DNA of 64,000 nt from Dimorphilus gyrociliatus. Lineage: Eukaryota; Animalia; Annelida. The notes below the pieces were generated by a model. The model was not told the DNA's origin and did no database searches. It saw nothing but the letters and a program-made list of their open reading frames with translations. Both the position numbers and the translations under genes were made by a program. Numbering within the stretch: the first letter of the stretch is position 1; each line of letters opens with the position of its first letter. The DNA lies in the NCBI GenBank assembly GCA_904063045.1, contig CAJFCJ010000002.1, positions 4,373,645 through 4,437,644 of the forward strand, in the 5' to 3' direction. Below are positions 1 to 64,000 of the stretch, in pieces.

Positions 1-502
1 CGTGTCCTTAGTTTACTAAGAATTATCAGCAACTCGATTAACTTACCATTTCAGTCTGCGTATTCCTCGTAATTCAAATGTAATCATCTTATCTAATTAG
101 CAGATTTTCCTTTGCCAGTTAAATGCAGTTGTATTTGAAAGCTATTCATAAAAATTTTTTCTATTTATCATCATAAAAAACTTGTTTTTCTTCTCTGACA
201 CAACATTTTGTCCATGTAATTTTATGGCACAATAGCCCTTAAAAATTAAATCTCTAACACTGAATTTTTAGGAGTTGAATTTTCCTCCCTTTAACTCGAA
301 CTATAAACAGTGTCCTCCTTCCGATTTTCCCTTCGAAATTCACAGTCGACTGATTTACAGCCCATTCATCCAAATCAGTCAGGTCCCTTTCAATTATCGA
401 TAGAGAGCCTCCACATCTCCCCTATTCACTAATCTTATTCAATATGAAAACTATAACACTCACTGCTTATTTAAATTAACTATTTTTTTATCTTTCTCTT
501 AG

Positions 503-979
503 ATGAACAAGGTACCAAAATGTAAAACATTTTTTTTTTCTTTAAAATAAACATCAATTCTAGTTGAGAAAAGATGAATTCAATGATAAACAGTTTACTC
601 TGAAGGTAAGCCTATTTTTTTGTGTTTTTCTTTCTTTCAAGTATCATATCAATCAACACATTCGGTAGCGTATCCTCTATTAATAATTGATCTAATTTAA
701 TTGAACATTTAAATTAGAGCTGCTAATTAGAATAAATTCAGTAACTCTGCGTTTTTGACAACAGTCGATTGATAGCTTACAATCTATGGGAAAGCGTGCA
801 GTAAGGTTTCAGGAAGAAAATATATTCAAGTTCTACAAAGATAGGTAAAACGTCATCCTCCTAACAGACTTAACTTCATTTTTAATGAATAGAACTTCTT
901 TTATTTGCTTTAAAATGCATTTAGACTAGCACAATAAACAACTCTCTTCTTGCAGAAGGAAGAAGATCGCTCGAGCTAA
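503..979 (+). other. Possible small spliced exons (9-nt 503-511, 42-nt 564-605, 956-979); either the 3' end of an upstream gene or 5'UTR exons of the RING gene
   Basis: Pyrimidine-tract AG before 503, 564 and 956; donors GTACCA (512) and GTAAGC (606). Phase-0 joining reads MNK-LRKDEFNDKQFTLK-KEEDRSS*. No recognisable domain. Confidence 0.3.
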
Positions 980-1906
980 CGCCATCTGCCTGAAAAAGTT
1001 TATGTTGATCGCCTGGATGTTTTCAATAGCATTTAATAGACTACAAACTAATAGGTATACACAGCACGATTGCGGCATTGTCGTATTTTTTCCGTAGCCA
1101 GGGGGACAATGGAGATTTAGGAGTCGATAATCGAAAATAATCAAAATGACTTATACTCGATGAAAAATGGCTTGATGAAATCGGAAAAGACCAACTTGTT
1201 TCTAATATACTTGCTAGTTCAACATCCTTGAACAACTGAAAAGTTATAAAAGAGCGAGTTGTTTTTTAAGTTGAAAATAGTACAAAGACTTAGAATATAT
1301 ATTATTACTAAGGAGAAGATATAGGGGGGGGTTTGGAATGAAATGTGGAGTAATGAAAGGGCTATTTTCCGTCAGGATGTACACTAACGAACTAGCGGAC
1401 GAGAATTTATTGAAGAAAAATCTCGACCGAAATCAACTAAGATAATAGGCCCCCGGCGATGCGTAAATTCAATTCATTCTCTCTTGTCGGGACTACCGAC
1501 AGGCTCAAAGTCACATTGAGACATCTGCGCCCAGAAGATTATTTAATCTCCTTCTTAAAATAAACTGTCAGAGTGTTTTGACCCGCATGCCTAAAAAAGA
1601 GCTTGCAGAGAAATATTTGCCGGCGGATAGAATTAGCATTAGCATGCTGAGGTCATCCATATTGATAATAAATTAGGTTTGGTCTGATGGTCTGGTAAAA
1701 ATTGACTGTTTTGTCAGTTTCCTAAAAACCAGCGAAACTCTTGATGTCTTGTTTATTGCATTCCTTCGAGTTAGTAACGGGATTACGTCGTTTCAAAAAT
1801 TGACGACAGTTGAACTGGGTACCAGACTATGGTACATAGGTGGCGACGTTGAATTTATATTCCTCCAGAAAGAAGTCAGTCGGCTGCCAAGCGTGGCGAG
1901 GGGAAG

Positions 1907-4900
1907 ATGTACTTTGTTGCAAAGTATCAAGAATTCAGAAGACAACAAACAGAAAAAGATCAAAAGAAAAAGGCCGAAAAGGAATTGCAGAGCTTGAATG
2001 TGAAAATCGTAAGTCTTTCTAGTTTCTTTATCTTTTTCCTAAATCCCATAAAAATATATTTCCTTATGCAAATAAATTGAAAAAAACGTTTTATTAAATA
2101 CAATTATCCTTAAGGATAATTTAAAGTGAAAATGTCGTTTCGTAATCTTTGAGCAATAATTTTGCATTCCCTGGATACCCGAAAAAAAAATTTTGGCCTA
2201 CGAAATAGATAAATTCTTTACCAAAGGAAACAATCCCTTTTGCGTAAATTCCGTAAATACCGATACAAATATATCACTTTGAGGTATAAATCAATTCATA
2301 AGAATTTTTCGAGAGAAAAAATTCATTACAAGAGATATCAATGACCTTTGAGGACAAATAGTCCCGTGCGACGTCTGGTACTATGCTGGAATACAAATTT
2401 CTCTTTTCAGTCTTGGTTAAACGACGGAAAAAAGTATTAATGATCTTAATTAATAGAAATACTTTAATTCTAAAAATGTTTCTAAAGCAAATCATGACTA
2501 GGAATTATATTTTTGTCAAGTGCTGTTTCTTTATTACTCTTTCTCTTGTTATCAATTCGGAACACGAAAGTGTCAACTAAGAAATTTTGGCAGTCGATTT
2601 AGGAAACGTCAAAAGTGTCGATAGTTTTTCTTTATTTATTTCTTTGTTTCTCTTCTTTGTATTTTTTTGATATGTGAAAAGTGGCTTGTTTCCTTGTTAA
2701 GTTTTAATTAAGCAAAGGGAAAAATACTGAACCTTGACGACCTAAATATATTCCGAGATTAATAAATAGTCAAGTAGCCTTTCCAACGAATGTCAAGTAA
2801 ATGAGACCGAGAAATTGGTATAGCCTCTAACGAATTCTACACTCAAACCTAATCGAAAATTCGGACCATGAAAAATTCATTTGAAACTCCTGACACCTAA
2901 TTAGCAGTAAAAAAAACAAGCAAGTCAGGACAAGTGAAAAAGGAACGCCACTTTCCGTGACTGAAAAGCCGGGCTCGTCCCAATCAACCAGGCAAAATCG
3001 GCCCCTCTTTAATCAATGTCACGTGATTATAAAATTCGATCCAATCGAGTTGGCATGGCAACGACTGAAAAAAAGGCTGTCTGGGGCGCTAATTGACTTT
3101 AAACTGCCGAAAGCGGCGCTCTTCAGAGACATCGGCGTCACCTAATTTGAAATCTGTCGCTGAGATCACATCGGTGACGGACCGAGTGACGGCTCGAGTA
3201 AACTGTTTGATTGAATTCCTTTCCACAGCTTTTTTTCACGCTTCAAAGTAAATTGGATGAAGGGGAACATATTATGGGTTTAGATAATCCTCTATCAATT
3301 CAGGAACCATTAAAGACACAACTTTTAATTATGTTTCATTTTTCATTTTTGTTATACATATAAAGATTTGAAGAAGAAATGGGATCAGAGGGAGATTCAT
3401 AGCACTTTTTTGTTTTGTTTGACCGGTCAAATCAATTTCCCCTCGAAATCCAATATATAGTGACCAGTGAAATCAATATAGCCTCAAGGAAATCTAGAGG
3501 AAACGTCGGTACTGCAAACATGTAATGAAATAAAAGTGATTTGGTTACGATTTTCACCAATGATTGAGTAGTCGGTTGTTCGCTCAGTTGAAATACGAAA
3601 AAGAATGGTGGAAAACGCTGTAATATCTGTTATGCTATTTGGAAAGAAATAAAAAACAAATAACGATCCTAATGATAGCGAAATTATTCTAGCGACAAAG
3701 CCCGACACTCTTCTATAAACCTTATATATGAGTTTTAAAAGCCTGCTTGGTACTGACGTATTCCCTTCGCAAATAGAAAAAAATTGAGAGTAAATCGAAA
3801 CTGTTACACGGATTCCTTTGAAGTTGGATGCCGCACCGATAATGATGCCCACTGAGCTCCATCGGCGTCTACTTTTGATGTATTATTGACAGACAAGGTG
3901 GAAAAAATATGCGTGTGGTTTTACCTGGACTTCTGACTATCAACTTAAATAGCTGTAATTCTTCTTTTTTCGTATTCCGTTTTCAATTATCTTGTTCCGC
4001 AAACGTCCATTAAGGCTTTACTACTCTTAATTAAATTAGAGGCGACTGACGAGCTATAATATTTTCTATTGTATTCCGCAGTTTTCCGTCGATAACACAA
4101 TCCATTGCTCTTCTATGTAATGTATAGACTAATAGACAGTGGTAAAGACTTTTAATAGGCCTTGATAAAAAGTATACTTGCTAATGGAAACGTTTACTGT
4201 AGTCAATATGAGAAAGAAAATAAAATAGGATAAATAAGAAGAAAAAGAGAAAGGGAGAGGGAGAGGGCGAGAGCGGGGTGGAAAGAGGGATTTGCAAATC
4301 CTGGTAAATTAGGAGACGGTGAACGAGAAAAATGATTAATTAGCTTGTAAGAATTCCGGTATGTTTAGAGCCTAGAAAATACTACAAAGACGGTTTTTTC
4401 TTTCCTTATTTAAAATAAAAATTATTTATATATCGAATTTAACGGAAAGTTTAATCATATTTTATTTAATTTGCATACGTTACGCACACAACGTAGATTG
4501 CGTGAATCAATTGAAAGAGTCAAATAATTTACAATAGCTGCAAATTGCGGTATGAAATCAAACAAAGATAAGAAACCTATATAATTTATATAAATAACGT
4601 CTCCTCAAGTTTCGCGCCCAATAACGATATATGTGGTCAATCAATATGTTCTTCCTTTCAGGACAAACTACTAGCCAAACTCGATGGTAAACAAGTAGAA
4701 CGTGAAGACTTACCCCACTACGAGGGAGAAGAGGTAGGCTAAAGGTGTCCCTTGTCCTCTAATATGTTGTATACCGTATAACCTCTCTTCTATACTACAA
4801 AAATTGCAGACTTCCTCCCAACTACCAGCAGTTAGGGCTATCATCAGAGAAAAGCTATATATAGTCACTAATTCATGTTGTATAAATTTCATGATGGATT

Positions 4901-6761
4901 ATTTTATCGACTTGATTATTATTATAGCGATTATGCACTTGGGCTAATTAGAATTCTCCAAAGTCTACGCAACCGAAGCGAAACGAGGTTGTAATAATAA
5001 AATGCTACCTCTTTAAATTAATTATTTTCGGTAGCTTAATTCGATATTTTGCCTATTCCACTAAATATAATCAATAACTTTATACCTAGCTAGCTAGCTA
5101 GATAGATAGAGAAATCGTCTAATAATCAAAAGAATTTATCTACCTAAAGGTTTTGAAGATCTAAGACATGAAGTAGCTTCCGATTAAAAAGTTATTAATT
5201 AAATCTCTATAATTAATATTATTAAACAGTAACTGATAGCATGCAACATGTGTACTTTATATAAAAGGAAGACGATTCTACTGGTATTTTGGTTTATAAA
5301 AATGAGATCGAAAGTAGCAGCCAAAGTCTATAACACCTCCATGCATAATTCAAGTGCAAGGATTAGGTGGATTAAACGGCCGTTTGTAGGAATGTTTTAA
5401 TCGAGTATTTTTTTTTATAGAACAAAATTAACCGAACCGTATCTATCTTTGGACGCCAGTTGGCGTCTAGACGCCTGATTGGAAGCCCCGAATTCTTATG
5501 AATAGACGCGATTGCCAATAGCTTCTTGACTTTTTTCCTGAAATTGAGCGCAATTGTCCGCGCCGCAAATATATAAGCCAGTAGTTTGCACAAGGGTTTC
5601 TGACGTCACACGACGCTTCTTTATCATTAAGAAGATTAATTATGCATTGTACGGTTAATCCTTTTAATCTTTAGACAGCAGAACGTTATTTGTTCGATAA
5701 AGGTTAAGAAAATCAGTAAATACAGTTAAATCAGTCAGCTACAAGACAATAAATGCTATAAATAGCATACTATATGTATAGGTATGTCAAAATCTTGATC
5801 TCATCATAAGCAATCGTCTTCTCTTCAGTCGTGTCGACATTGAAAAGAGCCGAACTCACGCCGAAATAACCGCATAAACAGTGATTGTTCGCGGTACGTT
5901 CTCCGAGAAATCCTCTGAGACTAGTATCAATAATCCCCTAAAACGTCTCATACATTCTCTCAGTTCGCCACTAATATTTACGCCATGTACGGCATATTGA
6001 CTTCAATAGGACTAGAAGGATATAAAGTATTCTATTAATATTGGCGAGTACGGAGTACGTAGTGAATACACGCAAAACTTGGAAAATTGCTTGCGACAGC
6101 ATGGGACTTTTTATAATGAACAAAATCCATTAGGGCTCGAAAGCATTAATTCCTACAATTTTTTGTGCAGCGTGTCATCTGCCTGGTAATTGGCAATTTG
6201 CAGTGATGCACAAACATTCGTAGAGTAGAACGTAACAATTTTCACGCAATTATCCTTTTTCTATATCTTTAACTTTTTTTTTCTAACTTTCGATTTCAGT
6301 GTGTAATATGCCTAGTCGCCCGAGCTAACATGCAAACTCTGCCGTGTCAGCATAAAGTAGTTTGTCGAAAATGTTTTATCAAGACCATCCAGTCGGCCGT
6401 CACTCAGCGTTGTTTGCCGCTTCGTTGCGTTGTTTGTCGGACGCGCGTGCTCAAGTTGAGGCAGGACGAACCACCCTTAAGCCCTCAGCCGCCTCCTCGA
6501 GTTTGTACAACGAGTGGCCCACATCAGCATTCTCCAAGGCACGGCACGAAAGCCAGAAAGGTCCATTCGGCTTGCAAAACACCACCCATCGAAAAAACCG
6601 AAGAGTTTAAAATAACAGTCGATGTTGGACAGTGCCCCAAACATTTGAAACCGATTATCCGACGTCCAAAGCATAAACAGAGGAGTCAGAGTGCCACTAG
6701 GGAAGCTCGACGAGTCACATTTCAAGATGGAGACCGCAGAAATAGTACAGTCGATAGTTAA
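1907..6761 (+). CDS. RING-HC (C3HC4) zinc-finger protein with N-terminal coiled coil, about 211 aa; putative E3 ligase. Exons 1907-2008, 4662-4733, 6300-6761
   Basis: All joins phase 0 with canonical GT/AG: MYFVAKYQEFRRQQ...LQSLNVKI|DKLLAKLDGKQVEREDLPHYEGEE|CVICLVARANMQTLPCQHKVVCRKCF...CVVCR. The C-x2-C...C-x-H-x3-C-x2-C...C-x2-C pattern is RING-HC. The start could lie upstream (acceptor at 1868, frame open). Confidence 0.85.
5452..5608. promoter_or_regulatory. Intronic motif cluster: palindrome GGCGTCTAGACGCC (5462-5475, contains the Smad element GTCTAGAC), ATTGG at about 5478 and CRE TGACGTCA (5601-5608)
   Basis: Motifs read directly in intron 2 of the RING gene; function is inferred from consensus only. 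Confidence 0.4.
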
Positions 6762-9700
6762 TAAAGATATGTAATGGAATTTTCTAATGTTTTCCATTGT
6801 AGTTATTTTTAGAACATTTGAGCTTTAAAAAGTTCAAAGGAAACAGACGAAGAATTGGAGATTATGCATTTTTTCCTTTTGTTTCTCGTTTCTTTCATAA
6901 TTTTTTTGTAAATGGGACCACTTAGAAGCTTTTGTAACATTATTGGCAAAAGAAATGACAGCGAGGTGAGATACCTCTATACTGGGCGCAATAAAAAGGT
7001 GGGCACGCAGTAATTGTTTCCATATCAGACTGTAAAGGAGTTGTGATGGATGATTTTATTATATAAAAGCTGTCTTACCCGACCCAGAATAGTTTTCTGT
7101 CCTTGTATATCTACTGCATTTAGTGAGCCTGTTGATACGGATTATATACAATATGGGTGTAAAAAGGAATTTTCCCATGTCGAAAACATCTGCAGAGTTC
7201 TTCTAGGGATCTTACTGTATGAAAATGGGATTTTGCTTTTTCTCAATAGTTTCTATGACGTCATATTGGTTTTTATTTCATAAGAGGAGACAAATCGAAA
7301 ATCAACTGACTGTATTTACTTAAAACTGAAATTCTCACGTCTTAGGTTCTAGAGGACTACGATATCCTGAGAAAAGGAAAATAACTGGAAGGCAGGTGTG
7401 TGTGCCGCTATTGTGCCAATTACACCAGCCAGTTCTTTGTTATTTTTTTTATGAGAAGAGAGACGAGACTATCAGAGTGGTTATGTAGTTTACAGTATAT
7501 TGGGAGGGAAAGGAGGGTATGGGAAATGGGGTTCACAGGGCCCAAAGCCTTAAAGGTCAAAGGGGGCGAGCTAGCTGACGAGAGAAGGCAAAACTGAAAA
7601 AGACAAGGCTTCTGCAACGGCCCGCTGCAATAGCTTTAAAATTAACAATTTGCACTTTGAACGGAAGAGTAACGGCAAGCAACTAAAAAAGTGATCTTAC
7701 ACATTTTGAGATGGCGAGTGATTGAATATTAATATCACAAACTATTAGGCAAGACAGTCTTCCTAGGGCACTATATACTTACATTTTAATGTATAGTATT
7801 ACATGTATACACTATGCATTCACATTCTTAGCATGTTTTTATAGTTGTATTTATGTAAATGGTCGAAGAAGAGAAGAATAAGGAGTTATATCCATACTCC
7901 TCCATCAATCCCTGCATATCAAAATGCAAATGTGAAGGCATGATTGTTATCGTTCTTTGATTGACTTGTGCGATTTTTTTAGCAAGAGATAAAAACTTAC
8001 GATATATTTGTTATAATTTATCTTACTTAATATCACAGCTGTCAAGCTAGACGGGCGGAAATTCAATTTTCACTTAATTAATTAGCGAGTCACATTTTTC
8101 CTTGCGCATGACGAAATGAATCTGAAACAAATTCGACTACTTAAGCAGTAAGTTTGTCAGTTTATGATTATATTTTAAAAATGAAGGACGATAGGGAGAA
8201 TTCCTTGAAATATTTTTATCTAGATTTTCCTCTCAAGGTGATATTATTATAATTAAACTTAATTGTAAAACTACCGGAAAGGAATATTGCTTAAAAAACA
8301 TCTTTTCCTCTATTTACTCGAAAGGACGGAAATGATTAATTACAGAAAAAGACAGTTTTAAAAGCTTTGGGGCTTTGTTCAAAATCTCACTTCTAAAAAT
8401 ATCTACATCTAGAGACACAACAGTCGCAAACAGAAGGAGAAAAAAATTCTCTTTCATTCTCTCTAATTTTTCCTCCCGTTTTTTCTCCTTTTGATAAATT
8501 CCTTCGGGATATAGGGAATCACCTAAGACGATAAGAATAAATCATTTTATAAACTATAAATTTTTTAGCTTTATCAATAAAGGACAGGCCACTGACGTCC
8601 ATTAAGGGTATTTCTCCTAAATTCCTTTACAAAGCCTCTGCTCGCGTTTTTGGCCTCAAAAAAGTTTGTCTGATTTACTCTTATGCTCTTTGAAATTACC
8701 GATTTAGGAAATTTCCCACTTTATATAAAAACTTACATTTTCACTTTATTCATATTTTGCTTAGATAAATATCCTTAAAACCTTTATTTATATACAAACA
8801 AACAGTTTACATCTCTTCATCTCTTCACAGAACGTTGTGTGTAAAGGTAACTAGCTATATTCGACCTTCTGGACATTGGTTCGTTACATAGAAGCTCTTA
8901 ACTATGAATCTTCTTATTCGGTAGACTATCAATTTTCTATTTTTCCATAAATAGATCATCATCACTTCTATTAATAACCATCCCAAAAAAATATTGGCTA
9001 GTTGATGAGAGGCGGCTAAAAGAATTAGACTGTCTCCTACGTCACGCATCCAAGATTTAGATTCCTCGGTATAGATATGAAAATATATAACTATACACAA
9101 GTAGGCCTACTTAAGTTTGTGTGAACCAAACACTATTCTGGGCATAAGGATTAAATTCCGCCTTGGGCTGTTGCCCTGTATAGGCTTATGAACTAGTTTG
9201 CCTGATATAAAATCGATATCTTTTTTCTTTCTGGGCTCCTTAATTAAACGGAAGAAAGAAGAAGAAGAAAAAAGAAAGATACAGACGCGCGCATAAATTA
9301 TGGATTAATGAGCTCCGATGAGATACGTGAGAAATATATTGATGATAGATAGTTGATTGATCGGGAAACCATTTACCATATAAGTGAATAAACGTCTTGA
9401 TCGTCCAATTTACCAACACTAAATGAATCGAACGCTTATAACGGAGCCTATAAAGCGTCTTTTCTAATGGAATATCTATGTCCCCGTAGAAAAAGTCGAG
9501 AAAAAGAGCCATAAAAAGGTTCAAAGTCCAGTTTGTCACAATTTATCACCTTAAGTTTGACAAGGTCTTTCTAAGCTATATGTTCTATTTCGTCAATTTT
9601 CGACGCCTTCTGAGGTTTAATAAGGTATAATTGATTAATGCATTTCTACAGGTGAAATCCACATTTAGAAAGTGAAAAACCTCTCTTTCCTATTAATGTC

Positions 9701-10109
9701 ACTTTTAGCCTACTATTTCTAAAAAAAAACTGCCAAACTCCTATAAATATCTTTAATTAGTTCGATTACAGGAAAATCATGATTAGATACTTGAAAATGA
9801 TAAGTTTTTCTTGACACAGCAATGTTAAGGAATGCATTACTTATTCACTTCTCTCGTTAAACGGAAGTTAGGCGTTCAATAATTTTCTTAGTCCAATTAG
9901 CTCCGGAAAGACTTGGAGCGTGTTGAATTGAGATTCATAAGGACTAATTAATTGGCCAGAAGTGGGCATGTTCAATTCAATTGGAGATTTGGAGTTCGTT
10001 TAAGTGGATCAGAAAATGCAGAAAGTTGGTAGTTCGAAGGAACAATTGCAAAGAACTATACTGTATAGCTTAGTATGTCACGATTTATTTAGAAAGTGGG
10101 TGTGAAAAG

Positions 10110-10152
10110 TATATAAAAAGCCGGAGGTTTGCGGTAGTCTATTGCTGCAGTT
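10110..10152 (+). promoter_or_regulatory. Candidate TATA box and initiator-like CAGT, about 1 kb upstream of the GPCR ATG
   Basis: TATATAAAAAG at 10110; GCAGTT at about 10147; an unpaired acceptor (tgtacag) at about 11125 implies a spliced 5'UTR. Confidence 0.3.
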
Positions 10153-11148
10153 TGCACAAGCTGTTCGTTAAGTTTGTCGAGCACTCGACGACTCACTATA
10201 AGTTTCTCCAGTTTCGTATTTTTTACGTTCTTTCAGATCAAGAAACGATGTAAACTTTGCACAGACCAAAGTACTTCAATCTTATGGTTACTCTAATGGA
10301 GATTTCAATTTGTGAATAATTGACGAAGTGATAGTCACGTATAAGGTTTTTAATTTGATGATTACTGTATTTTACAGTAAATATATAGGCATTTTATGGG
10401 TTTAGATGTGCGTGGTGAATTAAATTCTTTGAAGAGTTTCGCTGACTTCGTAATGAACATTTGATACGTTGATGGATTTAAATAAAATAGATATTGACTA
10501 GGGAAAATCTACTTTACAGTTATTGCGTTTTAGATGACAGAATTGCTGCCCGAGATCGAGAGGATTACCTATGTCAGGATTTTGATGTGGTGATATTACA
10601 ATTAATCACTCTGGATGAAAATAACCTAATATATGAATTTTTACATAGTTTCTCACATACTTTCATTCTACTTTCACTGTGCCTTGTATCGTTCATTTGT
10701 TAACGGCAGATGGCGTACCAGCCAATCGTTCACAGGTTAAATGGAGTTAAACCAGCAGATGACAGTGCTGGGGAAAGAGACTTTTCAAGCCTATACATCA
10801 GTCAGTTTTGTATTACATTTTTTACAAGACTGATTTATTCAACTCTTCAATATTGCATATATTAAGAAGATCGATCACATTCTTGCTAACTAACTACATA
10901 TGTTGGAACAGTGAAGCTTTATTCAAAAAAAAACCAAACTTAACGGACGATAGATCACTAAAGTATGGAAAAAAGCGAATATTAATAACACAACAGATGC
11001 ATAATAAAACTCCGCAACAACTGCATTATCCAGAGTAAAAGGCCTATTAAGGATGTAAATGTACTGACAAGGTAAATATATTTTATAAGCGTGATTATTA
11101 ACCATATCTACTCAGTATTGTACAGGTGAAAACCACAGACAACGGAAA

Positions 11149-12640
11149 ATGAACTGTACGGTAAAAACAGCTGAAACTGTTTTTTCGATTGTATGGATTG
11201 TTTTGTCCCTTATCTCGCTAGGATTAAATGTTTTACTTATCCTAGTTTGCGGATTGGAATCAAACAGGAAACAATCATATGGCGTCTATTTTACAGCAAT
11301 AGCAGCAGCGATGTTCTCATATTGTTTAATAGAAATAAGCGATTCTAGCTCTTCGCTAGCGTTTAGTGACGCCCGGAAAACTTTAGATCATGAAGTTACA
11401 TGCTTGTTGGAAGCTTGTAGAACAAGTTTAATTTTTGTTATTGTTTTCTTGCCACCTGGGATTCTATTGGACCGCATCATAGCCCTTGAGTATCCAACAA
11501 AAAGAATCAGCGTTTGTTCTGCCCGGTTTAGTCGTCGAGTCGTCATTTTACTTGTTAGTGCATTTTTTCTCGACATTCCTTTTTCAGACAAATTTTCAGT
11601 GTACTATCTATGAGTTTCTTATAAAAAAAGCTCTAAGCTTAATCGACTCCTTAAGTTGGCAGATGATATCTGGTCACTTGGCAACTTGACGATAATCGTC
11701 CTCTCGACTTACAAAGTTTGTTAGATAATTCTCCCAAAGAATTTATTGATAAAAAGAGACGCCTGAAGATCAAGTCAATGATATATAAAAGAAAAGACTA
11801 CTTTGCGTGCTTGAAAAATAGACGTCAGCTAGATGTTATACGGCAGCTGTCACTTCGATTATAGATCGTAACAAAATCATTCAGTCACGTTTTACGAAAT
11901 ATTAGCCTCACAGCGTACGTTTCATTCATCACTAAGAAATTTAATTCTATCTCCTCTCTAAGCTAATCACTAGGGAAGTTAAGAAAAACACCTATTTAGG
12001 ACATGTTCTTGAAAAAATGCACTAACACTAATAGATTCTTTGCGGTTGCGCAATATATTTGACAGCAACAATAGTTCAATTGGTAATGAAAGATGCCAAT
12101 TCTGGTGAAAACTGCAACTTGGCCCCTTTTTGTGCAAGATTTCATAAGTGGTATCAGAATACACTGCCTCTTCATCTAATTCTACTTTATATATTTCCAT
12201 TAATTTGCTCTATTTGTTTTTCAATCAAGTTATCTACTCTTTTGAAAGTTCGAAGGAAGCACAGTCAGATTATCAGCAAGAATCATTCGAATATTTCTTT
12301 ACGCATGCGTGAAAATATGGATATTGGAAAAGCCTCCATCTCTCTAGCCCTGTTACATTCCCTTACAATATTAGTACCAAACTTAATTTACATAATTGTG
12401 TACTATGTTGCAAATTATAAGTCGTTTGTAGCAGTGGACTCTGAATTCCGAGTTGGATATACTGTAAAAGAGACTCTTCTCCTAATCGGTATGTGCATAA
12501 TACCTGTCTCCGTTTGTGCTTCCGGTGTTCTAAGAAAAATGTTTATTAGTGATATCTTTCGAAAGATAACAAGAAAAAAATCAGTTCAATTAACTGCTTA
12601 TATAAATACAGTAGCTGAAAATGTTAAGGATGAATCTTGA
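11149..12640 (+). CDS. Divergent rhodopsin-like (class A) 7TM GPCR, orphan, about 336 aa. Exons 11149-11553, 12035-12640
   Basis: Seven hydrophobic segments; TM3 Cys (EVTC), LLDRIIAL..YP (DRY variant), ECL2 Cys (GENC), TM5 and TM6 prolines. Donor CTT|GTTAGT and acceptor ctaacactaatag|ATT join TM4 in frame (VVILL|ILCGCAIYL). Confidence 0.85.
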
Positions 12641-14341
12641 AAAAAGAAAAGCCTCTCTTGAATCACCGTATTGTTCCCAACAGACGTTCTCCTCTTTTTT
12701 TTATTATAAATATAACTCTTCTACATCCCGTCTCCACCTGCTTTATATCATCAAACAGTTTTGTATAAACAAGTGATGTATGTTAATGTTTTTTACTCTG
12801 TGCTAACACAAAACTAAGAATATCCGGTAGCGATTATTAGAATGAGTCCTTGATTATAATTAAGGCTTTTAATTACACATTTTTAAAAGTATATTATTTC
12901 TCTTTCTTTCTATCAAGTATTGTTGTTTGTGAGATGATAAAAAACGGGATAGGGCATTTGAATTGTTGATTGTATAATTGATATAAACATCGTAGAAGCA
13001 CCAACGGCCTAAATTATGTGTGTTCATAATCAATTTTTCATCTATTATTCAATAAAGTTAATAAACAAGAACAAATGATTTTTGAGAATTTAAACTTAAC
13101 TACGCCCTATTGATAAATACATGGTATTTTTAGGATGTATTTCAATATTCAAACTGATACTTGAATAGCACTATTCAAATTGTATTTTCCTCTTAATGCT
13201 ATCTTCTATATACGTCACGCTACATCTTTCTTTTCTAATGCAGTAGAATTCATCGTTCTGCTCTAATTATAAAATTCCTAATAAATATATGATCAAGGTG
13301 GCTTCTATTATTACCGCAAATACTCCCACTTATTCTTCGTCACAGTAAACTGATCGCTCCATCTATCGTCTATTGGTAAAACAATACCCATTGTCCGCTA
13401 GAAGAAGAATTAAATAAGTTTATATAGTATGTATATATATATTTATATAACTAATGGGCGGAATATGCAGGCATTCGAAGAAATCAAACGAATTGATAAC
13501 AAATTTGACTTTCAAAATAAAAAAAGACGGTCAGGGGAAAGCAAGCATAAGAATTAGCTAGTTAAGGGCTAATGTGGAAGAAAGTAACAAAATTCCTGGT
13601 CCTGTCGACTTAAGTAACCGTAAAGTTGGTTTGCATTAATATAAAATAGATAAGGAGAAGGAATAATAAAGAAACCACTTTTTCTGTCTCTTAATGAAAT
13701 CTTATAGCTTATTTAATAATAAAAGACGGAAAATTAATTATTATGATTATTCTACATCTGCAATAAAAGAGATACAAGCTTTCTTTATTATTTTTGTACC
13801 TAAATATATTAGCTAAGATAAGGAATAAAACAATATACTTATTGTCATAAAACATTAAAGAGGTGAGAGACAGAGGCAAGCGCAAGGAATATATAAAAAG
13901 AAAACACAGTATAAATTAGTATATATGTTTCTGTGAGTAAAGAAAAACATTAATATCATCCGACAACAAAGAGAAAACGTAGAAGAGTGGAATAAGATAA
14001 ATCTTTCCTTTTTTTAAATTTCATTATTAAAATTTCAGTATGAACAGAAAGATATTATTTCCTTATTTTATTAGTTTTTTTTGCAGATATACTCTCTTTA
14101 CTATTTTATTTATTATCTAGTTAGTACAGCACTTAAAACTTAAATTCTTATTAGTGTATATTGGGTCCATATGCTAATTTTTAAGATCTGTAAATAATAT
14201 TGTAAAACTACAGAATTTACTTTTGAGAAAGAAAAGCAAGGATTGAAAGGAGAATATAGAATTTCAGTTAAATATTTACAGAGTGTTGTCTATTATTATT
14301 GATTTCTTAAAGTGTCCATATAATTGTTTGTAAAGGAGATA

Positions 14342-15490
14342 TTACATTAATTTTTTATTGTCATTAGTATTATTAGTAGTATTTTGAACAATTTTCGATG
14401 ATGATCTTAAAAAATCTGATTTAACTAGCCTAAAGAATAGGACAAAATTGATTATCCACATAATTATAACACATAGAGTAACGCAATAGTAATAGATTTC
14501 GGGTACACGATGCTTCCAGAATATAATTCCTAATGTTACTGTTGATATTCCACCAAATCGAAACAATACGAATGTAACCAAATTGAGCTTTAAAATAAAT
14601 TGATAGATTTTTGATTTGAATGATATGCCTCTCATTTGCATTAATTTTCTAGCGTGTAGAAATGCAGAATTAATCTCAGCCGCCAATACTAGGGTGTTAA
14701 ATCCAATACAATAACAATGGAAGAGGTTATATGAGAAGCTAGAAATGACAATTACATGGTGCAATGCTAATTCCCAATTCCTAGCCAATTTTCCAGAGAA
14801 GAACAAATCCAGAGTGTCGTAGATGAAGTAACCTATGAAAAAATCACAATATAGAAATATGGCATTCATTATTCAATTATCATATTATTGAGAAAGTGCG
14901 AAAGTTGACGCATCGGGTTAATGTTTAATTAAAATTTTATCCCTTCCTCTGTCGATAGTCGATTGCACGGATTTACATAGTTTAATCACTACAAAGGCCG
15001 AGTCGCTTTAATCAAACATAGCAAGAGAACTACCTGTTGAGAAGGCGATTAATAAATAACAGTTGAATGAGTGATATGCCACTGGATCTGCGAAAAGTGA
15101 TGGATCTGTGTACAAACTGCAAGAAAAAAAAATGACAACTATACGTTTATGTTTGAATAGAAAATAGTTTTTATAGACATTTGTATATTCGTTTTAGTTT
15201 ATTTAACTCTGTTGTTTATTTATCAATTGTTCAAATAATGAAAAAATAATAAGTAACCTAAATAAGAACCAACTTCCTGAACAACTTGCATGAATTGTTG
15301 ATATTACTATATTTCTCCAGGACCAAAATTCAATTTTTTTCCACTTTCTTTCGTCGTATAGAGAAGTTATTACAGATTGTATTAATTGAAAAAGTACCAC
15401 CGTTATTAAAATTGCCCAAATTCCATATTTTGGTTCGATTAAATCGTACGTTTCAATAGTTCTATTAAAGAAACTATATACGAAGCGCAT
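14342..15490 (-). CDS. TLC (TRAM/LAG1/CLN8) domain membrane protein, TLCD1/2-like, about 268 aa. Exons 15490-15258, 15116-15034, 14832-14342
   Basis: Family motifs WRNIVISTIHA, FSTGYFIYD, LALHH, AEINSAFLHARKL, FVLFRF. Splice phases 2 and 1 are consistent. Confidence 0.9.
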
Positions 15491-15527
15491 ATTGAAATAA
15501 AACTGAATGGTGGCACTCCAAAGGCCT

Positions 15528-15537
15528 ATCACGTGAT
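15528..15537. promoter_or_regulatory. Palindromic E-box ATCACGTGAT, 38 bp upstream of the TLCD ATG
   Basis: Perfect 10-bp palindrome matching the E-box form bound by SREBP and also by USF/MiT-TFE bHLH-Zip factors. Confidence 0.4.
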
Positions 15538-16251
15538 CAGTTGCTAAGGACTCTTCTCCAAAATAGGCTCATAACTAGTCAATTAATCGGGCGAAAGAGA
15601 CGATTGTAGTGAAACGTACTGTCAATTAGCCATTTCGTAATATATTTTTAAACACGGCTAATTGAAAAGCATGAATAATGACCACACCTACAAATATCAT
15701 TTAGGTTATTTCTCTGTAAGGAAAAATAAGTTTTTTCTATCTAGAAAAGACGCTGATTTAGTATTTTTTCCCTTCTATTTTTAGTTTTTGAATTCGAAAA
15801 AGCCAATCCTACAATTTTTCTCCCGTGTGTATAAATAATAATGCTTTATTGGGTGTTATAGTTGAGCTGATCGCCATAATAAAAAGAAGCTAAGACAAGA
15901 TATGGCTTGCATATATTTGACAGTTTATAGTATAATCCTAGATAATAATGAAGAATATAACATTATCTTCGCTATAGAGAGAAGATAATAAACCTGTTGC
16001 TATTTGTCTAAATCTACTGCAAATTATCGTTTGCAATCGGGCAACCTGATATTTTGTAATATTTGTTGCATATTATAAAAATATATGCAAATATAAACAT
16101 TAAAGAGGAGTGTGTACCGTAAAATTGATATATTTTATTAAATATGATTCTGATATAATATTACGAAGTGTATCTATTATAGTAATATTTTATTTTTGTC
16201 TGTTTCACTTTAGTCCAATCAACTTCAGACGATATTATTAAGTTAAATTAA

Positions 16252-17229
16252 CTATTTATCTTTTTTCTTTATATATGCCTGTCTGAAAAAATTGGCAAAC
16301 AACACCATCATTATTATGCAATATCCAGCTACAGACATAAGTAGAAATTTAGGAAATTTACAATCAGACATTGTAGCTGTGCACATTTTAACAAATACTA
16401 AACAAAATTGTAGCATTTGAATTTTAGTAATATGTCTTTTAAAGGTAAGATATTTTTTGAAAGCTGGTCCAGCTGCAGATAATGTATAGTAAAAGTACAT
16501 AAGTGCATGGACGAATGAGTTTACTGCTGGTGGTCCAAACGACTCGCCACCTGGCACGTATTGAATAGCTACCCACCAAAGAACAGCCATTGATGAATGA
16601 TGGAAGACATGTAGAAAGGTAATTTGTCTATTATTTTTTCGAATTATGAAGAATAACGTGTCGGTGTATTCGAAGAATTTTGAAATATAATAGATGTAAT
16701 TGATTCTGGCTAGCTGTAGAGAAAGTAAAAAAAAATGTATATTAAATAATAACATATTAAAATAAAGAGTTTAAAATATTTCATTTGCTATTTGCCTACA
16801 TGAAATCAATAACTGCTATTCTTCAAATTCATTCAACTTTAATCGCCTTGTTCTTTCAGTAATATGATTCAATATTCAAGTTGTATACTATTATCATACA
16901 ACAAAGTATCTTACCCTATAATTTAATTCGTTGTCATCTTTGCTAACTTCTTGACAAATCCAGTTCCATTCGGGTCTAAATATTGATGTCACCAAAAATT
17001 CGTATACCATGTAACAGGAAAGACATACACATGTTATGTTGTAAATTATAAGGAGCTTGTTAACTCTTAACGCCTTCCTAGATTCCATAAATTTGGGTCC
17101 ATAATATACCATTGCTAAATACAAAAATGACATGGTCAATAAGCTATTAAAACTCGTTAATGGCCAATTTTCTAATCGAGTATTTTTATTTTCTTGGTGT
17201 ATTTTTTGGAGCCAGTTAAGGAACAACAT
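16252..17229 (-). CDS. ELOVL fatty-acid elongase (paralog A), about 258 aa. Exons 17229-16915, 16713-16252
   Basis: All four ELO motifs: SKFFEYTDT, LHVFHH, NSFVHALMYFYY, TKIQMLQ; C-terminal dilysine KKKDK. Donor AGG|GTAAGA, acceptor ctacag|CTA. Confidence 0.93.
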
Positions 17230-17391
17230 GATTTAGACTTGGGTGACTTCAATAACGTGTTCAAACTAGGACGTGAAGCCGGATAGAGGTCACTAGTGTG
17301 CTTATGCAAGCTATTTCTGTTGTTTACTTCGCAACCATAGCAACTTAACCCTTGCCCTACTTTATTGATTGGCGTCATTTATTGTTGGAAA
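17230..17391. promoter_or_regulatory. 162-bp spacer between the divergent ELOVL start codons; putative bidirectional promoter
   Basis: ATGs at 17229 (-) and 17392 (+); contains ATTGG (reverse CCAAT) next to CGTCA (CRE half-site) at about 17368-17378. Confidence 0.6.
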
Positions 17392-18437
17392 ATGAATGTT
17401 TTTACCAGAAAAATTACAGATTTTAGGGAATTTTACGACTGGGCTCTCACAAGAGCAGGTACATATTGTTACTTTTCTACTCTTTCTATTCTTGACGTAT
17501 TCATTAAACTGTTGCTATCGCTACTTTTCATCAAAAACGTTGTCGTCTGCAAAAAAAGCCGACAGAGTTTTTGTTCTTAACTACGATATGTAACATAAAT
17601 AGAGGAATGGTCATGTTTGTTTATTGTACCAGTACAAATTTATAGTTGATTAAACATATAGAATAGAAAGTCGAAATACTATCTGCAATAAAGTTTTATT
17701 TAACAGATAAGAGAGTTGAAAAATGGCTTTTAATGGACTCATTTACTCCCACTCTTTTGCTTACTCTTGGTTATTTAATGATCACTCAGCTCGGGCCGAT
17801 AGTCATGAAGAATCGTAAAGCCTTAGAGCTTCGCCCTCTGTTGATTGTTTATAACTTTGTTTTAATACTCATTAATTTACATATTTGTACTGAAATCTTT
17901 TCGGCAAGCTCAAATTTAAATTATAGCTATTCATGTCAGCGAGTTTCATACACAAATCACCCTGAAGAGCTTCGTATAGCCCGGGCTATATGGTGGTTCT
18001 ACTTTTCTAAATTATTAGAATTCGGTGATACTTTTTTATTTGTTCTACGGAAGAAAAACAATCAAATATCTTTTTTACATGTTTATCATCATGCAACGAT
18101 GTTCCCACTTTGGTGGATTGGTGTGAAGTGGGTAGCAGGTGGACAGAGTTTTCTTGGCCCAATGATTAATTCATTTGTTCATGTCGTTATGTATACGTAT
18201 TACGGTTTGTCAAGTTTTGGACCCAAAGTTAGAAAGTATTTGGGATGGAAGAAGTATTTAACGATTTTGCAACTACTTCAATTTTACACTGGAATGATTT
18301 ATGGTATCCAGTCCATTTATTTTCAGTGTGACTATCCTATGTGGATGCAGTGGGCGTCGCTTGCGTATGGCGTGACAATAATTGCGCTATTCCTCAATTT
18401 CTATCATAAAGCTTATATCAAAAAGAAGAAACAATAG
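17392..18437 (+). CDS. ELOVL4: ELOVL4-like very-long-chain fatty-acid elongase (paralog B), about 265 aa. Exons 17392-17458, 17707-18437
   Basis: RA|DKRVEKWLLM N-terminus, SKLLEFGDT, LHVYHH, WWIGVKWVAGGQSF, NSFVHVVMYTYY, KKYLTILQLLQF, terminal KKKKQ. These features resemble ELOVL4; the ortholog assignment needs a tree. Confidence 0.88.
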
Positions 18438-18631
18438 ACAAACAAGAGAAAGCTTGTTTGACTAGGTTTGTTGACACAGCAATTGAGCACTTGGTTTTAC
18501 AGTAGACAATTATAGTAAAAAATTTCAAAAGTTATTGTATTTGTTTGTTTGTTTACTTATTGTTTACAATAAAACAAATTTTCTTCTGTAATTTATTACA
18601 CAGTGGAAAAGAATAGCCGAATACTCTGAGT

Positions 18632-21600
18632 TTAAGTTTTAGTAGTGGCACAATTTAATTTCATACAAGCTTTAGTCAACGGATGAAAGAGGATAAGAGT
18701 TGTTATTAGTATCGCTGTAAGAAAGAACCAAAAGAAAAGTCTATCGAAAACTTCTGCCATTCTTTTCCAATCAGCGCTGAAATCTTCTTCAGAATCTTTA
18801 ATAAAACCTTCTTCTTCCATGGTATGTCTTGCAATTCTTTCCCCAATTTTCTCTAAAGTTATACCGTTCACCGTCGACCTTCTTTTATCCTTCTTATAAG
18901 ATGACATACACATACACCTTCCCATGTAGTCGATAATGAGAGTTTTTGCCCAAGATGGTACTGGCCGATCTGAGATATAGTGTAAGTTAAGGACAAAAAC
19001 CGTCAAAACCATGGAGAGAGTCGTAATTGCCATGGTCACTGTTAGATAAATTCCCAGTAGAGGTATGTGATCAGATGTCTTTGGAATGTTTCCAGCCACA
19101 TTTAGTAAAAAGATTCGAAAAGAGAGAAGCACAACAACGCCTATCTGAACCTGTTTAAGTATAAGTGACAAAATTTAATAGAGAACAGCAGCAAAGAGTT
19201 AAATACTCTTGGACGAGACTAACCTTCTGATTTGGCGTACAAAAGAAAACAGAAAGTAAAAGAACGGAAGTCATAATACTAGGAAGGATAACATTCAGAA
19301 CGTAAAATGTATGTCTCCTCCTTAAGTAAACCTTAAATTCAACGTTGGAGAATTTTTCATTCGGACAACATTCGTAATTGAATTCGTTGCGAACTGCAGA
19401 TGTTGTAAAAATTTCCCATTCGCCATTTGTTTTATAGCTATCTAAATTAACGACTGATGTTGAAGTTGTCAAATTCATTTTAGATGTGTGATAACTCCAG
19501 GCGCCAAAAACCAAGGCGCAAACTTGTTCGTCAAAAGGATAGTATGTAATGTCGATTTCACACATTGTCTGAAAGTAACTAAGAAGCTATAATAAATCTA
19601 GCACTTTTATTAAAATAATTTGATTATGCGTTTTCTAGTTACTTTAAAAACTCCCCCTGGCTCCCAATGAACTTGTCCAATGCTTGATATAGATGCTCTG
19701 AAAGCCTTGTAATCTTCATACAGTTTTTCGGCTCCATTAATTACAGCAAACTCCGGACGCCAAAGGCGATCCGCCTCAACAATCATATCAGATGCATTAT
19801 TAAATTTTGTAGAATTCCAAACGAGACGTTCATCTATCCATTCTACAATTAGTAGACCCGTAGTTGTGAATACCTGACTTCGAACATCTAAATCTTTAAT
19901 ATGCATCAGTGAAAATTGGATATCAACTGTGACGGTATTGGCAGAATCGATGACTGGGCGGGCTGTTCGAAAGATTAGAGAGTGATGAAACTTGTGTTGG
20001 AAAGGGGTGAACGCCTATTGACCCATATATATTACTTTATATATATATACATATATATATTCTATTTGTATAAACTGACAAAAATGTCAAAGAAGTCTAT
20101 AGAAAGGGAAAAAAAATTTATTTTTTGAAAGATTATTTTTGCTGTAGAAGGACTGTCAGCAAGAAAATGAAAAAAATTTTCCTCTCCTTGTTACAAAGCA
20201 TGACGCAAACGTTTGTGAAGTTTGATGAACGTTCGATAATCGTTTTCCTAATGTATTCGGCAAGACAGCTACCGAATTAGCAAGGGAATTGCCAAGCTGT
20301 CGAAGGGAAATGTATGTGACAATCAGTTTCAGAGCTTATCAAAACTATTGAAAATGTTTCAGAAGGCTTATAAACAATATTTAAAACTTAAGTAGGTTTT
20401 TAATAAATTTACGTTTCGTTTTAAATTTATAGGGTATTAAAATATTCGCCAAATCAATTAATCAATTACTAGGAAACGTCCTTTTTCAATTTATCACCTA
20501 CGTAAAGGCTAAAGGGATAGGCTTTGCTGTCGAGCTCTTTTTCTACAATCATGTAAAACAATTTAAGCGTTACTTTTCACCTTTATTCTGAGAAATAAGG
20601 ATAGCTGAACAAGTTTATGAAAATGTATTAATTTACACTTTATGTTGGTCATTTAATATAAATATTTAATTGCTAAGAAAAGATATCCTATTCATGCTAT
20701 TACTGATACTAATTTAAGGAAGGAATCAATAACCTAATTACTATTAGAATTTAGTCTTTTTCCTACATCTTTTTTAAACGTATTTTCCAGTTGCATAAAT
20801 AATCTCCTTGTAGAGAGCTTTATCATCACTTTGTCTCTATTTTCCAGTATTAAATTAACTTCATTTCACTTGTCTAAGAATATCATTTATACATAAAAAT
20901 AATACAAAGTTATTTTAGTTGACATGCATTGTAAATTTCAAATGATAGGAATGTAAATTTGGCTAATTAGATTTCATCATGATAAAGAATTCGTGCTTTG
21001 CGGTTATTGATGTAAATGTTGCTTTTTATTTGATATTATTTAAGGATTTCAATAAATAAGTAGTTGTCTGGAGAACTTATCGGATGCTGAAGAACATAGA
21101 TCTGAAGTTAATTTTTTTTACGCCACAAAAGTCTTAACAGATTAAACTGAAACGAAAGGAAACTTCTCTTTTGAGAAAGTGTTTTACTTTTTGGTAATTT
21201 ATTATTTGAGAGGGATATTGTTTTAATCTTCTCGCCTATACTTCGTAAAACGTTAACGTTGAGTGATTTCTCTAGACTCACAATAGAGTACATCTAGAAA
21301 TAGCTGTCGAAACCTTGCCTAGAAGACGTTCTTTTTTTCAGTCGACAGGCTTAATGGTTTTTGTGGAAGGGGGTGGAAACTATAAAAGTGAATAAAGAAC
21401 ACAACATTCCCAAGAAATTAACAGTACTTTTAAATAAATTTTAGGAGAAAAGTTCAGGAGGAATGATTACTTTCTTAATTAGCAAAATGTAATATTTGAC
21501 ATTTGCAGCAAGTAAAAAAGTATCCACTGTTAAATAACATGTACAAACGTTACAAGAAACTTCTTTACTTTTATAGGACATTACTGAAAGCTTATATGGC

Positions 21601-22265
21601 TTAAATATATTTTGTTTTGATAATAGAGTCTAGAAATATCTTTCGATTATTGTAATCCATAATAGCTTGCTGTCCGAGTCTCTTACAAACGAGTTAATAG
21701 GAAGAGAAAGATATGAAAAATGTGACAAAAGGGTCATAAGAATATGTCGAATTTTTAGTTAATTGTTAATGTAACAATTTATCATATAACATCGGTACTA
21801 CTGCTTTGGAAACGATAATAAAAACTTCACTAGAAAATTAAATGTCACACATTGGTCTTGTTATTCGGTGATGAAATCAGGACGAAAAAAATCAATATAG
21901 GCTTAAAGCACGTAAAATAGGTTGAAAACATTTAACGAGGGAGATAGTACGAGAAGGGTTGAAGATGATGAGCCAAGAAATTGCTTGTAAAGCGTGGTCT
22001 TTATTCAATAGATTCTTAATTGTTTATCGAATATTGAGAAGAGACTAGAAATAACAAAGACAAAAACTATACAACTTACCGGAAGGGTTATAATCCTTAA
22101 AAAGGTTTATTAAAAGTCTCTCTTCATCACTTAAATTCCTTGTTGCTGCACCTGTACATGAAATAAAAGCAGGAAATGCCGAATTATTGTTTAATTAGTC
22201 TATTAACTTCTCAACAAACAGGGGTAAGTGATCAAAGCCATTAGTAGCTGAGACAATATCAGCAT
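18632..22265 (-). CDS. Cys-loop ligand-gated ion channel, alpha-type nicotinic acetylcholine receptor-like subunit, about 437 aa. Exons 22265-22208, 22151-22080, 19962-19643, 19568-19224, 19150-18632
   Basis: Signal peptide MLILSQLLMALIT..., EERLLINLFKDYNPSARPV, Cys-loop CEIDITYYPFDEQVC, vicinal YECC, four TMs, DWKRMAEVFDRLF before M4. All splice phases agree; the first exon is the least certain. Confidence 0.92.
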
Positions 22266-25200
22266 GCTTCTTTTTCGGTCATTCAGAATCCCAAAAAGAT
22301 ATACTCTTCTGCTCTCCAACCGCAAATTGATATATGTATATTTAAATAAATTCGGGTTACTTAAGTAGACAAAAACAATAACTTATTTCCTCCTGTAACA
22401 ATAGTATCGAGTGCAGAAGAATTTATTTTCCGACTGACTTACTGGTAAATTTAGAGAAGGAACGATGACGGCGTCCAAAGGCTGTATGGGCTGTGTCGCT
22501 CTGTATTCTGCTATGATGATTGGACGAACAGCTCAGATAAAATGAAGGCCTATAAGACCTTTATCAATCAAATCCTCCCCTAGGCGTTTGCCTTATTTGA
22601 AATACTTGTGCGTTAATTCGGAGGATACTTTCTTGAAATTTAAAGTATGGGTGGCAAACCTTTAGAAATTTTCTGGATTTTTCTAACATATCCTGTCTTA
22701 TTTTATCTGCTTAATCTTTTTCATTCTAATGTGTATGTGTCTACGCCATTCTTTGCCTCTCTATTTCCTTCAACTCGTTCAACCAACTCTCTATCATCAC
22801 TCTAGCAGCCTTTCTCCTTACCTTTTTGTCTTTTCCCCCCATCTCCGATTCCATTCTTAGCTCCTCTCCTTCTCTAATCTTATATACTTGATAAGCAACA
22901 AGCGTACACCATCTTATTTATCTTGTTTTGTTCTTTTTTCACCTTGTTCCCTCCCACGCACCATCCCAGCCTTCTCTAGTTTTTCTATCAATTGCTAAAT
23001 TTAACTCTATAATTGAAAATTATATAATAAAATAGAAATACTAGTTTATTTAGGTAGTTTCCTAATATAGTAATTTATACATAATGTAATTTAACAACCT
23101 TGAGATTCCTTTTAAAAAATCTTTAAGTCTAAAAATTAATATAAATAAATAACTAAACATCTTAACTGTACAATGGAGACCATGTACACTGCATATACAT
23201 ACATTATATGTATCTAAATAATTGCAAATGCTAAATTAAATGCTCTAAATCAAGATTACATTGAAGACTTATCAAATTACGTATATATAATTAACTACGA
23301 CTTACAAAATGGGAAATCTAGAAAAAATCAAATTCAGAAAATTAATAGATAAAGATTAAAAATTATTCTGTTCTTTATAGTTTAATATACTGGTAATAAT
23401 ATGCTTTTAGTCCCAATGAATAGCTCTATTAATGTCTCTGTACATAATTATAAATTAGTAATAAACGTTCTTTCAAGTATGTATATAGCTTTTCATAATC
23501 CTATATGTTATCAATGTTGGAAACTAGCAAGTTATGTAGCACTGTATTTTGCTTAATATCAGTTTCATAATCTAATTTCTAAGTATACCAAGAAGAATTT
23601 TATAAAAGACATATTAGAAAGAAAGCTAACTTGAGATTTTTTAAAAATTAATATAAAATCTGACATTTTCAAAATGCTATATTCCGCTTTTTTGTTGATA
23701 AGTCCATTGTATTACGGGGGAAAATATCAATCCTTAATCAATGTTGTCTCTCGAAACGATATAAACAGATATTCCTGTTTCGTTTCCTCTTTTCACTCCA
23801 ATCTATAGCACTACTTATCGACATTCGGCTCAATAGTTTCCTGTTTCCGTTATCTATGAAGAGTTTTTTGGGTCTCATGCATTAAATTAGGAGGAAGGAG
23901 AGGAACAGGGATAGAAAAAGGTATAGAAAAACTTTGACACTCTTCTCCAAATAGTTGGTTTGATGAGAGGGGACTAGAGAATTTCATACAGTACTTAAAT
24001 ATCATTAGAAAACTTCGCAATGATATTGTATCTTCTCACTGAAAATAGTAGTTTGTCTCATTTCCAGATCAATGAACATTACGAAGAGGGTAGAATGGTT
24101 AAAGAACAGTAGTGATGATCAATCTGTCTCTTATGATGCATCGGAGAATTGCTTCATTCCCCATCTTATATATTATATTATATAGTGTTTTTCTCTGGAA
24201 AATGAAACTAAATTTACTTTCAGAACCTCAAAAAAAAAATCTTTTCATTTAGACTCAAAGAAAAAAAATTATACGCAAAAATGAAATCTATTGGAAATAA
24301 AGTTATGGAAAATTTCCCTTTATTTAAAAATCGAATGATATTAAAAGATTTTACGTCTGCTTAACCTTCTCGCATAGTAGCAAATAGCGTTGTTGCGTAA
24401 TTAAGATTATGGGAAATGGTCCGTTGGTTTTACGTTCCACAAGAAAAACATTGCAAATTCTAAACCACTCTGAGTAAAACTTCAGCCTTATTCCCGTTTA
24501 GGGTGGCGATGTAATTTTTCGCAACGGTAATCTTATGGAATTGTCAAACAGATATTTTAAAAATCATTCTGTATTTCAAACTGGCTCTCTTCTTCATCAT
24601 TAAACATTATATCTTATTTGTGAAATCATCACTAAGTACCCAATCTTCCTAAATAGGCCTTTAATTTTCAAAGTTTACTCTCCAATAGAATAATATATTT
24701 CGTATTTTAAGCACGTTTTGGCCCAAAATAAGAAAATTGTAGGAAATAGCTAAGAGCTTCCTACGTTGGAAGCTAATAGTATACTTATATACTGTGCCTT
24801 GAAACCGTATTACAAACACTTTATTGTTCATATCACACTTTAAGATTAAAATATTAAGTTGATAAATCTTTAAAATATAAATAAGAACTCTTACGTAAGA
24901 AAGTAAAGTACACTTTTATGATACGATCTGATAAATGTATTGAATTACTGCGTATTTTGCTAATTTAAAGTAAAAAGAAAATGATGCTTACAACTAATCT
25001 CTTGGATTCTTCATTCTTTTCTTTTTTTCTGCCGAATATTTGCTATATAGAATGTCGACGCTGCAATCAGAAAACTCTATTTATTTAGAGAAAAACTAAT
25101 AAGATTGTTTTCTTAAAGTTTCACTTTTTAAAGAGAAGCTTACAGAACTTTATTAAGGAATATGAAAAAAGAAGCTTACTATAAAATAGTATTCCTTTTA

Positions 25201-25899
25201 CAGAAATAATGCCAGCTGTAGTTTACAGTCTCGGGAATATGACAATGAGAAATTTCTTCTTTCTCCATACCGAACTATTGTCATAATTGACCTTATTATT
25301 GATATACCATGTGTTTAATCATCAACTGAAAGAGGCAGTTAAATGAGAAGACGAAGTTAAAAGAGAACTTAAGAGAAATCTAGAAGGCCTCTCATAAATT
25401 AAAGTACTCTTTTGACATTTTTCCTTCCTGTTTATATGGAGTATCTAGTGCCAAATAGAAAAAAAGTGCAACTTTTACTCATATCTCTCGAAAATCAACT
25501 TTTTACTGTCGTTCCCAAGTGTCGTAGTCGCCCGATTCGTAATTGTTAGTAAATATTATCTCGACAGAAAACAGACTAACTCATCATGGACTAAGAATTT
25601 CTATTTTTTCTTTCAATTTTCCTAATAGTATTTAATTATAATAAAAATTTTACTTAAATAGTTTGTCCTGTGCGTTCTTTAATTCAAAAATTCTAATAGT
25701 TTTCCAACACGATGAATTGGCCATACAAACAATACATTTTACCATAACAAATTGTAGATGTCATCTTTCTCAGAGTTTAGGAGAATTATCCAACAGATGG
25801 CGCAATTGTTAAAATTGACGGCGACCGCTGCAAAAATCCTGTGTACTTTTAGGAAAAAGCACTTTTTCTGCGGCTGAAAAAGAAATTCCAAACCAGAAA

Positions 25900-28800
25900 A
25901 TGGTTCTTTTCCTTTTACTTTTCACATTTGGTAAGTGACTTAATAGCATCTATTAAAGTATGTAATCTGTCAGTAACCAGTAAAAGTATAGAATTAAAAC
26001 GATATGTATATACTGTATACTATGCAGTATATATACTAATATATATCTATTATATTCTATGTATATTTATACATATTGTGTGTGTAAAACTACACAAAAC
26101 AATTGGCTTGTCACTAATTCGTTTACGTCAGGTAGTTTCTTTTTGTGAAAAACTATAAGAGGGTATTAAGACTATATAAATCATCTAAAAGCGTCTCTTA
26201 ATCGCTGGTAGATTAGAAATAATATAAGTAATTGAAAAGTACATAGCACTGTTTCTTTCACTGCCGTTTTCTTCTGTAGAATATAAACTTCAGAATAATT
26301 CGTTTCGGTTTGAAAAGGGCGATGGAAACTTCTTTTCCTATTTAACAAATTGTTGTCTAAACCTTTCAGGTCATGTTAAGTAGGCTAATGAATCATTGAT
26401 CAGCGCTATAACAGTTGTACGGTGTTGTAACACTAATTGTTAGTCAATTTAGATTCATTCACGATTCTATTTAATTAAAGCATATTATCTATAGAAGCTT
26501 GTAAAGTAATGTTCAGGCGTAAGGAGACTACTAGATTTGAGTGAGAGCATTTTTCAACTGCAATATGAAAATAAATTATCTGCGAACGTACGCAGGGAGG
26601 GCCTAGTAGAACTTTAGAACGAAATGAAGACGAGATTGGAGATTTGTCAGAAAATTTGCGGTGGGAAATGATTGACGATTTTCCTAAGATTTTTTTATTG
26701 CTGTATTCATCCAGCACTACATGTGTTTAGCCTTAGGGAATTCCTTTTTGTGATATTTTAAAGTTTCTAGCAGTAAAAAACATAGCATACGCCCAAGCTC
26801 GCACCTGTGAGATCATAGTCAGATTGCCTTTGACATGGAAATATTTTCAGTCAACGACCCCTATTGAACCTGATTAAAAGCAGAGTATGAGGTAGAACCT
26901 TCTGCTGTTGAATTTCAATTATTTCGTTATTAAGAGAAAGTTTAGATGGTCTTGTTGATTACCCTATAGGATTTATAGTCAGTGCAGTAAAAAAAAACAT
27001 ACTACCAATTAAAACTTGTTATACTTGCTCGTTCCATAGAATAGAGGAAAAGCTCCCAAAAAATGAGCTATTAGATATAAAGAAGGAGGGATCAACGTTA
27101 AAAATTCAAGTATACTGGTTTTCCTCCGCTCAGTTACAGTATAATATCGATTGCAGTAGTAGAAGTATTTGTTTTCTTTGTTATTGCTTTTTTACTATCT
27201 TCTTTCCCTTCCTTTTTCTTTCTATACTTTTTATTTATTTTCTCAGTTGCGCAAAATGCCTCTTTGTAAGAGTATTGAGTCGATCATAGACGTACCTACA
27301 AATACACACGCACACGCACACGCACACGCCCACAAATATACATATAGATAAACTTGAGGGAAAAATTCATAATTATCAACATCAATAAGTACAGACAGTC
27401 ATCGCCTTAACATTGTTTATGTATTGAATGAATACATGTATAAGTAAAAAAAATTCCTCTAAATCAAATAATAACGCAAGACTTTGTTCAATTATGCAAG
27501 ATGTATGTACAGACATCATCGGAAAGGATAATGACTGAATTAATTAAACAGAAGACATGAAAAATACGCTATACTGACTTTAATATTACATTAAATAACC
27601 TACGAAAACTAGACAAAGGTGGGTGTTGCAAAGTTTAAAAATCACTTCTATTCTCTAACAAACAAACAATTAAGATAGTTTTCTTTTTAAGAAAAGATGC
27701 TTCTGCACTGAAAATCTATTTACATCTATTGCGAATAAGTATAGGGGATTGATAGAAATTAGACAAAATAAAAACTAGTGCAAATGATTGATTAGAATTA
27801 AAATATGAATATTCCATAGTGGCGCCCTATCATTTGACTATTCTTATTAAATATTAAAGAAAATAAGGAATATTGTCTATTATTTATCGAATTCAAGCTA
27901 CTGAAAAAAAAAACAAAGGGAACAGTTTTTTTCATTTTCATTTTTTCAATAATGTTAAGAAAAAAATTTCATTGCTGGCTTAGATGGCTTAGACAAAAAT
28001 CTGACGGCTATTTTTCTTTTATAATAGGATTGTATTAACTTTTTTCAATCCTTGTCCTTCTGTCATTCTCTATCTCATTCCCTCTCTGTCTCCTATTCTG
28101 CCTCTCTGTCTCTTTCTTTCCTCGCTCTCTTTCTCTCTCTCTCTCTCTCTTCGACATCATTACAATTGTACCTATTTGCTACAAAGCTGCTCTCATTTGC
28201 AAATCGAAGTAAATAGTTATCATGTCACTTTGAACTTATGCAATTATATATAATATAAAATGTTGAAAAGGTAAAATATTAAAAATTTTCTATAAATAGA
28301 TAAATATTTTCATCTCCCTGTAATAAAGTTTTTTTACAGACTTTTTAAAAAATTCTTTAAAGTTGTATACCGTCCATAATTGATTATTACATTTGTTTAA
28401 GAAATTACAAAGAGAGAGAGAGATTCTTATCAATTAGCTTTTCTCAAGATAAGAGTGATTTATGAGGGAAACGTCACAGGGAAAAAATGGCAGATCACTT
28501 TTTAATAAAACATATTAAATGATATTTTGAATTTATTATATCTTATTAATAGTTATTTTTTATATGAAATAATTGAATATGTATATACATTTGTATCTCA
28601 CTATAACTTATTTAATTGATAGCAGTACCGTCCTATCAAGAACATCAGTTTCATGCTTGCTCGAATGACTGTAACGAAACCTGCAGCATATTATTACATA
28701 CTTCATTGGAAATTTGTGGTTCACCAAATAATACTTATTGCAAAACTCAACGCCATATGTATAATGAATGCCGGAGTATTTTAAAGATTTTGCATGATTA

Positions 28801-30487
28801 TGAGGAACTGGACGATTGCCCTCCGTCGTCTTTAGAGTACAGCGTATTGCACTCTCACCCATGCCGGGAGAAGCGTTCACAGAATTTAAAAAAAGACGCT
28901 GGCGTCGTGGCGGCTAAATCGTGCATAGCTAGACGGTCGGATTGTCTGAAAGATTACGCTTGCAGTATGAGATTGACGGATTACAGACGGACGTGTCGTG
29001 AGAAGAAAAGGAAGGAAGCGTGTCTGGCCGATGACCAGTGAGTTTTGAAAATATCCTTCCTTTGTTTTAATAAAGTTCCGGGGTTTAGGCTCTTGGTCGT
29101 AGGCTGTACGTCTGCTCTTTTAATTCTCATTACATGCGCATCAGTGAACGTGACAGTAAAGACATCGGAATCCCTATACAATTAATACATTTATAAGAAT
29201 TGCGGATCGTATCGTAGGAGTTATGATTAACGCTCTTCCAATCAATAGAGCAACGTAAAGGAAAATTGAATCAGGATAACAAAAAGAACAAAAGGACCTA
29301 TTCGGACAATAACAAATTATTCATAACCAATATGAAAAATATTTGTCTTCCCTCTTAAACGACAAATAAACTATCAATGAAGATTGTCAACATTTAGTTG
29401 TAATTGTGGAATAACGTCCACTAGATTTCTATATAAAACACTCTAAAACGGAAACTATCAAGGAAAATTCTCACAAGGCCCAAACTGGCAAAACTATGAA
29501 TAAAAAAAACACGAATTAAGCGCAAAAATTACGTTCTGTACACGACAGATTTTAGCACTTGTGCCTTATTAAGTCTTTCTCTCTCTTTCTCCCTCTTGTC
29601 TCTCTTTTCCTATTTCTCTATTTCATATCTATAGCTTACTCTTATTTTTTCATTTTCATACTTTCTTTCCCTTTATATCAATTATTCATAATTTTTTTAT
29701 ATATAAAATTGACTAGAGTGTAAGATAAATAGTTGATCTGCTAAAAACTAACAAGAAAAAGACGAAGAACAGATAAAAAATATGAAAGATGCTATTGAAT
29801 TATAAAATGTCCAGTTTTTGGAGTCAACATGAAATGCCATCGATAAATGTCATTTATAAAAGTTTTCCTTTCAAGTGCCCGAAAGAGTATTCTTGGGAGG
29901 CAGAATATTCGTGTTTTTCCCATTATTGCAAACTATCAAAATATCCTTAAGCTTTGCAACAGATAAACATTCACTCCTTGCAAACTTAATTGCCCTAAAA
30001 TGTATAAATAAATATACTGTATCAATATCTAATTTACATAGTTTAAGTTATATATGGAGCGAGTTGGTCATGTGATCATAGCAGATCATCCATCAATCTC
30101 GTTACACTTCGTACACTTGAGTTTTCCTATTAGTGTTATAGGTTGACGAGGGGACATTTGAATTCTCAATAGCCAAATCTTAGTTGCACCGTTGCACTCC
30201 CTTTAGTTATTTCGTGTAATTTAAGACGATTAGGACAATCTTACTTAAAATATATATGCTTCTCTTTGGCCAGGAAGTTTATCTGTTAGTCTCATTTTCC
30301 TCAAAGGGAATTCAATTGTTTATCACTAAATAAGATCACATTCTCACTATACGCCTCGTATTATCTCACCATTTCTTCCAGACTGAACCAAATATAGGTT
30401 CGTCACTTGATTAATTTCTCTTTTTTTTTATTTCTAAGAAATACATGCAAGTGCAGATATATTTTACATGTATGGAATATACATATA

Positions 30488-30529
<42 letters not shown>

Positions 30530-30583
30530 TGTATATATGCTGCATATGCAGTAAACTTGTACTGGAAGAAAGACAGACGGAGA

Positions 30584-30615
<32 letters not shown>

Positions 30616-33600
30616 CATATTGCTGTATGCTTCCCTCTATATTTATAATAAATGATGAACAAAGATTATTTTTTTATATTATTTATATTTATTTATTTTT
30701 CATTTTGAGAATATTTTTTCCCATTCCGAATTTTTTTTTGTCATACTTTTGGTCAGCTAAATCTTTTTGATTAAAAAACAAAAAAGGGGCAAATTATTCC
30801 TCTCAATCGTGAAAAAATAGATTAAAACTCTTTAGGAAAGAGATGAATCACTTCCGTATTAAGTATTAGGATATCTAGGCTTAACTAAAAAACGTGCTAG
30901 AATATTTCTGATGGTAAAACAGAGAGAAAACGCTATTTGAATAGTAATAGTTTACTAATTTTGCTCTTCCCTTCAAAATTATTATGGAGAGTTTATTCAT
31001 TTAGAATAAGAAAAAAATCGAGAAAAAGATAACGAAATTTTCTTACTCCTTTTTTTAGGTTTCGTAATCTTGTTAAGTTTGAAAGAGAATCCCAAATTCA
31101 ATGAGATTTCCTTATAAGACATCCTACTTTAATAATTATCTGTATATGTGAACAATCTTCTCTTTAGCATATTCCTTTAAAAATACTGTATATACTGTAT
31201 ATATATATATTTATATAAACTGTTTTTTTTTATAATTAAGTTCCAGTTGCCTGAAGAGTATCGCCAAGTTGGAGGGTTACGGGCTCTTCAATTGCACCTG
31301 TCCCATGAGAAAGAAGAAGACGTTGGATCGTTGCATACACATTTTTAACCGTTTAGCTAATAATACTTGTTTAGGTAAGTAGAAGTTTAAATTTTCTGAT
31401 TAAAAGTCTTTTAGTTAATTAGCTCAATCAATAAACTGGGTTTATATCGAACTTTTTATTGAAATTGAACGAGAGAAAGTTTACTTTTATGTTGTTTTTA
31501 TGTAAATTCTCACCCTCAGAAATGGCTGTTGGTGCAATTTTGATAGCTTAGTTCGATTGGGAGTAATACTAATTAATTCAATTTCCATATGATTAATCTT
31601 CAACTAATTAGCGAAATTAAAACAGTTGATGCTCCTTATTACGTCTTCTCATTGTCGATGGAATTTAAAGGAGGCACTTTTAATGATCTAGCTGATTTTA
31701 TCGGTCTCAACGGAATATCTGATGGTTCCTGTACAGCTGCATTTCGGAACTGTCACCGAAATTCTGAATGTAGAGCAAGATTAGATAGAGTTTTTACGAC
31801 CTGCTCACCGTGCTCGTCAAGAGAGAAATGTTTAAATTCGATCAAAATGTTTGTATCGTCTTTGGATGTTCAAGTTAGACGGCCACTACTTTTTTGCGAT
31901 TGCCCGAATAAAGCGGACAGAAAGTGCTTATTCGCCAAGAATATTCTAACCCCTAGTTGTGCGAAGGTAAGAAATTAACCGTATCTAAAGTATTTAAATC
32001 ACCGCAAGATGGCGCTCAAATAGTTGTAGAAGTATTTAATTTCAAGATTAAGATGCAATCGAATAGCTACTCAACCGTTATATGAAAAGAAGAAAAGCAA
32101 TAGAAAAGAGAGAGAAGATAAAAAAAAAGAATACAGAACGACAGTACAGTTCACATGATGACTATATATAGAAAATATATATTATAAATAGCAATATCTA
32201 CATAAATATAATCATTGTTTGTTCACTTCTGTCACTCTTATAAGAAATACTAGTATATTTAAAGATGATATTTTATGAAAGTATTCTTGGAATAAGAGTA
32301 AAGTGATACAAAGTCAATATGACATTAATTATGGTCTTCACCCTTAAAAAGGTTACAAAGCCAAAACCCATTGGTTGTGAAAAGCTAGTGGACGACTGTG
32401 AGAAGATGGAAGGATGCGGGTAAAAGAAAATATGTTCATATGAATTTAACTATCCGTTTTCTTTTTATCAAATAAAACTGTTAGGAAGACATTGGAGTCT
32501 TTAAATGAATTTTGCGGAGATGATGACTCAAGCGTTCGAAGATGCTCGATTGAGAAATGTCGAGATGCTATTGAAAAAGCGATGGGCACATTGTTAATGA
32601 CGAACTGCACATGCTACAATAGAGGTCATTCGGACGTTCTAAGTAGATGCGTTCGAGCGAGAAAGAGATTATTTGGAAAAAGCACTTGTAAAGGTTGGCG
32701 GAAGGAATTTGATTAAGCGCGTAATTATTGACTGTAATTTAAATATCGATGGATAGGTGGCGCTGATCAGGAAAACATATTCCCAATATGCCGATACTAA
32801 TTCGTTGTTTATTGCAGAATTAGCGTTTAGCCTAGGGAGGGTAAATGGTTCTACAGTGGCTCCACCTCAAGGCCAAGTAGTTTCCAACGGTAAGAAAATT
32901 CATATTGATGGGAGATGTAGAGAGAGAGAGAGAGAGAGAAATCTATAGGGGAGTCAGATAGAAAGAAAATCATCTATATTTAACGCACCTTTATATAATA
33001 TTTGTACTCTCAAGTTGAACTGTTTGTTGGGGAAAAAAATTATCAAAAGCTATAATTTGCTTGTTCGACTCGTTAATTAAAGTAAAGATTTTTGAATGTA
33101 AAACTACAATAGGCTATTTAAAGATTTATATGCATTGCACAAAATATGTTTATTTCCAACTGTTACACAAAAAGGACAAGCGTTAGGTTTTGTTATATTA
33201 TCTAAGGGAATGTTAGGAGAACTTTAAAAGATCACTTTCTTTTTTCAAATGGGAAATGATGATAAAGTAAAATATTTGAAGAGTTTTATTACTTTCAAGG
33301 GATTTTCTTTTATTCATAAATAGATTAGGTATAGAAATGAGAAGAATACAAATGACTTTTCACTTAAAAAATACATTTTTAGCTGTTGGCCAGCTTTTCA
33401 GTCAGGGCTCTTACTATAAACGTCTACTATTCGGTAAATAATTACTTTAAGAATAGGCCTAGTGGCTACTTTTTGATGATTAATGGAACTTTACTTAAAA
33501 GTGACAAAGGCATAAAGTTTTTCTTATGCATTATTGTAGCTATAAGCTGCGTTTAATATGCGAAATATGTGCATTACATACAGAGTGTCAGCAATACATC

Positions 33601-34389
33601 GCATCAAAAGTGCCTCCCTACATGAGCGTACCTAAGTACGTTCGTATATATAGAGTATCAAATTGCGGAGATCTATGCATATGTCATTCTAATGGAAGTC
33701 TATCCTGCAAAACGTTACATTGCTCAAGAGTGAGTAAGGACAAAAAGTGTCAAATGAGCGATGATCGTTCATATGGTAATCATACAAAAGTTCTATTTTA
33801 TTCCATACCTCACATATTCTAAACAAATTCAGATAGTGGAACATCTTTTACGGACAGTATTCGTGGTCAGTGCAAGTGTATTCAGGCGGAAACGGTTTGT
33901 GCAAGACCGCGAAATTTCACGACTCCCGGAAGTGGTCTGTTTTTCCATCTCGGTCTTAGCGTTAAGGAAAGAGACCTATTAGGAGACGATATTTATGTGG
34001 ACGCTTATTCCATTATGGACAAATTAGTGACTATAATTAACAGAGACGGCCCGGAAAAGTGTCGGCTAAAAGTGCTTCATACAATGCCTTCAAATTTTGT
34101 TTACTCGATAAAACCACGAGAGGAGGAATGCCTAAGAAGAGTCAGATTTCTATTAGACGCCATCAATCAAAGGAAACCTATTATCTTGATGGATGCCGAA
34201 CTATCATTGATAAAAATTGGAGAAATAAGGAGAATCACTCACAGAACGCCTCCTGTTCGATCTGTAGATCGATTTCCCCCTGAAAGGCAAAATGTTGATT
34301 CAAACTCGGACAGTAATACCTCAAACACTCTTCTACTTTTAGTGACATCTATCGGATATATTTGTAACTACCGTCTCTTTCCCGATTAA
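25900..34389 (+). CDS. GDNF-family receptor alpha-like / GAS1-domain protein, probably GPI-anchored, about 669 aa. Exons 25900-25930, 28626-29037, 31247-31374, 31626-31966, 32352-32419, 32485-32693, 32818-32889, 33584-33775, 33833-34389
   Basis: Signal-like MVLFLLLFTF; three clear GDNF/GAS1 Cys-rich repeats (SCIARRSDC..CTC, SCTAAFRNC..CDC, GCEKLVDDC..CTC) plus one degenerate N-terminal repeat; two short C-x-C modules; small-residue then hydrophobic C-terminus. The spliced total of 2010 nt is in frame. Confidence 0.85.
27304..27330. repeat. (ACACGC)n hexamer microsatellite
   Basis: acacacgcacacgcacacgcacacgccc read directly. Confidence 0.85.
28110..28151. repeat. (CT)n / pyrimidine-rich microsatellite
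   Basis: Run of ctctct and cttt units. Confidence 0.8.
30484..30615. repeat. (TA)19 flanked on both sides by TATACTGTATA, followed by (AG)12
   Basis: TA run 30491-30528; AG run 30592-30615. Explains the spurious YIYI and RERE ORFs. Confidence 0.9.
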
Positions 34390-34555
34390 TCTACTATAAT
34401 ATTGGTTGCATGCTACATGTTGAAAATGAATATTTTGAAAAGCATAATGTTACATATATATTATTTTTTTTTAATTTTTTAATTTGTTGATAGAATGGAC
34501 TATAAAAAAAGATAGATGAAACAAATTTATTTTTCTGTCTGTACTCTTTTTAAAC

Positions 34556-34573
34556 TCTTTCTTTCTTTCTTTC

Positions 34574-34612
<39 letters not shown>

Positions 34613-34621
34613 CTCTCTCTC
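34556..34621. repeat. (CT)n/(CTTT)n compound microsatellite between convergent genes
   Basis: Read directly. Confidence 0.85.
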
Positions 34622-34629
34622 AAAATCAA

Positions 34630-36589
34630 TTATATCATTGATAAGACAGCATCAGTCGACCTCAAATAGCGTGGATTGTCAACCATGTCCATAATATGGT
34701 TCTCTCTTAAAAACGTACTCTGAAAGTCGGTTGCCTCCAAATAACCACCATAATTATCAGATGGTTCCGGTATAGTCTCATAATCGTGCTCGGAAATAGG
34801 TCTTTCCTCTCTAGTACGAGGTAAAGGTCGATATCTGTCGATAGTATGCGTTGCAGTTTGTTCCTTTAAAGGAAAATTCTCCTGGTAGCACACTTGATTT
34901 AAATTGGGTAGAGTCACATGTTTCGCAATTCGTTTTTTCTTCGCAGCTATTCTTGACCTTATACAAGCAAATATGCAACATACTGTAGAAACACCAATGA
35001 TCAGGCCTATTGCAATGCTTATTACTAATACAATTAAGATTTCTGAAACAAAGAAAATAATAGTAAACAAATAATATCCAAAAACTGCGCTTATTAAAGC
35101 ATATTGTATAATTAATATTATTACCTAAGCTTAAGCTAAATGTTTTGATATTTCTTTCAGAATTCTTAGTATTATTAAAAGACTGAGTGAATAAATTTGA
35201 GGTTTGCTTGTTTGTAGTAAATTCCATACTGTTTACAGTTTTAACTGTTGATCTACTCCCAAAATGTCCACCCCCAATATTAACTGATTGACATTGAATT
35301 TTTAGATTACCAGATGATGTTACGTATAAAAACGATGATTGCATAATTTCAATCTTTTCTCTATTTGAAATATAACATATTCTTATAAGATTGTTTACTG
35401 ATACGTATCCATCATTCGGTTGTATTTCCTCTGGTATAATATCAATACGGTTTGCATCTTTAGTAAAGCGAGAGCCGTAGTGACTAATTGATGAGAATGA
35501 AGCTTTCATTGACTTTGATGAGTTTGGTTGTAAGGAGCAACAATATTCTTTGCCAGATCCATGAGTCAAATGTTGTTTAGCAGTTATAAATAATCTTATA
35601 AAAGCTTCTCTTTTATCTGTAATTTCTTTTTTTATGGGATTATTCAGGTCTATAGCTGTATATTTATAAAGAAACACTTGTTATATTACATTTCTAATCG
35701 AAAATATTCTTTAATACATACCATTCAAACATTGAATATTCTTAGTGTTAATAGTTAAGGCGGTAACTTTCATTTCATCAAATTTGTGTGGATTACAAAC
35801 CCAAACTTTCTGATTTCCATTACCTCGATATTTTTGATTATTTACGCAAAGATATTCAATAGAAATGTAACTAATAACATGATAACTATCGTAATTCCCT
35901 TTTCGCGCAATAATTGGATTTTGTCTGGGATATTTCATAGAACTCGAGCACTCTGAAAATCCATCACATAGAAATGGATCTAGAAAAGCTAAATCATTGT
36001 CAGTATATGACCAATCAGTTTTTGTTGGTAAACACGATGGCTTTCCATCTAAATCTCCTCCTGTAGACTCGGAAATGGTGACTTTTTTTAATTGTATGTT
36101 TTGTTCAGTTGAGCAGCTAATACGTTTGGGCATTTTTTCAGTATTATAACAATAGGACCAAATTTTTACAGGATCATCCTTTGAAATACACTTATAATGA
36201 ACTTTTGCCGAGTTTTGTCGCATATTAGTGCAATTTTGTACAGAGAAGGGAAAGACTTTAGCAGAAATATGACAAGAGTTACTTTTAGTAGGAATACTAA
36301 TCAAGGTCTTGTGGCATGCATCTGATCTTAATTCTATTCCTAATATTCGACATTTCTCTCCAGATTCTGGACATTTTAACAAGATCCTATCGCCTTCCAG
36401 CTCGTGGAATCGTACTTCCTCTATTTCAAATAAAGAAAAACAATATTTAATATAGAAATCTTTTTAAAACAATCAACCAAGAATCCAGTATTATTTAAAT
36501 AAAATTCACATACTTTGATATTTCGTTCTGGAGAGAACAAATAAGGAAAATAGCAGAATAATCAACCGAATTCCCCAGCCTTCCACCAT
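34630..36589 (-). CDS. Type I membrane protein with degenerate SUEL/galactose-lectin-like domains and a tyrosine-motif tail, about 572 aa. Exons 36589-36514, 36420-35722, 35655-35125, 35042-34630
   Basis: Signal peptide (RLIILLFSLFVL); LEGDRILLKCP; C..DGFSEC...YISIEYLC resembling the SUEL C-terminal pattern; one TM (ILIVLVISIAIGLIIGVSTVCCIFAC) then a basic stop-transfer; tail with DYETI, GYLEA and NPRY. All introns are phase 1. The domain call is less sure than the gene model. Confidence 0.7.
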
Positions 36590-36946
36590 ATTTCAGTTAC
36601 AATAAACACTATTTGTGTACTTAATTATTCAGACAATTAATTTAGTACTAGCAAACGAAGCCAACGGAAAGTAAACTGGACCGAAAAGCAAAAAATGGCC
36701 TATATACACATCATTTCTGATTCAGCTTTGCTATAAAGAAAACTAGAAATGGTACCATTTTTATGTAAAACTATATAATGGTATTAACTAATTTTTACAA
36801 AGTCCCTTCTTCCTTGCAAGTAACATCATTCCAAAATAATTATAGGATGGTAATTATAAACCTATGGTAATACTGTACATATACATATAGTTTATACAGT
36901 ACATAGTTATTTATGGTACGGATAATGGCATTAGTATGTGAATTAC

Positions 36947-36971
<25 letters not shown>
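36947..36971. repeat. (AT)n microsatellite
   Basis: Read directly. Confidence 0.85.
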
Positions 36972-36977
<6 letters not shown>

Positions 36978-37619
36978 CTATATTCTAAAGGAATAAAACA
37001 ATTTATCCCATTTGAATTATTAAAGTCAGGCAAAAACAATAAGATATTTTTGCTAACAATAGTCAGCGAAAAGATAAAATTACATCATGCTTAAATTTGA
37101 GCTCTACTGGAGGTACTTAACCTTTAGAGAAAAGGAAATTGAAAGCTCTTCAATAGATATAATAATGCCTGTTGTGGTGCTTATCGAATAATACTCTCAC
37201 TTTTCCTAATACTCCTTCCCAAGGAATATAGAAATGATATCAAAGAGAAAGGCAGAACAATAATTGAGCAAACATTTATTACATTCGTATATCAACTTCC
37301 AATGGACAATGGGACGATAATTTGAAATTAAAATAAAATAACTTGTGTCTTAAAGGAAATGGCTGACGCAGTTCTATGTTGATGTTGAAAGCTTTAAGTT
37401 CATGATATGTTACATTCAATTGGCAGTTGCAAATTGAACATGAATAATATTCAGAAAAAGATTGTCAAGATATTTTTATATGTCAGGAACGAAATCATAA
37501 TATCATGTAGGGAAAATCTCAGCCTGCTTGTAATTGAATTTACACGATAAAATAAATTCAGCAGTTATGATCATTGAAAAACTCACATTTTCTTTTTTGA
37601 ATTCATTCTGACTTCGAGA

Positions 37620-37997
37620 ATGTATCTGATAGCTTTTAGTCTGATCGTTACTTTAATGACGGTCAATTGCTCTTTAGAAGTTGGTAATCCTGCTCGGAAG
37701 CCTTTAAACAGGATGGAAGACCTGCTTAGGAAGCTTTGGAGATGGAAAGATTTCGTAAGTTATCTTTTTATTCCCTTACTTATCCTATCAGTAAAAAATC
37801 TATCGATTTTTATCAAATAACTTTTCGTACAATAGCAACAAGAGACAATCAATGTTCCTGTAAAATATTACGGACTCTCTGAGTACTTTAAGAATAAAGC
37901 TAAACGTTTCAATATTAACCCATCAAGTGTTTGCATGTGGAAAGTTTGTCCGCCTTCGGCTTGGAAGGCCAGTGGAGAAAGAAGACTAAAGGCCTAA
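37620..37997 (+). CDS. Neuropeptide precursor, somatostatin/urotensin-II-related (C-x-W-K-x-C), 98 aa. Exons 37620-37754, 37836-37997
   Basis: Signal peptide MYLIAFSLIVTLMTVNC; donor TTC|GTAAGT; acceptor caatag|CAA; exon 2 reads QQETINVPVKYYGLSEYFKNKAKR-FNINPSSVCMWKVCPPSAWKASG-ERRLKA*, with KR and RR basic pairs flanking a cyclic WK hexapeptide. Confidence 0.88.
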
Positions 37998-38081
37998 AAA
38001 GTCCGATGAAAACAAAAACATTCATCCTATTTTTACCGTTGTGTATTATTAGACAGATGCTCTTTTTGCGCAATAAAATAG

Positions 38082-39656
38082 TTAAAGCGCTCTTGTTTTA
38101 CTTTTGCATATATCCATTATGCTGGTAGCTAGCTTTTCATAATCATGTAAATCATTATAAATATGTACGGATATTCTAACGTATAATTGATTATTTACAG
38201 CCTTAATTGGCACTTCGATCTCATATTCGTTGAATAAACAGTTCTGAATGATTTCCGCATCTTCGTATCGTATCATTTCCTTCCCTTCGAAAAGTTCATT
38301 AGGAAGTCGTATTAAAGCCATACCAGCTGCGTGAAAAAAAAAATATATAGAACAAGGATTTTTATTCGATATTTCTTAATTGAATCTTGGAATAGAAATT
38401 CAATCATAAATTTACCTAACATATTTAAGGGAGCGATTAAATCGGTATCCCATTCCTTAATCAACAAATTGCATGCTTTTCTTAATAAATCTCTTATGTA
38501 CAATCGGATTTTCTCTGGTTCAACGATGTTCCAAAAATCTAATGTCTGGCTAAGGCCTAGGAAGGGAGAATAGTCTTTTGTTCCTACCCAGGAGAACTCT
38601 GAGTTAAATCCGTAACCGTAACCATATGACGTTACGGCCGAATGAGTATTTTGCCTGTGCTCATCCTTCACATACAGGAAGGCCGTACCCTTAGGACCGC
38701 ATAGCCATTTATGACAATTTGATGTGTAATAATCAGGGTTTAACGCTTTCATATCTAAAGCAGTGCTACCTAAGCCATGAGCGCCATCTATCAGAATCTG
38801 AACGCCTTTAAGACGACACATATCTATGATTTTCTGTATTGGCATAATAAAAGCGAGAACGCTTGAAATATGATCAATAATTAATAGCTTCGCCGGCGTT
38901 TCGTGTAAGCTAGTCTCGATAGTTTTGACAATTTCTTCCTCATCAACTACGGGTAAATGAATAGGAATTTCCATTGATTTAGCACCAGTCTTACAACAGG
39001 TCCGACGCAATGCACTTCGGATACCACCATGAATAAAAGCTGTATGCAAAACAACATCCTCGCTTGACAATTCTAAACTTGAAAAGACCGAACTGACGGC
39101 CGTAGTGACATTATCAACGAGAACGACGTTTTTTGGATTTGAATCTGACAGGGGTGGGCAAACTTACTAATTGTTCTGAATAAATTATTCAAATTAAACA
39201 AAAAAAAGAACTGACTGATAAAAGCAGCCAATTTCCTCGTAACGTCGGCAATCTGCGAAAGGAGTTGTCGATCGATGAACCTTACCGGTTGCCTTTCACA
39301 GAACAATTGCCACGCTTGAGTTGCGTTCATTGCAGGCGTCATTACGCTCCCGAATGCACCGTGATTTAAGAAGGTAAAATCATCTTCCAATAGAAAGTAT
39401 TTTTTCTTTACCTCCTTTCCAAACTCTCTCACAACCGATTTATCAACTTTAGTTTCCGGTATTTCTTTTGGCAGTTTTGGCGCAGAGTAGACCGACTGTT
39501 TTTATATTAAGTCATTATTTATCTTAAGAGTAAAGTTTTTTAGGCTCTGCCCTTAATAATTTAAAAAGAAAATGGAAATAGTACTTCCTCTATCCCAATG
39601 AGATCTTCAACGTTTGACACGTGGAAAGAGCCAAAAAGACGTCGTTTTTCAGCCAT
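38082..39656 (-). CDS. PLP-dependent aminotransferase class-V enzyme of the CefD/LCD/Egt2 subgroup (putative C-S lyase or cysteine desulfhydrase), about 441 aa. Exons 39656-39585, 39495-39216, 39144-38416, 38326-38082
   Basis: FLNHGAFGS, NVTTAV, IDHISS, IDGAHG, SNCHKWLCGPKG (PLP lysine), GTKDYS, YVRISVHIYN; in-frame splicing (1326 nt). Confidence 0.9.
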
Positions 39657-40013
39657 CTCCGATAGATTGAATGTTAGGATTTGCACGAAATTACGCTAAA
39701 TTACATACTAATTCATGATTGGCTACAGTCTTTTGGCGGGATATTTGAATATTACATATTGAGATACTTCTTGTTTACCCGCTATTAAATGAAGATGTAT
39801 TAAATAGAATATTTCCGATTAGTGAAAGGAAGAATATGAATAACTTCCACAATTTCCAATGAATAAATAAATTAGATAAGAAAGTATAAAAAATTTGCTT
39901 AGTCATAGAATAAAAAAAACCACACAAGACTGCACAGCAACATTTGCAGTTTTTTGACTTTTTCTCATCAGTTTTCCTTTCAGCCTCTTTACATATATCA
40001 CACACACCTTTTA

Positions 40014-40661
40014 TTACTTATGGACATTATGCAAAGTCCATATAGCAGTTTGTTTAGGCCTAATATGAGCTCTTTTTGTGCCGAATGTGGCTGCTATGTC
40101 TTTTTGCAAACTTAAATCAATCATCGACCCGTTCGAATTGGATAAATATTCCACTCGCTTCTCTTTTTTCTTTCGCTTTTTTTCCACTTGCTGAACGACA
40201 ACGTCGCGGCCTGTTAAGAGTAAAAATGATAATGCATGATGAATGAGTACAATAACGTTAGAAACGCTAAGAAATGTACTACTACCTTGAAAATCGGCCG
40301 ACAATAGGGGTTCTGCCGTATGATTAACAGGGAGGCAAGGCGGAGGTCGATTAAAATTTGGCGTGTTCCGTCGAACTTGGTGAATGTTTTCAACTAGAGT
40401 CTGAAGGCTAAAATTCTTTAAAAGAGCTTGCCGTCGCCTTCTATATTTGTGTCCATTCTTTTTGTGATAACTAACGAAAGAGGCTACCATTAGAGCAACG
40501 ACAATGAGACTGAAGATTGTATATGGTAGCCAAATGAGCTTCATGGGAATTCCAGTTCTTGTCGTTGCTTCCGTCGGGGATGTGCGATTTGAGAGCATGT
40601 TAATTCTAACTTTGACGGTTACTGATCGGCTTCTTCGCCGCTTCTCGATCGCATCATTCAT
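40014..40661 (-). CDS. Single-exon, single-pass membrane protein of unknown function, 215 aa
   Basis: 648-nt ATG-initiated ORF in AT-rich DNA; TM segment IWLPYTIFSLIVVALMVASFVSY followed by a basic patch HKKNGHKYRRRR; NRT sequon upstream of the TM. Confidence 0.7.
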   Translation of the reverse strand: MNDAIEKRRRSRSVTVKVRINMLSNRTSPTEATTRTGIPMKLIWLPYTIFSLIVVALMVASFVSYHKKNGHKYRRRRQALLKNFSLQTLVENIHQVRRNTPNFNRPPPCLPVNHTAEPLLSADFQGSSTFLSVSNVIVLIHHALSFLLLTGRDVVVQQVEKKRKKKEKRVEYLSNSNGSMIDLSLQKDIAATFGTKRAHIRPKQTAIWTLHNVHK

Positions 40662-41057
40662 TGCCGTTTATCTGATAACCGAAAGTACAGTTAATTTTTC
40701 ATATCGGTAGTGTTTCACCTACTTTTACACTACATAAGAAGAAGTCCCACCATATTTGTATTGCCTATTACGACAAATAATTTTGTTATAATCAGTGTAA
40801 TAAGTGTAATGAAAATTCTTCAAGTCCTTAATTGGTAGAACGACAAAAGAATGTGCGTAATTCGAAGCATCTTTTGCCTACAGAAATCGATTGCAGTGCC
40901 GTTGTAATTAGATCAAAAAGATCTCATTTCACCTGTTTCTCTGAAAGAGAATAAAAACATAAACTAATCTTCAGATGCTGTTAAATGTCACTCTTCCTAA
41001 TCGGACGACTTTTTATGTAATCAATTCGAGATCAGAAACGGACAAAAACCAAGTAAC

Positions 41058-41079
41058 TAAATAAATAAATAAATAAATA
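41058..41079. repeat. (TAAA)n tetranucleotide repeat
   Basis: taaataaataaataaataaata read directly. Confidence 0.8.
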
Positions 41080-43752
41080 ACTGTTGCTGCTAAGGGCATC
41101 TACAGCGTAATGCACTATAATATAGCACAATCGTCGATAGTTTGCTTATCGAAAGAGGGCTTTCAAATTGTTTGGCCTATATAGGATGCTAATTGAAAGC
41201 AGTAGGCTACAACTGATGGTTGAAACATGATAAAAATAATATCTCGGAAAAGTGACAGCTATATGAATTTTTTATAGGAAAATCTCTTCTTCCCCTTAAG
41301 GCCGTATATTGTAGACTATAGAGAATCCTCTAAATCTTATGAACTTCAACTAATCCTCAACATCTCTCTTTCAGATAGGCAATGATTACTTTAATTTATT
41401 GAGCTAAAGTGTTTGAAACTATTTCAAAGTAAACGAGAGACGTTGAAAAACGAAAAATTGTTTTTGTTAATTTACTCCTTCCATTATTTTGCTAACTATG
41501 GACTAAATCTAGAACATGGGAAATCGGACTGAAAAAAAATTTGCTCATCATCCTTGCACTTGCTTTTTTGCCTTTTTACCTTTTTTCCCTCTCCATTTAT
41601 CTATCCCTTTACATCATATTGTATATTTCTTTATTTTTTACAAACTCCCTCCACCCCCCTCCTACTCTCTTTCTCTCGCTTACCAGCTCTTGGCGTTTGC
41701 ATTAACATAATCTGACTTTGTCGAAATACTACCAGGTTAACAAAATACGAGTTATACGAGAAAGATAATAATATAATTACATTATGGAGTGGAGAGTGTA
41801 ATCAAAAAATTGGTTATGGTGGGAATATTTCTAGAGTCTGTTGGATGAAATGAGGTAAAATAACTATTATTACTAGTTTTGCTTCATCCCTTAATTCTTG
41901 TTCAATCTAAAAACGATTGCAGCCTAACCTATCACCCGAAATCGCAGTAAATCTGTTAAAATGAACTCGACCGTTGGATGAGGAGTATCAAGGGCAAATA
42001 GAAAAAATATCTAGCATTGTTTCATCCAATTCTTATCAATTGAAGCTTATCCGAGCTCCTAAAACATTAACCTACCGGAACAAAGGCGAAAAAACCCATA
42101 AACCGTACACCCTACTCCCATCGATTATTTCCTTCCATAAATGATATTTATGTTGGTTTTCGTTCCGAAATAAATAGGTCTTGTAACAGAAATTATGTCA
42201 AAAATTTTTCCTTCAGAGTGCAAACAACGTCAGATAAGACGCTATCCACATCGATTTTTCCGCCTGTCTCATCACATCCCGTGAGACGACGACCAAACAA
42301 AACTTTTACATTATTTCTCTATTTTCACCATTACCGATGGCTAGACAAACATAGCTAAAATATTACAATATTTTGCAAAATCGATTTCAGTTCAAATTGG
42401 AAGTCTTAAATGAATTGAATTACCTTTCATTTAACCTTAAGAAATTCAAAAGGAAACGAGATAAATAAATTAATACGAACCTATTCCAAAGAAGCGGATA
42501 AACACATTCCTCAGCCGACTGCAAAAACCGTATATATGTGCCGAAACGTATTACGATTATGTATACAGGCCGGAAACAACCGCAATTTTGCGGTAGAAAT
42601 AACAACCAGCCACCGTATACTTTGCAGTGCCAACTGCCGGTTACACTCTACAAATTTTTCCCTTCAGGCCTATGTCCCACGAAAAATTATTTCCTTAATC
42701 TGTTACAGTGGAGACGTCCATGGACTATCTTTCTCCTCTCGCATCCAAATAGATGTCACTTACGGCTTTCTAACCTACATTTTATTCTGTTTCTATAGTA
42801 ACGGCAGGTAGCTTAAAAATTACTCGCCAGCTCACGTTCTCAGTTTTTATTCGTCCTACTCTGGTGCCATCTAGATAACGGTTTTATGAAATTTCCTATT
42901 TTTGACTTATCTCATAGACAATAATTTCAGTTTTAAAACCTTTTATGCCAGTCGAGTAAGCAACAATAGTTGTTTAATGGTTTCTATTTGCTAGTCAAAT
43001 AGAATATATCTTAATGTTTTTTCATCTGCCTTTGATTTCTACGACGTAGAAGGCTCTTTCAGTTCTTTCTCGCTTAATTTAAACAAACTTCAGAGTGGGA
43101 AACTAAAACTATTCATACCTCGACAATCATTTTATCTCTATGTACAAAATATATAAAGATGTATTTAAATATGAATCCATATATTATGATTGTATGATGG
43201 AAACCATATAGTGCACTATGTATACTTTCTCAGTATGTACTGTATATTCATCTTATTACATTAAATATATTGTATACTATTTAAATGTGCACAATACACA
43301 ATATGTATTCAGCATAGTCTGAGTTTAAAAAAATATATTATTTATTATTTAAACATGGTTTAAAACTTTTATTTGCCCTAAACCATCTGATAAATTGAAT
43401 AAATTCAAAATTTATTGACGAAGGTGAAGAAACGCCTTCTGTCGGAATGCGTACGATTTTTTTAAGCATTAACAGAAAGCAAAAATAAATTTGGAGAGGA
43501 AAAAAAACAAAGAACGAACAAGAAAGTAAATCTAAAGCATATAGATATTATTTCTTTTTACAGATTTCTGACAAGTGAGAAACATTAAATTTTAAGGGCA
43601 AATCCCAAGAGCATAAGAGCAATTACATTGGTGTATAACCCATAATATATTCTCATTCTTTGTCGTATACTCCTGAAAGTTACGATAAATAATTTTACCA
43701 TATAACTGGAATAATATTCGTAGTTTTGACATTCTCACATAAAAGAACCTTC

Positions 43753-45861
43753 TCAAGTGTGAGAAGGGGATATTTGAGCATTACGGAATTTAGACAATAC
43801 AGATTCGAAATCATTGGAAGATTCTCCAGAGTATTGATTCTGTTCGCGATTTTCTAATCGCCTCCATTGTTCCCGGAGATTATCATCAACAATAGCCGAT
43901 TGACACTTCTTGTCTCTTCTCCTCTTATCAATTTCTCTTTGAAATTCATTTTTTGTTCTCAGGACATTCATCAAACCCTGTTTAGCATTCAACGCTAATT
44001 CTTTGTGTAAAGCTTGGTGCTTTTGGCTTTCTTTTATGGGATTTCTCAATTTAGATGCTTTAATCAAATGCTGATCTTGCTCTGGAGCTGGTTTTAAATA
44101 TTTTGGATTGATAACCATAGATTTCTGCTTTTGTTGAGCGGGAGTTAAACCTTCCTCGTCTTCGTCATCATCAGTATCGTAGTCAGGTGGAGGTAATAGG
44201 CCTTCTGGAGGAGGTGGGAAGTCAGTATATTTTTCAGGATGATCTTAAAAAGAGTATAAACAATATGTAAATATTAATAGATATATATATATATATACAC
44301 ATTTATAAATATATACATTGTATATGATAACAAGGTGAATATAAAGATTCTAGTATAAAAAATATTAGTAAAGTCTGACAAAAGAAGTATGAAAGGAAAA
44401 ATAAGTTAGAAAAAAATATCAATCAAAATTCATATTATAATAGTACTATCAAAGTATTTATCATTCAAAAGTTATTAGTCTAGAACACAAACAAACAAAA
44501 GAATTCATATCGAGAAATATGTATGTATATATATATATATCATATTTTCTATATGAATATTAAAAACAAATGTTTACACAAACCATTCGCAGAACAAGAG
44601 AAGCGCATCCGATATAGATATTATTATAATTTATCATTAACTTATATTATTTCTTTAGTTATTCAAAAAGTCCATAGACCTTTTACTAAGTTTTTTCTTT
44701 ATTACTTTCCATTGCTTTTAATTCAAGTAAGAGAGATTAGTAAATAGTTTCATTCAAGTGAGCTTCTTAAGCGCAAGGAATTGAAGAGAAAGAGAAAAAG
44801 AAAAACATTCTATCTAAAGTGGTCTTCTAGAGATTTTAACCCTACTAACATTAATTTTATCATAAGCAGAAAACATTCTATTATTGCAAAAAATGTGTAA
44901 GAGGCACTATTTAGTAGAAAAGATAACCTCAGGATCAGTACCTGCAGCTTCTACAATGGCATTCCATTCACTTAATGATAATGGAATAGAATCATCCTCG
45001 TTACTATCGTCTCTATCTTCATAGTCTGGCATAGAAGCTAAATTACTAGCTTATATTACTGGTTTACTTGTTAAATGATACCCGTTCAAATAAACTCTGA
45101 CAAAACTAACTATTGAATAAATATAGCTTACCAACTGGAGGAGCTGGCAAAGGTTCATTCCCTTCCATCCATGAATCAAAAGATTGTATCATGTGAGGAG
45201 GCAATGAATAGATATCGGCTAATTTAAAGTCCTGGGATTTCTTCATAGATCTCAATCGTCTGGCATATTTTTCAGTTTGTTTCTGTTTTATTTTAATATA
45301 AAAAAGCTTTTATATTATAATTAAGAGCTTTTTATGGTGTACATATGCATTATACGATAATGTAACTGGCGTCAAAATTGTATACTTTATACATTGGGTT
45401 CAATTATTGCTTAATTGCGTTTTATATAATTCCGATTGTTTGGTTAATACTCGATTAGTTATGCAAGTTTAGATACTGTCCAGTATAGCGAAAGACAACA
45501 ATTATCTTTATCATCTTCTATCTAAGTTTTAAAATATTGATAAAATATTTTTTTTCCATATTAAAATCTCCGTCTGATGGAAAAATGTTGAAAATGTTCT
45601 TTTTTCTCTTAAATTATTATAAAAATAATTATTACTAACTTGGTGGTCGGAAGGTAGGAAAATCGTTGATTTTCTTTCAACAAGAGTTAAATATTTAGCT
45701 GGAACGAATCCTATGGAGTTATCATTTAATCGTCTAACCCCCCACCATTCAATTCCTTCGCTGCTGTCTATTAATTGGAAATGATCGGATTTTTCAAATG
45801 ATAATACGTAATTTGGTTTTTGCGGCCAATCAAAGGAAGCCTCTGCTCGGTATATATCCAT
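43753..45861 (-). CDS. SH3 domain + proline/acidic linker + FAM107 (DUF1151) domain protein, about 319 aa. Exons 45861-45640, 45282-45132, 45037-44942, 44243-43753
   Basis: SH3: LSFEKSD...EWWGV...GFVPAKYL. FAM107-like: LIKASKLRNPIKESQKHQALHKEL...KNEFQREIDKRRR. Phases 0, 1, 1 join in frame (960 nt). Confidence 0.82.
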
Positions 45862-47024
45862 TACGCCGTGGCCACGACGAGAAAATTCGACATTTATGCT
45901 ATGTCCCGTCCTAGATGTTGTTTATTCAAAGTGACATGTTGATTGTGTTACAGTGGTCGACGTCTTAACACATAAGCTTTCATAGCGCCATTTTGAATTT
46001 CCAACTATGTTTGTTAAATGCTGTGACTTCAATTGTCGTCTAGTACTATTTCCGCTAAGCGGGGACTTTGAAATTATTCGAAATAAAATCTTTAGTACGC
46101 TATTTATATTCTGGCCTCAAAGAATATTTGAATGAAAATTCGTATGGCTCATACTCTATACTGTTTATTATGAATAGTTCAAGAGTATAAGTAGTTTGAT
46201 AAACAAAAGATTAAATATATTTTTTTACGTTTTAAAGAAAGCACATAAATGAAAAATAAAGCAAATTATTATTGATGATTCAGAAAACTATACATTAATA
46301 TCTCATTAATTAATGATTTTATATGCGCAATGAAGGCTAATATAAGAATTAAGTAAGAAATTAAGACTGACTTAAAACGTTTTTACCATTTCTCTATTAT
46401 TTAGTAATGGAAGAAAATTCTCGACTTGCGGGTTTCTATTTGCATCCTTCGAGAATTTCTAAGACTAATATGAAAAGGCTTTACTTCCGTCACTTTCTTT
46501 CTCTTTTTGAATCAATTCATTTGTTCTTTCTTTAGGAGTCACGCTCAGGAAAGCGCAACCCTTACCCCCTTATTCTTATTGCTAGAATCAACTCTTCCCC
46601 CAAGATTCTATTACCTCTAGCTAAAATTCCAATCTAAGCTATTAGTTATTCTATTGTTTTCTATTGTTGGTATAATATCGTAGATGAAAGAGAACACAGT
46701 TACAGTACTATTACGAGCTAATACCCACTAGGGAGCGCTACACACAAATATTGATCCAGTAGGCTGAAGAGTGAAAACTGTAAGAGCCACCGTATTCATT
46801 TGAAACTAGAAATAACAATATGTTCACATTGTTGAGGATAAATTATAATCTTAAATGATTGTATTGTCTTGATAAAACAGTAGGTATCTCTCTGAAACGT
46901 CCGGTAATTTTTACAAAAATGTGAGATTTTTATATTACTACGAAATAATTGGTGAACTATTAGTCATTAATGTTGTTGGCACGACGTTGAGATATGCTGA
47001 TCAGTGGATAATTACGATAGGAAA

Positions 47025-48694
47025 ATGAAATCCGACAATCAACTGCCGGAAAGAAGGATCCTTCCATCTGAAGGCGACAGCATTGATTTAGAAGGTGTAG
47101 GAACGAGTTATAAAATGGGAGGTTTAGATATGGTAGATACTATTAGTCTTTACACCTTAAAAATGCTCAGAGACAGTCGATACTACGTTCAACATCCATA
47201 TTTTAGAATATTTGTGGCATATTTTGTTGTTTTCTGTAATTTCCTTATTTACGCCGAAGATCCTGTCGCCCACAGCGTATCTGAATGTTCTCTTCCAGTT
47301 TTGGGTAATGCTTTTTCGTTCGTGATCATTAGATGGCCTGACGTTGCTGGCTATGCTATTTTAAAAGTTTTTATGTCAACTTTGTTTCTTGGGTGTGGTA
47401 TGATTTTTGGAAAATACATTATTCACAAACGATTCCTTAGTGGCTATTTAAGGTTTGTTCTTTTACTCTACTCTATAAAATTCACATAGACTACTTACTG
47501 AATTAATTATGTTATTTGATGCTATCTTACTATATTTTATACTACTACTTTTTTTTTATTTATGATTGTAACTTACCTAAAATTATGATAATTACGTTTT
47601 CCCTTTCATACAACTAATAATTTATCGACAGATTATCGGCATTTAGACAAAATCATGGATCATTTATGGTCATGTTTTTTACTACTATTTTTTCGGCCTA
47701 TTTAGGCTCATTGGTTTACAATCTGTTTTTGAAAAGTGCTCCTATGTACTCCGAAAGAGTTGAGGGTTGGATGTCTTCAAAGTATATGGGGATGTCAAAT
47801 GCAGTTTTTATGAAATTAGCTGCATCGGGTACTTGGGCAGGAGATTTGTTTACTGCTTGGATGGTCACTGACGTGATGCTTCAAGAAAAATTCTATCCCT
47901 CGTGGGCTCAATCTTTAAGGCTTTGGTGGTCGACCAAATATAGAAGAATAATAGCATTTTGGACGGTTATTGTTATTTCTTCGCTGTTTGTCGTCACTAT
48001 TATAGCAACAGATGTTGTTAGATGGGATGAGTTTAACATGAATATTCTTCCCACCAATGAACTTTCAAGAGCCTTTCTAGCTTCTTTTATTCTTTGCTGT
48101 GATTTGGTAATAGTTGTTCAAGATTGGGACTTTCCAAGGTTTAATTCAAATTTAGACGTCAAACTACCTGGTCTTACTATATCTGAATTTAAAATAACTC
48201 TACCGGCTAACCTATCTAGGATTGAAATTAGTGGAAAATGGTTCAATTATGGTATTATTTTTATAGTCATGCTGCTGGATTTAAATATGTGGAAGAATCA
48301 AATATTTTATAAACCATTAGATTTCGGTCAATATGTAGGCGAAGACAGTAGAATATACACAGTTACAAAAGTTGAATATCTCACCAATAATCTCACGTAT
48401 GAATACAGAAAATCTCATATAAATCCGCTAACGAATGCGACATTTGTAGAAGATGACTGGGCAATGAATGCTAAATTTGTCGGGTACAGTTTAGGGGTAA
48501 AATGCATTGCACTAATTCCAAACGTAATAGTCTTCCTTGCGTTTGGTTATTCTGTCTATTATTTCGGAAGGCTTTCAGCAGAGCAGCCTGTGCGCTGTGT
48601 TAAAGTTAAGAAAAAGAAACCTAGACGAATCGAAAGGTTTTTAAGCCATTTTAGTAAAACTGGAACAGACGATATTGATACGAGTAAGATCTAA
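47025..48694 (+). CDS. TMEM117: Transmembrane protein 117, about 496 aa. Exons 47025-47452, 47632-48694
   Basis: QHPYFRIFVAYFVVFCNFLIYAEDPVAHS, FRQNHGSFMVMFF, TDVMLQ, QDWDFP, ISGKWFNYGI, DLNMWKNQIFYKP match TMEM117; the phase-2 intron joins in frame. Confidence 0.9.
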
Positions 48695-51040
48695 TTGCCA
48701 ATGTTACTTTCAACTATTCTTTCTTTGCTGTATTCGTATATAAACCTGCATGTATCTATCCACACGCACTACCTGATTTACATTACACACATGAACACAC
48801 TCATACATACGTTCATACGCACATTCATATACTGAAATATACCCAAATATGAAATCAATATTTTTTTATGAAAAACAAAAGAAACATTTTTTACATTTTG
48901 TTTTTCTTTTATTGAAAATTATGAATAACTTCCTGTATTTTTAAAGTCTTATTTCTATTGTTGAGAACTATTTTATGTTCAAATTAGTTTGTTTTAGTGA
49001 CAATGAAAATGAATTGTTTTTAATAAAAAAGAAAACGAAAAAACAAAAATAGTGTTAAGAATATATAGTCTTATGGATGCTGTTTGCCCTATAGAGCGTA
49101 GGTGGTTAGAGATAAATGAGAGTCGTTGAAGGGGTGAAGACTGGTGGAGGCAGTGAAAACTAGAAGAGTAAATAATTCTGTATACGTATATACTTTATGA
49201 TTTATCAACTAAAAGATGTATTTTACAAAGTAGGACTCTGTTGATTTTTGTCAGAAATAAAATTTATGCAGTATATAGACGCTTCATCCGTTCCCTTACC
49301 CCTTATAAAGGATAAATTGGATGTAGAATGTTTGAATGAGTTTCTATTCTGCTTAATAAAGAAGGGTCGCGGCTTGATAATAAATAAGATGCACTGCTGA
49401 GAATAGAAAAAAATGTTGGTAATTTGCTGTCTGTAGTCGTCTTAGAACGTCCGATTTTTATAAGTGATTCGTAAACAAATCAAACGCTTTATTATGCGGA
49501 TCTAAAATAGAGTTTAGTTAGTAAAAAATCAAATCTACTTATCACTTACTTTACTAATAAATCCTAGAAAGTCGATGTGATAAGCTTATAGAAAGTTGTC
49601 TTTGTTATAATTGTCTTCTTATAGGAAACTGCTTCGCTAATGAATGGTGGCTAATTATAAACGTTGTTGATCTATAGAATAACGTACAGGCGAGCTATTG
49701 ACAGGCTTTTTATATAATTATAGCTGGCATCTCGTTTTTATGTAGCAAAAAAATAAGTCATTGTACATAAATTTGATGCTTAACTGTTCTTCTTCCCGTC
49801 TATAGTTTATAACGTTGAAATTTGTATGAACAAAAAATCAATGAATATTTATTAGTTACCTTTAATGAGATGGAGATAAAAAAAAACACCCCTTCGTTTT
49901 CTTTCACCCGCTTTTGACTAAGATATAAAAGCATTGTATGCTTTTCCAAGTACAAAGAATCGGGTAAAATTATCATGTCTAAGTATACTTTTGAAATGCC
50001 TATTTTATAGTAGTTTGCTGGGAAGCCATTCGTGTCTGTCCTGTCATAATCAATTATAGAAACTGTCTAATGATATCTGTCCTTTTTTCCCTTCTACTTC
50101 AAAGGAAAATAAGTTGTTCTTCGTTGATCAATTTACAACGGTTTGCACAGCTTTTTAATAATTAATTGAGAGAGTCATAAAGTAAGTTTTACTTTATATT
50201 TTCATATATTCCACCTTCTTTGAAGAATAACTATTAGTTTAATAGTAATAAGAATAACATCAACCATCAGTTTTAATGTGAAAGATGAGTCGTTTATTGA
50301 AATGAATTCTCATTTATCAGAGAAATAATAATGTTCACAATATAATTTACTATTTAATATACTGTATTAAATAAAGTATTCTGTTTGATAAAATACTCTA
50401 TAAAATACACTATATATTTACTTATTTTGTCCTCTCTACACTCAAAGTGTATCTATAATATTTTTGATCTAGCTATTCCTGTTTCCTATGGCAGCTTTTA
50501 CAGATGGTTTAATCCTTTATTTAGAAGCTAACTCTATTTATTCTATAAAAAGAATTGCAAAATATCAGCGTCAGGCCTAAAATAGTAGGATATTTGTTTA
50601 TACTTTTAATCTGATCAAACAGATTTTGTCTATTTCACCTTCGAAAGTAAATGACTTTGAATAAGAAAATTTTGCTTAAATCTTATTTGCATGAGAGTCT
50701 TTTTTGTCAATTTTCCCTGTCTCTATAGAGCAACTTAGGAATTCTTAAATATTTCACACAGTATCACCGCATATGCAATAGATGGAGCTGCTAGAGTAGA
50801 ATAGAATATAAAAAAGTGAGGTGGCTATATTACCCTTATTAATATTCTAGGGATATTGTTAAATAAAAAGGATTAACCTTATCTCTTTCCCTTTGATCTT
50901 TCTAGGTTGTCTACGAACTGTTTATCATGCTTGATTAGTTAAATGTTTGTAAAAAGCGACATTGTATTTTGTTTACCAATCAAGTTCAATATTTGAAAAG
51001 AATAGAAAATAGTTTTATATTAAATCTACTAATCAAAGTA

Positions 51041-53799
51041 TTATAATATAAAGCACGTTTTTGCCTTGTCTGATGCCTTTTTCCAATTTTTTAACGCCCT
51101 TTTACGTTTTTCATAATTTTCAAATACTTTTAGAGTCTCTTCACTATTCTTTTCAGTCGCAATATCTTTAGCTGTAAATCCATCCTTAAAAAGAAATTCC
51201 ATTATATATAAGAAAAATATATAATTGATATTAATAATTAGAGATATTAGTATTTTCTTTACTTTATTTGTAGCTGCATATGAATTTGATTGAGTTAAAA
51301 TTAAATGTGCTATTTCATCAAGATTCTTTCTAGCTGCCTCAAACAGTGGCGATTCTTTTTTCTATATATATATATATATATATATAAATTTAAAGTTTGT
51401 AGTAGCCATTAGAACTGTAATGGGGAAAATTGATTTACTGTACCTCATCAATTATATCTACAGGTGCTCCCGCTTTTAACAAAGCCTTACAAATTTCTGT
51501 TCGATCTCGTTCATCTTCTCTTATGCAGACTAAGTGAAAAACGCCGTAACCTTCCTGTAATAGGAGGTGTGTTTTGTTAAATTATTTAACAATTTTAAAT
51601 TGTTTCTAAAGCTTATACATCAGTTTTCTCTTGCAGATTAGCTTCTGTTTTTAAACATTCTTCAACCTCTGATAATTCTCCAAAAGCAATGGCGTCAAAA
51701 AGTGCTTCGTTCAACTTTTAATAAAATACGTTCATTATATTTAATTAATAGTTTATATAGAAAAGAACATTTTCTACCTTTTCTAGACCGTTTAATGGCG
51801 GAGATTCTGACGGTGTCTCTGATGGAGATTCTAAATCTGCAGACTGTAGAGGTTCACATTCAACTATTTCAGGTTCTTTAGAATTTTTGAATTTGTGTAA
51901 TAATCTTTGTACATCTCTATACTTTTTTACATCAGCCAAATAGTAAGCATCGTGATCATCCTATTAAGTAATTTTATAAAAATATATTAGATATCAATCT
52001 GTGTAATATAACTTAATCATTGATGTTTTAAACAGAGAGCTTGAATGGTATTATTATAATAATGACGAATAGCAACTAAATTTATTGTAAACACTATACA
52101 AATATATACTGTATATGTTGTTTGTTTGATTTAATGATTAGACTAAGAAAGGATCATTGTAGGTGAAATAATGTCAATCATAGGTGAAATCATCTGTAAA
52201 TAGTTCAATATTAAGTTATATAAACTTACAATGTCAATTAAAGACGGATCAGCTCCTGATTTGAGGAAGAATTCAACTAATTTTAGCATAATATTATCTT
52301 TCCTTAAACTTTCTAGCTTAATGGATAAGTTCAAAGGCGTGTCGTTTTCCTAGAAAGGAATTACCAGATTTAATTTAATAATGTCATTTATTTAGAATAT
52401 GTTGTATACTATTTTTCTATAGAAGCACAAGTATTGTGCAGTATTAATATTAAATATAAAAAAAAACTCAAGAAAAAAATAATTACTATATTTTGATTGT
52501 TAACGTCAGCTCCGTGTTCTATTAAAATCTGACATATTTTCAAAGGATCTGCGAATTTTATGCAATGAACAACAGCGTAGTGAAGGGGAGAGGAACCGTT
52601 CTTTGGGAAAGAATATTAATATATTACTACTTATATGCTTATGTATACATATACTTATATATACTGTATAAGTATAGATATATAAAATATCATTCATTTA
52701 TGCTAGATGTAGTTATACATATATATATTAGTATATATATCTTTCTCTCCCTGTTTCTCTGTACCTACTTTGTCTCGGGTGTCTAGAGCGAATTTTCTCC
52801 TCAAAATGTCATACAATCTTGCTTCGTTCTTGCCTATTATTTAATTGATGTCAATCGGAAATCATTATCAGAAAATGTTTGTGAATGAACAAAACTAATT
52901 ATTAAGCAGGTAAAAAAAAGACAAAAAGGTATACAAGGTAGATAAATGAAAAATTAACTCCTTGTTATAATTAAAACTATTAACCAGATCAGTATAACAA
53001 TTACAATGATATTTGTTTAAAAATATAAAGAATAAGGTGTAATTAGATGCCTTCCTCATACCTTTTTTAATGTGCTCTATTAGTAAATTCTGAAGAAATA
53101 ATGATTCTTTGAAAATATCAATAACACAAAAAACTGGCAAATGTTATATTACGCAATAATATTCGTCCCTATGTAACTTATTATCAATCTCCAATTCTTC
53201 GATTGTCTTTGATCCACATAAGACTTCTATTAGAGGAGGATAGTTAGCGTCTATAGCCTCATCGAAAGCCGATCGTAATTGCTTATTGAAATATATGTAA
53301 ATGTATGCAAATTTACTTCCCAATTAAATCGATTTTAAAATTTCATTAAACTTACATTGTTCCTAGACGACGAGTCCAATCCTAATTTGAGTAAGACAAC
53401 AGATACATCAATTACATGCTGCATAAATGAGTCACTTCTTATAGCTAGTTGTAAGGCGTTGTCCCTACGATCTTTCGTTGTCAAATTGATATTACATCCT
53501 TTGGACACGAGCAATTCAATGATAGAAGGTACATCATAGGTATCCCTTTGACAAACGTAATGAATAGGAGCAAAGCCTTAGCAGAAAAATAGAAAAAAAG
53601 CAAAAACAATATTAACTAGAAATTCAAAGTAACCTAAGAGAACGTAATTAATGCCAGAAAGAACTGTCGTTAATTTAAAAAAAAACTGTAACTTAAACTG
53701 TAAACCTTTCTGGTCGTAAAGATTTATTTTATCACAAGTAATAAAGTTGTCAATTTCCTCCAAGTTCCCAGCAGAACAAACTGATTCTATAGAACTCAT
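51041..53799 (-). CDS. Ankyrin-repeat protein with a C-terminal CaaX box, about 467 aa, 12 exons: 53799-53706, 53576-53356, 53281-53153, 53089-53062, 52833-52769, 52600-52487, 52349-52230, 51960-51778, 51714-51619, 51554-51444, 51361-51263, 51184-51041
   Basis: Repeated ankyrin consensus (GFAPIHYV, NGSSPLHYA...ILIEHGADVN, NDTPLNLS...SGADP, ESPLFEAA, DGFTAKDIA); total 1404 nt in frame; ends KAKTCFIL*. Confidence 0.85.
51363..51386. repeat. (TA)12 microsatellite abutting a splice acceptor
   Basis: On the minus strand: ...atatatatag|AAAAAAGAATCG. Confidence 0.85.
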
Positions 53800-54599
53800 C
53801 TACGACTATCCTAAAAAAGTTTCTTTTAAAATATCCTATTCTATGCCGAAATGAGTACTTATATATCTAACAATGTATATTGGCCTTATCTCGATATTAA
53901 ACAATCGATAATTTATATCAAGTTTTACAATTCACTTAGGATAATCGACAAAAACTAATCTCCATATTCCTGTCATAAACAAACCGTACCTGTACACTTA
54001 TAATATTGAAAAAAAAAGATTATATAGTCTTTGTAATTATGTAGTTAAATAGTTAAATACGGTGTAATTAGATTAGGACGATTTTCTTTTTCTCTCTTTT
54101 TTTTTCTTTTATCCATTCTCTTTTTAAAGATTTTACCAAATAAGAACAATTATCTTTTTTTATTATCGTGTCATCTTAGCCTATAGGTGGCGGTACTGGT
54201 TTAAGTTTAATGCGTTTGAGCTTATGAATTGAGACGCTACAGGAAGGAGGGAGGGGGTAATCGTTTCAGCTTGATAGAAAGAGGAGAAGGAGGCAGGGTA
54301 ATGGAAAATTAGAGTCGATAGATGTCACTGAAGAGAAAGAGCACGAAATGGTAAGCTCAATCATAGAAAACAACTAGCTCGCGTGTGCTGATTAATAAGA
54401 AAATAGCATTATCGTCATTAATCCACTGGCATTTCGTGAAACGAGCGAGAAATCGCGTTAAATGTAAAAACACGATTTTTATAACATATCCCCTTAATTT
54501 CCCATCATGCAACCTTTGTTATGTGCGTATACGTCAACATAATAAATATAGAAAGTACAGCAAAGCTACAACACTTGGCTAATTAAGGAGCTAAAGTGA

Positions 54600-55750
54600 T
54601 TATGACGGGAAAAAATAGACGTCTATATAAAACTATGCACTGCCTATTAGCGGGCGTCAATAGTAATGTAGACGGCGGCACTCAAGCTGAAAATTGATGA
54701 AAACTGATAGCGTCTATTGTACGTAACTAAGCTTATTTCGGCCTTTTACGCGTCAGATTAATGTCGCGCACTTTTTCGCTTTTTTCTATTCTATCTTCAA
54801 TGGGCGCGTACGCGTTTACACGTTTAACGGGAGACGTTCAGGAGCGTGCCTTCGAGAATTTGTATGGCTTTGACTTTTTTTTATAAAGTGAGCTTTACAC
54901 TGAATGAGCTATAACGTTTGAAGTATAGTTTAGATTGATTACAATGCTAAATGAAAATCAAATTACATGCACGTGTCGTTGATTGTACCCCTTCATTGTT
55001 CAACCCACTCGAATCTGTTGCCTTTCACATTTCTTAATTGAATTGTTGTTCACCCAAAATCCGACGCGGATCGTTTACTTACATGAGTAAGGACGTATCG
55101 AGGCAAGCGTCGAAGCGAGTAAAAAGATGCTGGAGTAGACAATTTAATTCCATCAACAAATGTTTCAAGTACACAGATGTGTAACGGTACGATAAAGCGC
55201 TCTTTATCGTGCAACAAGATCGTTATCGACTACGAGTCCATTCGTTCGAATTAGACGCTCTTAGAATTTACAGCCGTCTTGCAACGTATAAAAACAAATT
55301 ACCGCCATTTTACAAATCCGCCTATATAATATAGACGCCCTAAAACGCTAATTAACTCCAGCGTAGAAAAGAAAAAAATCGAACGACTACCTTGACACGC
55401 TGGCGTTCATTAAGTCGTCTGCAGATCGGCCAATGGCAACGCTTGCGGCGTCTAATGCAGTAGTCTTTTCTCTCCCTTTTACCGCAAGATTTTTTTCTCT
55501 CTAGAAAATTTTTTCTTCTCCACCACCAATTAGTAGAAGAGCGTCAACACGGTAACGGCTTTTTTTGTTGCTAACGCAATGGCGGGCGTCACGGAGCGTC
55601 GCTTTTGTATTCGACTCGTACGCCTCGACCATTAGATGATTGTGGCGACAGGTGACGACGGCAATTAGTCGTTAGACGCCGCTTTGAACGGCGTCCCTAG
55701 CGCTTTAGACGCTTAGTCGCCCGTATCCGTACATTACTGGGCATAATTTT
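54600..55750. promoter_or_regulatory. CpG-enriched upstream region with a cluster of TAGACG/CGTCTA motifs and TAAT cores
   Basis: Eight sites at 54616, 54669, 54710, 55252, 55332, 55447, 55673 and 55706; no convincing ORF. Confidence 0.55.
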
Positions 55751-56554
55751 CCCTCAAGTAAAACTGTATTATGCTTTGGTGGAAAAAAGAGAAACTCTAC
55801 AAAGACAGTAGTAAAATGTCTTTTTTTGCTGGAGATCCAGTAAGAGATAATTAAAAGCGCTTTTCTCAAATGAGATTTCCCAAATAGCGCCTTTTTCCTT
55901 TTCTCTCATAATACTATTTGTACGTGTTGTCATTTATTAAATACCTAGTCTCCGTATGAGTTTCAGCTGTCATAATCCTCACATGTCTCAGCTTTTATTC
56001 GATAATCGCTGTAGTAAATATAAAATATAAACATTTTTCAAGTATAAATTACAAATACTATTTTTAGTCAACAGCTCATTATTCTTCACTCAAATTTCTT
56101 GTAAATTATTTACTAACATTAATTAACAATGAAATATCAGTTACTTTTATAATTATCAATGAAATAAAGTTAACAAATAAAAAACAGTTTTATTTTTTTT
56201 ATTTTCATAAATATATCTGTTAAAGCAAAAAAATAAAACTAAACAGTTTATAAATAGTTCATAACTTCAAAAGAAATTATTATGGTACTGGAAAAAATCG
56301 TGTAAGAAACCACCTATACAAAGGAAAATTAACCAATAAACAGAAAACCCTAGTCACATGACCTTCCCATTTGCGTCAAATACGATCAATTATCGCACGT
56401 CTGCACCTGTAATAGGCCTATACAGTCTCTTAATAAAGCCTACTATGTGTATGTAGTCGTTGTCCAGTCAACACATGGCGCCAACTATATATACAAAATT
56501 TTCCTTAATAGACATATAGAAGGCACGATTTACTCTCGCCAGTAAAATATTTCA

Positions 56555-56590
56555 GCCAATCACCGCCTTCTGGCATTCTCATTGGCTGCT
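56555..56590 (+). promoter_or_regulatory. Paired CCAAT boxes (AGCCAATC at about 56555; ATTGGCT at about 56581) upstream of the transcription-factor ATG
   Basis: Two NF-Y consensus boxes in opposite orientation, about 75-105 bp upstream of ATG 56659. Confidence 0.5.
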
Positions 56591-56658
56591 ATAATAGGCG
56601 GGTGTGGTCAACGATTTATTTTGCCAAGTTTTTGCACTTGACTATTTACACGGTGATC

Positions 56659-56896
56659 ATGCAGCAGTCAGACGTTGATGATAAAATGGACGAACGTGTA
56701 CCGCCCGTGCAGAAAAAAAGTTTTTCTATTTCCGATATTTTGGGTAAGGAAGACAATGAAAAGTGCGAAAAAAAAGATGAAGAAGCGAGAATAACAAGCC
56801 AGCCGTTGCATCCGGTTCTACATCCACTTTTATCGCGTTATCATTGGTATCCCTGGATTCAACCGTTGAGCTCTCCGGTTCTGAATCAGGAACGCC
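56659..56896 (+). CDS. First coding exon of an eh1-motif transcription factor, probably NK-like/ANTP-class homeobox; DNA-binding exon not found in the window
   Basis: SFSISDILG is an eh1 (Groucho-binding) motif; RYHWYPWI is hexapeptide-like; strong donor CGC C|GTAAGT (phase 1). No WFQNRR-type sequence was seen downstream to 64000. Confidence 0.7.
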
Positions 56897-59800
56897 GTAA
56901 GTAATTCACTAAATACTTCACGACAGAAAGATTTTTTTATGTTTGCGCAATAACAATTACGAAAAACTTGATTTGAGTGCACTTCAATTTGTATTAAACT
57001 TTCACAGGATATTGCTAGTTTTTCCGTTTGTTTAACTTAACAAATAGAATATATTTCAAACACTTTTAAACTGATAAAATCCCTTTTTACTCGAGCATAA
57101 CAACACAAAATGAAAATGAAAATATTTATGGAAATAATCACCTTGTTAATTAAATAATAACTATTGTAGGCTCTTTAGAAAAAAAAGACTAGACGCAAAA
57201 CGAGAGAGAATCAACAACTATAAAACAATAGCAACATTAGTAACCAACAGTAAGAATGATAGTAATAATAACAGTTATAAAGAAAAACTATAATAGCAAT
57301 AACGATGAGAAACAATAGTAATAGAAAAACAGATTAGAAATAATTAACAAATCATTTTCACCTCTTTTCAATTGAAAACAAGTTCTTAAAATGCATCCTT
57401 AAGTATAGTCTGAAAGTTCTCTGTAAAGTATAAATGATACAGTAAATTTCTAATAGAAAACATTAAAAAAAAGATATTTGTCAAAGTACGTAGACATAAA
57501 TATATAACCAGAAACTCTAAAGAGAATTCGTTCTAATTAATCGTTTGCTATATGTGCGAGTTTTGAGATCAAAAAGCGGCTTGTTATAAATCGACGCTGG
57601 GCGTCTAATTTTTTTACTTTAAACGCTGAGTTTGTATAGACGGCCCCCGCCTGCAGCTAGAGCATTATAATATCCGATTACAGCTTGCTTCAGTTCAGCT
57701 CTTAAGGCCTATGTTGTCATTTATGTATTATCTACAATATATATACTGTATGCATATTAAGAAAAATTTAATTGTACTAGACAATTTTTATATATTTATG
57801 AAAATGAGTTGTTTACATCGTGACTCTCCCGAAATTTAATTCATTTCTTAATTAATTGAAAAGCTAATAAATATATTTTCTACTTAAAAAATATCAACCA
57901 GTTTTTAAAAATTCAACTTATTTTAAGGTGTAAATAAGATCATTAACAAGTAAATCGTACAGTTATTTACGAAAAGTAACTATAAAACAGAAGAAAGCGA
58001 TAATTAAACAAGAAAAGTGTCTTAAAATAAACTGAAAAAAAGCAATTAATATTTTTAGAAATGTATTAAGACTCCTTAATAAAGATTTTAAGCAATTTAA
58101 TGATATTTAGGTAAAGATGAAAGTGTAAAGAGATAATGAACTTAGGAAAAGTGAAAATAATTATAAAGAATAGAAAATGTTTTAATATAATCCTTTCTAT
58201 AATTTTAAAAGTGACCATTGATGGAAATAAAGTAAAGAGAAAGGCTCTCCTTTACACACGCATAGACAGTATATATAGATTACTATATATGAGATATACA
58301 TAATAATATTTATTAATAAAGTTATTTATACATATACAAATATAACTTTTTTAATACAATTTTTACTTATTCGCATTGAATAATTCTATAATAAAATAAT
58401 TGTATTGTAAGTACTGAAAGGAATAAGATAGTGTAGGAAAGGTATAAAAAATTTACTTTTTGTAAGCGTTTGTGTAAAGAGAGTAGGGGAATTGAGCGAG
58501 TAAAAATTTATTCTTACGTGAATAATTGCAACAAGAGATTTCTCGAGCGATTAGCTACACGAAAGTAGGATTTTTGGACGGTTACATTGTTTGCACTACA
58601 ATTTAATTCAAGCTTTTGTGCTCTTTGAATTTAGTATACGACTCCCGCGCCAATTAGCTTTTTTTTTCTAATGGTCGATGAATAACGTTGTTTTTTTTAC
58701 TATTCCCCTATCGTTTTATCAAGATTTTCGACGCCGAATGCATTAATCATAAGGAATTTTTTTTTTTAAAAAAGAAATATTTTTTCTCACTCATACAAAA
58801 CGATAATTTGTGGAGATCAAATATCACTAGGCCTATTGTACGGCATTGAAATTTGATCAGTTTAAGGTGATTATAGACCTATTTGGAATTGAAAAGATGG
58901 CGTTTAAAAAGAAGTTGTGTTATAGCCAAATTAATATCACGCGTGATTAAGCGCGTAAATGCTCGTTTGGGCGTGTTGCGGTTGAATTGATGCGAAAATT
59001 GCGTTGTTGACGAGTGCATAGCTTGTTTGTTTACGTTGTTTGTGTATAATTAGAATCTTAAAGGAGAAAAGATCAGCATATTTTTCGGTTGAAAAAATTC
59101 ATACTGGAAAAAGTTTAAAAATAGAAATAAAGAATAGGCTTTTCCTTAATATTTAAATTAAAAGGAATAAAGTGTAATGTCAGAAGGAAATTTGAAATAC
59201 TGAAAAGAGAAAATTAAACGTTATTGAGGAACTTAAGAATAAATTACACAGAGTTTTGTAAGATTAGATTCTGAAAAATTTTCATTAAAACTCTTATTTC
59301 TATGATTTTTAGCCAAATACTACTTGTTACCTGTTTCAGGTAAATGATTAATATATTGCCAACTTATAAAGCAATTTTCTTTATATCAAAGTCGCCTCGT
59401 AAATTGATAAAGGAAAACATGGAAATGCAATCAATTTCCTTATAAGCTCACCGGAAATGAACTGAAGCAGCTTACCATAAATGTAAAATAATTTTTCATG
59501 TAACCTCTACGGGTATATGAAATGCTCTGAAAATCATAGATTCGAAAATGTAACACATGCAAACGGCAATAGTCACGAAGGAGGTTTTTCAAATAATCGA
59601 CGACCGTCGAAAAATGTATAGAAATATTGACCTTTTGACCCAAGCATTAATGCGTTCCAGTGTCGCCTTACACGGTTGACGAATGAGTGAGAATAGACGG
59701 AATTTATATAGATGTCTTTATCAGACAAGATATAAGTTGTCGACATTCCGAAAAGAGATTACCTGTACTACTTACCAAGCGAACATATAAGTAGGTTAAT

Positions 59801-62109
59801 GGTCGCTTTTGAAAAGAAGATGGTATCTTTAAGCAACTGGTAGACCTTCTAAGCTCATGGTCATTTCCTTTCGTTTTTTTTATTAGCGTAGATTATTATT
59901 TTGTCTATTCATAAAGAATAGATGTTTTCTTCTTACTCTTTCGATAATAACGCCTTTTAAAGTTGACACAAGCTAAAAGATTTAAAATGACGTCACTTCT
60001 CACGACATTTTACATAAATAGACCTAGTCATGTGATAGCTTTATTACAATGACTACTGTAAATAAGAAGGAGAGAGATGAAAAAGGGGAAAGAAGGAGAG
60101 CAAAAACTAGAGTCTGAAAGCGTTTAACTAAGTCTTTCATAATGATCAGTTTTTCTGTAAAGTGATACATAAATTCACTTTTTGCCTAGACAAAAATAAG
60201 AAACAAAATACTTGGTCACGAATTTCTCAATGTAGTCACTTAGTCAGCGACGTGCGATGTCTATTAATTCCCTTAAATTCGACGCTTGTTCGATCTTATC
60301 GCTGTAATCATTATACGTTCGCGTCTCTTTGTTGTCGTCTGCATACGAATTTCCCCTTGCTAATTCCTTATAGAAAAGGTCATGTATACATTTTGTTTTC
60401 TAATTCTCTCTTTGTATAATCTCATTTTATTCACGACTGATTAAATAGATATGATTATATAAATTCGCAAATTTCTCCTTTGTATTAGGGATGTTTTGGT
60501 TCTGAAAGAGAGGGGGGGGGCGAAAAGTGTTATGTAATTAAGTTGGAGTTATCGTGCTCAGCTTTTACAACGCCCTTGAGATGCGCAGAGTCATTTAACG
60601 GACATTTCATTAATGAGCATTTATACGCTGAAATGTAAGGAAATATTTTAAGATGATTACACATTATATTCATTGCTACGGATACTTTTATACAATTTCA
60701 ACATGTTAATTTGGCAAATATAAGAGAAAAGAGAATAGGGTGTTTAGACGGGTGTATTGGGAGAAGAGTGGAAAGAAAACCACTTAAAAACTCTTTTAAA
60801 GAAGTAAAAAAGAAAGAAAGAAAAAAAAGATAAAGGGGAAAAAATCCGCTAGAATAACGAGTCATGTTCACAATGAATACATTTGGACACAATTGAATCC
60901 AAAGATATTTAAAAATGTTATTGAAATAAGTAGAGGAAAGGTTTTTGTTTCATTAAAAATTATATTTAACATTAATGGTTTGTAATAATGAGCATAAAAG
61001 ACGAGTATAGAATAACAAAAAATAATATTATGCCTATTTGGAATTATTCTAAGCACATTATTAAGAAAGGAGATAGTCATATTATGTAACAATTGACGTG
61101 TTAGCGAGGCGCAAGCAATCAGCGTGAAGACTGAACATTTTCAAGAGCAAATGAGCAAAACGATTACATAACATGTACATTGTTGACATCATAATATGCA
61201 CGAAGACTATTAGCACTCAGCCTTAAGTTTAGCCTCCTTTACGTTCTTATTTACGCTTTAGGGAAATGAATGGGAAGATGCATTGTTCTTAATCCATTTA
61301 ATATAATGAACAAAGTTTTGAATAGAGTGCAAATACAGACCGTCTCTGAAAGCAAACAAAGAGGCAACCGATTATATTTGTTATTTAACGCCGGCATTTT
61401 CACAATGCCCACGGGATGCATTAATAACGTCGACGCCCTCGTCAATCCTCTCAAAGAAAACTTATCTTCTATAAATATATAAGAAATCTAGCCACCTCTC
61501 GTGTACAGAAAGAGACTAAAAGGAATAAAGTAAATTTTTTAATTTTCTATAGCTTTAATCATCTTTTGATAATTTTCTAAGCTTCGTACGTGCAGTAGTA
61601 CATTAAAATGGTTCAAATTACTAGAAATTTCCATTAATTCCATCTCTCCTGAAATCAAAGCCCACCTTGAACACGGAAAAAATACTTTGTACGACCCACT
61701 AATCACTACAAATTGCCCGCCAAAAGATAAGCATCTCTTGTTGTTGACATGTGAATAGCCCTCGGAAATTACCAGTAAATTTGTTGAAAAATTAGATTAA
61801 TGGACAGGTTGACCTCATTTTTCTCCTCATTGAAATTAACATCTTTATTCTAAAGATGTTCTTAAACTCTCTTATCAGTCTTTTTAAATGACCCAATAAC
61901 CTTGATAAAATAATATAATTTCCAAGGTGTTCTCAATAGAAACATTTCCGTCATGCAACCCTTTTATATATTCTATGTGTGTTGCATGAAAACTATGCTT
62001 CGATTCAAAGGCCTTATTCCAATTTCTGTAGAAACGCCTTTATCTCTAAACGCTTCTTAACAGAAGCTTTATATTTGTTTGTACAGACAGTCTTCAACAC
62101 ATACATACG

Positions 62110-62112
<3 letters not shown>

Positions 62113-62148
<36 letters not shown>

Positions 62149-62154
62149 TGTATA
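62113..62154. repeat. (AT)n microsatellite ending in TATACTGTATA
   Basis: Read directly. Confidence 0.9.
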
Positions 62155-64000
62155 TTTATATATAACATAAAGTACAATGCAGATATATACACCGATTAGA
62201 TGACATTTGTTGAATAATTATTGTAGCAATTTACACTGGCTATTAAAAGCACGAGTCAATTATCCTATACAAGACCCCCCGCAGCGATGAGTACTGCACA
62301 ACTACATTACCGCTTTTCCAAGAACTTTTATAAAAACAGGTATATTAGTCATATGTACAAATGTATAAATTAGTATTCGCGAGTATGTGATAGTTTTTTG
62401 CCTTGTCTTATCAGATTGGGGAGGAGCTTAGTTTTTTATCCGCATTCCTTAAAAAGTAGGTTAAGTAGAAAGATGCTTTAAGAAAAGCGACTTTATGCTG
62501 TCAAATTTCTCTGTGGACTCACTTTTAATAAATTGATCAATTAAAAAGCAGTGATTCAGTAAAAGAAAAACAATATCCTGTTTTTTTTTAGTGGAGATTA
62601 ATAATAAAAGTAACTTATTTTTATATTAGTATTGATATAATATAAAAAATATACCTAACAAAGATTTTTTTATAACTATTAGTGAGAAAAGAACATAAGA
62701 TTATAATTGCTACATTAAAATAAGCTTAAAATTAGCCAATTTTACAGCGATTAAAAATGGTTCGAAAAATCCAGATCATTTTTTTTAGATACGTATGTCA
62801 ACATAAATTCGCGCTAATTTCTTTTAATCTCTCTTTACTCTATATTTTGCTACATATATATCATAATATATATATATATGTATACAACTATTCTTCCATC
62901 TTTATCTTTAATAGGAGCTGTTATCTATATACATATCTTCATGAGTGTGAACAGTTAAGAGAAAATAAGGATGATTTAAAAAAAATTATAAATTTAATGA
63001 AAATTGAGAAAGTATATCAAACAAGGTTGATTTAACTTTTAAGAGTTCAGTTTTATATTAATTAATGAAGCTATCTAAAGAGAAGAAAGATGATAGGTTG
63101 ATAAATTGGTACAAAAAAAAATCATCTGAAGGCTGCAGAAGCTATGCAAATTACGACAAGGAGTATTGTCAATTGAGAAGGATAATTATAATAATTGAAA
63201 CAGTTGAGGGAAAAGAACGTGAGGTATATCAGTTTATTTATAGGCGTATTTATAGACTAAGGGCGAGTATATATGCAATTTATGAGTGCGATGAAAAGAA
63301 CAGAGTTGGAGAATATTAGAGGGAAAAGAGCATGAAGCGTGGAGGGTGCAAGATACTGTACCAGACAATCTAAATGTGAAAAAGTAGCATTTTCCTAACG
63401 ATTGTTTGTCAAATCGGCTTGCTATTTGCCTGTTTATATCCATACTAATCTCTGCCAATTATTTTAATACGTCAATAGAAAAGAAACAGTGTCAAAGAGC
63501 TTTTCTTCCACACTTAGTTAGCGTCAAGTGTATACATTGTATGTATATGTATAAATGTATACACACAAAGGCGCACCTTTAGCGCACCTGTCCGCACGCG
63601 CCGCTCATTATCTCGCTACCCTACCGGCCGTGCACCACCTGCATTTTTTTCCTTTGCATTTTTTTTTTCATCTCTAGTTTTTTTTTGTTCAAGCAGTTCT
63701 TTTTTTCCTCTCTTGATTTAATTATGTCTTTATTGGCGTTAATCGCTTAGGTGAATGGAGCTTTTAGTGCTCTGTTGGGCGTCTTGAAGTGAGGGAGAAT
63801 TTTTTCGATTTCTAAAGGTGGGGGGCCAGCTGTGATTTGTGGTATAAACTTTCGCACTCTCGCGATCTTATAAGGGCGTTTATTAACTCTGTAGGATGTC
63901 ACGTGATTGGTGTGAAGCAGAGTTTATTCTTTCAATTATGCTATTGACTGTTCTTTGTGCCTACACTTTAAATATTATAAGTAATTTTCATTACTCATTT

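What the first reader, a model, noticed from the sequence alone, without database searches (positions are those of the whole stretch)
19090..19250. nAChR-like subunit with a pore fitting neither the cation nor the anion signature
The M1-M2 linker and M2 read FFCTPNQK-VQIGVVVLLSFRIFLLNVAG, against alpha7 [30 protein letters not shown]. Seen: a two-residue linker deletion, E-1' to Q, S2' to Q, T6' to V, T12' to R, L17' to N and E20' to G. Established: E-1' underlies cation selectivity, while anion channels carry a P-A-R-type motif; neither is present. An arginine within M2 is unusual. Inference: altered selectivity or gating, or an obligate heteromeric modulatory subunit.
Basis: partly seen in the sequence, partly recalled or inferred. 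Interest (0 to 1): 0.7.

Follow-up and report, generated by a model that had tools for sequence, protein, structure and literature searches.

The report
Annelid nicotinic-type channel with pore arginine
This worm gene is an intact subunit of a conserved, apparently annelid-only group of nicotinic-receptor-like channels whose pore lacks the usual cation-selecting glutamate, has a very short inner loop and always carries an arginine half-way up the pore helix. This suggests, but does not prove, a channel that does not behave like a normal sodium/calcium-passing nicotinic receptor.

Summary
On the minus strand, window 18632-22265 holds a five-exon nAChR-like gene, identical to Dimorphilus gyrociliatus DgyrCDS1922 (437 aa).

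The M1-M2 reading spans a 73-nt GT-AG phase-0 intron and is the annotated junction.
- a linker two residues shorter than usual
- Q-1', Q2', V6', R12', N17', G20'

This is a family trait, not a quirk of one gene. In a 20-member alignment of the clade, R12', K0', L9' and S10' are invariant and Q-1' occurs in 18 of 20. Named members come from Dimorphilus, Capitella, Helobdella, Ridgeia, Lamellibrachia, Paralvinella and Intoshia. The clade stays a single branch (support 99-100) even when the pore columns are left out of the tree.

Between species the transmembrane helices are 76-100% identical, against 19-34% for the cytoplasmic loop, so selection is strong. Only N-2' is private to this gene. G20' is shared with its orthologue group.

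The pore segment carries net +2, against -1 to -4 in canonical nAChR relatives. Two of the five ACh-box aromatic residues are aliphatic.

Function is inferred only: most likely a heteromeric orphan channel with an anion-preferring or weakly selective pore. The scan found the same family earlier on another piece of this genome (s1-082360). No read-level RNA evidence could be obtained.

The parts
22208..22265 (-). Exon 1: start codon and signal peptide (residues 1-19 plus the first base of codon 20)
   Evidence: Its translation equals P0238 residues 1-19. The donor is GTTAAT.
22080..22151 (-). Exon 2: N-terminal alpha-helix (SDEERLLINLFKDYNPS)
   Evidence: tblastn with relatives found it. It equals P0238 residues 21-43, with donor GTAAGT. 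AF2 models a helix at 28-37.
19963..22079 (-). Intron 2, 2117 nt, phase 1, unusually long for this genome.
   Evidence: GTAAGT...GAACAG. The genome's median intron is 66 bp (PMC7854359). Rfam found nothing in 20073-22079.
19643..19962 (-). Exon 3: first half of the ligand-binding domain. Loop D has Leu in place of Trp; loop A (WRPEFAVINGAEK) has Ile in place of Tyr.
   Evidence: Pfam Neur_chan_LBD 2.4e-15. Equals P0238 residues 45-150.
19224..19568 (-). Exon 4: Cys-loop (C153-x13-C167), loop B Trp (GAWSY), loop C with vicinal cysteines (YECC, 215-218), M1, and the shortened linker ending in Q-1' K0'
   Evidence: Pfam Neur_chan_LBD 2.9e-20. Equals P0238 residues 151-265. AF2 models M1 as a helix at 237-259 followed by a 2-residue turn.
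19151..19223 (-). Intron 4, 73 nt, phase 0, between K0' and V1'. A second AG lies 6 nt downstream and would remove V1' and Q2' if used.
   Evidence: GTTAGT...AAACAG. Read-through meets a stop. All three annotated isoforms use the upstream AG.
19091..19150 (-). M2 positions 1' to 20' (VQIGVVVLLSFRIFLLNVAG). The R12' codon is at 19115-19117.
   Evidence: In the 20-member clade alignment R12', L9' and S10' are 20/20 and N17' is 16/20.
18632..19150 (-). Exon 5: M2, M3, a short cytoplasmic loop of about 70 residues, an acidic pre-M4 stretch, M4 with the FDRLFF aspartate, and the stop codon
   Evidence: Pfam Neur_chan_memb 1.2e-24. Equals P0238 residues 266-437. AF2 models helices at 262-286, 295-323 and 390-436.

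Best explanation
Shown. The gene is real and intact. It is Dimorphilus gyrociliatus DgyrCDS1922, 437 aa, and it encodes an alpha-type (vicinal-Cys) subunit of a pentameric ligand-gated ion channel. It belongs to a clade derived from nicotinic receptors whose named members are all annelids, including the orthonectid Intoshia.

The clade is defined by a re-engineered pore:
- The M1-M2 linker is cut to a two-residue turn.
- Gln replaces the selectivity glutamate at -1'.
- Position 2' is Gln or His, and 6' is Val or Ala.
- The Leu 9' gate is kept.
- Arg at 12' is invariant, and Asn sits at 17'.

The folding core is canonical: the Cys-loop, the M1 proline, four helices, and both partners of the K0'-M4 Asp salt bridge.

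Inferred. Each annelid genome keeps several old paralogue types, some with and some without the loop-C cysteine pair, so the native receptor is probably a heteropentamer. This subunit has no acidic ring at -4', -1' or 20'. Its Arg 12' lies on the flank of M2, about 90 degrees off the pore axis and facing the Ser 10'/Asn 17' flank of the neighbouring subunit, and no acidic residue in the membrane is available to neutralise it. The pore is therefore electropositive or neutral. I judge an anion-preferring or poorly selective, low-conductance channel more likely than a classical Na+/Ca2+ nicotinic pore.

The agonist is unknown. Loop B Trp, the first loop C Tyr and the Cys-Cys pair are kept, but loop A Tyr and loop D Trp are aliphatic, so ACh may not be the agonist or may bind differently.

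The confidence given is for the whole statement. Gene identity and clade membership alone I put at about 0.95. The anion-leaning pore alone I put at about 0.4.
For: Gene identity and model.

Fold: AF2 gives mean pLDDT 86 and pTM 0.73, with M1 at 237-259, a turn at 260-261 and M2 at 262-286. All 50 listed Foldseek matches are nAChR chains, with TM-scores of 0.67-0.85.

Pore numbering against solved alpha3, alpha4 and alpha7 chains.

Single clade: SH-aLRT 100, and 99 with the M1-end to M2 columns removed. Its sister is an annelid group with a full-length linker (GEK in two members, SGK in Owenia).

Distribution: every named member is an annelid. A word search restricted to M1-M3 found no mollusc or other phylum with the signature.

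Purifying selection: compared with Capitella, Helobdella and Ridgeia orthologues, M1 is 79-92% identical, M2 88-96%, M3 76-95%, the extracellular domain 59-69% and the cytoplasmic loop 19-26%.

Signature frequencies: R12' 20/20, K0' 20/20, Q-1' 18/20. R12' never occurs together with an acidic -1'.

Charge: net charge over -7' to 27' is +2 here and +1 to +2 in nearly all of the clade, against -1 to -4 in canonical nAChR relatives (0 in two hagfish delta-like subunits).

Salt bridge: PMC8024024 describes the 0'-M4 salt bridge as present in all eukaryotic pLGIC structures. K265 and D401 are kept here.

Selectivity rule: the literature ties Glu at the M2 border to cation selectivity and a Pro-Ala replacement to anion selectivity (PMC4055736).

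Binding loops.
Against: There is no functional datum for any member.

Several features are cation-type:
- The acidic residue after loop A that lines the outer vestibule in cationic receptors is kept (NGAE here, NGAD in relatives).
- The pre-M4 stretch of this subunit is strongly acidic (EEEGFIKDSEEDFSADW).
- 14 of 20 clade members keep Asp at 20', so a heteromer would have a partly acidic outer ring.

Arg 12' may be buried at the M2-M2 interface and act on gating rather than on permeation. The tools return no coordinates, so I could not check its orientation.

From my own recollection, a neutral -1' alone does not invert selectivity in alpha7 or muscle receptors, and one Torpedo subunit naturally has Gln there.

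The canonical anion motif (Pro -2', Ala -1', with a linker one residue longer) is absent, and here the linker is shorter.

'Annelid-only' rests on databases in which many phyla are thinly sampled.
Confidence: 0.5

Rival explanations
1. It is a cation-selective nicotinic-type channel after all. Arg 12' is a structural or gating element buried between neighbouring M2 helices, for example hydrogen-bonded to Ser 10' or Asn 17' of the next subunit. Cation preference would come from the acidic outer vestibule, from Asp 20' of partner subunits and from the acidic cytoplasmic portals. Gln -1' would only lower conductance and Ca2+ permeability.
For: The vestibule acid after loop A is kept and the pre-M4 stretch is acidic. 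Asp 20' is present in 14 of 20 members. Arg 12' sits about 88 degrees off the lumen axis on an ideal helix, opposite the Ser 10'/Asn 17' flank. The clade nests inside cationic nAChRs.
Against: No acidic ring is left at the cytoplasmic end, where the literature places the main selectivity determinants. The net charge of the pore segment has changed sign relative to canonical nAChR relatives. No membrane-embedded acidic partner for Arg 12' is conserved in M1, M2 or M3, so complete burial would be costly. R12' and loss of the -1' acid always occur together, which looks like a coordinated change of pore electrostatics.
Confidence: 0.3
2. It is a silent or modulatory subunit, or a receptor that has lost ion conduction. 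It would assemble with conducting partners and tune their gating, trafficking or ligand binding, or signal without passing current.
For: Rings 6' Val, 9' Leu, 13' Ile and 16' Leu are all hydrophobic, giving a long hydrophobic stretch. The aromatic box is incomplete. Other annelid nAChR-like proteins (Alpo1, Alpo2, Alpo4) gave no currents with any compound tested (PMC4801368; PMC10338036). Several paralogue types coexist in each genome.
Against: M2 is the most conserved part of the protein across the clade, at 88-96% identity between species, which argues that the pore itself is under selection. The 9' Leu gate, the K0'-M4 Asp pair and the M2-M3 loop are all kept. All subunit types in the clade share the same pore, so no 'normal' conducting partner exists within the clade.
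Confidence: 0.15
3. It is an artefact or a decaying gene: a mis-spliced model, an assembly error or a pseudogene whose odd M2 reflects relaxed constraint.
For: No reads could be laid on this gene. Two of the three annotated isoforms are N-terminally truncated.
Against: The reading frame is intact over five exons with GT-AG introns of 56-74 nt, typical for this genome. The same linker length and M2 occur in at least 7 named annelid genera, in places encoded without an intron. The conservation pattern is that of purifying selection.
Confidence: 0.02

Closest known systems
Canonical cation-selective nicotinic receptor alpha subunits (human alpha3, alpha4, alpha7; muscle alpha1)
   Same: Best sequence and fold matches. 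Shared features are the Cys-loop with 13 residues between the cysteines, vicinal cysteines in loop C, loop B Trp, the M1 proline, Leu 9', both partners of the K0'-M4 Asp salt bridge, and four transmembrane helices.
   Different: No Glu at -1' and no acidic residue at -4' or 20'. The linker is two residues shorter. Arg sits at 12', Asn at 17', Gln at 2' and Val at 6'. Loop A Tyr is Ile and loop D Trp is Leu.
Nicotinic-branch ACh-gated chloride channels of molluscs and flatworms (Lymnaea anionic nAChR subunits; Schistosoma SmACC-1 and SmACC-2)
   Same: They descend from nAChRs and have lost the Glu at the M2 border (PMC4055736). They are lophotrochozoan or platyhelminth lineages in which ACh can inhibit.
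   Different: Those subunits replace Glu with a Pro-Ala motif, and no mid-M2 arginine is described for them. Here -1' is Gln, the proline is at -3' and the linker is shortened. I had no tool-supplied sequences for them, so their relationship to this clade was not tested in a tree.
[quoted passage not shown]
   Same: Annelid nicotinic-type proteins with no known agonist. Alpo1 also lacks a negative charge at -1' (PMC4801368).
   Different: Alpo4 has Glu -1', Asp 20' and a Met 16' constriction (PMC10338036). Alpo1 and Alpo4 are described as poorly populated lineages whose closest homologues are 36-37% identical. This clade is well populated and 60-90% identical between species, so it is a different family.
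Cephalopod chemotactile receptors (nAChR-like sensors of poorly soluble molecules)
   Same: Lophotrochozoan nAChR derivatives that have lost signature ACh-binding residues and are not gated by ACh (as cited in PMC10338036).
   Different: From my own recollection they are cation channels in a cephalopod-specific tandem expansion. Nothing here shows a sensory role, and the clade here is small (2-4 genes found per genome in the species sampled) and old.
GLIC His 11' (ionisable residue in mid-M2 of a bacterial homologue)
   Same: A natural ionisable side chain in the middle of M2, off the lumen-facing stripe (my own recollection).
   Different: It is a titratable histidine facing within the subunit in a proton-gated cation channel. 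It is not a permanently charged arginine conserved together with a neutral -1'.

Membership tests
Cys-loop / pentameric ligand-gated ion channel superfamily | Neur_chan_LBD plus Neur_chan_memb domains in one chain | tested here: met
   Pfam on P0238: LBD 4.2e-52 (residues 29-235) and TMD 1.2e-26. Exon by exon.
Cys-loop / pentameric ligand-gated ion channel superfamily | Cys-loop: two cysteines separated by 13 residues | tested here: met
   C153-EIDITYYPFDEQV-C167.
Cys-loop / pentameric ligand-gated ion channel superfamily | Beta-sandwich domain followed by four transmembrane helices, with a fold match to solved receptors | tested here: met
   AF2 pLDDT 86, with helices at 237-259, 262-286, 295-323 and 390-436. 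Foldseek TM-scores to nAChR chains are 0.67-0.85.
Cys-loop / pentameric ligand-gated ion channel superfamily | Basic 0' residue in M2 paired with an acidic residue in M4 (PMC8024024) | tested here: met
   K265 is invariant, and D401 in FDRLFF is conserved in at least 90% of the 40 aligned sequences. The pairing itself was not measured.
Nicotinic receptor alpha-type subunit | Vicinal cysteines at the tip of loop C (YxCC) | tested here: met
   YECC at 215-218. The pair is absent in the paralogues DgyrCDS13725 and DgyrCDS5352.
Nicotinic receptor alpha-type subunit | Complete aromatic box for ACh (loop A Tyr, loop B Trp, two loop C Tyr, loop D Trp) | tested here: not met
   Loop B Trp and the first loop C Tyr are kept and the second loop C Tyr is Phe. 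Loop A Tyr is Ile and loop D Trp is Leu.
Cation-selective nicotinic pore | Glutamate (or Asp) ring at -1' | tested here: not met
   Gln 264. It is Q in 18 of 20 clade members, while 83 of 86 non-clade relatives have E or D.
Cation-selective nicotinic pore | Acidic outer ring at 20' and an acidic residue in the M1-M2 linker | tested here: not met
   Gly 285 at 20'. The linker is C-T-P-N with no acid, and the two residues that normally include Asp are deleted.
Anion-selective pLGIC pore (GlyR, GABA-A, GluCl; nicotinic-branch ACCs) | Pro -2', Ala -1', Arg/Lys 0' motif, with a linker one residue longer than in cationic receptors | tested here: not met
   The sequence reads P(-3') N(-2') Q(-1') K(0'), with a linker two residues shorter than in cationic receptors. 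Relatives read P-[A/G/S]-Q-K.
Annelid R12' clade (unnamed; includes DgyrCDS8593, 5352, 13725 and Capitella, Helobdella, Ridgeia, Lamellibrachia, Paralvinella and Intoshia proteins) | Short linker, Q-1', K0', L9', S10', R12', and monophyly without the pore columns | tested here: met
   The nearest rows are DgyrCDS13725 and Capitella 146658 and 152663.

The most novel reading that the evidence does not exclude
The R12' clade is the annelid ACh-gated (or choline-like-ligand-gated) chloride channel. If so, it would be a third, independent route from a cationic nicotinic pore to an anionic one: a mid-pore arginine ring, a neutral -1' and a shortened linker, instead of the Pro-Ala motif. It would also supply the molecular identity of the classical inhibitory cholinergic synapses of leeches and other annelids.
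Probability: 0.2. Interest if true: 0.8.

Novelty: new variant of a known kind. Interest (0 to 1): 0.55.

Why it matters
Charge selectivity in pentameric channels is usually read from one motif: Glu at -1' for cations, Pro-Ala-Arg for anions. Here a deeply conserved natural family fits neither. It has a permanently charged arginine inside M2 and an unusually short M1-M2 turn.

It offers a natural experiment on which pore charges set selectivity once the -1' ring is neutral, and on how a tight hairpin shapes the cytoplasmic mouth.

It is kept in two very reduced annelid genomes, Dimorphilus and the orthonectid Intoshia, which points to an essential role. It is also a candidate for fast annelid neurotransmission whose receptor has not been identified. 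Any of the roughly 437-aa subunits could be tested directly in oocytes.

Tried and rejected
There is therefore no read-level check of the junction.

2. Spliced model. I searched it exon by exon, by reference, and never joined the exons myself. The full-length protein used later (P0238) is a database record returned by the listing of cluster members, and it matches each exon separately.

3. Papers not held. The Lymnaea anionic nAChR paper (PMC6725845) and Cymes and Grosman 2016 (PMC5111664) were not available. What I say from them is recollection.

4. Literature searches. Searches for an annelid ACh-gated chloride channel or a description of this clade found nothing relevant. The Alpo papers do not cover it.

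5. Tree with chloride channels. I could not include molluscan or flatworm nicotinic chloride channels, because no tool supplied their sequences.

6. Arg 12' orientation. The AF2 output gives no coordinates, so the orientation could only be estimated from an ideal helical wheel.

7. Generic results. The protein atlas returned only generic nAChR clusters.

8. Pseudogene or artefact reading. Rejected on conservation and on the intact gene structure.
Full report
**What is at the locus.** The window is AT-rich (32.5% G+C). Its minus strand carries a pentameric ligand-gated channel gene. Translated exon by exon, the pieces hit Pfam Neur_chan_LBD (2.4e-15 and 2.9e-20) and Neur_chan_memb (1.2e-24). 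The last exon aligns best to solved human alpha3, alpha4, alpha6 and alpha7 nicotinic subunits.

The M1 end reads FFCTPNQK (19247-19224). A 73-nt intron follows (19223-19151, GTTAGT...AAACAG, phase 0). M2 then reads VQIGVVVLLSFRIFLLNVAG (19150-19091). Reading through the intron meets a stop codon.

HMMER places a two-residue gap in the linker. It aligns Q with Glu -1', K with Lys 0' and R with Thr 12' of alpha3 and alpha4.

**Gene model and identity.** With relatives as queries, local tblastn found two more exons 2.1 kb upstream. The model has five exons:

| Exon | Window coordinates (minus strand) |
|---|---|
| 1 | 22265-22208 |
| 2 | 22151-22080 |
| 3 | 19962-19643 |
| 4 | 19568-19224 |
| 5 | 19150-18632 |

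The introns are 56, 2117, 74 and 73 nt, and all are GT-AG.

Searches were made exon by exon, by reference. A database record returned later, DgyrCDS1922 of the annelid Dimorphilus gyrociliatus (P0238, 437 aa), matches each exon translation as consecutive blocks 1-19, 21-43, 45-150, 151-265 and 266-437.

Two shorter records, DgyrCDS1923 and DgyrCDS1924, start at internal methionines and use the same M1-M2 junction. The short introns fit this genome, whose median intron is 66 bp (PMC7854359).

**Is the junction real?**
- The annotated proteins use it.
- A near-identical (98%) copy of the paralogue DgyrCDS8593 (P0001, on a 9-kb Logan contig of unknown type) and an unnamed relative on a 926-kb contig (P0003) encode the same short linker in one uninterrupted ORF.
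- A 2.3-kb contig from a JGI sample carries a complete 593-aa relative with the same linker length, consistent with an mRNA.
- A second AG lies 6 nt downstream and would delete V1' and Q2'. Those residues are conserved across the family (V, then Q or H), and no annotated isoform uses that AG.

I could not check RNA reads. I kept those letters out of every later search.

**It is a family trait.** An exhaustive HMMER search with the last exon and two word searches recovered many proteins with the same pore. Named members come from:
- Dimorphilus (four genes: 1922, 8593, 5352, 13725)
- Capitella (three)
- Helobdella (three)
- Ridgeia (two)
- Lamellibrachia (two)
- Paralvinella
- the orthonectid Intoshia (two)

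Unnamed metagenomic, Logan and ENA sequences also carry the signature.

In a 20-member alignment the frequencies are:

| Position | Residue and frequency |
|---|---|
| -3' | Pro, 19/20 |
| -1' | Gln, 18/20 |
| 0' | Lys, 20/20 |
| 2' | Gln 10, His 10 |
| 9' | Leu, 20/20 |
| 10' | Ser, 20/20 |
| 12' | Arg, 20/20 |
| 17' | Asn, 16/20 |
| 20' | Asp 14, Gly 4 |

Among 130 session proteins with a recognisable M2, none of the 44 with R12' has an acidic -1' residue. Of the 86 without R12', 83 do.

The signature proteins form one clade with SH-aLRT 100. Support is 99 when the columns from the M1 end through M2 are removed, so the tree is not circular. The sister group is also annelid: Helobdella 94890 and Paralvinella 177 have a normal GEK pore. 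Owenia 059 has a full-length linker but Gly -1', Gln 2' and Asn 12', which may be an intermediate state.

Within the clade the window gene groups with DgyrCDS13725, Capitella 146658 and 152663, Helobdella 173437 and Ridgeia 159. Four members of that group share Gly at 20'. Only Asn at -2' is private to the window gene.

No mollusc, although many mollusc genomes are annotated, and no other phylum appeared with the signature in the M1-M3-restricted search. The next best hits were canonical mite subunits at 53% identity.

**Selection.** Identity of the window protein to its Capitella, Helobdella and Ridgeia orthologues:

| Region | Identity |
|---|---|
| M1 | 79-92% |
| Linker plus M2 | 88-96% |
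| M2-M3 loop plus M3 | 76-95% |
| Extracellular domain | 59-69% |
| Cytoplasmic loop | 19-26% |

The pore is the best-kept part of the protein. That rules out a decaying gene and argues that the unusual pore is itself the selected feature.

**Fold and core.** AlphaFold2, run with a 40-sequence alignment, gives mean pLDDT 86 and pTM 0.73. It models M1 as helix 237-259, a two-residue turn (C260, T261) and M2 as helix 262-286. All 50 listed Foldseek matches are nicotinic receptor chains.

The canonical core is intact: the Cys-loop (C153-x13-C167), the M1 proline, Leu 9', and both partners of the 0'-M4 salt bridge (K265, and D401 in FDRLFF). PMC8024024 reports that salt bridge in all eukaryotic structures.

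**Ligand site.** Compared with alpha3 and with canonical invertebrate relatives:
- loop B Trp is kept
- the first loop C Tyr is kept
- the Cys-Cys pair is kept (YECC)
- the second loop C Tyr is Phe
- loop A Tyr is Ile
- loop D Trp is Leu

The last two changes are shared by the whole clade and by its sister group, so they predate the pore change. Some paralogues lack the cysteine pair. 'Nicotinic' therefore describes ancestry. The agonist is open.

**Mechanism (inferred).** The literature read here ties cation selectivity to the Glu at the M2 border and anion selectivity to a Pro-Ala replacement (PMC4055736). It places the main determinants of selectivity and conductance at the cytoplasmic end of M2 (PMC5715906).

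This subunit has no acidic residue anywhere from -7' to 26'. The segment from -7' to 27' carries net +2. Nearly all of the clade is at +1 to +2, and canonical nAChR relatives are at -1 to -4 (two hagfish delta-like subunits sit at 0).

On an ideal helix, Arg 12' lies about 88 degrees off the lumen-facing stripe. It is on the flank that meets the Ser 10'/Asn 17' flank of the neighbouring M2. No conserved acidic partner exists in M1, M2 or M3.

From my own recollection of Cymes and Grosman (PNAS 2016, not held), once the first-turn charges are neutral, the other ionised side chains lining the pore take over control of selectivity. On that basis I judge an anion-preferring or weakly selective, low-conductance pore somewhat more likely than a classical cationic one.

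The counter-evidence is real:
- the vestibule acid after loop A is kept
- the pre-M4 stretch is acidic
- Asp 20' is present in most partner types

Several conserved paralogue types coexist in every genome, with and without the cysteine pair, which points to heteromers.

**Comparison with known systems.** The clade is not a canonical nAChR pore: the -1' Glu and 20' acid tests are not met. It is not a Pro-Ala-Arg anion pore either: the motif and the linker length tests are not met.

It differs from the orphan Alvinella receptors. Alpo4 has Glu -1', Asp 20' and Met 16'. Alpo1 and Alpo4 are isolated lineages with closest homologues at 36-37% identity.

A published tree of 649 lophotrochozoan nAChRs included D. 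gyrociliatus (PMC10338036). The main text I searched does not single out this clade or its pore. I found no paper that describes the pore signature.

The scan itself had already noted the same signature in a paralogue on another piece of this genome. Its follow-up reached the same reading (s1-082360). I saw that note only after searches had established the clade here.

Noticed in passing
window 17733-18437 (+): An intronless ELO/ELOVL fatty-acid elongase gene (Pfam ELO 3.7e-66) converges on the channel gene. Its stop codon lies about 195 bp from the channel gene's stop at 18632. A further ELO-like ORF lies at 16894-17229 (-).
   Followed up: partly
The genome paper reports that long introns in this species often hold open-chromatin peaks. 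Rfam found nothing in 20073-22079.
   Followed up: partly
window 19145-19156 (-): There is a tandem acceptor (aaacag|GTTCAG|ATA). Using the second AG would remove V1' and Q2' in frame. No annotated isoform uses it, and RNA reads could not be checked.
   Followed up: no
records DgyrCDS1923 and DgyrCDS1924 (P0161, P0237) on window 18632-19906: Two shorter annotated products start at internal methionines (M63 and M152 of the full protein). The second would lack most of the ligand-binding domain. They may be alternative transcription starts or annotation by-products.
   Followed up: no
P0239 and P0240 (Logan contigs), matching window about 18632-19040: ORF fragments at least 90% identical to the C-terminal part of this protein have several changes in the cytoplasmic loop and a different C-terminus (...CATSANV instead of ...CATTKT). 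This suggests a second strain or a sibling species of Dimorphilus in public reads.
   Followed up: no
P0059 and P0156 (Owenia fusiformis): The sister-group protein of an early-branching annelid has a full-length linker but Gly at -1', Gln at 2' and Asn at 12'. This looks like a possible intermediate on the way to the R12' pore.
   Followed up: partly
P0169 and P0076 (Intoshia linei): The orthonectid, which has a drastically reduced genome and nervous system, keeps two members of the clade. One (610 aa) is named EF-hand domain-containing by UniRef and may be a fused gene model.
   Followed up: no
P0102 (unnamed relative): This is the only genuine non-clade relative seen with a basic residue inside M2 (Arg at 17', with a normal GEK filter).
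   Followed up: no
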